This document shows, in pieces, positions 1 to 64,000 of a stretch of DNA of 64,000 nt; position 1 is the stretch's first letter; each line of letters opens with the position of its first letter. The stretch is from Escherichia phage KBNP1711, in the sequence record NC_023593.1; one strand, given 5' to 3'. A model generated the notes under the pieces. It was not told the origin of the DNA. It saw only the letters and a program-made list of their open reading frames with translations, and ran no database searches. The translations under genes and the position numbers were made by a program.

Positions 1-673
1 TCAGTACGGTTCCTCAGTCTACTACGGTGGTGGTGATTTACCAACTGGTATTGGATTCTACAGCGGGGACACGTCACCTTTTCCGGGAGGTAATGGGGCA
101 CCCTTCACATATGCGGAGATAATGACTATTGCTGAAGGTGGTCGTGGAGGTAACTGGTCCCAAATAGGGTTCTCTACTATCACATATGAAGCCCCTCGCT
201 ACAGACAAAGGACTAGTGACCCTTCTTTAATCACAAACTGGCGTGACTTCTTAGTAAGAGATTTGAACACTACCGTAGATGTTAATGGTTTTGTTAAGAT
301 TGCATCACCTATAGTCAAACTAAAATCTGACGGGTCTTCTGAAGTCAATGACCAAGCCCAAGGAGTAACAACCGAAAGATTAGATGTTGGTGTTTATAAG
401 ATCTCTGGAGTTCTAGGTTTTAACTCAGACCCTTCTTGGGGAGGTAATGGTGGCGGTTTCTCTATCCCTCAAAACTCTAATGGTTTGCCTTTGTTATGGG
501 TGGATTACGAAGTTGATGAAGAAGGTGATATTACTCTGAAAACTTACCATCGAACTCACGAGGGAGTTCCTTCTTTTGCAAGTAATGTAATAGAAGGTGT
601 GGTGGATGGAGAACCTATTGACATTCCAGAAGGACGTTGGGTAGATCTTCGTGTAGAGATGCCAGCCGAGTAA
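1..673 (+). CDS. virion protein, C-terminal part (5' end outside window); likely tail fiber/receptor-binding module
   Basis: Frame is open from base 2 to the stop at 671-673 (track ORF 122..673 is the Met-internal part); Gly/Asn/Ser-rich; directly upstream of a tail fiber gene. Confidence 0.45.
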   Translation, partial: QYGSSVYYGGGDLPTGIGFYSGDTSPFPGGNGAPFTYAEIMTIAEGGRGGNWSQIGFSTITYEAPRYRQRTSDPSLITNWRDFLVRDLNTTVDVNGFVKIASPIVKLKSDGSSEVNDQAQGVTTERLDVGVYKISGVLGFNSDPSWGGNGGGFSIPQNSNGLPLLWVDYEVDEEGDITLKTYHRTHEGVPSFASNVIEGVVDGEPIDIPEGRWVDLRVEMPAE

Positions 674-682
674 ATAATATAT

Positions 683-701
683 GCTCCCTTCGGGGAGCTT
701 T
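683..701 (+). terminator. stem-loop gctccc-ttcg-gggagc followed by TTT (terminator or RNA processing hairpin)
   Basis: Perfect 6-bp GC stem with TTCG loop read directly after the stop at 673. Confidence 0.3.
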
Positions 702-713
702 AAGGAGATTTTA

Positions 714-2840
714 ATGTCTAGAGAATTAATGCCCAAATCTGGCATAATGATGCCTCATGTTGTAATTAACCGAGATGCTGCGGTAGTGGGTGTTTCCACT
801 ATTGACGGTATTGCTGGTGCTGTAGATTTAACAGGAAAGTATCTACAGAAAACTGATGCTGCTGATACATACCTAACTAAAACAGATGGAGCTACTAAAA
901 CTTTTGTAACTGATGCAATAGGCCCTATCATGTCTGGTGCTTTGTTTAAAGACGACCCTGTTGTTGCAAACGATGTAGCTTTCCGTTCAGGTGGGGCCAA
1001 TGGTGTAGAATCTGTTGATATGATCAAAGTCACTCCGGAGAATACTATCAAGTTAGGTAGTTATGCTTCTTCCGTTCAGGGTGTAGAGATTCACTCAGCT
1101 GGTCGTCTTCAGGTTGTTGATCAAAACGACAGTGGTATAGAAACTAAATACCCTGTGTACTCTAAGCGCTATCGTCCTGAGATTGAAGATTTACCTTTTG
1201 CTGCAATTGGTTCTTATGTTAAGGATTCAAAAGGTCGTACTGTTGGTGTAACCCGTACCGGTATCAACTCTGATATCAAACAACTTACACAGAAAGTCAC
1301 TTTTACTCAACCTGTAACCGTAGCCGATGCTGTAGGCGATTATGATGCAGTGACACTGAGACAGCTTAAGAATCAGGGTGGTGGTTCTGGTGGTCCTACC
1401 ATGAGTGGTATTTCTAACTTTGGTATTGGTGATTTTCACCTACGTGACAGTCGTGCTTTCATCCCCGCTTTTGAGGTAGTCTCTGACGGGCAGCTTTTGA
1501 ATCGCGCTGACTACCCTGATTTATGGGCTTATGCTCAACTCTTAACTCCAATCAGTGACTCCCTTTGGTTAGAAGACCCTTACCAGAGAGGTAGGTATTC
1601 CACAGGGGACGGCTCCACCACTTTCCGTGTTCCAGACCGAAACGGTATTCAGCCTAATTCCCTTCCGGCTCTTTATGGACGAGGTGATGGTGGTGCTTCC
1701 GCAGCTAATGGTCAAGTGTTTGATTCTGCAGCCCCTGACATTATTGGCTCTGTTGCAGCATATTCTGCTGGAACTTATGCCCAGCTTTTTGGAGTAGCTG
1801 CCAATGCATTTGAATCTAGCAATGCCTTCTTTCCTCAAGGTACAGGGGATACAATACCTCCGGGGTCTGGGCCAGTCGATGGTCGATATAACACTATTGA
1901 GTTTAAGGCTTCCAGATATAATGGAGTTTATGGTCGTAGTAACACAGAAATCATGGGTCGTAACTTTGTCGGTGTGTGGACTATCCGTGCTCATGGTGGA
2001 TTCACTGCTGCTAATACTTCTTGGTCTGTTATTAACAGTGACACTGTTTTGCCAAACACTGGAACTTCTATTAACGGTGGCTCTATTATATCTGAGTACA
2101 AAGTGGGCACAAATGTTGAAGGTTCTGCTTCGTTCAAAATGGCCGGTGCAGTTGGGGCTGCCTATTCTGCTCGTATTACAGTTTCCAATAAAACTTCAGG
2201 ATCTAGTAAAACTTTTGATTTTTTAAGCGATGGAGACCTAAGCGTTCCAGGAAGCTTGCTTACTCTAGAAGGCAATGTCGACGCTAAAAGTCAACTGATA
2301 TCTCGAGGTGGTCGGATAGTTCTTGTAGGTAATAATGATCAAAGCCAATCTTTTATTGAATTTAACAGCAACAATGGTTATACTGTGTACGGAAGATTTT
2401 ACTCAGAACGTGATGGTGACATTACCCTATCAACATCTACAGCCGGAGCTAATCAAAAATATTTTCAATTTCTCAAGGATGGAAGTGCTACAAGCTCCGG
2501 AGGGTGGATCAATTCTTCTGATATCAGAATTAAAGAGAATATCGAACCTATTAAAAACCCACTAGACAAAATGAGGAACATTAAAGGTGTTTCTTGGAAA
2601 CTTAAAAATGGAGGGAAGGTAGGATTTGGTTTTATAGCGCAAGACGTCGAAGTAGATTTCCCTGATGCGATTTCTGTTTCGGGTGATATGGAGATGGCAG
2701 ACGGGTCTTTAGTGAAGGATGTGAAGTCTGTTAATACCTATGGTGTTGCAGCTGCTTTACACCACGAAGCTATTCTTGAACTTATGAAGCAGGTTGAAGA
2801 CCTCAAGAAAGAGGTGTCAGAGCTTAAGTCTAGTAAGTAA
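714..2840 (+). CDS. tail fiber/tailspike protein with C-terminal intramolecular chaperone (peptidase S74-like) domain
   Basis: C-terminus SSDIRIKENIEPIKNPLDKMRNIKGVSWKLKNGGKVGFGFIAQDVEVDFPDAISV matches the self-cleaving chaperone domain of phage fibers; ATG at 714 preceded by AAGGAG; track ORF starts upstream at 681. Confidence 0.7.
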   Translation: MSRELMPKSGIMMPHVVINRDAAVVGVSTIDGIAGAVDLTGKYLQKTDAADTYLTKTDGATKTFVTDAIGPIMSGALFKDDPVVANDVAFRSGGANGVESVDMIKVTPENTIKLGSYASSVQGVEIHSAGRLQVVDQNDSGIETKYPVYSKRYRPEIEDLPFAAIGSYVKDSKGRTVGVTRTGINSDIKQLTQKVTFTQPVTVADAVGDYDAVTLRQLKNQGGGSGGPTMSGISNFGIGDFHLRDSRAFIPAFEVVSDGQLLNRADYPDLWAYAQLLTPISDSLWLEDPYQRGRYSTGDGSTTFRVPDRNGIQPNSLPALYGRGDGGASAANGQVFDSAAPDIIGSVAAYSAGTYAQLFGVAANAFESSNAFFPQGTGDTIPPGSGPVDGRYNTIEFKASRYNGVYGRSNTEIMGRNFVGVWTIRAHGGFTAANTSWSVINSDTVLPNTGTSINGGSIISEYKVGTNVEGSASFKMAGAVGAAYSARITVSNKTSGSSKTFDFLSDGDLSVPGSLLTLEGNVDAKSQLISRGGRIVLVGNNDQSQSFIEFNSNNGYTVYGRFYSERDGDITLSTSTAGANQKYFQFLKDGSATSSGGWINSSDIRIKENIEPIKNPLDKMRNIKGVSWKLKNGGKVGFGFIAQDVEVDFPDAISVSGDMEMADGSLVKDVKSVNTYGVAAALHHEAILELMKQVEDLKKEVSELKSSK

Positions 2841-2846
2841 TCTAGT

Positions 2847-2865
2847 AGCCCCTTCGGGGGCTTTA
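2847..2865 (+). terminator. stem-loop agcccc-ttcg-ggggct after tail fiber gene
   Basis: Perfect 6-bp GC stem, TTCG loop, weak T tract. Confidence 0.3.
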
Positions 2866-2936
2866 GTAGTGAGTATGTTCAAGAAGTAATGAAACTACTA
2901 TATCACAAAAGGAATACACATAGGAGATACGAAGAG

Positions 2937-3155
2937 ATGAAAATGATGAAACAAATCAGTTATGGGTTAGCTTGTGTTGCTACCGGTTTTGCTGTGTCAG
3001 TGGCTGTTCCTGTTAACGCTGTGCATCCTCTGGTAACACAACCTGCACCTGTTGAGAAATTGAGTGCATCATGCAAGCAGCGTACAATTCAAAATAATCT
3101 TGTGGTTATTTGTCCGGACTCTGATTCTAGTGCTCTGAGAAATATGCTTCAGTAA
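2937..3155 (+). CDS. small exported protein (signal peptide, two Cys)
   Basis: MKMMKQISYGLACVATGFAVSVAVPVNA signal-like N-terminus; TAGGAGA 9 nt upstream of ATG 2937. Confidence 0.4.
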   Translation: MKMMKQISYGLACVATGFAVSVAVPVNAVHPLVTQPAPVEKLSASCKQRTIQNNLVVICPDSDSSALRNMLQ

Positions 3156-3185
3156 TTCAGGGCTGACTAGAAAGGGAGGTGAAAA

Positions 3186-3677
3186 ATGGATAATGTCGCA
3201 TTGCCACCGATACAACTGAGCTTAAGCCCAGAAGGGATGGAATTCATCATGAAGCATGAAGGTATGAGAACTCGTGCTTACCAAGATTCCGCAGGTATCT
3301 GGACGATATGTGTTGGGGCTACGCGCGATATGAATGGGTATCCAGTTAGACAGGGATTAACGTATTCTATAGAGGATTGTCTAGCTCTGCTAGATAGAGA
3401 CACACAAGACTCTGTTCGTGCCACTCAGAAAAATATTAGGGTTCCTTTGTTAACCCACGAGTTTGATGCTCTCACCTCTTTCAACTTCAACGTTGGTGGT
3501 GGAGCTTTATCAACTTCTAAACTTAGGAAAGTTATTAACGGGGATGTGAAGGGTGATGTTTATTCTGAGTTCCTCCGTTGGGATAAAATTACAGTTAAAG
3601 GTAAGAAGATTAGTAGTCCGGGGTTGAAGAATCGTAGAACTGCTGAAGCTGATCTTTACACTGAAGGTAAATACTAA
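3186..3677 (+). CDS. lysozyme (glycoside hydrolase family 24-like muramidase)
   Basis: EGMEFIMKHEGMRTRAYQDSAGIWTICVGAT motif typical of phage GH24 lysozymes; GGGAGGTG RBS. Confidence 0.8.
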   Translation: MDNVALPPIQLSLSPEGMEFIMKHEGMRTRAYQDSAGIWTICVGATRDMNGYPVRQGLTYSIEDCLALLDRDTQDSVRATQKNIRVPLLTHEFDALTSFNFNVGGGALSTSKLRKVINGDVKGDVYSEFLRWDKITVKGKKISSPGLKNRRTAEADLYTEGKY

Positions 3678-3688
3678 AAGGAGTTGTC

Positions 3689-4492
3689 ATGGCAGTAGAA
3701 ACTAATGCTAACACAATTAATGACCTCAACCCCCTGTACCCTCGTGACAGGGATTATCTTTACGAAGGGGCGGCTCAGATTCGCCTTGTTAAACAAGTAT
3801 TGCAGAATACTTTTCCAAACGTAACAGAGCCAGTTCAGTTGGACTCAGATTCTCTCAATATTCTGGCTAGCAAAGTTACCTTTACTGGTGACTCTATGGA
3901 TGTTGGTGGGTTGATGATCAAGAATGCCACTCCGGGCACAGGTGATAGAGATGTTGTTACTAAAGGCCAGATGGAAGCTTTCATGCAGAACTGGATGGCT
4001 AACAAAGTATTCAGAATTGGTTCTTACTATATCACTGAAGAAGATATTAACCCTGGTGATAGTTCTTCTCTTGGTTTTGGCTCTTGGGCTAAAGTGACTG
4101 GCGTTATCATGGGTTCTGGTGTAGTAAACCCTGATGGTTCTGTTCCTAATGCTCAGCGTGTTGAATTCCAAGCAGGTGGTACAGGTGGTCGTGTGTTTAA
4201 CACTGTCCGTTCTGATAACCTACCTCTTGTAACTATTAACGGTTCAAGCTTCTCAGTGTCTAGTAACACACACAGTCATAACATGGTGTTTGGTCGTGGT
4301 GACGCAAGTGGTCATAACAGTTCCCCTAACTGGTATAGTCCGGGTGGTGGTTATAATCAGAGAACTGAAAATGATACACACTCTCACACAATCTCTGGTT
4401 CTGTATCTTTTGGTCGTGATGATGTTTCTCGTCAACCAATCAATACTTTACCACCTTTCCGATCTGCACACATCTGGAGACGTATTAGCTAA
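3689..4492 (+). CDS. tail fiber protein with tail-collar-like C-terminal region
   Basis: THSHNMVF...HSHTISGSVSF...QPINTLPPF pattern resembles the phage tail collar domain. Confidence 0.5.
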   Translation: MAVETNANTINDLNPLYPRDRDYLYEGAAQIRLVKQVLQNTFPNVTEPVQLDSDSLNILASKVTFTGDSMDVGGLMIKNATPGTGDRDVVTKGQMEAFMQNWMANKVFRIGSYYITEEDINPGDSSSLGFGSWAKVTGVIMGSGVVNPDGSVPNAQRVEFQAGGTGGRVFNTVRSDNLPLVTINGSSFSVSSNTHSHNMVFGRGDASGHNSSPNWYSPGGGYNQRTENDTHSHTISGSVSFGRDDVSRQPINTLPPFRSAHIWRRIS

Positions 4493-4501
4493 GGAGGAAT
4501 T

Positions 4502-7500
4502 ATGGCGTTATACCCTATAAAATCACTTGGGGCTATCGGTGTTATCGCTGATCAGGCACCAACTGATTTAGCACCTAACGCTTTCACCAACGCTATGAAC
4601 GCTCGGTTTGTTGAGCAGAGAGTTTTTAAGACGGGGGGCAATGCCCCTCTTTCTTACGTGGAAGAAGACAAAGATCTGACTCCACTCTCTTTTGTCTCCA
4701 TGCCTTTCGATTATTATAGCGCAGGAAATAGCTTCCTTGTAGTAGGTACAGATAAGAAGTTATATAAACTGACAGATGAAAGCTTAACCGATATCAGTCG
4801 TAAAGTTGCTACGGTAACTAAGAAAGCTTCTGCTATCATAAAGATCTATCCAGTGGTCTCAAGGATTGTTCCTAAAGAGAGCACTGTCACAATGAACTTT
4901 AACCAGACAAAAGAGTTAGAAGTTCAGGTTTTTCCAGAGGATGCTAATAATGCCAATCTGACTTGGGAAGTAAGTAACCCTTCTTATGCCAGTATTGCAG
5001 TAAATCCTACAGATTCTAAAAAAGCCACCCTTACTACGTTGTCTACAGAAGGAACACTGTCCATTACTGTTTCCACTGAAGATGAATCTGTGACAGCTCA
5101 AATCTCCGTTAACATTGTTGATGGGGATACGGGTATCTTCTTGAGTCAAGACACAATCACAATTCGAAGAGGTGGTACAACAACTCTTACTGCTATCTCA
5201 GGTAAGACTCCTATCACTTGGATTAGTAGCAATGGTGGTGCTTTGTCTGTGACACCTAATGCCAATACACTAACTACTGTTCTCAATGCCATGGGAGAAG
5301 GAACTTTTACTGTTACAGCTGATAATGGCTCTAAGTCTGCTACCTGTACAGTTAATGTGATACCTCAGATTGATTCTATTTCTCTGAGTCAGACAGATGT
5401 TCAGATGGATAGAGGGACTCAGTATGTTCTAACTGCAACAGTCAATCCTGCTGATGCTCCTAATAAAGCAATCACTTGGACTTCCTCTAATCCTAATATT
5501 GCTACAGTATCAGGGACAAGTACAGAGGCTACAATTACTGGACTTCTGGCTGGGTTTACAGAGATTACAGCAGTAACAGAGGAAGGTAGTCGTTCAGCTG
5601 TTTGTACTGTTCGTGTCAACCTAGCAGGTAGAATGCTAAATACCAGAAGTCTAGCGATGGCTGCTAGTGCACCTCTAGTAGAAGAGTTCAAAGAGGAAGA
5701 AGAACCAGTTGTACAGAATGAAGAAGTTGTTTACTTCATGTCTGACTCTATGGGAATTGATACCTCTGGCATGGCTGAAGGCAACAACTTCTTTGACTAC
5801 TCTAACGTATTCGATATGGAAGGTTTTGCTCGTGCTGCGGAGAACTCAAGAGCTGTTCCTCTGACAAATGTGACATTAGATATTGTTGAAGCTTCTCTAG
5901 ATGTAGGTGAAGAGATTGTCATAACTGCTACAGCAGCTCCAGAAGGAGATTACTCTTATCAGTGGGTTGTTGATAAAAGTGGTTATGTTTCTACTACCTC
6001 TACAACTGGTAGGTCTTTGAAACTTACAGCTGTTCGTAAAGGCGAGATTAAAGTTACATGTACGGCGAGTCAGATGACTCAAAGAGATTACGATGCTTTT
6101 GATGATTACCCTTGGTATCATGCAGTAATCTCTAACTGTGCAGTAGCGACAACTCACTATGAAACTCCTCAGGTTAAAGAATTCGAATCTGAATACTTTA
6201 CAGACCTTCCGGGATGGGGTGAACAGACAGTTGTTGATGGTGACGGAAACCCTTCTGTTCGTAAATTTAACTGGAAGTGCGAAAGGGTTAGAGCTTTTAA
6301 CAACAGGCTATTTGCTCTGAATATGAGAGAATCTAATGCCTCTGGTGTTACCACTCATTATCCTTTACGTCTTCGCTGGTCTAACTTTGCGAATGAGAAC
6401 AAGGCTCCTACTTTGTGGGATGATTATGCTTACGACCGACTGACAACTTCTGATCTTTCAGCGAACATTGTTGGACAGACTGAAGCTCTTGAGAATGGTT
6501 ATGCAGGATATATTGATCTGGCTGACTCTAATGGTAGTTTGATTGATGTTCTCCCTTTGAAAGATTACTTATTTGTTTACACCGAGTTTGAAACCTACAT
6601 TGGTTCTCCTACTAACAACACATACCAGCCTCTGATGTTTAAGAAGCTGTTTAATGATTCAGGTATTCTTGCTCCTGAGTGTGTGGTTGAAGTAGAGGGT
6701 GGTCACTTTGTTGTAACCCAGAACGATGTGATTCTTCATAACGGTGCATCTAAGAAATCTATTGCATCTAACCGTGTCAAGAACATGCTCATTAATGAAG
6801 TGTGTTTGGTAAACCCTCTAGCGACTAGAGTTCACTTGCACCAAGATAAGAAAGAGGTTTGGGTCATGTATGTTGGGCCGGGAGAGCCGAAAGAAAGTTT
6901 TGCTTGTACAAAGGCTGCGGTCTGGAATTACGAGTTTGACACTTGGTCTTTCCGTACTATCCCTTATGCTCAGTGTATTGGTCTTGTAGATCCTCCTGTT
7001 CTCGAAAGAGGTCCAGTGTGGACTGACTTCCAAACTATCACTTGGGATGACCCTGCTATTGATAAGCTGGTGTGGAGAAAGGATGCAACTAACTTCCGTC
7101 AGAGAATTACTATCGTAGGCTCTTTCTTAAGGGGTTTCTATCAAGTAGATGTTGGTGCTTTGGATTATTTCTATGACAGAGCGAATGACAAAATAATAGA
7201 GCGTCCTCTGGAAATGAGGTTAGAGAGAACGGGGATTGATTTTGATAACGTTACTAACGAATGGAATCAAAAACATATCAACCGATTCAGACCTCAGACT
7301 ACAGGTTCTGGTACGTATATCTTTGAAGCTGGAGGTAGTCAATTCTCTAATGAGTATGGTCACAACCACACAACTAAGAGTTATACGATTGGAGTTGATA
7401 GGCACGTAGCTGTGAGACTGAACCATCCATACCTATTCTATAATGTTATAGATAATGATGTTAACAGTAACGCAGCCATAAATGGGCTGACAATAGAGTT

Positions 7501-7522
7501 TAATGTTGGCGGTCGAAGATAA
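4502..7522 (+). CDS. large virion structural protein with tandem Ig-like (Big_2-type) domains
   Basis: 1006 aa; repeated ~80-aa units ending ...SATCTVNV / ...SAVCTVRV typical of bacterial Ig-like group 2 domains. Confidence 0.55.
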   Translation: MALYPIKSLGAIGVIADQAPTDLAPNAFTNAMNARFVEQRVFKTGGNAPLSYVEEDKDLTPLSFVSMPFDYYSAGNSFLVVGTDKKLYKLTDESLTDISRKVATVTKKASAIIKIYPVVSRIVPKESTVTMNFNQTKELEVQVFPEDANNANLTWEVSNPSYASIAVNPTDSKKATLTTLSTEGTLSITVSTEDESVTAQISVNIVDGDTGIFLSQDTITIRRGGTTTLTAISGKTPITWISSNGGALSVTPNANTLTTVLNAMGEGTFTVTADNGSKSATCTVNVIPQIDSISLSQTDVQMDRGTQYVLTATVNPADAPNKAITWTSSNPNIATVSGTSTEATITGLLAGFTEITAVTEEGSRSAVCTVRVNLAGRMLNTRSLAMAASAPLVEEFKEEEEPVVQNEEVVYFMSDSMGIDTSGMAEGNNFFDYSNVFDMEGFARAAENSRAVPLTNVTLDIVEASLDVGEEIVITATAAPEGDYSYQWVVDKSGYVSTTSTTGRSLKLTAVRKGEIKVTCTASQMTQRDYDAFDDYPWYHAVISNCAVATTHYETPQVKEFESEYFTDLPGWGEQTVVDGDGNPSVRKFNWKCERVRAFNNRLFALNMRESNASGVTTHYPLRLRWSNFANENKAPTLWDDYAYDRLTTSDLSANIVGQTEALENGYAGYIDLADSNGSLIDVLPLKDYLFVYTEFETYIGSPTNNTYQPLMFKKLFNDSGILAPECVVEVEGGHFVVTQNDVILHNGASKKSIASNRVKNMLINEVCLVNPLATRVHLHQDKKEVWVMYVGPGEPKESFACTKAAVWNYEFDTWSFRTIPYAQCIGLVDPPVLERGPVWTDFQTITWDDPAIDKLVWRKDATNFRQRITIVGSFLRGFYQVDVGALDYFYDRANDKIIERPLEMRLERTGIDFDNVTNEWNQKHINRFRPQTTGSGTYIFEAGGSQFSNEYGHNHTTKSYTIGVDRHVAVRLNHPYLFYNVIDNDVNSNAAINGLTIEFNVGGRR

Positions 7523-7527
7523 CAACT

Positions 7528-7556
7528 AAGGGGCTTCGGCCCCTTTTCTTGTTTTT
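7528..7556 (+). terminator. rho-independent terminator (aaggggc-ttcg-gcccctt + T run)
   Basis: 7-bp GC stem, TTCG loop, followed by ttcttgttttt. Confidence 0.55.
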
Positions 7557-7573
7557 AAACTTTGGAGGTACTT

Positions 7574-8542
7574 ATGGGTGCTGGAGGTTTTCGTAAGAAT
7601 ACTGGACGCAACAACACCACACTTCCCTATAATGTTGGGTTTCTTAATAGGGTAGAGGATACAGAAACATATAACACCGCTGTCTATGATGAATTACAGA
7701 AAGTCAGTACAGCAACTAACCAAATGTTCCAAGCAATCGACGAGATTCATGATGAGATTGATGTTCGTATCAAAGCTCTTAATGCTATGAACCTCCAGTT
7801 TGATGAGCTTGAGAATAGAATTACTACAGAGATTGAAACAGCTATTGCAGATATTATCACACAGATGGGTAATTTATCTACTGAAGATATTTGGGATAAT
7901 TCAACCGTTCCTCCTACTAAACTGGATGGTACGGTAGCTGGTATTAAAACTAGCATTGAAGGGAATGATGTAAAGATTCAAACTGTTCAGGGGATTGTTA
8001 ATGAGCAGGGAGAGGAGATTGCTTTAGTTCAAACAGAACTTTCTAACATTAATAGCAGTCTTTCTCAGTATATGAAGCTCACGGACTACGAAGCTACTTG
8101 GGGTGTTAATTCTAATGTTAATGGTCGATACGCTGGAGTTAAATTAACTAACAACGGAACGAACAGTGCTTTCCAAGTGACTGCTCAGAAGTTTATTGTC
8201 GGTGATGGTAGCTCTGGTAACACCCCTTTCGTCTTTGAGAATGGTAGGGCTAGAATGGAGTTCGCTGATATAAAGAATGTCAATATCACAACTGCCATGA
8301 TTGCTAATGCTCGTATTCAGTTTGCTCAGATTGATAACGTGTGGATTACTGACGGTCAGATTGCTAACCTTACTGCTAACAAGATTACTGCTGGTTCTAT
8401 GAGTGGTTCTAATTGGAGACTTACAGTAGGTGGGGATTTTGTGATGGGTGGTACAGGTGGTTCTCAATTGTGGATGAATGGTAATAGAATAGATTTTTAT
8501 GATGGGAGTGGGACTCTTCGCATAAGAATAGGGAGTTGGTAA
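7574..8542 (+). CDS. putative tail fiber/tail-associated protein
   Basis: GGAGG RBS then ATG 7574 (track start 7562 is TTG); N-terminal coiled coil, Gly/Asn-rich beta-type C-terminus. Confidence 0.45.
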   Translation: MGAGGFRKNTGRNNTTLPYNVGFLNRVEDTETYNTAVYDELQKVSTATNQMFQAIDEIHDEIDVRIKALNAMNLQFDELENRITTEIETAIADIITQMGNLSTEDIWDNSTVPPTKLDGTVAGIKTSIEGNDVKIQTVQGIVNEQGEEIALVQTELSNINSSLSQYMKLTDYEATWGVNSNVNGRYAGVKLTNNGTNSAFQVTAQKFIVGDGSSGNTPFVFENGRARMEFADIKNVNITTAMIANARIQFAQIDNVWITDGQIANLTANKITAGSMSGSNWRLTVGGDFVMGGTGGSQLWMNGNRIDFYDGSGTLRIRIGSW

Positions 8543-8543
8543 T

Positions 8544-9578
8544 ATGGCATATGGAATATGGACAAGACCTGTTGGTCCAGGTCCGGCGGCACCTGCTGAC
8601 ATTTACATCGATAGTGGTAGCACGTTTCCTCAACTCAAGAATAGAGTTAGCGGTAACTTTGCATTTAGTGGAAACATATGTGACCTCCCTATAAACGGGT
8701 GGGATGGAAGTGGTCAAATAGTTATTGTCCCGACAGGTTCTGTGGTATGGGAAAGATACATACCGCCTAATGTGACCTCAGACGTATACTGGATAAACAA
8801 TATCTCAGTTATTAATAACTCTACTTTTCGAGTTACTATGGATTATAATGTTAATGGGTGGGTCTTTGATATGGCTTTTAATGTATATCAGATATGGCCT
8901 AGAGCTAATAGAAACTACGGAATTACTTTTTCTAACACAGCTGATTACTTCTCTATTTCTGACTCTGGCACTGTTGGTCAGTGTATCTGGGCTTGGGAAG
9001 GTGATATAAACGGCTCTCTTCAGATACCAGATATTGGAGGTTTTGATATGAGCCGGGCAACTGTTTATGCAAACTGGAGTCACGGAGGGGCTGGGTTGTT
9101 GTATAACCCATCTAACAGAGTTGTTTATGTGTACCAAAACAGATCTCACGATAATAGTAACACAAACCAAACAGGGTCTATTGGTGGTGTTAGGATTGCT
9201 GTTTTCTGCGATGGTTCTGGAGTACCAACTCACAACGGTGGCCTAAATATCTTTTCCCCAAATGGGTCTCAGTGCGTATTCTCTACCTACAGAACCCCTT
9301 TTAGTGTTGAAGGGTTTATGCCTATGAGTGGAGGTAATACATCTCTGGCCTATCCAATGATACCACTGTCTTATGGGGCTGGGGCTATACGAGGAAGTGC
9401 TAGTGGTTGGTACTTTCAACACACAAGATCTCATATGATGAATGGATCTTCTTTTGGGACAGGGTATGGAAGAATGATATACTCTTGGTCAAATCAGTAT
9501 GATCTCGGTGGTGGGGGTGCTCTAGGATTAAGTATTCCGGTATTAGACGCCAAGAAGATTTTTAGAAGCATACAATAA
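8544..9578 (+). CDS. hypothetical virion protein
   Basis: 344-aa ORF tightly coupled to neighbours in the structural operon. Confidence 0.4.
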   Translation: MAYGIWTRPVGPGPAAPADIYIDSGSTFPQLKNRVSGNFAFSGNICDLPINGWDGSGQIVIVPTGSVVWERYIPPNVTSDVYWINNISVINNSTFRVTMDYNVNGWVFDMAFNVYQIWPRANRNYGITFSNTADYFSISDSGTVGQCIWAWEGDINGSLQIPDIGGFDMSRATVYANWSHGGAGLLYNPSNRVVYVYQNRSHDNSNTNQTGSIGGVRIAVFCDGSGVPTHNGGLNIFSPNGSQCVFSTYRTPFSVEGFMPMSGGNTSLAYPMIPLSYGAGAIRGSASGWYFQHTRSHMMNGSSFGTGYGRMIYSWSNQYDLGGGGALGLSIPVLDAKKIFRSIQ

Positions 9579-9587
9579 GGAGAGGAT

Positions 9588-10382
9588 ATGGATAGAATTT
9601 TAGGAGTTTCAGAACTAGACCCACTGGTTCAACAAGCTGCTAAGAAGTATGGTATTCCTGCTGCTCTTGTTCATGCGGTTATTCAGAGGGAATCTAGTGG
9701 CAAACCCTCTGCTGCTTCAGGAACAGGGCCAGTAGGATTGATGCAGATTAGTAAAGGTTTGGCAAAAGATTATGGTTACAAATTAGAAGATCGTCTAGAC
9801 CCAGCTAAGAATATCGACATGGGTGCTAGATACATCAGGGACAATCTAAAAGCGTTTAATGGTGATGTAAGAAAGGCAATGGTAGGTTATTCAGAAGGGA
9901 CTGGTGGTGCTAAGCAAATGTTTGCTGGTAAGAAAGGGTTCACCCCTCAAGCACTAGACTCCATGAACAACAAACACTTCCTCCCTTTCTTTAACCCTAA
10001 TGATGCAGCAAGACAGACAGCAAACCCTGTAGGAGCTTTACAGGAGGCTCAAGTTGTAGATCAATACAATCCATCAACACTAACTCGTGAGGGTGCTGCA
10101 AACGCTCCTACACAGGCTGAGGTGATGGCTAGTAAGACAGGCGCTCTTGGTGGGAAACCTGCTGAGTTCTACGCTGAAGAAGTGCAAGGTCAAGACCAAC
10201 AAAGACCTCAGAATTTTGGTAATGCTGCACTTGCTGCTGCTGCAATGCTGGCTGGTAAAGTTCCTAACTCACAGACTGTTCAAAGAGCGCATGCACCTAC
10301 TGGAGCTTCCTCTAATTACAGTCCTCAAACTCAAGCGGTGCTCAGACGTTTAGCAAGCATCGGTACAGACATTTACAGGTAA
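9588..10382 (+). CDS. lytic transglycosylase (SLT domain), virion-associated
   Basis: AAKKYGIPAALVHAVIQRESSGKPSAASGTGPVGLMQI is the canonical SLT catalytic region. Confidence 0.75.
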   Translation: MDRILGVSELDPLVQQAAKKYGIPAALVHAVIQRESSGKPSAASGTGPVGLMQISKGLAKDYGYKLEDRLDPAKNIDMGARYIRDNLKAFNGDVRKAMVGYSEGTGGAKQMFAGKKGFTPQALDSMNNKHFLPFFNPNDAARQTANPVGALQEAQVVDQYNPSTLTREGAANAPTQAEVMASKTGALGGKPAEFYAEEVQGQDQQRPQNFGNAALAAAAMLAGKVPNSQTVQRAHAPTGASSNYSPQTQAVLRRLASIGTDIYR

Positions 10383-10391
10383 GGAGGTTCT

Positions 10392-11435
10392 ATGTCTCTC
10401 TTCGGTTCTTCGGCTAAATCTAAAGTTACAGTAGCGCCTTCTTCTCAAGTAGATGCTCTGTTACGTCAGATTGTTTCCAATGCTCAAGGAATGAATAACG
10501 GTCAATTTGTTGGTCGTGAAATGGCAGGATTCAATCAGAATCAAAGTGCTGCTCTATCAGGTTTGGCTAACTCTGATGTACAGAAACAATTAGCTGCTCT
10601 TTATACACCCCGTACTCAGCAAGGATTAGACCAGATGAATACTCTGGCTCAGCGTTATCAAAGTATGGCAAATGGTGGTGTTACTGGTCAAGCTGTTAAT
10701 GATTACAGCAAATCCCTGAATAACTCAGCTCTTGCACAAGCCACAGGTAAAGCAGCTTCTAATGTATCTCTTGGCAATGGCTCTGATTCTGGTTCACTCC
10801 GTCGTGCTAGTGCTCAAGGTGCTGCTCTGGCTAGTGCAAACACTAACCTCTCTCGTAGTATAGATGGTAAGAACATGGGGATTAATAACCTCCAGAACAA
10901 TGAAGCTTTCCAACGTGGTATCCTAGGTGCTCAGACAGGTCTGGCCGGTCAGAATCTTAACTTGGGTGCACAAGGTGTTCAGGCTACTCAGCAAGCCATT
11001 CAGAATCAGCTCTTGGCTGGTAATCTGCAACAGCAGCAAGACCAGACTCAGGCTAACCTTAATTGGGAGAATGCTATTGGTAATCAACAGTTCGGTTGGA
11101 ATCAACTCAACAATCAGCTTAATGTACTTAACTCAGTAAGTCCTATGGCTGGGTACACAATCAAGAATGCACAACCCGGTGTTAGTCAAGGACAGCAATT
11201 GCTTGGTGCAGGTGTGACTGGACTAGGTATTGCAGGTCGCTTAGGTGCTTTCACTCCTAATGCTCAGACTCAGAATGCTTGGAACTCTTACAACGCTTCT
11301 GGCGGACAATCCGGTATGGCTGGTCCTATGATTGGTGGGTCTAACCTTTCTAACCAACAGAGTCAAAACAACTGGCTATCTACCGCAGGTAATAATATTT
11401 TAGGTGGTGTTCTTGGGGCATTCGGGGCTAACTAA
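10392..11435 (+). CDS. Gln/Asn/Gly/Ala-rich virion protein
   Basis: 347-aa low-complexity ORF with AGGAGG RBS. Confidence 0.45.
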   Translation: MSLFGSSAKSKVTVAPSSQVDALLRQIVSNAQGMNNGQFVGREMAGFNQNQSAALSGLANSDVQKQLAALYTPRTQQGLDQMNTLAQRYQSMANGGVTGQAVNDYSKSLNNSALAQATGKAASNVSLGNGSDSGSLRRASAQGAALASANTNLSRSIDGKNMGINNLQNNEAFQRGILGAQTGLAGQNLNLGAQGVQATQQAIQNQLLAGNLQQQQDQTQANLNWENAIGNQQFGWNQLNNQLNVLNSVSPMAGYTIKNAQPGVSQGQQLLGAGVTGLGIAGRLGAFTPNAQTQNAWNSYNASGGQSGMAGPMIGGSNLSNQQSQNNWLSTAGNNILGGVLGAFGAN

Positions 11436-11447
11436 GGAGAAAACTTT

Positions 11448-12416
11448 ATGGCTTTATTCGGTGGTGGGGGTGGTTCTACTACCTCCAAAATGACAAGACC
11501 TGACTATATTCAGAGTTACATTGATCAATTAGTTAATCAAGTAAATAACACTAGTTCAGGCGATTATGTTTATCGAGAGAACGTAGGATTTAATAACAAC
11601 CAGAACCAAGCTCTTAATGATCTTGCTCAATCTGGTGCCTTAGGTGCCCTCTCTTCTCGATATATGGATGCAGCTGGTCAAGGGTTAGGTTATATGGATA
11701 ATGCCTACCAAGGCTTTAATAACCTCTCCGGACAAGGGCCTATCTCAGCAGAACAGATTGGTGCTCTTGCTGGTGAACTCTACGACGATGCTGCTGTACA
11801 AGCAGCTATCACTGCTAACAACGAACAAACTCAACAGAGTCTGGCACGTAATGCTCTTCCTCAACTGGCTCAGCAATATGCTGGTCAACAAGGCTCTGGT
11901 GCTCGTATGGCTAAATCTTTTGCTCAGGGTGATGCTCTGAATCAGATGCAGAATACAGCAACCAACATTACTAACAGTGCTTATGACTCTGCTCTAGGAC
12001 AAGCTCAGAACATCCTCTCTGGAAACAGACAGAACCAAGCAGCTGCTCTTAGTGGACTCTCTAACATTGGTGGTAACTTGGCTGGTCTTGGTCAGCAAGG
12101 TGCTCAGTTGTCACAACAGCAATTAACTAATCAATGGGGTGCTGGTTTGCAGCAACAGCAACAGCAACAAGCCGGTTTGGATAATGCTTATCAGAATGCT
12201 CAGAACGCAGCTAATTGGGGATGGCAAGATATTAATAACCAACTAGGTGCAGCAGGTGTCCTTAATGGTGCCCTCGGAACAACCACAACTACTAAAACAA
12301 CTGGTGGCGGTGGTGGTTTCCTTGGTGGAGCAGCAAGCGGTGCAGCAGCTGGTTCAGCGTTTGGCCCTTGGGGTGCATTAGCTGGCGGTGTTATTGGTGG
12401 CTTAGCCTCTACCTAA
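11448..12416 (+). CDS. Gln/Gly/Ala-rich virion protein (similar composition to previous)
   Basis: 322-aa ORF; Gly-rich C-terminus. Confidence 0.45.
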   Translation: MALFGGGGGSTTSKMTRPDYIQSYIDQLVNQVNNTSSGDYVYRENVGFNNNQNQALNDLAQSGALGALSSRYMDAAGQGLGYMDNAYQGFNNLSGQGPISAEQIGALAGELYDDAAVQAAITANNEQTQQSLARNALPQLAQQYAGQQGSGARMAKSFAQGDALNQMQNTATNITNSAYDSALGQAQNILSGNRQNQAAALSGLSNIGGNLAGLGQQGAQLSQQQLTNQWGAGLQQQQQQQAGLDNAYQNAQNAANWGWQDINNQLGAAGVLNGALGTTTTTKTTGGGGGFLGGAASGAAAGSAFGPWGALAGGVIGGLAST

Positions 12417-12430
12417 CTAGGAGATTAATT

Positions 12431-14095
12431 ATGCAACAAACTTCATACGCGTACCTCCGCAGTCGAGACCCACGCAATCAGATTTATGGTGTAAATCAGG
12501 GAGGGGCACAAGCCTCTCCTTATGTTCCTCGTCCTGCTTACCCACAAGCAGATATGTCTGTTTATACCCGTCCTAATATGGCTCCTGCTGGATTAGCTGG
12601 ATTGGTTTCTCAGGCTAACGAAGATCAAGAAGCAATGCTTGGTCCAAACAAACAAATTGTTCAGGGTGCTAACATCCAACCTGATATCCCTAACGAAACT
12701 CCTGTAGCAGCTCCTCAGTCAGCTTCTCCTTTTGCTAACGATGAAAGCATGGTTGCTGCTGGCCTTTCTCCAGAAACTGCTTCTCAAGAGTTCTCAGACC
12801 CTCTGCCGGTAAGTGCTCCTCCTAAACCGTTGGAACCTACTGATACAGAGTTTACTCAAGACCAAGTTAAACAGGCACAACAGGTTATGTCAACCCTTTC
12901 TTCTGGTTTACCTGAAGCTGAAGGTATGGCAGGTGCTTCTCGTAGCGCTGACCAAGAACGTGTTAACAAGGATTTGATGGAAGTGGCTAAGGCTAAGAAT
13001 CCGATGGAAGAGTGGGGTAAGCTACAGAAACAACCTTTCTATCAGAACTCTAGTTTCTATACAGGCTTGATGGGTGTAGGTCTTTCTATCATGTCCGGTA
13101 AATCCCCTATTGAAGCTTTCCAGATTGGCTCTGGTATGGCTGCACAGGATGAGACTAAGAATCAACTTGAAGCTAACCGCGAATCTCTTATCGAACAAGG
13201 TTACTCTCCAGACTCAGTTGCTGCTGCAATTGCTACTGGTGACCCTTCTGCTTTGAAGATTCGTCAGATTAGCCCTCAAGAGAAACTTGCTTTGTCTGCT
13301 ATTGAAGATGAGAGAGCTAACCGTGAATGGGACAGACGTCAGCAGGTTAACGAACAGTCTATGAGTCGTAGAATGGATGCAACTCGTCAGGCTGCTGAAC
13401 AGCGTGCACAAGAACAGTTTGCTCGTCAGAAAGATCTTATCAACTATCGTGATAAAGTGAAAGCTGATCGTGCTGAACAGATGGCTCAGAGTTTTAACTT
13501 TAATACGAAAGAGATTCGTAACGCCCAGAACACTGCTGAAGGCACGATTGCTAAACAGTGGGCAGAGAAAGGTGGTCTGTTTAACCAGTCTCATAAAGAC
13601 TTGGACTTGGCTGATCAGGCAGTTAAGGATAAAGATTATCAGACAGCTCGTTCTGCTTACATGCAAGCAATTATGAACTCCGCAAGAGCTGAAATTGGTT
13701 CTACTCGTTCTCTAACTGAAGAAGACTTACGTCACTTTGCAGAAGACCCTTCGATCTTTGTTAAGGTCGGTAATACTTGGTCTCTGAAAGGTGGGTACCG
13801 TCCCACTGATGCCGCTCTTGCTTATGCTCGTAAACAGGCAACTGTTGGTCACACTTCAGCGATGAAGGGTGTTAAGGATGCTAAGAGGGATACTATCAAT
13901 GCTTATGTGGGTTCTGGTATGGATAAGAAACGTGCTACTGCACTTGTTAACCGTGCTATACCTTCTGGTGGTTTCTATGACCCGCTGGGTACATTTGAAG
14001 CACAGGCAGAAGAGGCTGTTGGTGGTGATGCTACTAATCCACGCCTGAATGGTGCTCTTTCAGCTTCTGAAGATACTAGCTGGTTCACTCAATAA
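12431..14095 (+). CDS. hypothetical virion/internal protein
   Basis: ATG 12431 after taggaga RBS; the track start 12368 overlaps the upstream gene and is rejected. Confidence 0.45.
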   Translation: MQQTSYAYLRSRDPRNQIYGVNQGGAQASPYVPRPAYPQADMSVYTRPNMAPAGLAGLVSQANEDQEAMLGPNKQIVQGANIQPDIPNETPVAAPQSASPFANDESMVAAGLSPETASQEFSDPLPVSAPPKPLEPTDTEFTQDQVKQAQQVMSTLSSGLPEAEGMAGASRSADQERVNKDLMEVAKAKNPMEEWGKLQKQPFYQNSSFYTGLMGVGLSIMSGKSPIEAFQIGSGMAAQDETKNQLEANRESLIEQGYSPDSVAAAIATGDPSALKIRQISPQEKLALSAIEDERANREWDRRQQVNEQSMSRRMDATRQAAEQRAQEQFARQKDLINYRDKVKADRAEQMAQSFNFNTKEIRNAQNTAEGTIAKQWAEKGGLFNQSHKDLDLADQAVKDKDYQTARSAYMQAIMNSARAEIGSTRSLTEEDLRHFAEDPSIFVKVGNTWSLKGGYRPTDAALAYARKQATVGHTSAMKGVKDAKRDTINAYVGSGMDKKRATALVNRAIPSGGFYDPLGTFEAQAEEAVGGDATNPRLNGALSASEDTSWFTQ

Positions 14096-14160
14096 GACCT
14101 AAGTCCTGCCTTCTATAATGTATATAGGGGGTAGGACATTTTTATTTATAAGGAGACGTT

Positions 14161-17100
14161 ATGGCTAACATTAAATCTTGGGAAGAAGCATCGAAAAGCC
14201 CCAAGTATATGAATGCAACTCCTGAGCAACAGGCTCAGTTGAGAGAGCAATATAAAGCGGCAGGTGGTACAATCCCTGAAGATAAGCCAGTACAACCACA
14301 ACAAGAAGAGCGTGGCTTAGTTGGTGAGTTCGCTCAGGGAGTGTCTAATGCTATCGAATCTGGTGGAGCTAGTATTGCAGCTAGTACCGCTCGTGGTTTA
14401 GGTGGTCTGGTTGAAATGGGTGAGAACGTTCTCGGTTCCCAAACAAGTTATGGTAAAAGAATTCAAGATAACGCAAAACAAGTATTAGAAAAGCGTATGG
14501 CTGGTATCGAGGATGGCTTTGGTAAGACTGCTGGGCAGTATGCTGGAGTGGCTGCTGATATTGGTTTGACGGTTGCTAACCCAGCTTTAGCTGCTGGTGT
14601 TATTGCGGGTCGTGAAGCAGGTCGTGCTTATGCAGACCAGACTCCAGAAGAGGGAGAAGACAAGTCAGTGTTAGATGCTGCTCTTGTTGGTGGTGCTAAC
14701 TTTGCAGCTCAGAAGATTCTTCCGGGTTTTACAGGAACATCTGAATCTACTTTAGGTCGTATTGGTCAGAGTGCTGCTTCTAACGCCGTGGCTGGCGCTA
14801 AGGGTGGTGCTCTCGTAGGTGCTGCTGAAGCTCAGAACAAATATGGTGATGACACTACACTTGCCAATGTACTAGAAGGTGCAATTGATGAAGGTGTTGC
14901 TGGTGCTGCTTATGGTGGTGCTATCGGTGGTGTTCATGGTGCGATTAGTCGCCCTAGTCCTCAAGTGTTTGATAAGACTCCTGAGAATGTTAAGACTGAT
15001 ATCTCCGCTGAAGATGAAGCAATTCGTAGTGCGAAGAATGCTGATGAACTCCGTGAAGCTTACTCTCAAGCCGATACTGCTAACACAGCTTCCGCTCTTA
15101 ACCTGCTAGACCAGAACGATTTCCGTATTACAGATGCTGTGGCTATGGATTCTCCAGCTGCTCAACGTATCCTTAATACTGACCAGACTCGTGCTGAGAA
15201 AGCTGCTTCCTCTCTTACAGAGCGTTCTAACATTCCGGGTCTTAATCCTCTTGCTTCTCCAAGTAAGGTCAAGGGTAAAGCTTTTGCGGATAACGAACAT
15301 AACCAGAAGCAAGCTGTAGCAATGAAAGATGCAATGGCTGACTACACTAAAGACAACACCAAGACTCTTAATGATGTTCTTGATAACCTAGACCGAGAGT
15401 TGAATGACCTTCGTGTTCGTGGTGACTTTACTGGTAGTGCTATTGACATTAAGAATCAGACTCGCAATGATCGTGATTTCATTGATGCTTACAAGAACTT
15501 CTACACTGAAGCAAACAGATTCAAAGCTCGTGATGGTGAAGACTTTAATAACTTTGTAGAGAAAGCTACTGAACTACAGAAACTTGCTGACAATGTTTCT
15601 CCAGAGATGAAGAAAGCTATTGGTGGTTTGAAGAAACTCAAAGGTATGCCTGAAGGTTTCAACCCTATCCAAGATGCCTTTACTCTGAACAACACAGCTA
15701 AGCTAATGAGTAACCAAGACCGTGGTTGGACGACACTGACAGATGATGGTTTCCGTGAAGCCTCTTCTCCAAGCTTTGTTATGAATACCCTAGGTGCTGC
15801 TAAGTATGCTCTGAACCGCTTCTCTTCAGAGAGGGCTAGGTCTCAACGTGCTCGACAGCAGGATTCAAATAGTGAAGCAATTCGCTCTTTGGCTCGTGGT
15901 GATTTAGAGGTTGCTCGTGCTCGAAGTGCAGCAGCAAAAGCACGCGAAGAAATGGAAGCCGAACCGGTTGTTGATGACGTCCAATTTAAGACGCAAGCTG
16001 ATGACCAAAATATGGCTGGTTCTGAACCCTCTTCTCCAGCTACTGTGACGGAAGATTTCTCTCCTTCTCCAGCTCCTTTAACTGCTCGTGATTTGGTTGC
16101 TCAAAGGCGTGCTATCCGACAGGCGGAACAACGTCGTGCAGAGGAAGAAGCACAAGCTGCTCAGAATGCTCCAGTTGAACCAGAAGCTCCAGCAGAAACT
16201 CTGCCTACGCGTAACCCTCTTGAGGAACGTAGAGTGCAAGAAGCTGAGATGGAACAACAGCGTGCAGCAGAAGAGGCTGCTAAAGCTCCTGAGACGCCCG
16301 TAGAAGAGCCTACAGCTAAAGCTGAGCCATTACCTGCTCGTGCTCCTAAAGCTCCTAAGGAAGCTGCTCCTGAGGTTAAACCGGCTACTGGTGTAGAGCG
16401 TCTTGCTGCTATGTCAACAGCTGCTCGTCAGGCTACTAAAAACCGTGCTGAACGTTTTGCTCGTTCTCTGTATACTGCCGGTGCTAAAGCTAAAGCTACT
16501 GCGGAAAACTTCTTGGCTTATAAAGGGGACCCGAAAGAGCTGATGCGTCGTATCCGTCAGGAAGACCAAGCGAACAATGCTGCTCGTCATGAAGAGATGG
16601 CTCGTAACCAATTAGCTTCTCAGCAAGGTATTGCAGCTGCTAAGTCTAACCGAGTCCGTTCTGCATTCTCCGATTGGGTTAAAGAACGTGGGCTACCTTC
16701 TGAAATCGCCTCTAAAGCTCTTCGTGCTGAAGAACGTGGATTAGACGGTAACGTGTCAAGTCTAGACTCTCTGAAGCGCAGAGCTGAGCGTATGTATCAG
16801 AAAGAGCGTGATGATGAGTTTGATAGGATGTATCGTGAAGCTCTGGAAGAAAATAAAGCTTTCGATAAGAAAGATGCACCTAAGCTGAAAGATCAGAAGG
16901 CTGAGTTCCAGTCAGAGATTGATTCTCTGCTTGAGAGCGAACCTCTTCGTCCTGCTCAGAAAGATGCAATGCGTAAGATGATGAGTGATTTTGTTGATGG
17001 GAAGTTTAAAGCGGCTGAGAAAGCTGGAAGGGAAGAAGCTTTAGAGGTTGGTCAAATGAAGGACTTGTGGGATGGATTTATTAATACCTACAATCGTGAA

Positions 17101-18582
17101 GTTGGCATGTTCAATAAAGCTAACAAGAACTCTCAGTATGAAGCAGCAGCTAAGCATCTACAAGCTCGTGAAGAACGTCTTACCTCTTTACGTAACAGAG
17201 CAGAAGCTCGTGCTCAAGCGAAAGCTACAGCAGAAGCTGAACGTCAGTCACTCGAAGCTATTGCTGGTCAGAAGACTGAGATAGAGAAGATGTTTGATGC
17301 GTTACCTAAACCTGTCCGCGAGGCTCAGGAAAGCCGTACTCTGAAACAGCTTGCAGCTCACCATGATAAGAACTCCCCTGTTCCTCCAGAACGTTTCCGT
17401 AGTATTATCGAACGTATCCACAACGCAGAGTCTGACTACCTTGATCGTAAGCGTCGTCTCACTGATGCAGAGGAAGATGCTCGTGAAGCTAAGTGGAACA
17501 AGATGTATGAACAAGCAGAGGAGATGAACCGTAAGTTCGATATAGATGCTCGTGTATCTCGTGATAAGAGCCTCAAAGAAGCCCAGGAGCGACAGAATGA
17601 TCTCATGGCAGTACAACGCCAACGTGATGACATTCACAGCCGTCTGGTGCGTTCTATCGAAGATAAGGGCATACCTAAAGCTGATGCTGAAGCATTTGCT
17701 GGTTCTTATATGGATAATCGTTATGCTCTTCTTGAAAAACCTATGACCCCTACCGAACATCAGAATGCTCGTGCACGTATTGAGTCCGATGTAGAGAAGT
17801 TTGCTAAGAAGTATGAAAGCTTGTCTCCTATCGAGAAAGACGTGGTTAAGATTACTGGTGATGTGGAAGGTAAACTGGATGGGTTGGATGCTGAGACTGT
17901 GAAGGCAGTTGAGGAAGCTAGGAAGGTTGACTCTGATATTAAGAAACTTCAGGATGAAGAGTTGGAGATGGAGAAAGTCCGTTCAGCTTTACCTGATGAT
18001 GAAAAGTCTCAGGCAAATTCCGACATTCTGGAAAGCATTAAAAAACAAGAAGATAAGTTTGCAGGGAAGGTTGAGAAGGCATTCTTGGAAGGCAAGGACT
18101 TGAAGGAACTGGCTAGTGTTGCAGAGGTTCTGGATAGGGTTCATGGTGCTGACAAGGCTGGGAACAACCGTAGATTTGTTCGTGCTCTACAGACTGCTGC
18201 TGACAACAAGAAGAAGTATGGTGATAATCCGGTAGCTTGGTTTAGTGCTGATGATTACTCTGCTATTGCTAAACTTGGTGCTGCATCAGCGGGTGGTAAC
18301 AAATCAAGAGCGTTGGAGAAGATCTTTGGTTCTACAGCAGATCAAGCTAAGGCTAAGCTTTTGGGGAGAGATGATGTAGCGAAGATTAGACGTGTGATTG
18401 AAGCGAATCCTGAAATCAAGATTCCTTCTTACAAGACTACTACTCGTCAAGAGTATTTACAGTTCTTGGAGAAGTATAATGATGAGGGAGTGTTGAAAGT
18501 CAAACGTGGTTCTCTGTCTGACAAGTTGGAAAGGAATAAGCGTCAAGCTAGACTTCGTGTTAGAGTTCGCTCGAAAGAGTAA
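14161..18582 (+). CDS. large internal virion/ejection-type protein (1473 aa, Ala/Glu/Lys/Arg-rich, coiled-coil)
   Basis: AAGGAGA RBS; last gene of the + strand operon, immediately before a strong terminator. Confidence 0.5.
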   Translation: MANIKSWEEASKSPKYMNATPEQQAQLREQYKAAGGTIPEDKPVQPQQEERGLVGEFAQGVSNAIESGGASIAASTARGLGGLVEMGENVLGSQTSYGKRIQDNAKQVLEKRMAGIEDGFGKTAGQYAGVAADIGLTVANPALAAGVIAGREAGRAYADQTPEEGEDKSVLDAALVGGANFAAQKILPGFTGTSESTLGRIGQSAASNAVAGAKGGALVGAAEAQNKYGDDTTLANVLEGAIDEGVAGAAYGGAIGGVHGAISRPSPQVFDKTPENVKTDISAEDEAIRSAKNADELREAYSQADTANTASALNLLDQNDFRITDAVAMDSPAAQRILNTDQTRAEKAASSLTERSNIPGLNPLASPSKVKGKAFADNEHNQKQAVAMKDAMADYTKDNTKTLNDVLDNLDRELNDLRVRGDFTGSAIDIKNQTRNDRDFIDAYKNFYTEANRFKARDGEDFNNFVEKATELQKLADNVSPEMKKAIGGLKKLKGMPEGFNPIQDAFTLNNTAKLMSNQDRGWTTLTDDGFREASSPSFVMNTLGAAKYALNRFSSERARSQRARQQDSNSEAIRSLARGDLEVARARSAAAKAREEMEAEPVVDDVQFKTQADDQNMAGSEPSSPATVTEDFSPSPAPLTARDLVAQRRAIRQAEQRRAEEEAQAAQNAPVEPEAPAETLPTRNPLEERRVQEAEMEQQRAAEEAAKAPETPVEEPTAKAEPLPARAPKAPKEAAPEVKPATGVERLAAMSTAARQATKNRAERFARSLYTAGAKAKATAENFLAYKGDPKELMRRIRQEDQANNAARHEEMARNQLASQQGIAAAKSNRVRSAFSDWVKERGLPSEIASKALRAEERGLDGNVSSLDSLKRRAERMYQKERDDEFDRMYREALEENKAFDKKDAPKLKDQKAEFQSEIDSLLESEPLRPAQKDAMRKMMSDFVDGKFKAAEKAGREEALEVGQMKDLWDGFINTYNREVGMFNKANKNSQYEAAAKHLQAREERLTSLRNRAEARAQAKATAEAERQSLEAIAGQKTEIEKMFDALPKPVREAQESRTLKQLAAHHDKNSPVPPERFRSIIERIHNAESDYLDRKRRLTDAEEDAREAKWNKMYEQAEEMNRKFDIDARVSRDKSLKEAQERQNDLMAVQRQRDDIHSRLVRSIEDKGIPKADAEAFAGSYMDNRYALLEKPMTPTEHQNARARIESDVEKFAKKYESLSPIEKDVVKITGDVEGKLDGLDAETVKAVEEARKVDSDIKKLQDEELEMEKVRSALPDDEKSQANSDILESIKKQEDKFAGKVEKAFLEGKDLKELASVAEVLDRVHGADKAGNNRRFVRALQTAADNKKKYGDNPVAWFSADDYSAIAKLGAASAGGNKSRALEKIFGSTADQAKAKLLGRDDVAKIRRVIEANPEIKIPSYKTTTRQEYLQFLEKYNDEGVLKVKRGSLSDKLERNKRQARLRVRVRSKE

Positions 18583-18589
18583 ACAGGAA

Positions 18590-18630
18590 AAGCCCCCAAG
18601 GATATTCTCCAAGGGGGCTTTATTTTTAAA
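18590..18630. terminator. bidirectional rho-independent terminator at the convergence of + and - strand transcription
   Basis: aagccccc...gggggctt stem flanked by an A-run upstream and T-run downstream. Confidence 0.6.
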
Positions 18631-18823
18631 TCTTTTTGTAGGTAATCGTTCCTTCTTTAACTGCCCTCTCATAAGATTCTTTAAACTTACGCATAGCAGC
18701 TATTTTACCTTCTCGGATTTTATCATAATCAGGTTTATCTGTTTTCATGGGTAGTATCCTATTTAAGTTTTAGAAACCATCAAATTCGTCATACATCCCA
18801 GCACTCTTCATTCATACAACCTC

Positions 18824-19078
18824 CTAAATTAAATCATAATATTGAATAATATCTTTCAGAGCAAAGTCACGAATCTGATCTTTCTCTGTATCGTAGGCTG
18901 TCATAATCCAGCAAGGATTCCCGTCATTGTGATAAACGGAAACACCAACTGAAGTTCGGATAGGAATAACGGCTCGGTCTGCAACCTCACCTCTCCAATT
19001 ACGATAGCGAAAGCGAAGAATTTGTTTCGTAGAGACTGGAGCATCAGTTGTTTCCTTTTTTAAATTGTTTTCTAGCAT
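18824..19078 (-). CDS. hypothetical protein
   Basis: Track ORF 18824..19186 trimmed to internal Met to limit overlap with the HNH gene. Confidence 0.3.
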   Translation of the reverse strand: MLENNLKKETTDAPVSTKQILRFRYRNWRGEVADRAVIPIRTSVGVSVYHNDGNPCWIMTAYDTEKDQIRDFALKDIIQYYDLI

Positions 19079-19445
19079 TATTTTCTTCTTGAGTTTTAGT
19101 TTTATGGCAAGGTTCTTTACAAAGCACTTGGAATCCGTGTTTCTCAACAAGTGCCCTCTGAATAATTTCATCCCAAGTAGCTTCATGGTCGATAGGGACC
19201 AGAGGCTCTATATGGTCAATAGCCATTTCTTTAACAGGGTGGTCGTTGCCACACATAGCACATTGATAGTGCATTGCCAGCTTCCCTGTCTTGGGGTTTA
19301 TCTTGCGTTCTGTTTGAGCATCTTTAAGAGCATCGAACATAGGCTTCCACTTCCTAGTCAGAGAACGAATCCCTGACTTGATGAAGGAATTGTATCGAGC
19401 TTCTGTCCAAGTGCCACTACAGCGAGTCTTCTCAACCTTCGCCAT
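19044..19445 (-). CDS. HNH endonuclease
   Basis: CAMCGNDHPVKEMAIDHIEPLVPIDHEATWDEIIQRALVEKHGFQVLCKEPCHKTK contains the HNH His/Asn and Cys zinc ligands. Confidence 0.7.
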   Translation of the reverse strand: MAKVEKTRCSGTWTEARYNSFIKSGIRSLTRKWKPMFDALKDAQTERKINPKTGKLAMHYQCAMCGNDHPVKEMAIDHIEPLVPIDHEATWDEIIQRALVEKHGFQVLCKEPCHKTKTQEENNARKQFKKGNN

Positions 19446-19618
19446 AACCTATATCCATATCATCCTCCTGCCAGACTCGTTTATTAACACGGTGACTAAC
19501 CTTGTCAGCCTTGGGGATACGACCGGTACGTTGATCAAACAGTTGGTGTTTAATCTTCTGATCTTTACGAGTTTCACGGTTAGGTGAAGTTTCATCATAA
19601 GTACGGTAGTTGAATTTG

Positions 19619-20458
19619 TTACCCATTATCAATATCCTTATTCCAAATTTTATCAAGCCATGACCACTCGAAGAGGTCTTCTGGTGTTTGACCTACGAAT
19701 AGGAGACGAGCATTTTCAAGCATCTTTTCTTCCCATTCTGTATCAAACTTCTTATAATATTCCATTCGCACTATATGATAAAGAGTCCACTTATCATTTA
19801 CACCTTGTAAAAGGTTGATAGCGGCTTTCTTTCCAACCCCTTGACGACGGAGTTGTAACTTACCTCCCCACATAACTTCCTCACGTTCACCACAACCGGG
19901 AATGTTATCTGTTCCATCACCAATGAGCATTTGATAAAAGAAGTTTTGCCAAGCAACCTCATCTGATACATAGTGAGGAGGAACCTCTTTCTGTCTTTCT
20001 CCACATGCCCACCGATAGTGCCATCCGGGAGTTATCAATAAGTCTTTGTCTCGTGTACAGATGATAGTGTTCTTGTCAGTTCGCTGTCTTTCTGCTAATG
20101 CATCATCAGCTTCTCTTCCATAAACATCTACATACTCGTAATTGTTTTTAATGTAGTCACCAACGTTCTGCCAGTGGAAAGGTCTTTCTCCCGGAGGTCG
20201 GTTGGCTTTGTATCCTTGCTGCTTTGCTACATCAAAACGGAAATTACCGCCTTCGCTGAAGTAGAAGATTGTCTTTCGACAGCCAGCGCGAGCAATGATT
20301 GTATCAAGTTTGTTTTGAAGTCGTTCAATTAGAAACCCATAATCTACTGGTGTACGTCCTGTATCCAGAAAAGGATGCTCCTGAGTCAGAGCACCCACTT
20401 CGTATCGGAGAACATCAGCATCCACTAGAGCTACTTCAGGATACTTAACGTCTTCCAT
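19619..20458 (-). CDS. 5'-3' exonuclease (T7 gp6-like, FEN/H3TH family)
   Basis: YKANR, TRDKDLL and IGDGTDNIPGCG motifs match 5' nuclease active-site and H3TH regions. Confidence 0.7.
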   Translation of the reverse strand: MEDVKYPEVALVDADVLRYEVGALTQEHPFLDTGRTPVDYGFLIERLQNKLDTIIARAGCRKTIFYFSEGGNFRFDVAKQQGYKANRPPGERPFHWQNVGDYIKNNYEYVDVYGREADDALAERQRTDKNTIICTRDKDLLITPGWHYRWACGERQKEVPPHYVSDEVAWQNFFYQMLIGDGTDNIPGCGEREEVMWGGKLQLRRQGVGKKAAINLLQGVNDKWTLYHIVRMEYYKKFDTEWEEKMLENARLLFVGQTPEDLFEWSWLDKIWNKDIDNG

Positions 20459-20459
20459 A

Positions 20460-20996
20460 TCACTCCCCTAAAAGTTTACGAACTTCTTTCTTGAATGTTT
20501 CATACTCTTCAGGGTATTCAAACCCACACTCTAACATTGCATAGTGAACAACCTTAAGCAAGTCTTGAACCTTGTTCTTATCTTTGTGTCGATAAGCATA
20601 CTTGATCATGTTACATTGCTGGAAATTAAGCTGAGGGTTAGCTGCATAGAATTCAATAGGTTGAATCTTCTTGGAGTCAGGGTCATAATGAGCACCGCCA
20701 ACCATTACATCTAGTGCTGGACTTCTTTGGCTAGTCTTCTCAGTTGTATTCTTAAAACTGACCACAGGAACAGAAGAGTAAACTATATACTCTTCCCCTA
20801 CTGGTGGTTTTACTCTTAGTCCACGCATGGCATATTCAATCTTTATGTCAGCGGAACCTGAAGCGACCTCTTCAATAGATTTTCGATAGCTGTCAATAAC
20901 TGCCCTTAGCATAGAGATTGTTTTGGTCATATCTTTTACTTTCTCATTCAGTACAACAATCTCTGATTCTTTGAAATCGAACAAATTCATTTCCAC
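20460..20996 (-). CDS. hypothetical protein
   Basis: 178-aa ORF; NMIKYAYRHKDKNKVQDLLKVVHYAM resembles a recurrent phage motif of unknown function. Confidence 0.45.
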   Translation of the reverse strand: MEMNLFDFKESEIVVLNEKVKDMTKTISMLRAVIDSYRKSIEEVASGSADIKIEYAMRGLRVKPPVGEEYIVYSSVPVVSFKNTTEKTSQRSPALDVMVGGAHYDPDSKKIQPIEFYAANPQLNFQQCNMIKYAYRHKDKNKVQDLLKVVHYAMLECGFEYPEEYETFKKEVRKLLGE

Positions 20997-21379
20997 TCTC
21001 CAATGATTTCCATATCAAATTTATCTCCTTTCTTCGTAAGGAGTATTGCCGGTTTATCTTTACTTTTCATATACTCAAACATGTGCAGAGACCCTCTTGA
21101 CTCTCCATCCCAGAAGACTATTGCTGAGTCAGCATACTCTCCCATGTCTACGTTTCGAAGGATACCAGCTTTCTTTCCTAAGGTTGTCCAAGAAGGGATA
21201 AACCTTTTAACCCCAAGGCCGTTGTGCTTAGCAACAATCTCTCCGTGAGAGTCTGGCCCTGTTGCTCCTCCTGATACAACTTCAGTGAAGAGCTTAGGTA
21301 TTTCTTTGGGGAGTAAATCCCACATCTGAATAAAAGAAGGCCAGTCAATAGACCGGCTTCCTGCTATAATCACTTTCAT
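20987..21379 (-). CDS. Rossmann-like protein, SLOG/DUF2493-like
   Basis: N-terminal MKVIIAGSRSI and GGATGPDSHGE glycine-rich loop. Confidence 0.4.
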   Translation of the reverse strand: MKVIIAGSRSIDWPSFIQMWDLLPKEIPKLFTEVVSGGATGPDSHGEIVAKHNGLGVKRFIPSWTTLGKKAGILRNVDMGEYADSAIVFWDGESRGSLHMFEYMKSKDKPAILLTKKGDKFDMEIIGEWK

Positions 21380-21380
21380 A

Positions 21381-22022
21381 TTAAGACCCTTGGAATTCTT
21401 CTTTGTCGAAGTGCTTCTCTACCACATACTCATACAGATCTTTATACTCTGCATAACGACGGTAGAATGTACCGTGTGAGATGCCTAATTCTTTCTGAAT
21501 GGAATCGTGAGGGATACCTAAGAAGAGCATTGAGAACATGCTTGCGAGCTTCTGTGTGTCCATTGTATCACTCAAATCTTGGAAGAAGTAGAAGATACGA
21601 GATTCCATGAAAGGGTCCCCAACTGAATCATGCTTATTAACTGCATATTCCAGAGGACCTTCTGAGTAAATGTCAGGGTTGTTAAACATATCTGCTTCTG
21701 GAATAGCATAGATACGTCGATCACCAACTGTCTGTCGATTAGAACGGATAGACCAGATGATATTCTTCACACGATAGGTCATGTGCTCAATCTCTACCTC
21801 ACCTTCTAGTAGAAGCTCTTCTTGCTTGGAATAGATGAAACGCCAAGCATTAAGCAACACCTCTTGAGCTACATCCTCTGCTTCATGATAGTCACGAATG
21901 TCGTACATAAAGAATTTGTGAACCACTTTCCAGTTCACCTTATAGAACTCATCGAAGGTTGGGAAGTATTTGATTGGAATACCGTGAATACGATACCGAG
22001 TAGGTGTTGTTTTCTTAGCCAC
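21381..22022 (-). CDS. sigma-70 family (ECF-like) sigma factor-like protein
   Basis: [16 protein letters not shown] resembles sigma region 2; C-terminal HTH-like [15 protein letters not shown]. Confidence 0.55.
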
Positions 22023-22052
22023 AAGTTATCCTTAACTTTGTTGGTTTTAAAT

Positions 22053-22262
22053 TTATACGCTGATCAAGTAAATAGCCGTTTCGGGGTTTGGTGTGTGTTG
22101 TTGTGGTGTTCCGAGGATACGAATCCACTCATCGTTTTCTGGTTCGTAATACAACCAAGCATCTGTGAATTTGAAAGTTTTTCCAAACACTTTGTTATCG
22201 TGTTCCCAAATTACGTGAACATTTCGAGTTCCTTGTGGTAGAACTGATTGCGCTCTAATCAT
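22053..22262 (-). CDS. hypothetical protein
   Basis: 69-aa ORF packed between neighbours. Confidence 0.35.
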   Translation of the reverse strand: MIRAQSVLPQGTRNVHVIWEHDNKVFGKTFKFTDAWLYYEPENDEWIRILGTPQQHTPNPETAIYLISV

Positions 22263-22519
22263 TGGATACCTCTTTCTTTCAGAGCCTCTATTAACCCGTT
22301 GTGGTTAGCAGCACACTCTGTGTATTGGTCTTGATACCACTCTAGTGTTGTTGATAGTGCAACACCTTGTGGACCTTCTAGCATCGGTAAATCTACCCTA
22401 CACTCAGCTTTTAGGTTTGTTGGTAAGGGCATTAATTGCCTGCTGTTGTCGCTCATTGAACAACTTGACATACTCATCACTAGCGCAAACATTATAAAAA
22501 ACTGGCTTAGTCTTTTCAT
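22259..22519 (-). CDS. lipoprotein, o-spanin candidate
   Basis: MKRLSQFFIMFALVMSMSSC signal with lipobox-like MSSC followed by Pro-containing segment; starts inside the upstream gene in another frame. Confidence 0.4.
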   Translation of the reverse strand: MKRLSQFFIMFALVMSMSSCSMSDNSRQLMPLPTNLKAECRVDLPMLEGPQGVALSTTLEWYQDQYTECAANHNGLIEALKERGIQ

Positions 22520-22754
22520 AGTGCATCTCTTTGTAAACTGTCTCAGTGTTCTTCTTCCAGTCTGATAGACCATTGAGAACTCTCATAGCAACCTCATCAG
22601 CTGCTTTGTTTCTCTCTATCTCTAATTCTTGCTGATGTTTCTCTTTGTCCAGATTGTTACTATCTGTTTGGTATTCGTTAAACTTCATACCACCAAAGAA
22701 CACAAGAGCTGAAAAGACGATGAACCCTAAGTTATCGCTTAACGTGTTTTGCAT
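22404..22754 (-). CDS. membrane-anchored coiled-coil protein, i-spanin candidate
   Basis: ATG 22754 with GGAGA RBS; one N-terminal TM segment (LGFIVFSALVFFGG) then charged helical region; overlapped by the lipoprotein ORF. Confidence 0.45.
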   Translation of the reverse strand: MQNTLSDNLGFIVFSALVFFGGMKFNEYQTDSNNLDKEKHQQELEIERNKAADEVAMRVLNGLSDWKKNTETVYKEMHYEKTKPVFYNVCASDEYVKLFNERQQQAINALTNKPKS

Positions 22755-22772
22755 ATTATCTCCAACGAAAAA

Positions 22773-22790
22773 AGCCACCCGAAGGTGGCT
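22773..22790 (-). terminator. - strand terminator after SSB gene (agccacc-cgaa-ggtggct)
   Basis: 7-bp stem with T-run on the - strand side. Confidence 0.45.
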
Positions 22791-22812
22791 AAACTATTAC
22801 AAGGAGAGATAC

Positions 22813-23553
22813 TTAGAACGGAGATTCGTCTTCTTCAAAAGTAGACTCAGGCTCACGGTCGATAGTAGGGATAGAAGCAACCGGCTCTTTCTGCTCGTTC
22901 TCAGAAGCCTTAGTGACTTCACGACCAGCGAGAGGAATGTTCTTAGCGTCATTAGCTTGGGTAAGCAGGTTACGCTGGAATGGGAAGATTACCTGGTAAG
23001 CAGCTACGTTATCATCTGTTTCAGCATACGGTTCGAAGAAGACCAAAGGACTGCGAGCAGCAGCAACAGCTTCACGATACTTGGTAGGAATCGGAGTAAT
23101 CTGTTTGATAGAATTCTTAACTTCACCAGCTTTGTTGGTGTAAGAGTTAATCAGAACGTTTACAGGCTGACCTAACAGCATTTCTTTAAACCAAGCTAAA
23201 TCACCTTTCAGTGCTTGGATGCTAGGGTCAACCATCTTAATTAGGTTGAGAATACCAGAGTTCTTAGCTCGTGGGTTTACATCGAAGCTCTTAAATTGAC
23301 ATGCAGGGCGCGGGTCAAGAGCGTTGCCTTCAGAGTCCTTACCGGTTGCATCAACACTAATCAGTTCAAACGCCAAGTCCATACGGAAAGCTGGGTTCTT
23401 AGGAGTAACTGCTTTAGTTTTAGGGTCAACCCAAGGGTCACGATTGTGAACACCAAGACCAACAACACGAACGATACGAGCTTCGTACTCACCATCAGGG
23501 ATTACGTCGTAGTTGGATTTACGGGAAACGGACATAGTTGGGATAGAAGACAT
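22813..23553 (-). CDS. single-stranded DNA-binding protein (T7 gp2.5-like)
   Basis: Acidic C-terminal tail ending EEDESPF; AAGGAA RBS. Confidence 0.6.
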   Translation of the reverse strand: MSSIPTMSVSRKSNYDVIPDGEYEARIVRVVGLGVHNRDPWVDPKTKAVTPKNPAFRMDLAFELISVDATGKDSEGNALDPRPACQFKSFDVNPRAKNSGILNLIKMVDPSIQALKGDLAWFKEMLLGQPVNVLINSYTNKAGEVKNSIKQITPIPTKYREAVAAARSPLVFFEPYAETDDNVAAYQVIFPFQRNLLTQANDAKNIPLAGREVTKASENEQKEPVASIPTIDREPESTFEEDESPF

Positions 23554-23778
23554 ATTTTAATTTCCTTATTTAATTTAAGATTGTTGCTCACTTTGAGCGG
23601 TTATGTATAGTATACATTACACCTATACCGATAAGAGTGCTATGTAGTATAAGCATCAGTGGTAGTAGATATTGACTACTAGTAATGTATATATTGTATA
23701 GATGATAATTCTATTGCAGGCTTGTATATTGGGCAATTCTCAGAATCCCTTGCAAGTACCGAAGGGCAGGAGACACCT

Positions 23779-23843
23779 GCGAGATAAAAATAGAGAATTA
23801 AGGAATCCTTGATTTAGGTTGTGGGGACTCCTAGGGACTTTGA
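23779..23843. repeat. perfect 11-bp inverted repeat AAATAGAGAAT / ATTCTCTATTT around a 43-bp core
   Basis: Read directly in the 414-bp ORF-free region upstream of the SSB gene. Confidence 0.5.
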
Positions 23844-23967
23844 TTCTCTATTTAAAAGATTAATAATTACTTACTACCTAAATAGTTAACTAACTTACTT
23901 AAACCAAATTCAATAATAATAGATAAAAAGATTATTCCTAAGAAAGCTAAGATGTAAAGAACATAAG

Positions 23968-24138
23968 TTACCATTCCATCATTCCTTTTAATCTAGATTC
24001 TTCTACTATTCGCTGATAAAGTAAGTTAGATTCAGCTTGATCTTTTAATATCTTACTATATTGATCTCTGAGACTATCTTTATAAACAACAGGTGGTTTA
24101 AATAGTGATGATACCTTGTTCTTTTCTTCTTTCATCAA
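23968..24138 (-). CDS. hypothetical small protein
   Basis: Track ORF 23968..24219 trimmed to internal Met; overlaps upstream gene end. Confidence 0.25.
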   Translation of the reverse strand: MMKEEKNKVSSLFKPPVVYKDSLRDQYSKILKDQAESNLLYQRIVEESRLKGMMEW

Positions 24139-24604
24139 AGGTCTTCCTAATCTCTTGCAGAGATACAGCTTTAAAGTTGATTTGTTCCATCGAAGTACAG
24201 AAGTATCTCCAATCATCAATCACATGATTATGAGTATGAGCATAGATGTTGAACTTCCCTCTCATTTCATCAGAGTGAATAGGAATGTGAGTTACCCAAA
24301 ACTCTTTGTACTTGAAGTCACCTGATACAGTTCTGAACACTTTCATAATCTGTGGTAATAAATCCAGCCTGTCATGGTTCCCTAAGACAAGATGTTTCTC
24401 ACCCTTAATCTCATAGATGATATCCAGTGCATATGGTTCAAACACCCAATCACCAGTAAAGAAAGTCTTATCACGTTTAGTCACATGGTCAAACGCTGAA
24501 AGAATTGCTTTGTCATGTTCTTCAATACTGCCGAACTGTTTACGAAACTTGCAGATGTTACGATGACCTAAGTGACCATCTCCTGCGAAATATACCTCAG
24601 CCAT
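24098..24604 (-). CDS. calcineurin-like metallophosphoesterase
   Basis: GDGHLGH, GDW, GNHD and HTHNH metal-binding motifs. Confidence 0.7.
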   Translation of the reverse strand: MAEVYFAGDGHLGHRNICKFRKQFGSIEEHDKAILSAFDHVTKRDKTFFTGDWVFEPYALDIIYEIKGEKHLVLGNHDRLDLLPQIMKVFRTVSGDFKYKEFWVTHIPIHSDEMRGKFNIYAHTHNHVIDDWRYFCTSMEQINFKAVSLQEIRKTFDERRKEQGIITI

Positions 24605-24613
24605 AGAGACCTC

Positions 24614-24814
24614 TTAGATAGTACAACCATCACATACGAAATCCCCGCTCAGGGATTCTTGTAATAAACGACTTTGTTCGTCAGATACTAGTTGATTAAC
24701 TACTTTCTGTAACTCCAATAGTTGATCAAAATCTATATATTGTCCTTCCTCAAGAACGTTAGTTTCAATCCCCCATAAAAGTGATGGCATGTTTCCGCTT
24801 GCATTAAAGATCAT
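24614..24814 (-). CDS. hypothetical protein
   Basis: 66-aa ORF, co-oriented and abutting neighbours. Confidence 0.35.
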   Translation of the reverse strand: MIFNASGNMPSLLWGIETNVLEEGQYIDFDQLLELQKVVNQLVSDEQSRLLQESLSGDFVCDGCTI

Positions 24815-25035
24815 AATGTAGTCCTTTGTTTATTATTAATAACATCCAACGCAGTGTAAGCTTTACCTGTTCCTAAGTATTCTAGAACTGGCGGACTCTT
24901 CTTTTCTTCAGCAACCTCAACGTAGGTTTTAACTTCACCTTTCAGAACTTCTTGAGAAGCAATAGCACTTTCTTCAGAGTGGTGTACAACAGTAATTACT
25001 TTCTTTCCAATCTTATAAGTATGAACCCAAATCAT
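24811..25035 (-). CDS. hypothetical protein
   Basis: 74-aa ORF with stop/start overlap to downstream gene. Confidence 0.35.
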   Translation of the reverse strand: MIWVHTYKIGKKVITVVHHSEESAIASQEVLKGEVKTYVEVAEEKKSPPVLEYLGTGKAYTALDVINNKQRTTL

Positions 25036-25217
25036 TTAACTTCCTCAATATCAACTAATTCAAAACTTCCTATTTCTTCAAGCTGGATAATCTCTTTAAC
25101 CTTCTCAACAGCTTTAATAGGGTTTTCTTCTTCTACAACTTTACACCCTGACACTTCAAGACTACCTGTTCCACGAAGGTATAGATTTAACTTGTAGATC
25201 ACTTTGTAATATTTCAT
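25032..25217 (-). CDS. hypothetical protein
   Basis: Track ORF 25032..25238 trimmed to internal Met. Confidence 0.3.
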   Translation of the reverse strand: MKYYKVIYKLNLYLRGTGSLEVSGCKVVEEENPIKAVEKVKEIIQLEEIGSFELVDIEEVK

Positions 25218-25407
25218 CGTATTCCCAATTTCTTTCATAATATCCAGAGTTGTAGTTTAGGGCGCATTTCTCGGCCTCTTCTATGTCATCTGTGTTTAGG
25301 ATATTAACCCAACCACCAACTTCATCAAAACCCTCTTCTTCTTCATTAAACCATACGCTGTATTTCTTCATCTTGATAAGACTCTTCCCCAATCTTTTAC
25401 ATAGCAT
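25162..25407 (-). CDS. hypothetical acidic protein
   Basis: 81-aa ORF. Confidence 0.3.
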   Translation of the reverse strand: MLCKRLGKSLIKMKKYSVWFNEEEEGFDEVGGWVNILNTDDIEEAEKCALNYNSGYYERNWEYDEILQSDLQVKSIPSWNR

Positions 25408-25543
25408 CGACCGTTAACCCACTTTGTATCTGACTTAAATTCTTGAGACAGTCTCACTTCACAATCTTCTCTACTGGCATCCCCTCCGATATCAATCAGA
25501 TACAGGAATAGGGCTATACCTAAAGCCCAAAGAATTAACTTCT

Positions 25544-25936
25544 TCATCGAATCACCAAAGGCTCATCAGAATACACAGGAGCGGCTATTTCTACAGGAGG
25601 TGCTGCTTTAAGGTCATTGAGTCTTACACCCTTTAGCATCCCATCTAGGTGGTCCATCTTGGGGATTCCAACAGGGAAGTCATCAATCCAAATATCTACA
25701 AAGAAACCAAGCTGCCGACAAACATCATCTTTCTGTACACCATTACAAAAGATAATAGGAATCTGCAAGCACTCTGCATCAATCTTAATGTCGTGGTTGT
25801 CGTACCCATTAGGCTCTGCAAAGCGATAAGTTACGAATCGTACATCATAACCCTTCGACTGCATTAATGCTACCACAGAACGCCACAGCTCTTTATCAGA
25901 GGTGTAGGTATCATCGTAATCTAAACCAATGTTCAT
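25544..25936 (-). CDS. HAD-superfamily phosphatase-like protein
   Basis: N-terminal LDYDDT (DxDxT) and later IWIDD motifs. Confidence 0.5.
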   Translation of the reverse strand: MNIGLDYDDTYTSDKELWRSVVALMQSKGYDVRFVTYRFAEPNGYDNHDIKIDAECLQIPIIFCNGVQKDDVCRQLGFFVDIWIDDFPVGIPKMDHLDGMLKGVRLNDLKAAPPVEIAAPVYSDEPLVIR

Positions 25937-25958
25937 ATCTAATCCTTAGACAAGAAAA

Positions 25959-25974
25959 GCCGCCCGAAGGCAGC
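25959..25974 (-). terminator. GC hairpin gccgcc-cgaa-ggcagc with T-run on - strand
   Basis: Intergenic between two - strand genes. Confidence 0.35.
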
Positions 25975-25982
25975 TCTTTAGT

Positions 25983-26180
25983 TTATGCTTCTTGTTCTTC
26001 TGGCTCTTCAGCATTCAGCTGTTCCAGTCGATCATTCTCAATACTCAGATCGATAACTACACCAGTGAGTTCTACTACAGCCTGACGCAGTGCATCTTTA
26101 CCCATCGAGTTAACTTGGGTCATGAAGAATGCTTTACCTTCTTCTGTGGATAGGGTTTCTTTAAGTTCAATAGGGGTCAT
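25983..26180 (-). CDS. hypothetical acidic protein
   Basis: 65-aa ORF. Confidence 0.35.
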   Translation of the reverse strand: MTPIELKETLSTEEGKAFFMTQVNSMGKDALRQAVVELTGVVIDLSIENDRLEQLNAEEPEEQEA

Positions 26181-26183
26181 TTA

Positions 26184-26348
26184 TTATCTCTCATAAATTC
26201 GGGTCACTGTACCACCCGCAGCTTCTACTTGAGCTACGAATGAATCACGCTCTTCATCTGTATAAACCAGCTCATTCAGGAACGTTCCTTCAGAGTCTTG
26301 GTACAGGATGTTCCACTTAGGCAGGGGCTTACGGATCAAGTCCATCAT
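26184..26348 (-). CDS. hypothetical small protein (54 aa)
   Basis: ATG with GGAGG RBS 7 nt upstream; translated by hand, below the track size cutoff. Confidence 0.3.
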   Translation of the reverse strand: MMDLIRKPLPKWNILYQDSEGTFLNELVYTDEERDSFVAQVEAAGGTVTRIYER

Positions 26349-26527
26349 TCTTTATCCTCCCGTTCTTTCCACAGTTGGGCTAGTTCTAAATAATACTCAG
26401 CTTCGTCAGTGCGTCCTTGTTCTTTACAGATGCTATACTGACGGAAGCACCAATCTGAAGGTTGCTCTTCCACTTCCTTGTCTCCTTGAGAAGTAATCAA
26501 TAAGACTACTTCATTTGTTTTTCCAAT

Positions 26528-26719
26528 TCACTCTTCCATTTGAGGAATCTCTAAATGCTTTATAGAGAAGTTTTTATTTGGGAAAGTCTTTATTAGCCAA
26601 GCTGCTTCTTGGATAGCTTTGTTTTCTTTCTCGTAAATACAAAGCCGAGAATCCAATGAAACAATCCTCCCGGTTTCGCTGAAGATAGCCCATGTTTTGT
26701 ATGTGTAAGTAGGTGTCAT
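26528..26719 (-). CDS. hypothetical protein
   Basis: 63-aa ORF. Confidence 0.35.
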   Translation of the reverse strand: MTPTYTYKTWAIFSETGRIVSLDSRLCIYEKENKAIQEAAWLIKTFPNKNFSIKHLEIPQMEE

Positions 26720-27091
26720 TTATTTCTCCAACACCGAGATGCTATATCTATCGTGTAAGGTTTTTCTAACCCAAGCAATGCGTTTAGGGTTTTTGTGATG
26801 AGAGCCTGTGTAACGTTCTCTGTGGTATGTGTCACAACCGAAAGGGTATACCGGGTCCTCAAACCCTTCGTGTTCAAACATATACGTCAGATCATTAAAG
26901 TCCGTATGTTTTGTGAAGAAGTAATAGCTTTTATAACAACGGTAGTTGAAACACAAACCGTGCTCAGGACTGAACCATTTTGGGTATTCGTCTGTCTGAG
27001 AGATGTTATAATACTGGAGGAGGAAATCCTCCATCCCCCTTTCTTTGGCAATACATCTTAGTGTTCGGTAAATAATGTTACTTTGTTTCAT
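26720..27091 (-). CDS. hypothetical protein
   Basis: 123-aa ORF. Confidence 0.4.
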   Translation of the reverse strand: MKQSNIIYRTLRCIAKERGMEDFLLQYYNISQTDEYPKWFSPEHGLCFNYRCYKSYYFFTKHTDFNDLTYMFEHEGFEDPVYPFGCDTYHRERYTGSHHKNPKRIAWVRKTLHDRYSISVLEK

Positions 27092-27100
27092 TGTGAATTC

Positions 27101-27586
27101 TCAATGTGTGTGATTCCAGTTTAATCCTATCTGACAATCAGATGCCAGAGGACATTCCATCTTGAGGTACTCACCAGCTTTCTTAACACAAAGCTCTGTA
27201 AGCTCTTTTAGCTTTTGTGCATCATTACGGTGAACAGAGAACTGCCCTTCATCGTGCATGTCAATAACCTTCGCACAACGAACACCATCACGCTCAATCC
27301 ACTTGTTAAGGAAAAGCATGGCATACTTCATAACAATCGCACCAGCACTCTGTAATAGGGTATTCAGTGCTTTATGAACCATTACCTTACCTGTTGCATC
27401 ACGTCTCATTGTAACACGACGACCATCAACACCCAAGATATAACCTTGAGCTGCCTTCTCTGTCATACGTTCAATAAGAATTGCAATACAAGGATTCTCT
27501 GCCAAGAAACGTGCTCTCATTACTGCACCTTCTTCAGAGCCTCCACCAACGATAGAACCGAGCTTAGCATCACCTGCCCCATCAAT
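27101..27586 (-). CDS. DNA polymerase (family A, T7 gp5-like), exon 2 / C-terminal part
   Basis: Reading frame open upstream of the track Met gives ...IDGAGDAKLGSIVGGG... then HKALNTLLQSAGAIV and HDEGQF (motif C), colinear with T7 DNA polymerase after motif B; 5' boundary approximate. Confidence 0.65.
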   Translation of the reverse strand: MDGAGDAKLGSIVGGGSEEGAVMRARFLAENPCIAILIERMTEKAAQGYILGVDGRRVTMRRDATGKVMVHKALNTLLQSAGAIVMKYAMLFLNKWIERDGVRCAKVIDMHDEGQFSVHRNDAQKLKELTELCVKKAGEYLKMECPLASDCQIGLNWNHTH

Positions 27587-28367
27587 AGTTCAAGCAAAGG
27601 CGCTACTCTTTGCTCCGTTCTCTTATGAACTGCTTACAGTTTCCTGTAAGATCGGACTATATCTTCATCTCCACCTTTACGTGCTGAGAGACAGGCGCTT
27701 CCGTAACACTTGTTACGTACTCCCTTCCGGGATAGTCTCTGAACTTTCCGTGACACAAACTTTTCTACATAGATCAATGAACTGAGCATCAGATAGTTTA
27801 CCTTTTGCATTATTCACTTCCCAAGTTACCCATTGGACATTTCCAATTTCGTAACCTTTCGAATTATCCTTCCTATCTAAAGAAAGTTTATTCGGATGTC
27901 CGCTGACGAAAGATAGTGAATCTCCTGTCAAGGCACATTTGTAGTTTTGCTGAGAAAGAAGCTCGAATAAATAGTCTTGAGTAATCGTGAACTCAAAACC
28001 CCTTTCTCTAGCTCTGTGATGGGAGTTGTGATATCTCTCACGAACCGCTCCACCCCAAGTTTGTCGATATTGTCCCATAGCAGCAGATGCTGCACTTCTG
28101 TTTCGACGTCTCCACTCATTTGAAGCAATGAGAGCACAATTTTTTACATTGACATTGCTTTCCATCTTTACTCTTAGATGAATTATGGAAACTGTCGAGT
28201 GGCTTTTCTTCGCCACAGCTTGAACATATCTTTGTCATAAACACCTCCTTGTGTTGATGTTTATGTCACGGCTTAGCTGCTGATTGGCATATCTTTCGAC
28301 TTAGCTTTCCAGCAATTCACCTGTTTTGCTTCTGCACATTTCTATGCAGTGAACCAATTATTTAGTT
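27587..28367 (-). mobile_element. intron (group I-like) carrying an HNH homing endonuclease ORF, inserted at polymerase motif B
   Basis: Polymerase frame broken by stops between ...RDNAKTFIYAF and IDGAGDAKLG...; intervening ~780 nt has its own RBS and endonuclease ORF; boundaries +/- about 10 nt. Confidence 0.55.
27713..28238 (-). CDS. intron-encoded HNH homing endonuclease with apparent frameshift
   Basis: ATG 28238 with AAGGAGGTG RBS encodes MTKICSSCGEEKPLDSFHNSSKSKDGKQCQCKK then stops; HNH domain (HNSHHRARERGFEF...DRKDNSKGYEIGNVQWVTWEVNNAK) continues in another frame after an A6 run near 28140. Confidence 0.6.
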
Positions 28368-29729
28368 AAAGGCATATATAAATGTCTTCGCATTGTCACG
28401 AGTAGGAAGACCAGCAAGTCTCTGATTATGAGAATGGATATCACCTTCTAACAGAATATCACGATACATAACAGCAGAAGCTAAACCACGTTCAGCTAAT
28501 GCTTTCTTACCAGCGTTACCTTCTGCAATTGCTTCAGCAAGCATGTCTCTACACTCTTTAATGAGGTAGTGAGCAAGCATACGAAGCTCTAATCCAGAAC
28601 CATCATAACCTAGGAAGAGTTCTCTACCAGCTGGTACATAATACTTATATAACCCTACTGGTTTGTCTTTCTTTCCGGGTTTTCCACGTTCGTAGATAAC
28701 GTTTGTATTTTTTCGTAAGTAACACCCATCAGGGATATTGTTGGTAATGATGAAAGGATAGTTATGACTATCATCTGTGGAGTAGTTAGATTGAAATAAA
28801 CTCCTACACTCGTGACCAAACAGACCGCGAGAAGGAATATTAACAACAATGCGATGTTTAAAACGAAATGTCGGAGTAGCGCAGCTATTAGCTTCCGCTG
28901 AGAGTTTACCATCTGGACGTTCCTTATCAATCAGTCCATTAATCAAGCCTAGTCTGTGAGCCGCTACAACACGTCTCTTAAGCAGACTTCCCACCTTACC
29001 TAGATCACCCTCAAGACCTTCTTCAAGAGTCTCTTCGAGGTTTGTAGGAGCTGTGGGCCACTTGTTCGAAGTAGCTAATGCTCTCTTAATTTCATCAAAG
29101 GTTACAGGTTTCTTCCTGTTAGGGTTTAAACCTAAACCAAAGACATAAGCCTTCATGTAGTTGACAGTTTTGTGACGAAAGTGCTTATCCAAGAATTTCT
29201 TGATATCAGCATCAACCATCTGAGCTGTCTGTCGCTCTTTCTCATTGCCACGCATCCAAGAGTTGTACCATTCTTGATACGTTCCACACTTACGCAAGGC
29301 TCGCTTAATCTCAAATGTGTTCCAAGGCTTCTTAGATGTATTAAATTCTGGAGGAAGAAAACCTTCATCCATCAGTGCTTCTTTAACTCGTGCATCCTTT
29401 GATGGGTCAAAGTCAACATACTCAACACAAGTAAAAGCTCCACCGATATCTTCCCTCTTTAACCCCACTCTGTCACAATATAATTGAGGCCACTTCTGAA
29501 GAGCACCAGTCTTCTTAAAGGGTTTCATGTAAGTAGAACCATCAACCCTCATCTTAGGTAACAGAGGAATCAGCTCTCTGTCGATGTTAACGATAATCTC
29601 TCTGAGAAGGTGAACATACCACCGTGCATTCCTCCGATTAAAGTTGACACCACTCTTCGCTTGCTTTGAAATTATATCAGCGACAGTCATCTCCGTTAAG
29701 AACGGAAGTACATCAGGGTTCTCCATCAC
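28368..29729 (-). CDS. DNA polymerase (family A, T7 gp5-like), exon 1: polymerase domain through motif B
   Basis: GYDGSGLELRMLAHY (motif A) and LPTRDNAKTFIYAF (motif B/O-helix) align with T7 gp5 GIDASGLELRCLAHF / LPTRDNAKTFIYGF. Confidence 0.7.
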
Positions 29730-29741
29730 CCTCTCCTTTTA

Positions 29742-30119
29742 TTATCGGTATAGTAAATCTGTAAACGCTTGGTTGTCTGCTATTACGTCCAAAGCCTCAT
29801 CCGTGCTAGGAACTTCAGTTGCTTCCACTTGGTACGCAACTTCACGTACACGGAAAGCTCTTGCAGGAACCCTAAAGTCTGCATGTCTCTCCATAACATC
29901 TTTCTGAACCTGTGCAAGCTTCATACCCCACACTTCTTCATAAAGCTCTGGATGTTTGTTACTAATAACTACATACTGACGGTGTATGGATTTTGACTCT
30001 CTGACCTTAGCTAGTAGATCATTAAATAGATCTAACTCTTCTTCTGAGAGCGCATCTACAACGTCTTCCCACTTCTCTACACAGAAGCGGTGGGCATGTC
30101 TGATAGGTAATGGCATCAC
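29742..30119 (-). CDS. hypothetical protein
   Basis: 125-aa ORF. Confidence 0.4.
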   Translation of the reverse strand: MMPLPIRHAHRFCVEKWEDVVDALSEEELDLFNDLLAKVRESKSIHRQYVVISNKHPELYEEVWGMKLAQVQKDVMERHADFRVPARAFRVREVAYQVEATEVPSTDEALDVIADNQAFTDLLYR

Positions 30120-30398
30120 TCACCCCTTAGGAAAAGGAATCAACAAATCAACTGCTGCTTGAATATCTTCTTGCACTTTAGGGTTTTTGTAAGAAACAAA
30201 ACGGCCTTTGCTGTCTCGAAGCATCACATTAGTGCGGGCAGTTTCTTTAAACATTAAGATATTTTCAGCGGCATCCCTCTCTTCCATCATACCAAAATCC
30301 ATAATATCTTCTGGAGCTGAGGCGATTTTGAGCTTGAAGGTCTGGCCTGTGCCGTTGTCGTAACGATCACTGATCTGGATAGTTTTCACCAGAGACAT
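30120..30398 (-). CDS. hypothetical protein (tandem paralog of 30400..30657)
   Basis: Shares TARTNVxLR..G.F.SYKN..V.......L.PFPKG with neighbour. Confidence 0.45.
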   Translation of the reverse strand: MSLVKTIQISDRYDNGTGQTFKLKIASAPEDIMDFGMMEERDAAENILMFKETARTNVMLRDSKGRFVSYKNPKVQEDIQAAVDLLIPFPKG

Positions 30399-30399
30399 A

Positions 30400-30657
30400 T
30401 TAAACTCCTTTAGGGAAAGGAAGAAGATTTTCTACTGCAACACGATAAACCTTTTCTACGTTTTTGTTTTTATAAGAGATGAACTTGCCATCAGCACCAC
30501 GAAGGATTACGTTAGTTCGAGCTGTCTTTGGGTTATGAGAAATCTGATTAGCAATGATAGACGCGTTAAGAGCATTCTCAGCATAATTAGTGAAGTTCCA
30601 TTTAACAAGTTTAGTAGAAAGAGAATCGATGATAGTTACAGTTTTTACGATAGACAT
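30400..30657 (-). CDS. hypothetical protein (tandem paralog of 30120..30398)
   Basis: Shared motif as above. Confidence 0.45.
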   Translation of the reverse strand: MSIVKTVTIIDSLSTKLVKWNFTNYAENALNASIIANQISHNPKTARTNVILRGADGKFISYKNKNVEKVYRVAVENLLPFPKGV

Positions 30658-30691
30658 ATTTTATTACCTAAAGGATTTGTATAAAAGAAAA

Positions 30692-30711
30692 GGCCACCCA
30701 AATGGGTAGCC
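30692..30711 (-). terminator. hairpin ggccaccc-aaat-gggtagcc with T-rich tail on - strand
   Basis: Intergenic; same GCCACCC stem family as at 22773 and 55503. Confidence 0.35.
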
Positions 30712-30716
30712 TCTGA

Positions 30717-31031
30717 TTAACTTGAGCTTAAAGCCCCTTTGCGACCGCCAGCTGATTTTCCAGCGCGATCTCCACTTTTGCCGCCAGCTGAACGATTTCC
30801 GCTGACTGTCTCAACACGTAAGTTGCTTGACGCATTAGAGCCTCCTGATTTAATGGCTCGTTTGTGTCCGACATCTTTACCTTTGAGTGCAGATTTTCCA
30901 ACGCGTTTTTCAACGATGCGACGTGCACGGTGGCGCTGAGCATCTCCGCTCTTACTTCCAACTCCCGTTTCACCTCTTGCGATGGCTGTACGTCTTTCTT
31001 GTGCATAATCTCTTTTAGCCTTATCAGTCAT
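30717..31031 (-). CDS. highly basic Gly/Ser/Lys/Arg-rich protein (possible nucleic-acid binding)
   Basis: AAGGAG RBS 6 nt before ATG 31031; overlapping alternative-frame ORF 30728..31006 lacks an RBS. Confidence 0.45.
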   Translation of the reverse strand: MTDKAKRDYAQERRTAIARGETGVGSKSGDAQRHRARRIVEKRVGKSALKGKDVGHKRAIKSGGSNASSNLRVETVSGNRSAGGKSGDRAGKSAGGRKGALSSS

Positions 31032-31102
31032 TTACAACTCCTTAATATATCAGTGTACACTAAGGAGTATACATTATGAGAGGGTAGCTTTAGTTGCCAG
31101 CT

Positions 31103-31288
31103 TTAGTCACACCACCCTGTAGGTGGTACAAAAGTGTCAGGAACATCAATAATAGTTGGTTCACCATCATTTACACAGGTATCTTCATTAAATTCTTCAC
31201 ACTCAAAACATGCTTGTTCAATGTTTTTGTAGAAGTCAATGGTAGAAGTACCATCACCACAGTCTCGGATAACTAGGGCAACTTGCAT
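31103..31288 (-). CDS. small acidic Cys-rich protein
   Basis: 61-aa ORF with CxxC-type spacing. Confidence 0.35.
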   Translation of the reverse strand: MQVALVIRDCGDGTSTIDFYKNIEQACFECEEFNEDTCVNDGEPTIIDVPDTFVPPTGWCD

Positions 31289-32029
31289 TTAATTACCACC
31301 CTTTTCCATAGCTTTAACGATTGCTTTACAGAAACCAGAACGAACAATATCATCTGAGTCGCCATCAACAATATCAGCGAACTCGTACAGGTCGTGATCG
31401 TCAATGAACTCAGTAGCCCAAGTAAGACCGCTCTCTCGGCCTTTCATATCGTGCTGGTTAGTGTCACCCATGCAGAACAGCTGGGATGTTTCACCCAAGC
31501 GAGTCATAATAGAGAATGCTTCATCTTTGGTTGTATTCTGGAACTCATCCACAATAACAATGGCATCATTGAAAGAGCGACCACGGAGATATTCCAGAGG
31601 CACAAACTCAATGTTCCCATTACCAAGCTGACATTCATAGAAACCTTTACCATACCGCTGAGTGATTACATCAACAATAGGCATCAGGTATGGTTCGAAC
31701 TTATCACGAAGCCCACCCGGAAGTAATCCAAGAGAGTTACCCATGCCAACAGAGGGTCGGCTAATGATAATCTTTTGAATCTTACCACTCTTCAGTGCAT
31801 CAATGACAGTAGAGGTGATGACGAACGTCTTACCACAGCCCGCAGGAGCGTCTGTGAACACCACTTGTTTAGTCTTGATAGCATTGAGTAGCTCAGATTG
31901 AAACTGATTCTGAGGGACCACTGGCTTCGCTAAAACAACCTCTTCATACTCACGCTTACCTTTCTTAGTGACTAAGGCTTCACGACGTAAATCTTTACGA
32001 GATTCTCTACGGGACTGTCTACGGCTCAT
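31289..32029 (-). CDS. phoH: PhoH-like ATPase
   Basis: Walker A FTDAPAGCGKTF and overall PhoH-like length and order. Confidence 0.8.
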   Translation of the reverse strand: MSRRQSRRESRKDLRREALVTKKGKREYEEVVLAKPVVPQNQFQSELLNAIKTKQVVFTDAPAGCGKTFVITSTVIDALKSGKIQKIIISRPSVGMGNSLGLLPGGLRDKFEPYLMPIVDVITQRYGKGFYECQLGNGNIEFVPLEYLRGRSFNDAIVIVDEFQNTTKDEAFSIMTRLGETSQLFCMGDTNQHDMKGRESGLTWATEFIDDHDLYEFADIVDGDSDDIVRSGFCKAIVKAMEKGGN

Positions 32030-32211
32030 TTTCGCTCTCCTAGCTCTTCGTAATTAAATACAGAGGTTCGACAATCTTTACATGTTGTTGTATAGACCCG
32101 AACATTAATGAACTTCTTGTTCTTCCCTTTGGTGGGTGAGCCTTTAGCAAGCTCGCTGATAACTTTAGAACTTAAGTTTAGGTTTGTTCCTTCACATTTA
32201 GAACACTTCAC
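32026..32211 (-). CDS. small zinc-ribbon protein
   Basis: CSKCEG...CKDC Cys pairs. Confidence 0.4.
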   Translation of the reverse strand: MKCSKCEGTNLNLSSKVISELAKGSPTKGKNKKFINVRVYTTTCKDCRTSVFNYEELGERK

Positions 32212-32378
32212 TCCGGCTCACCAACAGTAACATCCCATACAACTTGGGAGATGATGTTGTTAATCTGTTTGATTTGCTCGTGAGTCAGTTGCATACCTTT
32301 CATTTTCCGAGAGGCATTACTTCGTGCTCTTCGCTGACGATAGAAGTTATTCTTTTTAGTAGAGTGTAAGCTACTCAT
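32205..32378 (-). CDS. small basic protein (57 aa)
   Basis: ATGA stop/start overlap with upstream gene; translated by hand. Confidence 0.3.
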
Positions 32379-32560
32379 TTCACAACCTTAAATTTGAATG
32401 TTGTTGGGTGATAATAATGCAACCTGTTAATGGTGTGCTTTGTTTCAAGATATGTCCTACAGGAGTGACACATAACATGAGACAAACCAGTCACAGGATT
32501 GGGCTTAAAATTGATGATAGTCTTCTCTTTCTTACAGAAGCTACACACTTTCTTATCCAT
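32375..32560 (-). CDS. small zinc-ribbon protein
   Basis: CSFC...CHSC Cys pairs. Confidence 0.4.
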   Translation of the reverse strand: MDKKVCSFCKKEKTIINFKPNPVTGLSHVMCHSCRTYLETKHTINRLHYYHPTTFKFKVVK

Positions 32561-32708
32561 CTTCTCTCCTGCTAATCCTCTGAGTTGTGGGAACAGCAGT
32601 ATTCACATACTCCACAACAAGGACAAATCTCTACACTTGGGTCATATGCATCATCAACTGTCATCCCACACTTGGTGCAGAACACATCATCATCATCTTC
32701 TTCCAATA

Positions 32709-33365
32709 TTAATTCTCCAAAGTTTTCTTCAGAGCTGCCCACGAGATTGGGTAGAGTTTAGCCATCTCTTCATCCAGAGATTGAGCAAACACTCGAACTT
32801 CGTATTGAGCGTGAGAGGAGAGTCGCTGACGACACAACTCAAACCAGCCATACAAAGAACCAGTCCACACCCACTCAGTGATCATTCCCTGAGGAAGAAC
32901 AAATCGAGCTTGCTCTGGTGCAACGAATTCAATCAACTTGTCATATGCTGCTAGAGAGGCTTCATATGCATCGTTAATCAACATTAATGCTTCAGCTCGC
33001 TCTCCATCAATGAGTTGAACCCCTGAACCTGCATGGAGGTCCGAAGGTCTCGCAAAAATCTCTTTAGGGATGAAGACTTCAACTGCTCCATCTTTATACC
33101 TCCGGGACATTTCGTTCCACGAGAATCCAACCTGATGCTTGCCCAGCTGTCTCGCAATTGCGATAGGTGCTTTGCATCGGAAACTGACTTGCGGGTGCCT
33201 GAAAGGCGTGACATGCTTCTCTCTTGCGAGGAAGTTGATGAGACGTTCATCACGTTCATTTAAATCACCTTCACGGGTTACGCCAAAGGAAACTCGAGCT
33301 GCGTTTACTACGCTACGATCACTTCCCATAGCTTCGATTAATGTTGCTTGTAATTGTTCATTCAT
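32709..33365 (-). CDS. thyX: flavin-dependent thymidylate synthase (ThyX)
   Basis: FRHPQVSF...ARQLGKHQVGFSWNEMSRRY resembles the ThyX signature region. Confidence 0.75.
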   Translation of the reverse strand: MNEQLQATLIEAMGSDRSVVNAARVSFGVTREGDLNERDERLINFLAREKHVTPFRHPQVSFRCKAPIAIARQLGKHQVGFSWNEMSRRYKDGAVEVFIPKEIFARPSDLHAGSGVQLIDGERAEALMLINDAYEASLAAYDKLIEFVAPEQARFVLPQGMITEWVWTGSLYGWFELCRQRLSSHAQYEVRVFAQSLDEEMAKLYPISWAALKKTLEN

Positions 33366-33380
33366 CCGTGAATTTCCTTA

Positions 33381-33590
33381 TTAATATTCTTTTACATAAT
33401 AAACCACTAAGGTTCCCATCTCTGACAATGTTGATTTATGTAAGCTTACTTTACTATAAATCTTTGGAGCCATCTTAAGAGCCTTCTTAAAACGGCGAGC
33501 ATCTTTACGAGTAGCAAAGTGCTCTGTAACAGGTATAGACAGATCTTGGTAGATATAATATACCACCGTCCAATATTTTTTCATAATCAA
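33381..33590 (-). CDS. small basic protein, paralog family B
   Basis: KKYW...TRKDARRFKK...VYYV pattern shared with 35447..36083 genes. Confidence 0.4.
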   Translation of the reverse strand: MIMKKYWTVVYYIYQDLSIPVTEHFATRKDARRFKKALKMAPKIYSKVSLHKSTLSEMGTLVVYYVKEY

Positions 33591-33859
33591 ACACCTAGGG
33601 CAGTAGTTAAGAATGCTTTCAGGTTTGCTTCAGTCTGCATACCAGAGATGCTGTAGTGTGCACCACTGTTACGGTCAGGCACAACGAAAGCAGGGATACT
33701 TCGTACACCATACTTAACAGCTTGTTCACGACCATCACCTTCAAGGATATTAATCTCTTCCACTTCTACATCAAACTCCTTAACAACCTTCTCAAAGGTA
33801 GGAGCCATTGCTTTACATGGAGCACACTGATCACTATAAAACTTAATTACTTTACTCAT
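33587..33859 (-). CDS. thioredoxin-like protein (CAPC active site)
   Basis: KFYSDQCAPCKAMAP...GVRSIPAFVV; ATG 33859 with AAGGAA RBS. Confidence 0.6.
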   Translation of the reverse strand: MSKVIKFYSDQCAPCKAMAPTFEKVVKEFDVEVEEINILEGDGREQAVKYGVRSIPAFVVPDRNSGAHYSISGMQTEANLKAFLTTALGV

Positions 33860-34049
33860 TCTATTCCTTGTTAATAAACAGGTTGATATGATGCTGGGTA
33901 GCAGGAACAACAATAAAAGATTTATACTGACCTTTTGCTAAGTCATGAGCAATCTTCTTTGTCTGACCAAGACCCATCACACAGCCGCTAACGATAATGG
34001 CATGTGCTTGTAATTCTTCAGGTAGGTTTAGTTTCACTCTTTGGATTCC

Positions 34050-34235
34050 TTATAGCATACAAAGAATAATAACAAGAGGTAGTGTTATAGCAAAATGTAC
34101 CAGAACAACACTACCTAGCTTGATAGCTTTAACATCCTCTTCTGCTGGGTTTTCTTTAATTGCTAAATTTCGAGCTTTATATATAACAGTACCAACTATT
34201 AACGACCACACGGCCCACACAATCAGTGAAATCAT
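34050..34235 (-). CDS. small two-TM membrane protein (paralog pair)
   Basis: IVWAVWSLIVG...KENPAEE...AIKLGSVVLV pattern. Confidence 0.4.
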   Translation of the reverse strand: MISLIVWAVWSLIVGTVIYKARNLAIKENPAEEDVKAIKLGSVVLVHFAITLPLVIILCML

Positions 34236-34244
34236 ATCAAACCC

Positions 34245-34424
34245 TTATGCAGTCCACAGGTGGAGAAGGAAAGGAATCACAATAGTACAAACTACCAGAG
34301 CGATGCTGCCATGTTTAATAGCTTTAGCTTCACTTGGATTTTCTTTAAGCATCTGCTTCTGGGCCAGATAGACGATACCACCAATAATGATTGCCCAAAA
34401 AGACCATACGATTGCTGAAAACAT
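34245..34424 (-). CDS. small two-TM membrane protein (paralog pair)
   Basis: Internal Met of track ORF 34245..34631; IVWSFWAIIIG...KENPSEAKAIKHGSIALV. Confidence 0.4.
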   Translation of the reverse strand: MFSAIVWSFWAIIIGGIVYLAQKQMLKENPSEAKAIKHGSIALVVCTIVIPFLLHLWTA

Positions 34425-34485
34425 ATTCACATCCTTATAAAGAAGTTCGCCCCACCTCGGATTAGGAGACAGGGCGGAGGTTTGA

Positions 34486-35070
34486 TTAGTAAGACACGTC
34501 ACCACTGGAGTGGGACATGTTGCTCTTGACGAAGTAACAGAACTTTCCAAGACCTTCATTAATTTCTTGAAGCATACTCTGATCAACTGGATAGGTGCAC
34601 AAGTCTGAATCAAACTCGTCCATCTTCTCAATGATACACATAAGAGTCATGCACATGTCAGAAAGCATACCGTCCATGTCGAGATCAGCGTTACCTTCTC
34701 GGAACCAAGCACAACCAAGATAGCTACTAGCTGTTGCATCCACTTTAATGCAGTGATAACGCATTCGCTCTGCTACCCGATCACCAGTTTCACGAGCATA
34801 ATCTTCTAGTTCATCGAACATACCGTGAACACCTTGGAAACCAGCTCCAGAGACGTTCCAGTGATAGTTCTTTGATTTGATGTGTAGAAGTTCAAGGTTA
34901 GCCTGCACACCACACAGGATGTGCTCTAGGCTGTTACCGCTAATCAATTTATTCATTCCCTCTAGACGAGAGATAGAAGAGTCAGTTGTAGAGAATGGGT
35001 TGCTAGAACCCACTCGTGTCAGTTCAGGTAAGTCGAAGACATTATTATGCATTAGGTTCATCTCCTTCAA
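34486..35070 (-). CDS. Dps-like ferritin-fold protein
   Basis: YHWNVSGAGFQGVHGMFDELEDYARETGDRVAERM matches the Dps helix B/C signature. Confidence 0.5.
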   Translation of the reverse strand: MKEMNLMHNNVFDLPELTRVGSSNPFSTTDSSISRLEGMNKLISGNSLEHILCGVQANLELLHIKSKNYHWNVSGAGFQGVHGMFDELEDYARETGDRVAERMRYHCIKVDATASSYLGCAWFREGNADLDMDGMLSDMCMTLMCIIEKMDEFDSDLCTYPVDQSMLQEINEGLGKFCYFVKSNMSHSSGDVSY

Positions 35071-35374
35071 GCTCAGTAGAGTTAGCTACATTTCGTTCCA
35101 GATTTGAGATTACCTGTTGGGTGATAACGATGCAGTTCTGTGGGTCAACTGACTTAGAACGTCCCATCTCAGGGTCATACACCTTAACACGTTTTGCTGT
35201 AGAACCAGTTACCTGTAATACCTTGAGAAGATAACCCTGATTCCCGATAGACCATGCAACAACATCACGATTCTTGATGAATCGACCAAGCATATCACGA
35301 TGATAGAACTGCTGCATAACCTTTGATTTATTAATCTCTTCGGCTGGCGGAGCCACTTTACTCAAATCTAACAT
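35045..35374 (-). CDS. hypothetical protein
   Basis: 109-aa ORF. Confidence 0.4.
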   Translation of the reverse strand: MLDLSKVAPPAEEINKSKVMQQFYHRDMLGRFIKNRDVVAWSIGNQGYLLKVLQVTGSTAKRVKVYDPEMGRSKSVDPQNCIVITQQVISNLERNVANSTELEGDEPNA

Positions 35375-35446
35375 TTCACTCTCTCCTGTTTAACACAATA
35401 TTCTTATACTGTATATACATTTGAGAGTGATCATATCTACTACCAA

Positions 35447-35656
35447 TCAGTAGTAAATTACTTTAGACATAAAAGAACCAGTGTTAGGGTCTTCATGCCA
35501 GCGATGTATGTCAGCGCTTTTTACTATTGTGCCCAGAGTCTTCAACTGTTTCTTAGCAATACGAGCCTCTTTGCGAGTGTCAAACAATTTGATGTTATCT
35601 TTTCTCATATGTTGCTCAAGATCCCAAACAACATGAATAGCCCACATCTTTTTCAT
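35447..35656 (-). CDS. small basic protein, paralog family B
   Basis: Tandem array member. Confidence 0.45.
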   Translation of the reverse strand: MKKMWAIHVVWDLEQHMRKDNIKLFDTRKEARIAKKQLKTLGTIVKSADIHRWHEDPNTGSFMSKVIYY

Positions 35657-35871
35657 TAGTAATGTACCTTTCCGCTGATATAAATACGGCCTGAGGTATA
35701 CTCATAGCCCTTGAGAATCTTAACAGAGGTAGTGGAGCCATCGTTTAGTGCACAGATTGACTTCTTAAGATTGCGTGCATCTTCTCGTGTCTTCTGGTAG
35801 GTCATGGTCACACCCCCACTCTTCCACTCTGTTTTAACTAACCAAACTATTTTCATAAGACCTGCTCTCAT
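35656..35871 (-). CDS. small basic protein, paralog family B
   Basis: Tandem array member. Confidence 0.45.
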   Translation of the reverse strand: MRAGLMKIVWLVKTEWKSGGVTMTYQKTREDARNLKKSICALNDGSTTSVKILKGYEYTSGRIYISGKVHY

Positions 35872-36083
35872 TAGTAGTACACCTTGCTACCAGCCATAAA
35901 TGCCCCTGTTGAGTTTATCATGGCTTTGCTGATAGTAACTTTCTTACACCGTAAACATACCTTCCAGTTCTTTTTACAGATTCGAGCTTCTTGTCGAGTG
36001 TTACAAAAAATAGCCGAAGATATTTCTTGGGTGTTGTTATCATAAACACGAACACACCACTTTTTCATTGTTCCAAACTCCAC
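35871..36083 (-). CDS. small basic protein, paralog family B
   Basis: Tandem array member. Confidence 0.45.
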   Translation of the reverse strand: MEFGTMKKWCVRVYDNNTQEISSAIFCNTRQEARICKKNWKVCLRCKKVTISKAMINSTGAFMAGSKVYY

Positions 36084-36283
36084 TATCTGTCAACCGATTC
36101 AGGGACAAACTGCATTACACAGACCTGATTACGAGGAAGGTTTATTTCACAAGCGGCTTTTCTATCAGCAACCTTAGATGACGAGTTAGGGCCAATTTGA
36201 GCCATCATTAATCCCATAGCTAACATGCCGAGGATTACACCAATTGCTAAAGATGCTACAGTTTCTTGTTTCATCTTGATCAC
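36083..36283 (-). CDS. small membrane protein
   Basis: Hydrophobic ASLAIGVILGMLAMGLMMA segment. Confidence 0.35.
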   Translation of the reverse strand: MIKMKQETVASLAIGVILGMLAMGLMMAQIGPNSSSKVADRKAACEINLPRNQVCVMQFVPESVDR

Positions 36284-36813
36284 ACCCCTTTAGATGCAAC
36301 TACACCTTCAGAATTATTATAACGACCCTTCACTGCATATGAATGTTCCCCTGCATGAGAGTGCTCAAACATAACCATCTGACCAACACGCATACCAGCA
36401 CGAACTCGTAAGCTATGATGCTTGGTTACGTTATGGAATTCAAATGTCAGCTTACTGCTATTAAACCCTGCGTCTGCCCACCCAGCGTGGAGATGGTTCA
36501 AGCCACAACGAGCCATCGAAGACCGCAGGACAAACAAACTGGAGATGTTATCTGGAAGGTTAAACTCTTCCATCGAGTGAGCTAAGAAGAATTGTCCCGG
36601 AGTAATGATAATACCGTCTTCAGGGATTTTTACTTCTTTCCACTTGAGATTTTCTTTCGCATCAATGTCAACAATCCCATCAGCCTGTTCTTCAATAAGG
36701 ATAGTATCACCAATACGGATATCCACACTAGCAGCGTTAACATACTTATGCTCCGCATCCAGAAAACCGTTATCGATAACGTCGTGTAATTCCATGCTTC
36801 CTAATAAACTCAT
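36280..36813 (-). CDS. dCTP deaminase/dUTPase-family protein
   Basis: ASVDIRIGD and HAGWADAGF motifs. Confidence 0.65.
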   Translation of the reverse strand: MSLLGSMELHDVIDNGFLDAEHKYVNAASVDIRIGDTILIEEQADGIVDIDAKENLKWKEVKIPEDGIIITPGQFFLAHSMEEFNLPDNISSLFVLRSSMARCGLNHLHAGWADAGFNSSKLTFEFHNVTKHHSLRVRAGMRVGQMVMFEHSHAGEHSYAVKGRYNNSEGVVASKGV

Positions 36814-36827
36814 TCTTATTCCTTATG

Positions 36828-38108
36828 TTAATCTGTGATACTGTCGCTTTCGTCAACCCAGACTGGATTATTAATCTGTCCTAAACGACGAGCTGATGTT
36901 TCGTTAATAGAGTTAACCCCTGCTGTGCGAGGGTTTGTGTACCACGGTCGGACTATGCTACCCGACTGAATTGCTTGGTTTGCTTCTACATGCCACCTGT
37001 TTGATACCGTGTTGGCTTCAAAGTTACCACCCGCTCCACCACTGATAGGCACAGCTTGAGCTGGTTGATTTACTCGGTTAGTTCCTGCCCCAAAGGCTGC
37101 TGCAAATTCAGACACACGTGCACTAAATGAAGAACGAGCACGCTGAGGAGGTGATATATCATTTCGTGTATCTACTGCACGAGGCATAGCCCAAGTATCA
37201 TCTGTTGAGATATCAGGGGTAGGCTCTTGCTCTAGAGGTTGAAGATTAGCTGTCCATTGACTATTCAGTATACGATAGAAATCTGCACCATAACCACTTC
37301 GGATAACATCCTCTCTGACACCAAAGAAGCGACTGATATCCCCACCGATTCGGGCTAGTTTGTCATTGTATGCAGGTATGATTATTCCACCCTCTGTCAC
37401 TAAATCAGAGACACGACTTGTTGTAAGTGGTGAAGTGATCCAACAATAATAATCAGTAATGTGACCATCGTATCCGAAGAATGCAATCTCTGCATCAGGC
37501 CATTTCTTGTGGACATATGCCACTTCACGGTTAGAACAAACAGGGATTGCACCTGTTTCAGTCATTGCATAGAAGCCGTCAGAAGAGAACCAAAGTGAAT
37601 CTAGTGCTAAGAATCCACGACACACGCTCGGGAAAGTAGCAGCCAGCGCCCCAAGTGAGGTAGGTTCATTGAACATTAACTGAATCTTTGCACTCTGATA
37701 ATTAATCTCTAGGATATCTACAAAATTCAAAGAAGACCCAGGGGCATATTGATTATTACTTCGTCCAATATCCTGCTCAATGAGAAGAGATCTTGTTTCA
37801 ACACCATGAGCCTCTGCCCACTCTTTGAAATCTTCAAGGAACAAGCGAGCCTTAGCTCGCCACATCGACCGATCAGTTACAGACTGTCTCGGCAATCCAC
37901 CCTCTGTAGTGATGAGAAAGATATCAATGTCGTGAGGTTCACGCGTCTGAAAGATTGCATCCCTAACAGCACCACCTGCAATGATAGGGTACACACCATC
38001 AGGGATTAAACGGTTTGCAATCAACTCGTTAATTAACGTAAGACCAGACACAAGCTGCGGACTATCATCAATCCGACGACGAATTAGTGCATTAGGGATA
38101 TTATACAT
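36828..38108 (-). CDS. nucleotidyltransferase with CCA-adding-enzyme-like head domain
   Basis: IIAGGAVRDAIFQTREPHDIDIFL = GGxVRD...DxD motif of the Pol-beta-type tRNA nucleotidyltransferase/poly(A) polymerase head; long C-terminal region of unknown type. Confidence 0.5.
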   Translation of the reverse strand: MYNIPNALIRRRIDDSPQLVSGLTLINELIANRLIPDGVYPIIAGGAVRDAIFQTREPHDIDIFLITTEGGLPRQSVTDRSMWRAKARLFLEDFKEWAEAHGVETRSLLIEQDIGRSNNQYAPGSSLNFVDILEINYQSAKIQLMFNEPTSLGALAATFPSVCRGFLALDSLWFSSDGFYAMTETGAIPVCSNREVAYVHKKWPDAEIAFFGYDGHITDYYCWITSPLTTSRVSDLVTEGGIIIPAYNDKLARIGGDISRFFGVREDVIRSGYGADFYRILNSQWTANLQPLEQEPTPDISTDDTWAMPRAVDTRNDISPPQRARSSFSARVSEFAAAFGAGTNRVNQPAQAVPISGGAGGNFEANTVSNRWHVEANQAIQSGSIVRPWYTNPRTAGVNSINETSARRLGQINNPVWVDESDSITD

Positions 38109-38657
38109 TTACATTTTCCAATATAAAGATGGGGGGTCATTTGGGTCAAAGTTTGCAATATGGCAAAGATATTTATAAACCTTAACCGTTAAGTTTACGT
38201 CCTGTTCACAATAAGTAAACATGTCCTCTGTAAAGGCATCCCATGCTTCTTCCTGTTCACCGTAATCACCCTTAAGCTCTTCTAAGAACTCACCCCATTG
38301 CTTTAAGCCATGACCTCTTGGGCCATGTCTAGGGTCGCCTTTCGGATACTCAGGACTGTCACCAATACGGTCAGGTTTAAGATACCGACTCAGACATAAA
38401 GTGTCTAGGACGTTGAATTTGTAATCAATCAAATCAGGGTACATCTTCTTCAGAGCACATAAGTCGAAGTCAATAACGTTATGACCTACAACAACATCAG
38501 CCTCTGTAAGTTTCTTGATACCCTCTTCAATCTGGTGAGGGCGAAATCCCCACCGTTCACCAGTTGATATATCGAAGATAAAGATACACCATACGTTTGT
38601 GATATTGTCGTACAGTGCATCACTCTCAATATCAAATGCGTAGACTTTCTTTACCAC
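38109..38657 (-). CDS. 3'-5' exonuclease homologous to the proofreading domain of T7 DNA polymerase, encoded as a separate gene
   Basis: [36 protein letters not shown] align with the Exo I-III motifs of the T7 gp5 N-terminus. Confidence 0.75.
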
Positions 38658-40441
38658 GGGCTTTTCTCTCCATCTTGAGCAAGAAGTGATGCTGCATCCT
38701 CTCCATTTGTCAGCGAGAATGGGTTTTCTTCATCAATTTCATGATCTTCACGCTCAAGCAACCGTCCCGTCTCTCCTACATACTTCGTATAGCACACCCC
38801 TGTTTGTCCATAGTTACGCTCTTTGAGGAGTCGTATAATGGAGAGGTTCTTAGCCAGACCATCTGCTTGTTTGTCACGTTCAAAACCGATGATACATTGA
38901 CACCAACGCATAAGAGAACGAGAGCCAGTAAACTGTACCTCTCGAACCTGACCACCTTCTTCATGAGGTGCACCACCTGCCGGAGCATTGAGGTGAGATA
39001 GTACGAATGCTGTGAAGTTTAATTCTTGACACATACCAGCAAGCTCGGAAGCAATCTTACTGATTTCAGTGTTAATCTCTGAAGGTGTTAAATGAGACAC
39101 CAGAGCGGTAATGTTATCAAGGATGATAAACTTACACTGGTTTTCAACAACCCAGAAACGGATACACTGTTTAATGTCGGCCCATTCATTCTGACCAAAG
39201 TTATCATAGAGGAAGAATTTATCTGCATATCGAAGAGCTTCGTTACGCAATGTATCTTCATCATACTCAACATCAGGTCTATGGAAAGGAATAGATGCTG
39301 ACTTGCCTGCAATGTTCTTAACGGACATTCCGACCTTCTCTTCCAAGAAGAATCCGCCACCATTAAAACCATGCTCAAGGCAAAGCCAAGCAACCAGTTC
39401 ATGTGCAATCAATGTTTTACCAGAGCCTACACCACCACCAATTGCTACCATTTCTCCCCAACGAATACCGTAGGTCATCTCATTAAGAGTTTTCCACGGG
39501 TATGGGATACCCCACTCTGCTTTCTTCAGAGCATCATCTAAGCAATCAAAAACAGTTACAGCACCAGCTGGAGATTCCCGCTTCGCTGAATATTTAAGAA
39601 TGTTAAACAATTCCTGACCACGACCAGAGAGGAGCATATCATTCGCATCTTTAAGCTCTTTCTCAACACCGTTGTACTGGAAAGAACCTTTAGGAATACG
39701 AGCAAACTTCACATGTGGGAACAGAGCACGCCCTTTGGTAAGAGCAATCTCACCAGCATCATCGTTGTCCATACAAAGGACAACCTCTTCAAAACCATTC
39801 AAGAACTCACGGTTGCGAGACAGAACGGAAGAAATCGACCCTGCACCGAACGGTAAAGAGACACACGCTGGTTTAATGTTTGTTGCATTTGTAAAAGCTG
39901 TAAGAACGTGGAAGCCAGACATGCAAGACAAGGGGTCTTCAAAGATGAAGAGCTTCTTATTATACACATCTCCACGTTTAGCCTGTGCCATACCAAACAA
40001 ATCAGCTTCTTTCACACTACCGATGTAATAAAACTTTTTACTATCAAGTAGTTTAACCTCGTAACCGACAATGTTTCCGTCACGTTCACGAGGAAAGAAG
40101 TAACTGTCCGGTGTCTGACCATCAGTTTGACTGAGACCAATACGACATTCAAAACGCTCTGATACAGCTTTAGGGATTAATCGACGAGTGAGTTCTCCTT
40201 GAGGTAACTCCAAGCAATCATCCAAGACCTCTCGAAGTTCTTCAGGGGACAGCTCTTTCTTTTCATTTGGTGTAGGTGTCGTGCCTTTCTCAAAGACTTC
40301 GTAATTACCACACCGGTTACAACTACCCCACTCTTCACCGGATTCCTCATTACGGAAGAGAATCATGTGATTGTGGGTTTTATCACGACCATGAGAGATG
40401 CACTCCTTACAGCCTGTGTCTCCCAAAATGATCTTTGACAT
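38651..40441 (-). CDS. DNA primase/helicase (T7 gp4-like)
   Basis: N-terminal Cys4 zinc motif, primase region, Walker [10 protein letters not shown] and DnaB-like helicase motifs. Confidence 0.8.
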
Positions 40442-40478
40442 GCTCTATCCTCCTTGGATTCTCCTTGAGCAAACTACC

Positions 40479-40688
40479 TTACTTATAAAAACTTCGAATC
40501 ATGTCCCAGATTTCTTCCTGCTGGACCCTAAAGAAAGCTAAACGTGTCGATGTACGTTCGATAAACTCTTCACTATGCTTTTCTCTATCTAGCATACTGA
40601 CAAGCTTTTCGTATTTATTGATCTTCCATCGCATTTTTAAATAGTCTGATTCTAGTGTCCTTAACCTCTGACACTCAATCAAATCCAT
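40479..40688 (-). CDS. hypothetical protein
   Basis: 69-aa ORF. Confidence 0.35.
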   Translation of the reverse strand: MDLIECQRLRTLESDYLKMRWKINKYEKLVSMLDREKHSEEFIERTSTRLAFFRVQQEEIWDMIRSFYK

Positions 40689-41107
40689 CAGTTATCCTCT
40701 GACAGATAAAGAGACCAGTCACCAGATTCAACCAGTTCATCTTGCTCTTCATCAATGTGATAAATCCAAGCAGTGACAGTTTCACCACTATCCAGAACCA
40801 CTTCGATAGGTGTACGCTTGTAGAAAGTGTGTGGGTTGTCATTACCACGATGCCCTTCCAGCATGTCATAAGCGCCCTCAACACCATCCATATCCGTCTT
40901 AAACACTTCAACACGAACAGGTTTACCGTTACTGCTGTGTTCCAGAGAAACACTTGGGAAGTATGAACCACCGTAGCGGTACAGGTTGTAGTTTTCTTTA
41001 GTGAAACCTTCACCAATCGATTCAGCACCTGCACGAGCATTCACTCGGAAGTTAGCCTGACCAGTACGAAGAGAACCATAAGTTGCTACATAAATTACTT
41101 CTGACAT
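40688..41107 (-). CDS. gamma-glutamyl cyclotransferase-like (AIG2/GGCT fold) protein
   Basis: N-terminal VATYGSLRTG motif and length typical of GGCT-like proteins. Confidence 0.45.
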   Translation of the reverse strand: MSEVIYVATYGSLRTGQANFRVNARAGAESIGEGFTKENYNLYRYGGSYFPSVSLEHSSNGKPVRVEVFKTDMDGVEGAYDMLEGHRGNDNPHTFYKRTPIEVVLDSGETVTAWIYHIDEEQDELVESGDWSLYLSEDN

Positions 41108-41178
41108 TTTAAATACCTTTGTTCATTGTTTAGTTAATCCGAACTAGCCTCCTCTTTCGAAGAAGCTAGAGCAGATTG

Positions 41179-41361
41179 CTATGCTGTGAAGTTTTTGATT
41201 ACACCGCAAATAACATCTGTTTCAAACGTACCCACCAGAACATCGTCTCGGTAGAAGTTAATCGCTCTACCGTCTCGGTTAAAGTGATCTGCTTCAATGA
41301 GCATTGACTGTACCTGACCATCTGGAGTGGAGGTTCGAAAGATGACGTTATACTGACTCAT
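41179..41361 (-). CDS. hypothetical protein
   Basis: 60-aa ORF. Confidence 0.3.
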   Translation of the reverse strand: MSQYNVIFRTSTPDGQVQSMLIEADHFNRDGRAINFYRDDVLVGTFETDVICGVIKNFTA

Positions 41362-41600
41362 AAAGAAGTTACTCCCTTATCTTCTTGGGCGATAGAGATG
41401 ATACGACTCACACACTGCATTGAGTACTCATCTCCACGCTTTAGGAACGTTACGATAGCAGAGAATTGATTACCAATCATCCGCTCATTTGTGATACCGA
41501 ACTCTTTGCAGAGTTCTTTCAGTTTGCTACGAGAACCAATAATCAGAGGCTCTTTTTCTTCAGTCATTCCGCGACTAATCAAATCTTCAATAGACAACAT
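41358..41600 (-). CDS. hypothetical protein
   Basis: 80-aa ORF. Confidence 0.35.
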   Translation of the reverse strand: MLSIEDLISRGMTEEKEPLIIGSRSKLKELCKEFGITNERMIGNQFSAIVTFLKRGDEYSMQCVSRIISIAQEDKGVTSL

Positions 41601-41623
41601 AATTCCATTCCTTGGGGGTTTAA

Positions 41624-42841
41624 TTAAAAGTTTACTACTTCACCATTAACGGTAGTTACTGATGCAAGACGACGAACACGACCAATCTGTTCACGACTAA
41701 TTGGAGTGTTCCAACCAGAGCGATAGAAGTTGCGACCGCAGAAGAATACAACAACATTAGAAGCAATCCGTCCGTAGTTACGATCAGGGTGGTTGATATT
41801 CGCTAGGTAATATCCACGGGTCAGGTTTGCATTTTCATTAATGGGACGAGCATTTGGTGCAGTTGTTTCAGCTTGCATCACTTCTTGAACTTCTTCAACA
41901 ACAGGCTCAACTGTAGGAGTATCACCAGCTAAAGCAAAGTTCTCATCAGCAGCCTCTTCTGCATCATCTTCCAGCTCCACAGTTTCCTGAATAACTGGCA
42001 GAGGGTATGCTACACGATACTCAGGGTTTTGACCACGGAGAGACTCAACATACTGCAAGAAGTTGTGCTGGTAAGTTTCCAGAGTCGTACCAGTCAGGCC
42101 CGGAGCGGTGTTAACTTCTAACACCCATGCTTCCTCGCCTTTACTGATAATGTCAACAGCACCAAAGTTAAGACCGAGTGCTTGTACTGCTTTGTGCGCT
42201 TGAATCAGAACCTGATCATTTGGTGAATCATTAAAAGCATTTGAATAAACCCAACCAGTGTGATGATTACGAACATCTTCACGATAGTCAGGGTTATCAC
42301 GATACCCATTACGACGAATCTTCTTCTGTACGTAAGTAATAACACCTTCAAAGACATGAACACGCCATTCACGACGTGGGCCAGTGATTGCTTTCGTGTA
42401 CAGAGGAGCCTCTGCAATACCTTCACGAGTAAGACGAACAGTGATACCTTCACCAGAGTGACCGTTCAGTACACCACGTTCATAAACAATACTATTTCGG
42501 TTCCAGTTCTGTGCTTCTTCACGATTAGTGGTATATTCAACAGTCTTGACTTCCGCAAGACGCATAGTATTGAAAGCTGCAACCTTGTTCGCCGCACGAT
42601 TCAACGCTGCTACGTTGTTCAGGACCGTTGCACCTTCGAAGAAGGATTCTTGATAACGACGGTTTCCGTAGTTGATGATCACATCACCAGAACGAGCACG
42701 GAATCGGCTGGTTCCATCAGACAGAAGAGCCATTGCGTTAGCATTGATTCGGTTGTCACGGAGATGTTGATTCAAGCTGGACACCAGAGCATTAACAGAA
42801 TCAGAAGGGCCATAAGGGAGAACACGGATACGAGTAGTCAT
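41624..42841 (-). CDS. ATP-grasp family ligase
   Basis: EWRVHVF and LGLNFGAVDIISKGEEAWVLEVNTAPGL match the ATP-grasp C-terminal nucleotide-binding motifs. Confidence 0.55.
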   Translation of the reverse strand: MTTRIRVLPYGPSDSVNALVSSLNQHLRDNRINANAMALLSDGTSRFRARSGDVIINYGNRRYQESFFEGATVLNNVAALNRAANKVAAFNTMRLAEVKTVEYTTNREEAQNWNRNSIVYERGVLNGHSGEGITVRLTREGIAEAPLYTKAITGPRREWRVHVFEGVITYVQKKIRRNGYRDNPDYREDVRNHHTGWVYSNAFNDSPNDQVLIQAHKAVQALGLNFGAVDIISKGEEAWVLEVNTAPGLTGTTLETYQHNFLQYVESLRGQNPEYRVAYPLPVIQETVELEDDAEEAADENFALAGDTPTVEPVVEEVQEVMQAETTAPNARPINENANLTRGYYLANINHPDRNYGRIASNVVVFFCGRNFYRSGWNTPISREQIGRVRRLASVTTVNGEVVNF

Positions 42842-42843
42842 TT

Positions 42844-43077
42844 TTAGATACCTTTAAGTTTAAGAATTTCGTTGCGAGTACGTTGGATACGTTCTTCAAG
42901 AGTGTGATAATCAAAGATGCAGATCTCTTCTGCTTCATCAGAAGGTGCATCCATTAAACCCATAGCAATCGGATACACTTTTCGCTGTTCCGTTGTCATG
43001 TTCTGTAGCCGGAGTCGTTGATACTCCAGCAGGGTAATTTTCGGCTTGTTAGTTTCCTTGCTTGACATGAGGCTCAA
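42844..43077 (-). CDS. hypothetical protein
   Basis: 77-aa ORF. Confidence 0.3.
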   Translation of the reverse strand: MSLMSSKETNKPKITLLEYQRLRLQNMTTEQRKVYPIAMGLMDAPSDEAEEICIFDYHTLEERIQRTRNEILKLKGI

Positions 43078-43282
43078 CCTTGATACCTTTCAGTTTCACA
43101 TAGTCAGCCAGCACGTTGTTAATAACTGTTGGGAAAGGAATCTCAACAGGTGCATTAACTAACCCACCAATACCCTCTTGCATCCACTTCTGGATTGCAC
43201 GAAGGTTATCACATCCTGTGCTTGTCATTGGAATACGGCGAGTGGTTACAACGTTATCCAACATCATCTTACGAATTTCCAT
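43049..43282 (-). CDS. hypothetical protein
   Basis: 77-aa ORF. Confidence 0.3.
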   Translation of the reverse strand: MEIRKMMLDNVVTTRRIPMTSTGCDNLRAIQKWMQEGIGGLVNAPVEIPFPTVINNVLADYVKLKGIKVEPHVKQGN

Positions 43283-43292
43283 AATACACCTC

Positions 43293-45311
43293 TTAATTAT
43301 GACCTTTACAGTGCACTGAATCGCACACCACTTGATTGGTATTGTTTAGTGTGCAGAGTTCTGCATCACGCCACGGAATCTTTTTAAAACAGACTGCACA
43401 AAACCCCAAAGTAGACCAGAGGGCTTTTGTGAAGGTTGCTGAACGGTTTCCATCGGAAGAGGCAACTGTTCTGGTAATTGAGACTTTTGACTCACGAAAG
43501 GTTTCCGCTACTGGAGCGGATTCCTCCTTTGGGGTAGTCACTGCAATAGCATAAATACCACCCCAACGCTTCTCAATGTAAGCACCGAATACATCTTCCA
43601 GAGTGATTTCACTCTTACGCTTGGTTGAGGATTCCATGACAACCATGTTGTCCAGAATCTTTTGATCGACACGAAGAGCTACTTCAGGACGTCGAGCACT
43701 TGTTGTATCAACACACTTAGTCCAAACATAACCCTCTTTCAGGGTGACTTGAGTTGCTTGCTTCTTTGCTTTATTAGCACAGATTTTACAAACATCGTCA
43801 CCACGAAGTTTACTGAACTCTTCATCAAATTCAAAGTCAGACTTCACTTCACCGCACACCGAACAAACACCGATAGGAATCTCATCCTCTTCAACGTCTT
43901 CTACTTGCTTCTGGATAGAATCAAAACAAGCTTTATGCCAATATGCTTGGTATGCGAAGATTGCACTTGGGGCTTCTTTCCAGTCGATGTGCTTATCACA
44001 GCCACCACAATCACCATGGGAATGGGCTTCCCAGAACTTACGAGTGATAGTCACCCCATTCTTGCTGACAAAACTATCCTCTGCATCAAAAGGGATATCA
44101 TCATCGAAATCAGCTGTAGTGCTTTCCGGCTCCTTTTTCGACAAGTCAAAGAAGTGACCAGAGATCAACACCAAACGAATCATGCTATTAACTTCAGAAA
44201 TACAGCCAACCGTACCACGGTAAACCATATGCTTATTCTTAAGAGCAGCTTCGTAATCAGTTTGCAGGATGTTATGAACATCACCCTCAATATACTCTTG
44301 AGCTTTGTCATCATAAATATAACCAACCATCTTACCGCGATCGGTATCTTTATAACAAACAAACTCGTGAGGAATAATATCAACCTGCATATCACGACGG
44401 ATATCAACACCTTTGTCAGATGCGATCTTGTTTTGTTTCAAGATTGCTTCACGACGACGTACATCACCTGCGGTTACGCCGGGCTTTCTTTGCTCGTCGC
44501 TGTTCCCGTTTACGTAACTTTTTATCCCGCTTGAGTGATTGTTGCTGTAGCTGTTCGAGTAATAACTTCCCCAACGCGTTGCTACCGTAAAAACCGGGAG
44601 TTCATGTACGACCTCCTCTACCAAAGTCATCTTGTTGTCAGAAACATCAAAGATGTACTCTGTACCGACTTTACACTCAAAGTGCTCATCGATTCGATTC
44701 TTGTGGCTCTTAGAACGCTGAAGAATCCACATCAACATAGCTTCTTCTGAAGCACCAAACCATGAAGTTCCCAGACGGGCCAGATGGAATGGACGCTCAT
44801 CGTTGCGAATGATGTGAAGACGGTTATCACTTGCATCATGCCAGATCAGAGTGAATGCACCATCCAACTTCTGAATAGTCTCTGCTGCACCAATCTTGTT
44901 AATAGAGTGGCAGATGTTCTCACTATCAACCTCAAAAACCTTACTGTCAGGCAGAAGGTCTTGATCAACTAAGGTTCCGTTATGAACCAGAGTGATGTTT
45001 CCGTGAGAGAATGGGTGAGCGTTACGTGAGTTAATAGCACCTTTCGTAGCATGTCGGCTATGACCAACAATCCATGAAGGAGGCACTGTGTAATTAGTAA
45101 GGCCAGTTGTCAGCTCGGTGTACTCTTTCTGTAACATGAAAGCATAGGAAGGTAGTGCTTCTTTGTAAGAGAACACAGATCTTTCGCTTTTACGCTGACC
45201 GAAAATACCAGTTGAGTGTTGACCACGAAATACACCAGCATAAAGAAGCTGGTTGTAAACATCTAAGTCATAACTTGAGAGGCTTCCACCTGCTAATACG
45301 ATACCACAAAT
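43293..45311 (-). CDS. class-II (Ntn) glutamine amidotransferase domain protein with long Cys-rich C-terminal extension
   Basis: Hand translation upstream of track start gives (ATT)-CGIVLAGG...VFRGQHSTGI...HNGTL; SD AGGTGG 8 nt before ATT 45311; track ORF begins at GTG 45176. Confidence 0.6.
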   Translation of the reverse strand: MCGIVLAGGSLSSYDLDVYNQLLYAGVFRGQHSTGIFGQRKSERSVFSYKEALPSYAFMLQKEYTELTTGLTNYTVPPSWIVGHSRHATKGAINSRNAHPFSHGNITLVHNGTLVDQDLLPDSKVFEVDSENICHSINKIGAAETIQKLDGAFTLIWHDASDNRLHIIRNDERPFHLARLGTSWFGASEEAMLMWILQRSKSHKNRIDEHFECKVGTEYIFDVSDNKMTLVEEVVHELPVFTVATRWGSYYSNSYSNNHSSGIKSYVNGNSDEQRKPGVTAGDVRRREAILKQNKIASDKGVDIRRDMQVDIIPHEFVCYKDTDRGKMVGYIYDDKAQEYIEGDVHNILQTDYEAALKNKHMVYRGTVGCISEVNSMIRLVLISGHFFDLSKKEPESTTADFDDDIPFDAEDSFVSKNGVTITRKFWEAHSHGDCGGCDKHIDWKEAPSAIFAYQAYWHKACFDSIQKQVEDVEEDEIPIGVCSVCGEVKSDFEFDEEFSKLRGDDVCKICANKAKKQATQVTLKEGYVWTKCVDTTSARRPEVALRVDQKILDNMVVMESSTKRKSEITLEDVFGAYIEKRWGGIYAIAVTTPKEESAPVAETFRESKVSITRTVASSDGNRSATFTKALWSTLGFCAVCFKKIPWRDAELCTLNNTNQVVCDSVHCKGHN

Positions 45312-45385
45312 TTTCTAATCCACCTGAAGGGTAAACCCTTTCATCTAATTAACCTTTAATTGTGCCCCTTTCGAGGCACCCATTG

Positions 45386-46486
45386 TTACAGCAGTCGTTC
45401 TAACTGAATTTCCAAGTGGTCTGGAATATACTCAGTGACGTTGTTATCAGAGACGCCAGATTCACGCATCATGTTGAGCATGTTACGAATCTGCCCTTCT
45501 GTTGCTTCACGAGTTTCACTAATCTCTGTTTCATACAGAGCCATGATCTCGTTATGAACATCTTGAGCATTACCACGGACATATCCGAGGAAGCCATAGA
45601 AGTCAGACATATCACGAAGGGATACAACTACCGACCCACTACTATCAAGAGTTTGTAAACGAATACGCCCAACCTGACGCACAGATCGGTTACGACAGAA
45701 CAGGATATCACGAGCCAGACGATAACCGCTATCAAGATCTTCGTGTCTTGGGGTGTAGTCCAGAGGTAGGTGCGGGAGCATAGGGTCAAAACGAACCCTG
45801 TTGAGCATCTCAACAAACTCTTCATTGTCCATCTCTGCATTTTCAACTGCTAATTTCTTAAGAACCAAGAAGCGGTTTACCAGATTTAACAGCTGACCTT
45901 TCTTCCACTTAGGCTCTGAGATACGGAACTCAACAGAACCGAACTGAGCCAGAGGGAGTAGGTTGAGTGATGTGTACTTATCCCAACGGTCGACGATATG
46001 TCGGAAGAAGTTCTCACCTTCGTAGTTAAATGCTTCAGAAGCGTTCATTACTTGAGCCTGAACCACTGCAAAAGCAGGACAGAAATTACTACGGTAACGG
46101 TGATAACCAGAGCACTTAAACATCAATGCTTCATAGAAAGTCCACCCAAGGATAACTTTCTTAACGATATTGCTATCAGCATCTCGCATATCCATATGAA
46201 CGTGAGTGGAACATCGCCAAGTCCCTTCTGCTTCGGACTCCATCACTGCCTCACTCAGATTGTTGATAGCGTCAAACAGTTCTACACCATTGTAAGGGCG
46301 AGAACAGACCATTTCACATCCGTTGCGAAGCGAGCCATCCTCTGTACATTCCCACATATCTGCTTCGATATGATCGTCACCTTCAAGCTCCAGCTCAATA
46401 CCAATACCGCATTGGAATGCGATACTCGGATGTGCTTCACTCAGACGATTACTACGGTATCCAAAAGCTTGCGCTACAGTTGTCAT
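45386..46486 (-). CDS. glutamine synthetase-like amidoligase (carboxylate-amine ligase) candidate
   Basis: IGIELELEG near N-terminus and CSTHVHMD resemble the Glu-x-Glu and His-x-His metal motifs of GCS2/amidoligase enzymes. Confidence 0.45.
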   Translation of the reverse strand: MTTVAQAFGYRSNRLSEAHPSIAFQCGIGIELELEGDDHIEADMWECTEDGSLRNGCEMVCSRPYNGVELFDAINNLSEAVMESEAEGTWRCSTHVHMDMRDADSNIVKKVILGWTFYEALMFKCSGYHRYRSNFCPAFAVVQAQVMNASEAFNYEGENFFRHIVDRWDKYTSLNLLPLAQFGSVEFRISEPKWKKGQLLNLVNRFLVLKKLAVENAEMDNEEFVEMLNRVRFDPMLPHLPLDYTPRHEDLDSGYRLARDILFCRNRSVRQVGRIRLQTLDSSGSVVVSLRDMSDFYGFLGYVRGNAQDVHNEIMALYETEISETREATEGQIRNMLNMMRESGVSDNNVTEYIPDHLEIQLERLL

Positions 46487-47097
46487 AACGACTCCACTAA
46501 CTCCACAGTGTATTGGTTAAAATCACTTTCAATATGCTTGAACTTGTCAAGCAGTTGTACGGTCTGACGACCACGGCTGTCATATCCAGCACTAAGAAGC
46601 ACACGACCAACATGTGCACCTTTATAATAAACAAGACCATCAGAAGGATTGATGAAGATAAAGCGAGTCAACAAGCCTTCAAAGGATGGGTTAAACAGGT
46701 TATAAACCATCTCACCAGAGATGTTACGACCTAGAGAAGTTACGCCACGGAGTTTGTTACCCATCAACCCCTTAGCTCGCTGACGAACTGGATTGATGTG
46801 AGTCCAACTTACCATGTTACGTCCGTGTTGAAGATAACCAACATCAGGGGATTCCAGAATCAGGTTAGGGTTGAAAACCCCAATCTGAACTGTTGTACGG
46901 TTAAACCCTGAGTCTGTTTTAAACCAACGCTCTGCTTCGAACATCAAAGCCATCTCTGCTTCATGAGAGAAGTCATCACGAGAGAACTCACCTTGTTGGA
47001 ATACGTTCATAACAAACAGTGGGATGTTTAAGTTCCCACGTCTTTCAGCAATCCATGTCCCACAATAGTAATGAGAGAAGTCAGTTACTAAGCTCAC
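46483..47097 (-). CDS. hypothetical protein
   Basis: 204-aa ORF inside the ligase cluster; Cys at position 12. Confidence 0.4.
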   Translation of the reverse strand: MSLVTDFSHYYCGTWIAERRGNLNIPLFVMNVFQQGEFSRDDFSHEAEMALMFEAERWFKTDSGFNRTTVQIGVFNPNLILESPDVGYLQHGRNMVSWTHINPVRQRAKGLMGNKLRGVTSLGRNISGEMVYNLFNPSFEGLLTRFIFINPSDGLVYYKGAHVGRVLLSAGYDSRGRQTVQLLDKFKHIESDFNQYTVELVESL

Positions 47098-47106
47098 GAT
47101 AACCCC

Positions 47107-47913
47107 TTACGCTACCTGTAAACGTTTCAAGAACACATCTGCTTCACGAACATCGTTGGTGTTGATGATCTGGTGCAGCTTTTCAATCGGAAGGCGAGAG
47201 TGGAGGCTCATCAAGAACTCCATGTCGCTATTTTGTACAACCTTGTCAACTTGATCGTACACGAATTGACGATCTTCTTTCTTGCCAATCCAGAAGTTCG
47301 ACAGAGAGCGATACTCAATGCCATAAGGTTTGTAACGGATTGCGGATGCTTTACCGTACAGCTCTTTACGTCGAGTATCACCATCCATCAGAACAGCAGG
47401 CAATGACAGGAAGTAATCACACAGAACGCCCAGCATCATCTGAACCTTCTTATTCACATCCAGAGAGCCAGTGACACCAATGTGCACATGACCACCTGCT
47501 GTACGCAAGCCCTTGTTCTCTGAAGTTGGAGAAGCATTCTTTTGACCAGTGAATGCGTTGAAGTCTGGAGTACAACCAAACACGAAAGCGGACGGATGGA
47601 ATGATTCCAATTCCTCTTTAGAGAAGATATGAGAACTTACACCCAGAGCCGCTTCCATGTCCTGTTTCTTCAGAACTTCGTTGGTAAGATCAATACCGCG
47701 CTGAACGTTGTCATTAAACGCTTCAAAACCTTGTTGTGGGTTGATATCAAACTCAGCCAGCACGTTGTCTTCTTGGAGACGTACATCCTTAGCCAGATCG
47801 ATTTTATTTTCTTTAGAACAACCCAGCTTGCCAGCAACAGAGGTGATGATGCCAGAAGAAGTACGAACAAACATCTCTGGGTCCGTTCCAATTAAAAAGA
47901 TGCGCTTAGTCAT
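47107..47913 (-). CDS. glutamine synthetase/GCS2-like amidoligase candidate
   Basis: Internal Met start MTKRIFLIGTDPEMF and RTAGGHVHIG motifs. Confidence 0.45.
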   Translation of the reverse strand: MTKRIFLIGTDPEMFVRTSSGIITSVAGKLGCSKENKIDLAKDVRLQEDNVLAEFDINPQQGFEAFNDNVQRGIDLTNEVLKKQDMEAALGVSSHIFSKEELESFHPSAFVFGCTPDFNAFTGQKNASPTSENKGLRTAGGHVHIGVTGSLDVNKKVQMMLGVLCDYFLSLPAVLMDGDTRRKELYGKASAIRYKPYGIEYRSLSNFWIGKKEDRQFVYDQVDKVVQNSDMEFLMSLHSRLPIEKLHQIINTNDVREADVFLKRLQVA

Positions 47914-48835
47914 TATAGTATTCCACCAATTCTTTAAAGAGGGATATGATTGTTTCTTTGTTGCTCTCCATATTAGAGCCGCAACGACTTTCAATACGTT
48001 CTAAGAAACCATTTACATTGATGTTAGAAATCTTTTCATCAAGAGATGAACGTTTCCAACCAGTGCTCATAGACCAAACTCTCAAAAAGGTACTCATTGA
48101 AGAGTACATCTCTGCGTTTTGGTTTCGACGACGAGCAATACGACGAAGAGCTGCACGGTCATGGTTTCGGATATACCCTGATGTGTTATCACCTTCTCCG
48201 ACTTTGTTTTGCAACCAAACGTCGGTTGAAAACTCACCTGTATTGCAAATAATCGGAAGAAATGCAAATGCTGGTAAATCATGCGGTAAATAGATAGATG
48301 TTGATTCGTCAGTGGAGTCATTAACTCTATCAAAGTTAAGCTCCCCAAAGAAGTCCTTACTTACCCCAGCAAGAGCTAGAGCTAATCCAACACGACGACG
48401 GAATAGCCATTCTTCTCTATCATCAACTCCCTCTGAAAGAAAATCCATAGATTCATACTCGCAATCGAGATAGCTACGGAAAGTCATTAGTCCTGTAAAA
48501 ACTTTATCTGCTGCGTGTTCACGAAGATCAACCTCTACACTATTAGCAGAAGTTATTGTGAACATATCTTTGTACATAGAACAGGAGTTCAGTACATCAG
48601 CAGTATCCACCAAATGAGACTCAGTCTCATCCATGTTGCAGTGGGGCCAGTAGTTAATCTTACCCATGTGCGCTGTGAAGTTATCCAAGCTGGTTCGAGT
48701 ACTCAGGCCGTTAATGTCACGAGTGCTAAAGTTGTGCATAGAGTTGTGGATACCGAAACAAACTCGGCTCGCAAAACTCTGCTCACCCAACATATCACTA
48801 ACTTCTACAGGAGCTAATGTTGTGGAAATTGCCAT
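47906..48835 (-). CDS. hypothetical protein
   Basis: 309-aa ORF. Confidence 0.4.
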   Translation of the reverse strand: MAISTTLAPVEVSDMLGEQSFASRVCFGIHNSMHNFSTRDINGLSTRTSLDNFTAHMGKINYWPHCNMDETESHLVDTADVLNSCSMYKDMFTITSANSVEVDLREHAADKVFTGLMTFRSYLDCEYESMDFLSEGVDDREEWLFRRRVGLALALAGVSKDFFGELNFDRVNDSTDESTSIYLPHDLPAFAFLPIICNTGEFSTDVWLQNKVGEGDNTSGYIRNHDRAALRRIARRRNQNAEMYSSMSTFLRVWSMSTGWKRSSLDEKISNINVNGFLERIESRCGSNMESNKETIISLFKELVEYYND

Positions 48836-48847
48836 TGTCTTTAACCT

Positions 48848-50041
48848 TTAATTTCCTAAGAAAAGTTTCGTGAGAATTGAATCCCACTCCGTACTAGGCA
48901 GCACATCAAAGCTGCTATTATTTGACAAATTCGACTGTTGAAAGTGGCGAATCAGTGTGTAAGTGTTAACACGGTCATTACCAAATCGAGTATACAACAA
49001 CTCGTTTCGAGTCTTGTCTGATAGGGAAATAGCTTTGGCAAAAGCTACAATCAGCATAGGCTCTTTGAGGGCACGATCTTGAAGGGCTTCTGGTTGAATA
49101 ATAGGTAAGAACATCGAGTTGTTTACATACAGCTCATGCTCTTCGTGTCCGGGAACGTCATACCAAATACTCTGGTAGTCTTCATCACGAAAATGTCCTT
49201 CACCAGCCATATATGACGGTTGACGCCACGCGGTCTGGCGAGGTTCTGCCATATTAGCTCCGATACCCACTGTGTACAGTGTTACAGGGAACAGGCAGTT
49301 GTCATATTCGTTACCAGTAAAGGCAACTCGTACTTCACCAAACAGGTTCTCTTTTGCGTTAATCAATCGAGAATAGGCAAGAGCTTGTAACGGAGACCAA
49401 TTATCCATGTAGAGCTTATCAAGGAAAGTCCACACGTTTGCTTGTTCGTCTTCTTGATAGAACAGACGATTCACCATAAGGTAGAACAGGCAACGATCAG
49501 CAGGAACTGGTTCAGATACATCTTCTGTTACTACACCCATAAAACCTTTTTCATGCCAAACAAGACATGAAGGACGATCTTTATCCATGAAAGCTTCAAG
49601 CGCTTCCATAACTGACTTGACAGTTACATCAGGACGTTCACGATATTCAGCCCAAAGCTCAACTGCATTCTTAGGCTTTTCATCCCCTACATCAGCGTGA
49701 TAGAAAGCATATTGGAAGGAGATGATGTTGTTGCTCCCATCCTTTCCACGCATAGGGATGTGGGTTCCAGAGTTCCAGATAATACGAATATCTTCCATTG
49801 ACATATTTCTGCTCAGGACTTCATCTCTGCCTGAGCTTTGCATCAAGCTATAGCTGCTATCCCAAACATGGACATACTGCGTCCAGCCTTCATTGGCTTC
49901 GTAGGTAATGGGGTCGTAATAGTCGTCATCTTCATCACAATCATCACCACCATGGTAGTTGTCGTGCTGAAGAAATCCATAGCAAGGAGGCCAGACTGTT
50001 AATACGTTGTCGTGCTTATCCTGCAATGTTACTGGAAACAT
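48848..50041 (-). CDS. hypothetical protein
   Basis: 397-aa ORF with acidic Cys-containing N-terminus. Confidence 0.45.
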   Translation of the reverse strand: MFPVTLQDKHDNVLTVWPPCYGFLQHDNYHGGDDCDEDDDYYDPITYEANEGWTQYVHVWDSSYSLMQSSGRDEVLSRNMSMEDIRIIWNSGTHIPMRGKDGSNNIISFQYAFYHADVGDEKPKNAVELWAEYRERPDVTVKSVMEALEAFMDKDRPSCLVWHEKGFMGVVTEDVSEPVPADRCLFYLMVNRLFYQEDEQANVWTFLDKLYMDNWSPLQALAYSRLINAKENLFGEVRVAFTGNEYDNCLFPVTLYTVGIGANMAEPRQTAWRQPSYMAGEGHFRDEDYQSIWYDVPGHEEHELYVNNSMFLPIIQPEALQDRALKEPMLIVAFAKAISLSDKTRNELLYTRFGNDRVNTYTLIRHFQQSNLSNNSSFDVLPSTEWDSILTKLFLGN

Positions 50042-50052
50042 TTTGAAACCTC

Positions 50053-50415
50053 TTATTGTTGTTTGATCAACTCAACGGACTTACGGATGTAAAGAATATC
50101 ACGGAAGTTACGATAGTTGTTCATGAATTGATGCTTCTGGAACTCAGCTTCAAGCAGAGATTCTTTGGCACTTTCATAACTCTTACGGGCAAGATACACA
50201 ACCCGCTCTGGTAATACGTTTGCACGACGGATGATATACTTGTGAGCTTTCATATTGCTCTGCTCACGAGCTATCTTACTTTTTGCTACCGTAATGCCAT
50301 TTGCAAGCCAAACAAGCTCTTGCTCAAGCTCTTCGTTGGACATTCCACCGAGGTTTGATGCAACCTTGTTCAGAGTTTCAATGTTAACGTTGCCCTTGAT
50401 GGGACGTGTATTCAT
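50053..50415 (-). CDS. hypothetical protein
   Basis: 120-aa ORF. Confidence 0.4.
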   Translation of the reverse strand: MNTRPIKGNVNIETLNKVASNLGGMSNEELEQELVWLANGITVAKSKIAREQSNMKAHKYIIRRANVLPERVVYLARKSYESAKESLLEAEFQKHQFMNNYRNFRDILYIRKSVELIKQQ

Positions 50416-50417
50416 AC

Positions 50418-50573
50418 CTACTCCTGTTGTTTACACTCACCAATAACCCACTGATAAGAAGTGGATTGACCTGAAAAGAAACACTGAATAAATCCAGACG
50501 TTCTCTGCGTTACCAGTGCTAGTGCACATATCACTACCGCTGCTGCTAGCAGTTTCATATCTAATTTAGACAT
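50418..50573 (-). CDS. small exported protein
   Basis: Internal ATG 50573; signal-like MKLLAAAVVICALALV. Confidence 0.35.
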   Translation of the reverse strand: MSKLDMKLLAAAVVICALALVTQRTSGFIQCFFSGQSTSYQWVIGECKQQE

Positions 50574-50685
50574 ATTTCCTCTCTTTGAATTTAAAAAAGG
50601 ACTCTCCGAAAAGAGCCAAGCTTTAAATACAAAAAAGATATTACCCAATATCTGTGGATAACCTGCTCTTAAAATATCTATCCGA

Positions 50686-50802
50686 CGGATGTTCGAGGAC
50701 TGTCCCTCTCCCTAGCATCGGCCCCATACGGGAAATATATTAAGATTAGGTTAGTTGAGTCAGAATAACTCACATAGCCCTCCGGAGGGAAGGCTATAAA
50801 TG
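50686..50802. repeat. intergenic element copy 1 (CGGATGTTCGAG ... CTCTCCCTAGC ... hairpin CACATAGCCC...GGCTATAA)
   Basis: Second copy at 55920-56028. Confidence 0.5.
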
Positions 50803-50811
50803 TCACTCTAT

Positions 50812-51027
50812 CTAAAAATCGCCTGATTTTACAAAATCATCACTAAGGATTTCATCAATTTCTTTGCTGGTTAGGTCTTTTCTGAACCAACAACAAGGAA
50901 CATCCACCCATTGACCAGAATTGTTTTCTACAGAGCATCTGTTTCCTGTCTTACTTTTGCATTTATAAGACTTCCCTTTATCTAGGCGATAATGGATTCT
51001 ATAAACAATTGACACAAGTTCTATCAT
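50812..51027 (-). CDS. small Cys-rich protein
   Basis: Internal ATG 51027; Cys-rich C-terminal half. Confidence 0.35.
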   Translation of the reverse strand: MIELVSIVYRIHYRLDKGKSYKCKSKTGNRCSVENNSGQWVDVPCCWFRKDLTSKEIDEILSDDFVKSGDF

Positions 51028-51028
51028 A

Positions 51029-51271
51029 CTATTTATCCCCACCAAAGGCAAGGTAGGCATCTTTGATTTCAGTAACCTGTGAATCAGGTTTGAATGCAGA
51101 CAAATGCCCTGTGTTCAGATTAACTGCGTTGGCAGGGATGATGCAACCCTCTACTTTAGTGTCAGGGATTTTCATGTAGTAGCTTGAAAAGTGCTCTGCT
51201 GAGAAAACTTCCCCAATAGAGATATCACTAATCTTCGCTAGAACATCCTTAGCTGGTTTCCCTATTTTCAT
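51029..51271 (-). CDS. small protein, paralog family A
   Basis: Shares L..G.VF...F/Y..K...C..L..G with seven other genes. Confidence 0.4.
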   Translation of the reverse strand: MKIGKPAKDVLAKISDISIGEVFSAEHFSSYYMKIPDTKVEGCIIPANAVNLNTGHLSAFKPDSQVTEIKDAYLAFGGDK

Positions 51272-51528
51272 TACTCACCTTTCTTAGCACGATCTTTGGC
51301 AGTTTTGCCAGTGCGGATACGATGGGAAACGTTAACCAGAGTGCCACCTTCAACAATGGTAACGCTCTTGTTCTTGGCAACGTCAAACACAGACTTCTCC
51401 GTGCCACCCAAGCGAATCTGCTTAGGCTCACTGAAGGTTTGTGTGGACTTGGACTGGATGTTGAACGGCTGACGGATTGCATCGATTGCACTTACTTTAC
51501 TCATGGGGGAATAGCTCCTAAAAATCAT
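51271..51528 (-). CDS. hypothetical basic protein
   Basis: 85-aa ORF. Confidence 0.35.
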   Translation of the reverse strand: MIFRSYSPMSKVSAIDAIRQPFNIQSKSTQTFSEPKQIRLGGTEKSVFDVAKNKSVTIVEGGTLVNVSHRIRTGKTAKDRAKKGE

Positions 51529-51737
51529 GACTGCGTAGAGGGAATTCCCTACGCAAAAACGACGCTAAAAGAAGCGTCACAGTAGTTGAAAAGAGGTACA
51601 GAAACAGAGGTTATTTAGCTACCTTTTTCTGACCGTTTACGAACCAGATAATTGAACCGTCGGGCTGTCGTTGACCGAAGCCTTTCATGGTTAGCATGTC
51701 TTCCGAAAACTCTTTAAAAGTAATCACTTGCTTACCC

Positions 51738-51983
51738 TTACATTGGAGTTAATACAATCTCTGCTTTGGCAAACCTCTCGCCAACTTCGAGAGTATCAGC
51801 AACAGGACGAGGCACACCAGTACCCAAACAAACAGCCCTTCGATACCCTCCAGTCACAGGCATCATCAAATAGATGACCTGATTATCATCTTCTTTTAAA
51901 GTGAAGATGTCAGCGATTGATAAGTCTTTAACAAAGAGTTTCTTTTCTTCTTTGTTGTGAACCTTAATATGTATTGTGCTCAC
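51738..51983 (-). CDS. small protein, paralog family A
   Basis: Family motif. Confidence 0.4.
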   Translation of the reverse strand: MSTIHIKVHNKEEKKLFVKDLSIADIFTLKEDDNQVIYLMMPVTGGYRRAVCLGTGVPRPVADTLEVGERFAKAEIVLTPM

Positions 51984-51985
51984 AC

Positions 51986-52231
51986 CTACTCCTGAACCAC
52001 AGACATACGAATCATTTCCACCTGAGTGTCACCTTTCATAACACCCAGCACACCAGTCAGAAGGTTAACTGTAGTAATCCAACCCTCTTCTACAGAGATC
52101 TTGTTGGACACATTATTAACACGCATGTAATACTGAGGTGATGCTGTACCCCGCTGAACTACGAAAGGGTTTCCGGGGATGATAGTATCCAGCGGATGTG
52201 TGTTATCTTTGACCTTGGGGATAATTTTCAT
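51986..52231 (-). CDS. small protein, paralog family A (divergent)
   Basis: Family motif, weaker. Confidence 0.35.
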   Translation of the reverse strand: MKIIPKVKDNTHPLDTIIPGNPFVVQRGTASPQYYMRVNNVSNKISVEEGWITTVNLLTGVLGVMKGDTQVEMIRMSVVQE

Positions 52232-52239
52232 CTTGATTC

Positions 52240-52551
52240 CTATTTAAGTTTGAGGCTAATGTTGAGGTGCATACATGCCCTGTTCTGTACAGCAGCATAA
52301 CTTCTACCGAGCATGTCAGCCATTCTCTGAATAGACATGAACCCAGCATTACGGATAAGGAACTGATCTTCTTCTTTAGACCACTTAACTCGGATTACAG
52401 CTCTAGAGATACCGAACTTAGTGCAAGCTGTATTAACTGCATTCTCCGTTACATTCATAATCTGAGCAACTTCTTGAACGGAGTACTCTTTGATTAGTCT
52501 CCGAAGATTTTCAATCTGCATCGGAGTCCATATAGTTCTTCGTGCTTTCAT
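52240..52551 (-). CDS. DNA-binding protein with two tandem helix-turn-helix (Myb/SANT-like) repeats
   Basis: Two ~45-aa repeats each starting with W and containing helix-turn-helix-like segments. Confidence 0.45.
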   Translation of the reverse strand: MKARRTIWTPMQIENLRRLIKEYSVQEVAQIMNVTENAVNTACTKFGISRAVIRVKWSKEEDQFLIRNAGFMSIQRMADMLGRSYAAVQNRACMHLNISLKLK

Positions 52552-52982
52552 ACATCCTCCAATTAAACATTTATATAAGACTTGCTTAGATAAAGATTCA
52601 ATAAAATAGGGGGAGGGGACGAATCCTCCCTTATCCTATTAATTAATGTTGCATGTAAGATCTAACAATCGGTTGCCTTTGTAGGAATAAGCATTATGCT
52701 AATCCAGCACTAAACTCCCGCCCCCTTAGTGGGCTGGGTTATTAAAGGGTAACGCCCTTATGGGCTAGTTACGTGAATGTTAGTTTGATAGGAGATCTGA
52801 AGTCCTATCTCAAAGGACTCTCGTAAGAATCCTTCACGATATTACTTATTCATTTCTCGTCGGCTATCTCTCCAAGCCAACCAAGTGTAGGTTTTCAGCT
52901 CTTCAAAGTCTTCTGGAGAGAATAGATATTCTTTGAAGGTGTCACTAAACCACTCTAAAAATTCTTCAGTCATAATAACCTC

Positions 52983-53156
52983 TTAACAATACTGATCACA
53001 TGGCTGATCACCACATGTCTTACAGATCACTGGAGAGTAACTACAGGCAGGATATACTGACACACCATCAAACGTTTCACACCCACAATCAGGGCATGTA
53101 CCATTGGATTCCATGTCATCGTCATCATACACTTCTCCGCCACCATAACAGCTCAT
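52983..53156 (-). CDS. small Cys-rich zinc-binding-type protein (57 aa)
   Basis: AAGGAG RBS 5 nt before ATG; CPDCGC...CKTCGDQPC; + strand ORF 53000..53185 is judged its shadow. Confidence 0.4.
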   Translation of the reverse strand: MSCYGGGEVYDDDDMESNGTCPDCGCETFDGVSVYPACSYSPVICKTCGDQPCDQYC

Positions 53157-53165
53157 ATGAACTCC

Positions 53166-53387
53166 TTAGTAGACCAAACCTATAGCCTTTGCATCAGGCT
53201 GAGGGACTACTTTTGCACTAGGGCGATAGCCATCCACTGAACCATTCCAAAGATTGACACAGGTGATATACCCATCGCTCAAGTAGTCTGTTTTAATCCA
53301 GAAGTGTTTATCATGACCAAAAATACTTCCGTTTGGCAGCGTGGACAGTTCAACAGTTTTAAGGGATTGTTTAGAATCTAATTTCAT
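53166..53387 (-). CDS. small protein, paralog family A (tandem duplicate)
   Basis: About 50 percent identical by eye to 53397..53618. Confidence 0.5.
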   Translation of the reverse strand: MKLDSKQSLKTVELSTLPNGSIFGHDKHFWIKTDYLSDGYITCVNLWNGSVDGYRPSAKVVPQPDAKAIGLVY

Positions 53388-53396
53388 ATAAGTTCC

Positions 53397-53618
53397 TTAA
53401 TATACCAAACCTACAACCTTTGCATTAGGTTGAGGGGTTACTTCAGCGGATGGAGAAAAACCATCAACAACACCGTTGCAGATATTGATGCAGGTGATAT
53501 ATCCTCCAACCTCTTGATTTCCTTTAATCCAAAAACCGTTATCATGTCTAAAAGCACTCCCACTAAGAAGTCTAGACAAAGGAACTACCGGCAATGTTTG
53601 CTTGGCTTCAACTAACAT
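53397..53618 (-). CDS. small protein, paralog family A (tandem duplicate)
   Basis: As above. Confidence 0.5.
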   Translation of the reverse strand: MLVEAKQTLPVVPLSRLLSGSAFRHDNGFWIKGNQEVGGYITCINICNGVVDGFSPSAEVTPQPNAKVVGLVY

Positions 53619-53627
53619 AACAACTCC

Positions 53628-53876
53628 TTAATTATCGTAGCATGTATCCCAATACATATAGTTAACGTATGTTCTCGGTTTGAGTCCGTACATGATGAAG
53701 TGAGTCTTCTTAATTCTTTCCTTCAGGGTATAATAAAGGCCATCACTGAAGTTACCAATCTTTACTTGGAAGCGTAAAGATCGAGCATCCATTCGAAGCA
53801 TAGAGATTAGCTGTACTCTACTACCCCCAGCCATCTCTTCAAGAAGCTTCTTTGTATTCCAATAATGAGCTGTCAT
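53628..53876 (-). CDS. hypothetical protein
   Basis: Internal Met of track ORF 53628..53933. Confidence 0.35.
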   Translation of the reverse strand: MTAHYWNTKKLLEEMAGGSRVQLISMLRMDARSLRFQVKIGNFSDGLYYTLKERIKKTHFIMYGLKPRTYVNYMYWDTCYDN

Positions 53877-53877
53877 A

Positions 53878-54183
53878 TTACCACTCCTTACCGGTCGTAA
53901 TCGTAGAGCCACCACACCACAACGCTGTATCAATCACAACATTGTCTGGCGTAGACTTCTCTTCGTTGATAGACGGGTTGGCATTAGAACAGGTTGCTCC
54001 GTTCCAGCGCATATCAATCTCACCAGAAGGAACCTTCTCACCTTTATGCCAGCGAGATACACAAATACCGTCCACTGCTACCGCACACCATCCATCAGGA
54101 CGGCTCTGTACGCAGCCTGTAAGGGCCACACAGACAAGGAAGATACAGATTAAGGATATTACACCACCCCAACTCATAAGCAC
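53878..54183 (-). CDS. lipoprotein (Cys-rich)
   Basis: Signal peptide with lipobox LTGC (ICIFLVCVALTGC). Confidence 0.5.
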   Translation of the reverse strand: MLMSWGGVISLICIFLVCVALTGCVQSRPDGWCAVAVDGICVSRWHKGEKVPSGEIDMRWNGATCSNANPSINEEKSTPDNVVIDTALWCGGSTITTGKEW

Positions 54184-54196
54184 CTCCTAATTAATT

Positions 54197-54271
54197 TGGC
54201 GTCCCCACTAGGACTCGAACCTAGAATGGATTTTTAGAAGAAATCTGTTATATCCTTTTAACTATAGGGAC
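54197..54271 (-). tRNA. tRNA-Arg (anticodon UCU)
   Basis: Hand-folded cloverleaf: 7-bp acceptor stem, D stem GTTA/TAAC, anticodon stem GATTT/AAATC with loop CTTCTAA, T arm CTAGG-TTCGAGT-CCTAG, encoded CCA. Confidence 0.8.
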
Positions 54272-54280
54272 TTATTTTAT

Positions 54281-54445
54281 TTAGATCATATCTCGCTTGG
54301 TGATATGACCACATATTTTACATCGAAGTATGTAACGAGTTCCTGTGTCTTCTAGTTTACCGAACTCATCATACACATTTAAACGAATCTCTTTTATAGT
54401 TTCCCATTCATGGAGATGGAAGAGATATTTAAACCACTTGAACAT
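54281..54445 (-). CDS. small zinc-finger protein
   Basis: Internal Met of track ORF 54281..54619; CKICGH. Confidence 0.3.
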   Translation of the reverse strand: MFKWFKYLFHLHEWETIKEIRLNVYDEFGKLEDTGTRYILRCKICGHITKRDMI

Positions 54446-54452
54446 AATAACC

Positions 54453-54704
54453 TCAAGCACAAGCAGGGAGTGTGATGATTTTATACTGACCTTCGAACTC
54501 TCCAAATAAACCCAAGAATGTAGGACTGTAAGTACCAGTACAAACAAACTCATCAAACAGGGCGTTATAGCTAGGCTTAATCTTCCAAGCCCATACATAA
54601 CCCATCTTGTCAATTGCAATGTAACGAGCGTTCAGAGGAACAGTCATCATCACATCATCAACTTCGATCACTTTAGTGATTGGTGCAGCTTGGAAGTTTT
54701 TCAT
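54453..54704 (-). CDS. hypothetical protein
   Basis: 83-aa ORF. Confidence 0.4.
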   Translation of the reverse strand: MKNFQAAPITKVIEVDDVMMTVPLNARYIAIDKMGYVWAWKIKPSYNALFDEFVCTGTYSPTFLGLFGEFEGQYKIITLPACA

Positions 54705-54925
54705 CCTACTCTCCTAACATTTAGGGTAGCTTGATAAAATTTGACAGGGCAAGTCCTATCAAATGTAAATCTTGTTTCAGGATTCTTTATACAGATAGCA
54801 TGTCTGTGCATAACCTTCATGTATAAAGGAGGTTTTGTATCCCCGTCCACTTCTAGAGAGAACACATCACCATTACGTAGACTACCAAAAGTATTATCTT
54901 TAGGTTCAGAATGGACAATAATCAT
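54701..54925 (-). CDS. small protein, paralog family A
   Basis: Family motif (LRNGDVFSL...LYMKV). Confidence 0.4.
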   Translation of the reverse strand: MIIVHSEPKDNTFGSLRNGDVFSLEVDGDTKPPLYMKVMHRHAICIKNPETRFTFDRTCPVKFYQATLNVRRVG

Positions 54926-55107
54926 ACTTTACCTTTAATGAAAATATCATTACCACAGACATAGCATGAACGAACAACAGTAGCGCCACGCTGAACGATA
55001 CGAACCTCTTCCTTAACCAGATTAACACGAGCACCACAGCAAGGAGAGTTAACATAAGAGTAACCAGCTTGTGTATTCTTGATTGTTTGCTTAGACATTT
55101 GATTCAA
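54922..55107 (-). CDS. small zinc-ribbon protein
   Basis: PCCGARV...CYVCG. Confidence 0.4.
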   Translation of the reverse strand: MNQMSKQTIKNTQAGYSYVNSPCCGARVNLVKEEVRIVQRGATVVRSCYVCGNDIFIKGKV

Positions 55108-55447
55108 GATCTCTCAGTTGTTTAGCCAATTGTTCGCACTCGTTGATGCAGAACTCTTCTGTTCTTGGAACCCCATTAGGGTTGAACCGTGTCTTATCAC
55201 CTGCATGGGCACAATCAAATCCGACTGTATTTAAACCACCCATTTCTTCGAGAGAATCCTGCCACGTAACACCGCCATGGACGTTGACATAACAAACCTC
55301 TTCATCGTCCCCATTATATCCGGTGAAGTTTTTACTGCTCAGAGTGTCTGGTAACTCTACATACCCACATAAGTGTGAGTTGTTCATGTTTATAATCACA
55401 GCACAAAGACCTGATTTAGTTACCCAATCTTTAACTATTCGTCTCAT
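55091..55447 (-). CDS. hypothetical protein
   Basis: ATG 55447 preceded by AAGAGGTG RBS. Confidence 0.45.
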   Translation of the reverse strand: MRRIVKDWVTKSGLCAVIINMNNSHLCGYVELPDTLSSKNFTGYNGDDEEVCYVNVHGGVTWQDSLEEMGGLNTVGFDCAHAGDKTRFNPNGVPRTEEFCINECEQLAKQLRDLESNV

Positions 55448-55531
55448 ATAAGCACCTCTTGTTAGTTTAAGTAAGAGTTGTCCCTTAATTAAAACAACAA
55501 AGGCCACCCGATTGGGCAGCCTTTTTACTTA

Positions 55532-55672
55532 TTAACTGTTATATGTCCAATTACCTTGCTTGTTACGAATAGCCGACATAGCATGAAGCCAGAAGCCTTC
55601 CAGTTTCAGAGCACCGTTAGCTACTACATCCATACGTTCAGGGCGGTTCATACGTTTGGTTGATACTTTCAT
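55532..55672 (-). CDS. small basic protein (46 aa)
   Basis: Hand-translated ORF in a region with no track ORF; weak SD. Confidence 0.25.
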   Translation of the reverse strand: MKVSTKRMNRPERMDVVANGALKLEGFWLHAMSAIRNKQGNWTYNS

Positions 55673-55919
55673 ACCTATCTCTCTTTGTTAGTGGAGGCAT
55701 TATTGCCAGTTGATATAAGGGATAGCCCTAGTCAGTAGACTAATCCTGACCGCGTACTCATTGCCGACCTTCTCTGCCTAAGAGTTCAGGTTCTAGAGCT
55801 ATCTCTTATTCCAACTGGTGAAGACTCCCTACCCCTAGGAAGTCTCCTGAATCCCAAACCAATATGTACCCCTACATATTAGAAAGTCTTTCGAAAATTA
55901 ACAGGTTTTAGTCTAACAC

Positions 55920-56028
55920 CGGATGTTCGAGCAAGCTCTCCCTAGCGGTGTGGCATATGCCTGAGTTAATAATTTAATGAGGAACACCCTCACATAGCCC
56001 TCTGATGGATACAAGGGCTATAAGTCGG
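55920..56028. repeat. intergenic element copy 2 (CGGATGTTCGAG ... CTCTCCCTAGC ... hairpin CACATAGCCC...GGGCTATAAG)
   Basis: Matches copy at 50686-50802. Confidence 0.5.
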
Positions 56029-56030
56029 TG

Positions 56031-56249
56031 TTACTTTTGGGATAAACACAGATCGGGACGTGGCATAACAGTGGTTGATAGACCGAAGACTGCAACAGAG
56101 CCACTGTTCAGATCAGCGGCCTTACACAAACCGTCAGGAGTTTTATCTTCTAGCATCAGCCAGAAACGTCTATCGTAAGAGAAAACATCACCACCTTTAA
56201 CATCTTCTGCATTTGCATATTTAGGATAATCAACTACTTTAATTTCCAT
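56031..56249 (-). CDS. small protein, paralog family A
   Basis: Family motif (VKGGDVFSYDRRFWLM). Confidence 0.4.
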   Translation of the reverse strand: MEIKVVDYPKYANAEDVKGGDVFSYDRRFWLMLEDKTPDGLCKAADLNSGSVAVFGLSTTVMPRPDLCLSQK

Positions 56250-56507
56250 CTACTTACCTTTATTGGTAATTACTGCATCTGGGATAAGGATTACAGGAAG
56301 ACTCGAATCAAGCTTCATAACCTGATTAGTACTTAAACTAAGTACAACTGTTCCAGAATCTTTCTTGTTTGACTCTGTTACGTGTGGAGTAAATAAACCA
56401 ACAACCAAATAGTGACCGAAGCGTGTAGCTTTAACTTGGAATACATCGCCAAGCTTTAAATCACCAACTGTAAGATCTGGGTCTTTTAGTTCAAGATCAA
56501 TCTTCAT
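56250..56507 (-). CDS. small protein, paralog family A
   Basis: Family motif (LKLGDVFQV). Confidence 0.4.
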   Translation of the reverse strand: MKIDLELKDPDLTVGDLKLGDVFQVKATRFGHYLVVGLFTPHVTESNKKDSGTVVLSLSTNQVMKLDSSLPVILIPDAVITNKGK

Positions 56508-56757
56508 CTTTAGCCTCGATGTTAGTTATGTGGAGATCATTACGAACTTGGCAGACTTCATCACGCTTAATAGGGACTAGCTTTCCAGTGACAACATCAA
56601 CGCAGTTCACGTAATTGTCTGCGTATAAAGAGTCGGTTCGAATATAAAGGAACCCTTTAGACTCAAAGAGAACCCCCGGCTTCATATTATTTAAGCGAAG
56701 CATTGTACGGTTAGATTTAATATTAACCTTCACTATTGATCTCCTGTTGCTTGGCAA
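56497..56757 (-). CDS. small protein, paralog family A (divergent)
   Basis: Family motif (MKPGVLFESKGFLYIR). Confidence 0.35.
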   Translation of the reverse strand: MPSNRRSIVKVNIKSNRTMLRLNNMKPGVLFESKGFLYIRTDSLYADNYVNCVDVVTGKLVPIKRDEVCQVRNDLHITNIEAKDED

Positions 56758-57028
56758 TAGCTACTCGCAAGTCTTCATTAGCACGAGCAAGGCGTTTAAC
56801 TTCATGATCAAGGCTGATAAGGCGCTTATTTCTATCCTCAACCTGTTCAACCAGATCAAAAAGCTCAAATCTCACCTTTTCTGTATACATCTCCTCTACT
56901 TTAACCAGACTGTTATAGCGACGTTCCCAGCTGGCTGCTTTGTTTCTTAGGATAATAAAACCCAACACAGCAACAGTTAACAGCAATACAAGTAAGAATT
57001 TATATACTTCAATACTCATCTTATTCAC
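56723..57028 (-). CDS. type II membrane protein with coiled-coil ectodomain
   Basis: One TM (FLLVLLLTVAVLGFIIL) then heptad-rich charged helix; follows the SleB-like hydrolase gene. Confidence 0.4.
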   Translation of the reverse strand: MNKMSIEVYKFLLVLLLTVAVLGFIILRNKAASWERRYNSLVKVEEMYTEKVRFELFDLVEQVEDRNKRLISLDHEVKRLARANEDLRVAIAKQQEINSEG

Positions 57029-57217
57029 CTTTAAAGTAAGTTATTATAAGAAATATTATTTAGAATTATTATTTTCTAAACATAATTTCTATAATCTTTT
57101 TCAGAGGTCTATATACAGTCATTACCCCTAGTTCCAAATTGCTTCCACTTTTCAGCGACTATTTTCTAAGTCGCTGTTTTATAAGGGAATTTAGTTTGTC
57201 AATTCTGGCACCTATGA

Positions 57218-57607
57218 TTATTCATGAGCATCATTATTGAACACTAAATCACCACAATACATCGGATTGGTATACCACTTTGGCACCCCCTCGCTCTTAC
57301 TCTGAAAGTAGGTTCCACTATACAGAGGAACATAATTCTTCTTGAGAGCACGTCTAGCAAGCTGCTCGCTTTCTCTTATGGCTTGTTTAGTCATAGGATT
57401 ATCATCACGAATCAGCTTTACATAACGTTTATAAGGTTTCTCCTGTTTTAATAGTACCGGAATCCACTCAAACTGGTTCTTTTGTCTTATCACCTGTTCA
57501 GCGGTCAGTTTTCGTTGGGCCATTCTATTTATCACGGTATCCGCAACTAAAGCCTTACATGCGGTTGGCTGATTCCCTGCCTCATAATAAATAGTCAATG
57601 TCAACAT
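57218..57607 (-). CDS. cell wall hydrolase (SleB/Hydrolase_2-like)
   Basis: IYYEAGNQPTACKALVADTVINRMAQ...QFEW resembles the SleB-type hydrolase core. Confidence 0.55.
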   Translation of the reverse strand: MLTLTIYYEAGNQPTACKALVADTVINRMAQRKLTAEQVIRQKNQFEWIPVLLKQEKPYKRYVKLIRDDNPMTKQAIRESEQLARRALKKNYVPLYSGTYFQSKSEGVPKWYTNPMYCGDLVFNNDAHE

Positions 57608-57687
57608 TAGCTGGGCCGTTGTTATCAGAACTTGATACCTCCTGTTTTACGGGCATAAAAAAGCCCCAGCCGTAGCCGGGGCGGTTA

Positions 57688-57810
57688 TTAACGTGATACT
57701 GCTTCCATGAATCCTATCATAAGTATCAATAAGGTGATAATAACACCAAAAAGCATACCACATAGGAAGAAAAATCCACCTTCACCTAGATATGAAATAG
57801 CTGATTCCAC
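57688..57810 (-). CDS. small hydrophobic membrane protein (40 aa), holin-like candidate
   Basis: GTG start with AGGAG 6 nt upstream; almost entirely hydrophobic; immediately upstream of the hydrolase. Confidence 0.35.
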   Translation of the reverse strand: MESAISYLGEGGFFFLCGMLFGVIITLLILMIGFMEAVSR

Positions 57811-57831
57811 AGATAACTCCTACAGCAACAC

Positions 57832-57853
57832 AAAAAGCCGCTCAAAGGCGGCT
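57832..57853 (-). terminator. - strand terminator (agccgc-tcaaag-gcggct + T run)
   Basis: 6-bp stem; T-run on - strand. Confidence 0.45.
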
Positions 57854-57929
57854 ATGTGGAAGCTTCAAATGGGGAGAGGGCACGGGGCACAGAGAAACGT
57901 CACAGTAGTTGCAAAGAATCCACTCGCTA

Positions 57930-58373
57930 TTACTTAACTCTTGCCTCTTTGATAGGGTCAATATACTTTTCAACTCCCCACTTATGTTTGCTGTCTGCGT
58001 AGAATACGTCAGGTGCACACTGGCTTGTTTTAGGGAAGGCTTGCGGGTCTTTGGTGCTCCCTTTAAACTTCTGTTTACCACGGGTGCGACCATTACAGAA
58101 GATTTCTAACTTCTTCTCTTCTTCTGTTTTAGCTCCCCCGCTCTGTAACAAAGAGCGTTTATGATCAGCTAACAATAACGCATCAGCACGATGAACGCGA
58201 TGGCCTACACGTTTTGCCACACTAGAAGGAATATGAGATTCAGCCTCAGCCCTTGCAGCACGACGTTTTAAACTACGCTTACTGACGTGATTGGTTGCCT
58301 TTGGTTTTTCTTTCTCCAGTTCAGAGATAGCAAAACAGCGCCCGCCCTTCATGCTGATTTTAGATTTAGCCAT
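57930..58373 (-). CDS. basic Lys/Arg-rich protein
   Basis: 147-aa ORF. Confidence 0.4.
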   Translation of the reverse strand: MAKSKISMKGGRCFAISELEKEKPKATNHVSKRSLKRRAARAEAESHIPSSVAKRVGHRVHRADALLLADHKRSLLQSGGAKTEEEKKLEIFCNGRTRGKQKFKGSTKDPQAFPKTSQCAPDVFYADSKHKWGVEKYIDPIKEARVK

Positions 58374-58442
58374 TATCTAATTCCTTTCAGTGATAAGTTA
58401 TATCGTGCAAGCCCATCATAGGGATAGGCTTAACCAAATAAC

Positions 58443-58652
58443 TCAATTGAGTAAACTAAATGATTTCCAACTACGCAACAAAACTGTTCCGTCATCCATT
58501 GCTACACTTAATTGTAGTAACTTCTTATTAATACTGCTTACTGTTAAAATCCGTCCAGTTGTAGATTTACCTTTATTGCTATAAAGATACACGACACGAC
58601 GACTCAATAAACGGGATGGCGCTTTCTTAAATTCAGATATATTGGTGATCAT
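58443..58652 (-). CDS. hypothetical protein
   Basis: 69-aa ORF. Confidence 0.35.
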   Translation of the reverse strand: MITNISEFKKAPSRLLSRRVVYLYSNKGKSTTGRILTVSSINKKLLQLSVAMDDGTVLLRSWKSFSLLN

Positions 58653-58873
58653 GATGCTTGATACCTTTGAATGTATTCAATACGGGTGGATTGAGCAAAT
58701 GACGCTTTAACCGCCATCTTTCTAACTTCTTCTTTACGCTGGTTAGTGTGTACAGTATCCCAATGCTTGTTATCACGTTGGCGCTGTAGTATCTTACTGC
58801 ATTTTCGATGGTTTCCCGTGCTGCGATGTTTCTCACAAATAGGACACTTGCCAAAATTGCTACTGAATATCAT
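58649..58873 (-). CDS. small basic zinc-finger-like protein
   Basis: CPICEKHRSTGNHRKC; preferred over the overlapping frame 58633..58854. Confidence 0.35.
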   Translation of the reverse strand: MIFSSNFGKCPICEKHRSTGNHRKCSKILQRQRDNKHWDTVHTNQRKEEVRKMAVKASFAQSTRIEYIQRYQAS

Positions 58874-59097
58874 TTTCTTAATCCCAGCTTTCTTAAGATA
58901 CGGCCTAACGTTGTTTCTTGCGTGATAATATAGCTGATCGCTTCACGTTCCAACGTTTCAATCTTCATCGGCGACGGATACCATTCACCGGTAATAACGC
59001 ACTTACATTCAACGCCATACTTTTCAGATAGGCGGTAATGTTGACCGTTGACAAGATTTCTATAAACCGTGGTATGTGTAGTTAACATGATCGTCAC
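58870..59097 (-). CDS. hypothetical protein
   Basis: 75-aa ORF. Confidence 0.35.
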   Translation of the reverse strand: MTIMLTTHTTVYRNLVNGQHYRLSEKYGVECKCVITGEWYPSPMKIETLEREAISYIITQETTLGRILRKLGLRK

Positions 59098-59150
59098 CTT
59101 TGATTAAATTCTTTGATTAATGCACTGAATCAATGCACTGATAAAAGAAA

Positions 59151-59176
59151 AGGCGCTACCCGTTAAGATAGCGCCT
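59151..59176. terminator. hairpin with perfect 8-bp stem AGGCGCTA/TAGCGCCT, A-run upstream and T-rich downstream
   Basis: Read directly; lies between two - strand genes. Confidence 0.45.
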
Positions 59177-59199
59177 TATGTTTATTTAGATTGTCTTAC

Positions 59200-60099
59200 T
59201 TATGCTGCGTTACGTGCTGCCATGATCTCAGCTGCCTTGCGCAATACTTCTTCTTCCTCAGCTTTTGCAGCTTGTTCGGTACGGATTGCTACCGTTGAAG
59301 AGATACGACCGCGCAGGCTTTCTAACTTCTCCTGCATTTTGGCAATGGTGGATTCCATTTCATCGGCATACGAATCCAGTGATTCCAGTTCCTTGCTTGA
59401 TGCGTTCATCAGATAATCATCAGAGATCGCTACCGTTGAAGCCGTGACTTTCTTGATGAGTGAGTCAAAGGACTTCTTAACCTTGCCTACTTCTTCACTC
59501 AGGGCAATAGTATTATCACTGGTAGCGCCGTTACGCTCATCAGCCAACAATTTTGCTTCAATACGGATTGCATTTAAGCGTTCAACCAAAGCGTAAATAT
59601 CTTGGTTAAAATCTTCCTTGTTTTTCGCCGGGATTTGCAGGTGTGCCGCCACGTTGTCATTGCAACCCTTGTAAAAGTTAGGGTTATCTACTTCAATTTC
59701 ACGACCTAACGCAAAGTTTTCGAAAGCGTTCGACCAGCGAGCGCGATTCTGTTCCATTTTGGCCTTAATTTGCGCTTCTTTCGCATCTTCTTTCGCTTTC
59801 GCTTCACCTTCCAGATTAATCCACTTTTTACGACCGTTTGCCGCATCGGTGTTAAACTTGACAGGAGTCAGGAAAGTGATTGCAGTGGCGATCACATCCA
59901 TATCACGAAAACGCTCGGTTAACAGAAAATCGACCGCCGCCTGCAATACGTCTAACTTTTTACCGTTGCTGCGGAAGTGCTGCAAATGACCTAACAGAAA
60001 ATTAGAAACATCTTGCTTAATCGCCGCGTTATTGCTACGAATGTTGTTAGCCAGTGCGTTAAAACCAGACTCTTTTACCAGATTAAAAATTTTAGCCAT
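59200..60099 (-). CDS. hypothetical protein (300 aa, helical, Ala/Lys/Glu-rich)
   Basis: ATG 60099 with AAAGGTG upstream; track start 60108 is GTG; first gene downstream of the ORF-free region. Confidence 0.5.
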   Translation of the reverse strand: MAKIFNLVKESGFNALANNIRSNNAAIKQDVSNFLLGHLQHFRSNGKKLDVLQAAVDFLLTERFRDMDVIATAITFLTPVKFNTDAANGRKKWINLEGEAKAKEDAKEAQIKAKMEQNRARWSNAFENFALGREIEVDNPNFYKGCNDNVAAHLQIPAKNKEDFNQDIYALVERLNAIRIEAKLLADERNGATSDNTIALSEEVGKVKKSFDSLIKKVTASTVAISDDYLMNASSKELESLDSYADEMESTIAKMQEKLESLRGRISSTVAIRTEQAAKAEEEEVLRKAAEIMAARNAA

Positions 60100-60108
60100 G
60101 ATATTCAC

Positions 60109-62064
60109 CTTTCAATTGTAAGGGCACTATGCCCCGCTCTCTATGAGCTTTTTAAGTCGCCATTGACTTATCAATATCCACTCATTGTTAAGTAATTATT
60201 GATAAGTGGGGCGGTCTTATCAGAAGTTAACCTTGCCGCCCCTTTATCTGTGATGTTTCATCTGGTATCTTTAATTAGTCGCTATAAACGAAGCCGACCT
60301 GATAGCGATGATCAATCATCACAATAAGGCAGTGCGTCCGACTCTAATTAGTTACTTTATTGTAACCGTCGGCAATATCGTCTACTTTGCTTTCGCTCTC
60401 GCCTATCCTTTTATACTAACTCTCAATCGCTAACCATCGCCCACTACGGGAGGTTATTGCGAAAGAGTCATTAGCCGTCTAATATTCCGACGTTTTATAT
60501 CTTTCGGCAAGTTTACTACATAACCCGACTATGTACTTTCATCTTGTGATGAATCTCAAGCCGTTCGCATCGTAAACGTTCACACTAAACCTTATTGTTA
60601 AATAGCAATTTGCCACTTTTTAACCACTCCCCGCCGCTCTCAATTGAGCGTTAATTAGTCGGGCTTGCCTACCCTGATTAACTTCTTTCACTGTAGCACC
60701 ATGTTAGCGATGGCCGCCGCTACCCTTAACCGTGGGCGATTAGTTTAAGCCTTTGCGTGTACTCAATGAATCCGCTTATCAGTGGTGACGTTTCCAGTTA
60801 AGGGATTGTGAGATTGTTTTCTCTGATAGTCTAGAGAATCTCACACCGTTTTATCTGGTATGCTGTCCGATGGTTATTATCTTCCAGCATATTTAACCGA
60901 TATAGGAGAATGTTTAAATTGTTAAAGAGCGGTAAATCTATCAACGTGCTTTCTCACGTTATGCAACTGTTAGCCGTTGTTACGCTTTTCACTGAAGCGG
61001 TGATTTGCTTAAGTGGTGCTCATTATGGACCATGTTGTTTTTGCCGTCAATCACTTTTTTAATCTTTTTCGTCGTTCCCGCTATTGGGAGGATATATCAA
61101 CCCGCTTTATTGGGTTGAAGATTAAGCGATGAGGCTTAACCCATGATTCATACTGTTAAAGAGCGTTTAGCCTTTTATAGTGTCTGCTAATCACTGCATC
61201 ATTAAAGGCTTACTTATTCATTAACGGGGCGCCTAAGCCCGAACTACCCGCTGCACTATGTGCCACCTTTCCCGCGATACGTTGATTTGGGAACTAGTTA
61301 ACGTTGTTTTGTTAACTTGTGGTTAGTATGGACTACCTTAACCACGTTTGCAACCTCTTTTTTATCATCTTCTTTTATTCTTTTCCCTTATCTCGCGTGA
61401 ATCTATGCGAAAGGGCAAGATGATAAGTCTGATTTGTCTTTTAGGAATCTAGTGCGCTTTCAAGCATTGACCATTTGAAAGTATCGAACAAATGAGGCTT
61501 ATTTTGTTGCTCATCGTCCGCCTGTTCACGTATGAATCAGGAATCAATTCTAGTGGTCAACTAAGCGCCTTATAGTAATGACGTTCCCGCCACCTGTAAG
61601 ACAAATCATATTTTTAAAGAGCGGGATTTTTCAAGTCATCGCTGACTATGCTCACTATATATCAGGCTTTTTCCGGTGTCAATACTCTTTTTCAAGTATT
61701 TTCACTTTCTAGCCTGATTTTTAAAGAGCGGGGCAATTTCTTGCCTTGTATGTTTTACATCGTACCCGATGAAATGAAGTATACATTAATCAGATGAGGT
61801 TGCAATAGGGTAAAGCAAATTATTTTAAACTTTTTGAAAGGTGGGAAGTATAAGAGAATGCGCGCGGGATAACATACCCAAAACAGGCTGTAAATCACTT
61901 TCTAACGTCCTGTAAGCCATTCTAATGAGCTAAAAGGAGGCAAGGTATACAATCACCTTAGAAAAGAAAAAAGCCTCATAGCGAGGCTTACAGGAAGGAT
62001 TAGAGAATCAGATAGATTATGACCATAGGCATGACCACGGCACAATATAAGAGAAAGATTAAGC
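60109..62064. other. 1.9-kb ORF-free region with dispersed short repeats; candidate origin, terminal or regulatory region
   Basis: No ORF of 60 aa or more in any frame; four TTAAAGAGCG copies (60931, 61165, 61614, 61731); inverted repeat CTTATCAATA/TATTGATAAG at 60176-60214. Confidence 0.5.
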
Positions 62065-62430
62065 CTATGGATTTATACATTGACCGTTACCGGATGCCAC
62101 TTCATTCATAGACTCATCGAACAAGGTTAGGGATGAGCGTAACAGGTGATCAATCGTGATTTGTTTACCAGTAGTTTCATTTACCAGTAAAATAGTTTTA
62201 CTATCTGATTGCACATGATCAAAATCATTTAAATGCAAAATAATAACCTTAGGTGACTTTTTACCAGTCGAATAGTTTTCTATCAAATAGGTGCACTGTA
62301 AACCTTCCACCGTATCATGGGAGAATGTTGCAGCCTTAACGCTACCCACAGCCGATAGGAGCACACCCAGCAGGAGAACGACCAGAAAAAACCCTACAAC
62401 CGTTTTAACGACGAATTTAATAAACCACAT
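62065..62430 (-). CDS. exported or membrane-anchored protein
   Basis: ATG 62430; N-terminal hydrophobic segment FLVVLLLGVLLSAVGSVKA. Confidence 0.4.
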   Translation of the reverse strand: MWFIKFVVKTVVGFFLVVLLLGVLLSAVGSVKAATFSHDTVEGLQCTYLIENYSTGKKSPKVIILHLNDFDHVQSDSKTILLVNETTGKQITIDHLLRSSLTLFDESMNEVASGNGQCINP

Positions 62431-62619
62431 AGTAATCAACCTTCAATAATAAGTTTAAGAATATCGAAAGCGGCAACAATCAATAAATAGTTTAAAGAAA
62501 TGAAGCCAATGACAAACAAAAACAGAAACAACACAACCGGACCTCAAAGGATGTAAGAATAAAGCATATCAGCGACGAATATCGCCACTGTAACGACGAA
62601 CAAGCAACGCCAGAAACAA

Positions 62620-62883
62620 TCATGAAGCATCATTGACACCCTCAACAAAAAATGATACGCTGATTTGTTCCACTTCTTCCAGCGACAACAGAATCCCACA
62701 TCGGGCTAAATACTTCCCAATGGTCAAATAGTCCTGTACTAAATAGACCGCAGGAAAGCTAATGGTTTTTATCTCACCCTTAGTTAGAAAGGACAAATAA
62801 GTGTAGTCGATTGACTCATCAAAGGAGAGCGTAACGCCACCATAATTATGCGTGTCAATCAGCGCAATAGTTTCAGTTCCCAT
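62620..62883 (-). CDS. hypothetical protein
   Basis: Track ORF 62620..62988 trimmed to internal Met to limit overlap. Confidence 0.3.
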   Translation of the reverse strand: MGTETIALIDTHNYGGVTLSFDESIDYTYLSFLTKGEIKTISFPAVYLVQDYLTIGKYLARCGILLSLEEVEQISVSFFVEGVNDAS

Positions 62884-63139
62884 TAGTATCATCCCCATTA
62901 AGCCCATGATTAAGCAGGTTGGCCAGTGATAAGCCACCGTCAAAATAAATTGAACGGAAGTCATCGCGGGTAATTTCAAGATCAGCAAACATTAGCCAAT
63001 TTTTAGCCTGCTTAAAACCCATCTTGCAAAAAGTGATAATAGGCACTGTTAATTGACCATCCAGAGTATTAAACATAATTTCGGAACGACCGACAAAACA
63101 AGAAAAACCATTAGTAAACTTAACTTCTTTGATAGCCAT
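62873..63139 (-). CDS. hypothetical protein
   Basis: 88-aa ORF. Confidence 0.35.
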   Translation of the reverse strand: MAIKEVKFTNGFSCFVGRSEIMFNTLDGQLTVPIITFCKMGFKQAKNWLMFADLEITRDDFRSIYFDGGLSLANLLNHGLNGDDTNGN

Positions 63140-63153
63140 AATTATAACTCCTA

Positions 63154-63645
63154 TTATTTAGCACTGATGCAGTTAGATAGGTTAATATGTACAGTATAAA
63201 CCGCATTATTTTCGCTATTGTAAACCGTGGTGGCAAACATTGATTCGTTCATCGGGCCATAACTAACCAGATTCGTGACAGCTTTCGCATGACTGTAACG
63301 TTGTATAGTGCCGAAGGTAACTAGTTCGGGATCGTTATCAGTACGCTTGAGAACTAGATCACTGTTAGGCTGATTGTCTAGTGTTTTGGTACTAACGACC
63401 AGACCATCACGGGAAACGTTACTGAATTTAACTTTTAACACGATTTGATTGGTGTCACTATCCGCACCGTTACAGACTAGCCATTGCTTAGGTGCATCCT
63501 TAACGAATAGACTAGCGGCATCACTAGCAACAGGAGCAGGACTAGCAACAGCGTTATCAGAAAAAGAAGTTACCAGTGCACTGACACCGATGACTGTAAC
63601 CAGCGCATAACTTGCCAGATTAATAGCCTGCATTACTTTCGCCAT
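63154..63645 (-). CDS. secreted protein with N-terminal signal peptide
   Basis: MAKVMQAINLASYALVTVIGVSALVTSFSDNAVA signal-like N-terminus. Confidence 0.45.
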   Translation of the reverse strand: MAKVMQAINLASYALVTVIGVSALVTSFSDNAVASPAPVASDAASLFVKDAPKQWLVCNGADSDTNQIVLKVKFSNVSRDGLVVSTKTLDNQPNSDLVLKRTDNDPELVTFGTIQRYSHAKAVTNLVSYGPMNESMFATTVYNSENNAVYTVHINLSNCISAK

Positions 63646-63766
63646 TTTTTGTTACTCCTTAGATAAAATCAATTAACTATCGCCACTATATAATAAAAGG
63701 AAAGAGCGACAACTGTTTATTTTTAGCTTTCTTATAACTCACTGAATCTTAAAGGAATTTAATTTA

Positions 63767-63973
63767 CTAAACTTTCCTACTCAGAGCATAGTTTACTACT
63801 TCTATTGTTACTTTATAACATAACGCCAGATCAACGGGGAGAACGTGCCGCATAAACAGACCTACGGGGCAACGGTACAACGTAACCAGCACGGGGGGAG
63901 TATAAACGGGTAGGTTATAATGTATGTTGTTACATGATGCTATTGTTAGCGGCTTGCGGAAGTAATATACCAA
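63767..63973 (-). CDS. hypothetical protein
   Basis: 68-aa ORF near window end. Confidence 0.25.
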   Translation of the reverse strand: MVYYFRKPLTIASCNNIHYNLPVYTPPVLVTLYRCPVGLFMRHVLPVDLALCYKVTIEVVNYALSRKV

Positions 63974-64000
63974 TCAAATAATTAACCCATCAAAATATCA

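What the first reader, a model, noticed from the sequence alone, without database searches (positions are those of the whole stretch)
60109..62064. 1.9-kb ORF-free region with iteron-like repeats in an otherwise gene-dense genome
Coding density elsewhere is above 90 percent, yet no frame has an ORF of 60 aa or more between 60196 and 62064. The region contains four copies of TTAAAGAGCG (two extended as TTTTTAAAGAGCGGG), an inverted repeat CTTATCAATA...TATTGATAAG (60176-60214) overlapping a DnaA-box-like ATATCCACT, a GGGGCGG...CCGCCCC stem (60216-60250), and AT-rich tracts around 61660-61730. It also separates the early genes from four exported-protein genes of different character. Candidates: replication origin with iterons, genome terminus or terminal-repeat junction of a circularly assembled linear genome, packaging site, or non-coding RNA genes.
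Basis: seen in the sequence. Interest (0 to 1): 0.6.

Follow-up and report, generated by a model that had tools for sequence, protein, structure and literature searches.

The report
rRNA-style boxA leader RNA in phage
The gene-free 1.9 kb of this phiEco32-like E. coli phage is not an origin or a genome end: its "iterons" are four copies of boxA, the host signal that stops RNA polymerase terminating early. Most copies follow a host-type promoter, and together they lead into a conserved, intricately folded non-coding RNA of about 0.9 kb whose function is unknown.

Summary
Window 60196-62064 is the largest ORF-free gap (1869 nt; the next is 523), and it shows no codon periodicity.

The window comes from a phiEco32-like coliphage (96% identical to ECBP2). 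The same gap lies between phi32_124 and phi32_125 in phiEco32 and is almost never annotated in the 97 relatives.

The repeat TTAAAGAGCG is the reverse complement of boxA, the NusB/NusE site. All four copies fit the published consensus GYTCTTTAANA. All four lie on the minus strand, which is the direction of the flanking early genes, and there is no other copy in 64 kb. Copy A matches the E. coli rrn boxA plus spacer over 16 nt.

Near-consensus sigma-70 promoters and small hairpins precede most copies. All 27 relatives examined keep 3-5 copies.

Downstream, about 0.9 kb (61015 to 60100, minus strand) is as conserved as the neighbouring genes. It folds into 257 predicted pairs, 82 with compensatory changes (38 in shuffles, 10-16 in slid controls).

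The physical terminus lies about 2.15 kb further right.

Best reading: a tandem promoter-boxA antitermination module feeds a long untranslated structured RNA upstream of the first early gene. No Rfam family matches. The RNA's own function is unknown.

The parts
61961..61989 (-). Intrinsic terminator that closes the small right-end operon (62065-~63645) and marks the upstream edge of the element.
   Evidence: Stem AAGCCTCGCTATGAGGCTT followed by TTTTCTTTTC. It is conserved and annotated as a terminator in SU10, SU7 and 4E8.
61778..61805 (-). Promoter P_D, a weak sigma-70-like site (TTGCAA-16-TATACT).
   Evidence: Scores 9 of 12 in the scan. A similar ATTGCA/TTGCAA...TATACT site lies about 48-50 nt upstream of D-type boxA copies in many relatives.
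61732..61745 (-). Hairpin GGCAA-GAAA-UUGCC (GNRA loop) abutting boxA D, in the position that boxB occupies in rrn leaders.
   Evidence: Relatives keep a hairpin at this place, some with a different sequence (GGCACUUAGUGCC, AGGCUAGAUGUUUAGCCU).
61717..61730 (-). boxA copy D (CGCUCUUUAAAAAU).
   Evidence: Perfect match to GYTCTTTAANA (consensus from PMC5725501).
61654..61682 (-). Promoter P_C, near-consensus sigma-70 (TTGACA-17-TATAGT), with A-rich sequence upstream.
   Evidence: Scores 11 of 12. A TTGACA-16/17-(T/C)ATA(A/G)T site lies 31-36 nt upstream of the C-type boxA in most relatives.
61635..61646 (-). Hairpin GUCA-GCGA-UGAC (GNRA loop) between P_C and boxA C.
   Evidence: Across relatives the stem varies (UUCA/UGAA, GGUCA/UGACC) while the GCGA loop is kept.
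61610..61623 (-). boxA copy C (CGCUCUUUAAAAAU).
   Evidence: It resembles the lambda nutL boxA-spacer cgcucuuaaaaauuaa (PMC2724277).
61153..61165 (-). boxA copy B (CGCUCUUUAACAG).
   Evidence: The core is invariant at a fixed position in all 27 relatives. Most relatives have TTGACA-16-TAAGCT/TAGAAT 14-24 nt upstream. In this window's lineage an insertion has replaced that promoter.
61022..61075 (-). Promoter P_A: A-rich upstream tract (GAAAAAGAUUAAAAAAG), -35 TTGACG at 61050-61045, 17-nt spacer, -10 CATAAT at 61027-61022. The inferred start is near 61015.
   Evidence: TTGAC and CATAAT are invariant in 27 of 27 relatives while the spacer varies.
60943..60960 (-). Hairpin upstream of boxA A with a conserved purine-rich loop (GUG-AGAAAG-CAC) and a covarying outer stem, in the rrn boxB position.
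   Evidence: Helix 7: 3 of 6 pairs carry compensatory changes (UA 14 / CG 10 / AU 2 / GC 1 at one pair).
60915..60931 (-). boxA copy A plus spacer (CGCUCUUUAACAAUUUA).
   Evidence: GCUCUUUAACAAUUUA is identical over 16 nt to the E. coli rrn boxA-spacer CACugcucuuuaacaauuua (PMC2724277; the rrn leader 30-mer was confirmed next to 16S genes). TTAAAGAGCGGTAAATCT is the longest invariant run in the gap among 13 genomes.
60619..60918 (-). Structured RNA domain 1. A long-range closing helix (60918-60906 with 60631-60619) starts directly after the boxA spacer. It encloses helices 10-22, including the long hairpin 60844-60808 and the composite 26-pair stem 60789-60667.
   Evidence: RNAalifold and pair counts.
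60321..60598 (-). Structured RNA domain 2. It is closed by a 10-bp helix that is almost invariant (60598-60589 with 60330-60321) plus helix 25, and encloses helices 26-36.
   Evidence: Helices 28-33 and 35: 33 of 43 pairs carry compensatory changes.
60121..60320 (-). 3' series of hairpins.
   Evidence: Helix 39: 5 of 7 pairs compensated. Helix 41: 5 of 10 pairs compensated.
59200..60110 (-). Shine-Dalgarno AGGUGA (60110-60105) and the first early gene, a phi32_124 homologue of 299 aa starting at ATG 60099.
   Evidence: PHROG 13018, function unknown. It occurs in essentially the same set of phage records as the RNA region: 96 records against 97.
59150..59177 (-). Conserved intrinsic terminator just after the gp124 homologue, the likely 3' end of the transcription unit.
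   Evidence: 12-pair stem followed by TTCTTTT. Part of the stem is invariant in 13 genomes.

Best explanation
The gap is a leftward (minus-strand) early transcription-control region of a phiEco32-like phage, laid out like the front of an E. coli rRNA operon.

Tandem host sigma-70 promoters (P_D, P_C, P_A; a fourth before copy B in most relatives) are each followed by a small hairpin and a consensus boxA.

Inferred mechanism: as each boxA emerges in the nascent RNA it binds host NusB-NusE(S10). Together with NusA, NusG and SuhB this converts RNA polymerase into a Rho-resistant complex that also assists RNA folding.

That modification would let the polymerase finish an untranslated leader of about 0.9 kb (about 61015 to 60100), which Rho would otherwise cut short. 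The leader folds into two multi-helix domains of about 300 nt plus a run of hairpins. It ends at the ribosome-binding site of the first early gene (the gp124 homologue), after which a conserved intrinsic terminator follows.

Shown here: the boxA sequence matches, their strand and position, promoter conservation, absence of coding signal, and conservation of the RNA fold with compensatory changes.

Inferred, not shown: that the region is transcribed, that Nus factors bind, that Rho is the threat, and what the folded RNA does. It could be a cis-acting leader of gp124 or an RNA with a function of its own.
For: 1. boxA identity. There are four perfect matches to the gamma-proteobacterial boxA consensus GYTCTTTAANA (PMC5725501). 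All are on the minus strand within 811 nt, with none elsewhere in 64 kb; 0.57 are expected in the whole window.

2. Copy A equals the rrn boxA plus NusA-binding spacer over 16 nt (PMC2724277 Table 1; the rrn leader was confirmed).

3. All 27 distinct relatives keep 3-5 copies in the same orientation, even in the indel-rich right half.

4. Promoters. P_A has TTGAC...CATAAT invariant in 27 of 27 relatives. In 45% of the 150-nt stretches upstream of a boxA the best promoter scores at least 10 of 12, against 0% in coding controls.

5. Hairpins. 88% of the 40-nt stretches upstream of a boxA fold at -4 kcal/mol or better, against 56% of controls. In the window three of the four have GNRA-type loops.

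6. Non-coding. There is no ORF of 60 aa or more and no codon periodicity.

7. Conservation. Identity of the window to 12 relatives is 0.84-0.92 across 60109-61000, against 0.66-0.91 in the flanking genes.

8. RNA fold. RNAalifold on a sequence-only MAFFT alignment gives -255 kcal/mol for the minus strand and -175 for the plus strand.

9. Pair counts. 98.9% of 6938 cells are paired. 82 of 257 pairs carry compensatory changes, against 38.1 +/- 3.0 in shuffles (0 of 500 reach it) and 10-16 in slid controls.

10. Strand. There are 707 G-U cells against 31 A-C cells. The single-sequence z-score is -9.1 for the minus strand and -4.6 for the plus strand.

11. Precedent. BoxA-mediated antitermination protects long untranslated RNAs from Rho (PMC7665894), and the Nus complex assists rRNA folding (PMC5725501, PMC10250234).
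Against: There are no transcript data for this region. Savalia 2008 and Pavlova 2012 could not be read, so promoter use is predicted rather than shown here.

In this window copy B has no convincing promoter of its own, and P_D is weak (9 of 12).

No rrn-type boxC was seen.

A heavily structured RNA may be intrinsically poor Rho substrate, as has been argued for rRNA (PMC5725501). If so, protection from Rho may not be the main reason for boxA.

The shuffle control ignores phylogeny, and phage mosaicism means one compensated hairpin variant is counted in many genomes. The slid controls argue that the signal is nevertheless real.

The conserved intrinsic terminator after gp124 argues against the module serving read-through of the whole early region.
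Confidence: 0.75

Rival explanations
1. Replication origin. Either a DNA-level origin with iterons and a DnaA box, or a transcription-primed origin in which the structured RNA acts as a pre-primer in the manner of ColE1 RNA II or T7 phi1.1A/B.
For: It is a large conserved non-coding region with repeats, A/T-rich tracts and G-rich runs. The origin of these phages is unknown to me. A transcript driven by strong promoters and protected from Rho could prime replication.
Against: The repeats are strand-specific RNA signals with irregular, variable spacing. The DnaA-like box is not conserved and lies in a covarying RNA stem. There is no GC-skew extremum. No adjacent initiator gene was recognised. 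G-U against A-C asymmetry points to a single folded strand rather than duplex DNA sites. The RNA-primer version is not excluded.
Confidence: 0.1
2. Genome terminus, terminal-repeat junction or packaging site of a circularly assembled genome.
For: The region lies near one end of the linear genome.
Against: The direct terminal repeats annotated in 4E8 (75920-76125) and NC-B (76448-76641) lie about 2.1-2.5 kb to the right of the region, with genes in between. Aligning 4E8 to the window puts the repeat's start about 217 bp beyond position 64000. No terminal-repeat sequence occurs in the window.
Confidence: 0.01
3. Lambda-like, phage-protein-dependent nut sites. A phage-encoded N-like protein binds the GNRA hairpins next to boxA and makes RNA polymerase read through intrinsic terminators across the whole early and middle gene cluster.
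For: The hairpins have conserved GNRA-type loops and covarying stems next to boxA. Many intrinsic terminators are annotated among the early genes of relatives. The 7-11 paper states that an antitermination strategy remains to be defined in that related phage (PMC8948821).
Against: The hairpins are 5' of boxA (the rrn order), not 3' as in lambda nut. The boxA copies are the full consensus, the type that in rrn works without N (PMC2724277). No N homologue was recognised. A crude scan found arginine-rich segments at 31994-32053, 44488-44547 and 48125-48184, but these were not followed up.
Confidence: 0.12
4. The module is mainly a decoy. Strongly transcribed boxA copies and the large RNA soak up host factors (NusB/E, SuhB, S4, RNases, Hfq or a defence protein) as part of host takeover or anti-defence.
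For: There are multiple boxA copies behind strong promoters, expressed from the early end of the genome. The fold is more conserved than a mere spacer would need.
Against: There is no direct evidence. No known protein-binding RNA motif or Rfam family matches even at E up to 10. The copy number (3-5) is small compared with the boxA copies I would expect on the cell's own rRNA transcripts (my estimate, not computed).
Confidence: 0.1
5. The fold is only a cis-acting 5' UTR that sets the stability, processing (RNase III/E) or translation of gp124 mRNA. boxA acts as in suhB, on translation, rather than on termination.
For: The RNA runs without a terminator into the gp124 ribosome-binding site. The RNA and gp124 occur in essentially the same phage records, 97 and 96. 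There are long near-perfect duplexes that could be RNase III sites.
Against: 900 nt and more than 40 helices is far beyond known bacterial UTR regulators. The predicted pairing between the boxA-A flank and the Shine-Dalgarno region has no covariation support (helix 8). boxA A lies about 820 nt from the start codon, whereas the suhB-type screen concerned boxA within 50 nt of a start codon (PMC5725501). This rival is compatible with the main explanation.
Confidence: 0.25

Closest known systems
E. coli rRNA operon leader (tandem P1/P2 promoters, boxB-boxA-boxC, rrn antitermination complex, leader-trailer helix)
   Same: Tandem strong sigma-70 promoters with A-rich upstream tracts. The order is hairpin then boxA. 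The boxA-spacer sequence is identical over 16 nt. A long untranslated, highly structured RNA lies downstream. The 5' strand of a long-range helix starts right after boxA.
   Different: It is phage-borne. There are 3-5 boxA copies rather than one per leader. No boxC was recognised. The product has no similarity to rRNA or to any E. coli sequence, and it ends in a protein-coding gene.
Lambda and lambdoid nut sites (boxA-spacer-boxB plus N protein)
   Same: A phage uses host Nus factors through boxA early in infection. Copies C and D resemble the nutL boxA-spacer. GNRA-like hairpins sit next to boxA.
   Different: The hairpin is 5' of boxA, not 3'. The boxA is the full consensus (extra U). No N homologue was found. 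The phage is virulent and has its own sigma factor.
BoxA upstream of CRISPR arrays and in the suhB 5' UTR (PMC7665894, PMC5725501)
   Same: A boxA is placed at the start of an unusually long untranslated RNA, where it counters Rho.
   Different: Those are single chromosomal copies. Here there is a multi-copy array in a phage, ahead of a structured RNA of unknown function.
T7 early region (A1-A3 promoter cluster and RNase III-processed leader) and the T5 pre-early region
   Same: There is a cluster of strong host promoters near the end of the genome where early transcription begins (the end presumed, not shown, to enter first). A T5-like Klebsiella phage also carries an rrn-like boxA in its pre-early terminal repeat.
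   Different: To my knowledge neither has a conserved structured RNA of about 0.9 kb. Here four small genes and a terminator lie between the terminus and the promoter cluster.
Large structured bacterial and phage ncRNAs (OLE, GOLLD, ROOL, raiA)
   Same: Similar size (hundreds of nt), multi-domain architecture, strong covariation and unknown biochemical function.
   Different: No Rfam model matches. The known distribution is confined to E. coli/Shigella phiEco32-like phages. It is fused to a promoter-boxA array and to a downstream ORF.

Membership tests
BoxA / Nus-factor antitermination site (rrn type) | RNA sequence matching the gamma-proteobacterial boxA consensus GYTCTTTAANA (rrn UGCUCUUUAACAA). 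| tested here: met
   There are 4 perfect matches, all on the minus strand, against 0.57 expected in the window. Copy A matches the rrn boxA plus spacer over 16 nt (PMC2724277).
BoxA / Nus-factor antitermination site (rrn type) | Located in the transcribed strand, promoter-proximal, in untranslated RNA. | tested here: met
   By prediction only. Conserved sigma-70 promoters lie 20-95 nt upstream. There is no coding signal. Transcription itself was not observed.
BoxA / Nus-factor antitermination site (rrn type) | Binds NusB-NusE and recruits NusA, NusG and SuhB to RNA polymerase. | not testable with these tools
   Needs binding assays or ChIP.
BoxA / Nus-factor antitermination site (rrn type) | Suppresses Rho-dependent termination downstream. 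| not testable with these tools
   Needs boxA and nus mutants and bicyclomycin.
Lambda-type nut site | boxA followed (on its 3' side) by a boxB hairpin that is bound by a phage N protein. | tested here: not met
   The hairpins lie 5' of each boxA, and no hairpin is predicted within about 20 nt on the 3' side of copy A. No N-like protein was recognised, but the search was only a crude arginine-rich scan.
Iteron-type replication origin | Regularly spaced tandem direct repeats of 17-22 bp, next to an A/T-rich unwinding element, conserved DnaA boxes and an initiator gene. | tested here: not met
   Spacing is 234, 458 and 107 nt and varies between relatives. The DnaA-like box is not conserved. The flanking genes have no recognised function. 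GC skew has no extremum.
Genome terminus / direct terminal repeat | Coincides with the physical ends or the repeated terminal sequence. | tested here: not met
   The terminal repeat in relatives lies about 2.1-2.5 kb further right.
Any described RNA family (Rfam 15) | Covariance-model match at the gathering score. | tested here: not met
   The only hit in the window is tRNA-Arg at 54200. In the region nothing scores better than E=1.8, and all scores are far below gathering.
Conserved structured RNA (generic) | Base pairs maintained by compensatory substitutions above controls, on one strand. | tested here: met
   82 of 257 pairs are compensated, against 38 in shuffles and 10-16 in slid controls. 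98.9% of cells are paired. There are 707 G-U against 31 A-C cells.

The most novel reading that the evidence does not exclude
The folded RNA of about 0.9 kb is a new class of large functional phage non-coding RNA with a function of its own (for example binding a host or phage machine), rather than a passive leader. On this reading the phage has copied the rRNA-operon expression system (tandem strong promoters, boxB-like hairpin, consensus boxA) so that the Nus complex both shields the RNA from Rho and helps it fold as it is transcribed.
Probability: 0.4. Interest if true: 0.85.

Novelty: new variant of a known kind. Interest (0 to 1): 0.68.

Why it matters
phiEco32-like phages are a model for phage-encoded sigma factors and are widely isolated as therapy candidates, yet this 2-kb stretch is blank in nearly all of about 100 deposited genomes.

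Reading it as an rRNA-style promoter-boxA array gives a concrete, testable answer to one question: how a virulent phage gets host RNA polymerase through a long untranslated early RNA.

It also exposes a large, strongly covarying RNA that no RNA family database describes.

A side observation adds to this. rrn-like boxA matches occur near the early ends of several other virulent phage groups. This suggests that Nus-factor hijacking without an N protein may be commoner in lytic phages than the lambda paradigm implies.

In practice the element should be annotated, and phage engineering should not treat it as a neutral insertion site.

Tried and rejected
- Rfam at gathering thresholds and at E up to 10 found no family.
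- tRNA/tmRNA scan found only tRNA-Arg, elsewhere in the window.
- blastn of the RNA against 5,426 complete E. coli genomes gave no match, so it is not a captured host sequence.
- I tried to widen the family in three ways. An IMG/VR scan with an invariant 18-mer gave 4 relatives plus chance hits in unrelated contigs. A metagenome scan with a 25-mer gave 7 loci, all 87-95% identical over the conserved left ~1 kb. A gp124-based locus search gave the same 4 contigs. No distant homologues were found.
- The Salmonella phage 7-11 right end has no boxA array.
- nhmmer tests for the two RNA domains being an internal duplication gave E above 0.4; rejected.
- Long-range pairing of a 3' 'anti-boxA' (60130-60143) with boxA D (61722-61735; 14 nt, 93% complementary) shows no covariation. 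The G-run is instead used in a local helix that does covary. Not adopted.
- Pairing of the conserved ACCAGAU(G/A)AAAC motifs with codons 6-10 of gp124 shows no covariation.
- gp124 has no Pfam hit above threshold and no PDB relative.
- The original phiEco32 papers (PMC2587145, PMC3275717) are not held. No held paper contains both 'boxA' and 'phiEco32'. The four papers on phiEco32-like phages that I searched for such terms (YF01, SU7, Privateer, 7-11) do not discuss the gap.
Full report
WHAT THE WINDOW IS

Megablast of 60109-62064 finds 96 phage records, all E. coli or Shigella phiEco32-like podophages (Gordonclarkvirinae). The best match is ECBP2 at 96% identity. Most other matches are 80-95% identical, and the matched stretch carries no annotation in nearly all of them.

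In phiEco32 itself the region is the unannotated 1.94 kb between phi32_124 and phi32_125. The genes on both sides are on the minus strand, and the GC skew fits leftward transcription from about 19 kb to the window's end.

CHECK OF THE OBSERVATION

The gap 60196-62064 (1869 nt) has no ORF of 60 aa or more. It is much the largest such gap in the window; the next is 523 nt.

Variable alignment columns show no 3-base periodicity in the gap (p=0.74-0.78). The gp124-homologue CDS gives p=3e-40.

- TTAAAGAGCG occurs exactly four times (60922, 61156, 61614, 61721), always in the same orientation and nowhere else in the window.
- The two inverted repeats exist, a few bases from the stated coordinates.

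So the description is accurate.

NOT A TERMINUS

In phage 4E8 the annotated direct terminal repeat lies about 2.1 kb to the right of the region, with four small genes in between. NC-B shows the same arrangement. Aligning 4E8 to the window puts the repeat's start about 217 bp beyond position 64000.

In the 68-kb LAMP/Bas92-94 group those four genes are absent or different, but the non-coding region is kept.

CONSERVATION

Against 12 relatives, per-100-nt identity is 0.84-0.92 across 60109-61000. That is equal to or above the flanking genes (0.66-0.91). The right half (61100-62064) is indel-rich, at 0.3-0.75.

The longest invariant run in the gap is TTAAAGAGCGGTAAATCT, which is the first repeat copy itself.

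THE REPEAT IS boxA

Read on the minus strand the repeat is CGCUCUUUAA.

- The rrn boxA is UGCUCUUUA, the lambda boxA is CGCUCUUA, and the rrn boxA-spacer oligonucleotide is CACugcucuuuaacaauuua (PMC2724277).
- Copy A reads CCGCUCUUUAACAAUUUAAACA, identical to the rrn sequence over 16 nt.
- The rrn leader 30-mer I recalled matches 100% next to 16S genes in bacterial contigs that are present in the phage collection.
- All four copies fit the consensus GYTCTTTAANA derived for gamma-proteobacteria (PMC5725501). There are no other matches in 64 kb on either strand.
- In 27 distinct relatives, copies A and B sit at fixed positions. Every genome keeps one to three further copies in the variable half, always in the same orientation.

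PROMOTERS AND HAIRPINS

- The scan finds minus-strand sigma-70 sites at 61682-61654 (TTGACA-17-TATAGT), 61050-61022 (TTGACG-17-CATAAT) and 61805-61778 (TTGCAA-16-TATACT).
- In the 27-genome alignment the TTGAC and CATAAT of P_A are invariant while its spacer varies. An A-rich tract precedes the -35 element.
- Across genomes, 45% of the 150-nt stretches upstream of a boxA contain a promoter scoring at least 10 of 12. The figure is 0% for coding controls.
- Each boxA type has its own upstream hairpin: GUG-AGAAAG-CAC for A, GUCA-GCGA-UGAC for C and GGCAA-GAAA-UUGCC for D. Stems change between relatives while loops are kept.
- The order hairpin-then-boxA is that of rrn leaders, not of lambda nut.
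- A terminator at 61989-61971 closes the upstream four-gene operon. No minus-strand terminator lies between the promoters and the gp124 homologue. A conserved terminator follows that gene at 59177-59150.

THE STRUCTURED RNA

RNAalifold on a sequence-only MAFFT alignment of 27 genomes gives -255 kcal/mol on the minus strand against -175 on the plus strand.

Of the 257 predicted pairs:
- 98.9% of cells are standard pairs;
- 82 pairs carry compensatory double changes, against 38.1 +/- 3.0 in column shuffles (0 of 500 reach it) and 10-16 when partners are slid by 1-3 columns;
- the covariation score is 0.229, against 0.129 in shuffles and 0.03-0.06 in slid controls.

G-U cells outnumber A-C cells 707 to 31. 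Mirroring the structure onto the plus strand drops pairing to 89%. The structure was predicted on the minus strand, so this last comparison is partly circular. The window's own 906-nt sequence folds with z=-9.1 on the minus strand and z=-4.6 on the plus strand.

The fold has three parts:
- a domain of about 300 nt closed by a helix that begins directly after the boxA spacer (60918-60619);
- a second domain of about 280 nt closed by a nearly invariant 10-bp helix (60598-60321);
- a run of hairpins leading up to the Shine-Dalgarno sequence.

The DnaA-like box is part of helix 41 and varies together with its pairing partner.

MECHANISM

Rho rapidly terminates untranslated RNA, and boxA-recruited Nus factors prevent this on CRISPR arrays (PMC7665894). 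The same complex is regarded as a regulator of rRNA folding, and boxA mutations reduce the yield of active 30S subunits (PMC5725501, PMC10250234).

An untranslated phage RNA of about 0.9 kb, made by host polymerase, is exactly the kind of transcript that would need this. I therefore infer that the boxA copies load NusB/E, NusA, NusG and SuhB onto polymerases starting at the tandem promoters. This would allow completion, and perhaps correct folding, of the leader and expression of the first early gene.

Two points are relevant to scope:
- the boxA copies are the full consensus, the type that works without N in rrn;
- a conserved intrinsic terminator follows gp124.

For these reasons I think the module serves this transcription unit rather than read-through of the whole early region. 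A lambda-like, protein-assisted version is not excluded.

What the folded RNA does remains open: a cis-acting leader, a scaffold or decoy, or a replication pre-primer.

COMPARISON WITH KNOWN SYSTEMS, AND NOVELTY

- No Rfam family matches and there is no similarity to E. coli genomes.
- The RNA region was found in 97 phage records and the gp124 homologue in 96, essentially the same set. Relatives in IMG/VR and in metagenomes are all close.
- Phage 7-11 lacks the element.
- No held paper mentions boxA together with phiEco32. The two primary phiEco32 papers could not be read, so early promoters in this gap may already have been mapped.

The boxA mechanism is well known. New, as far as I can tell, are its N-independent, multi-copy use in a virulent phage and the large RNA behind it.

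Overall verdict: a new variant of a known kind, containing an RNA of unknown function.

Noticed in passing
one search hit list; L050 (Klebsiella phage IME260) 3001-3019: An rrn-leader 30-mer gives boxA-like matches in 703 phage records (Vibrio 302, Escherichia 132, Salmonella 78, Klebsiella 76 and others), though many of these may be chance or contaminant matches. In a T5-like Klebsiella phage a 19-nt exact match lies in the pre-early terminal repeat, pointing the same way as the A2 and A1 genes. Acinetobacter phages have matches inside their long terminal repeats. N-independent boxA use at the early ends of virulent phages may be widespread.
   Followed up: partly
window 60130-60143 and 60625-60644 (plus strand); minus-strand RNA GAGAGCGGGGC and GAGAGCGGCGGGG: Two conserved 'anti-boxA'-like G-rich motifs lie inside the RNA. 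One is 93% complementary over 14 nt to boxA D, 1.58 kb upstream, which recalls an rrn leader-trailer helix. There is no covariation for the long-range pairing, and the local hairpins are the better supported.
   Followed up: partly
window 60848-60861 and 60255-60268 (minus strand, ACCAGAU(G/A)AAAC): A 12-14-nt motif is nearly invariant in 27 genomes and occurs twice in the RNA, once in a predicted single-stranded stretch. Both copies are complementary to codons 6-10 of the gp124 homologue (60076-60090). No covariation was seen.
   Followed up: partly
window 61180-61320: An insertion of about 140 nt between boxA B and boxA C is shared with ECBP2, 4E8, TH34, MN05 and Bas90 and absent from phiEco32, SU10 and others. 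It displaces the promoter that precedes boxA B in most relatives. The right half of the region looks like a shuffling set of promoter-hairpin-boxA cassettes.
   Followed up: partly
window 62065-63645, minus strand: PHROG labels, and therefore many GenBank annotations, call the four small right-end genes 'terminase' (124 aa) and 'polymerase' (88 aa). These proteins are far too small for those roles and have no Pfam support. Two have hydrophobic N-termini that look like signal sequences. The labels look like propagated mis-annotations.
   Followed up: partly
L007-L009 (Bas93, Bas92, LAMP): The 68-kb LAMP-like subgroup lacks or replaces the four right-end genes but keeps the whole non-coding region, which there lies next to the genome end (LAMP) or next to plus-strand genes (Bas92).
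   Followed up: no
window 55508-56030, 52552-52999 and 23611-23967: These are the next largest ORF-free gaps (523, 448 and 357 nt). They were not examined. None contains a boxA match.
   Followed up: no
window 59200-60108: The ORF finder starts the gp124 homologue at GTG 60108. The conserved AGGUGA Shine-Dalgarno sequence and relatives' annotations put the start at ATG 60099, so the non-coding region begins at 60100.
   Followed up: yes
window 31994-32053, 44488-44547 and 48125-48184, minus strand: Arginine-rich 20-aa stretches (for example LRRARRAKMSRRQSRRESRK) turned up in a crude scan for N-like RNA-binding peptides. Whether they lie in real genes was not checked.
   Followed up: no
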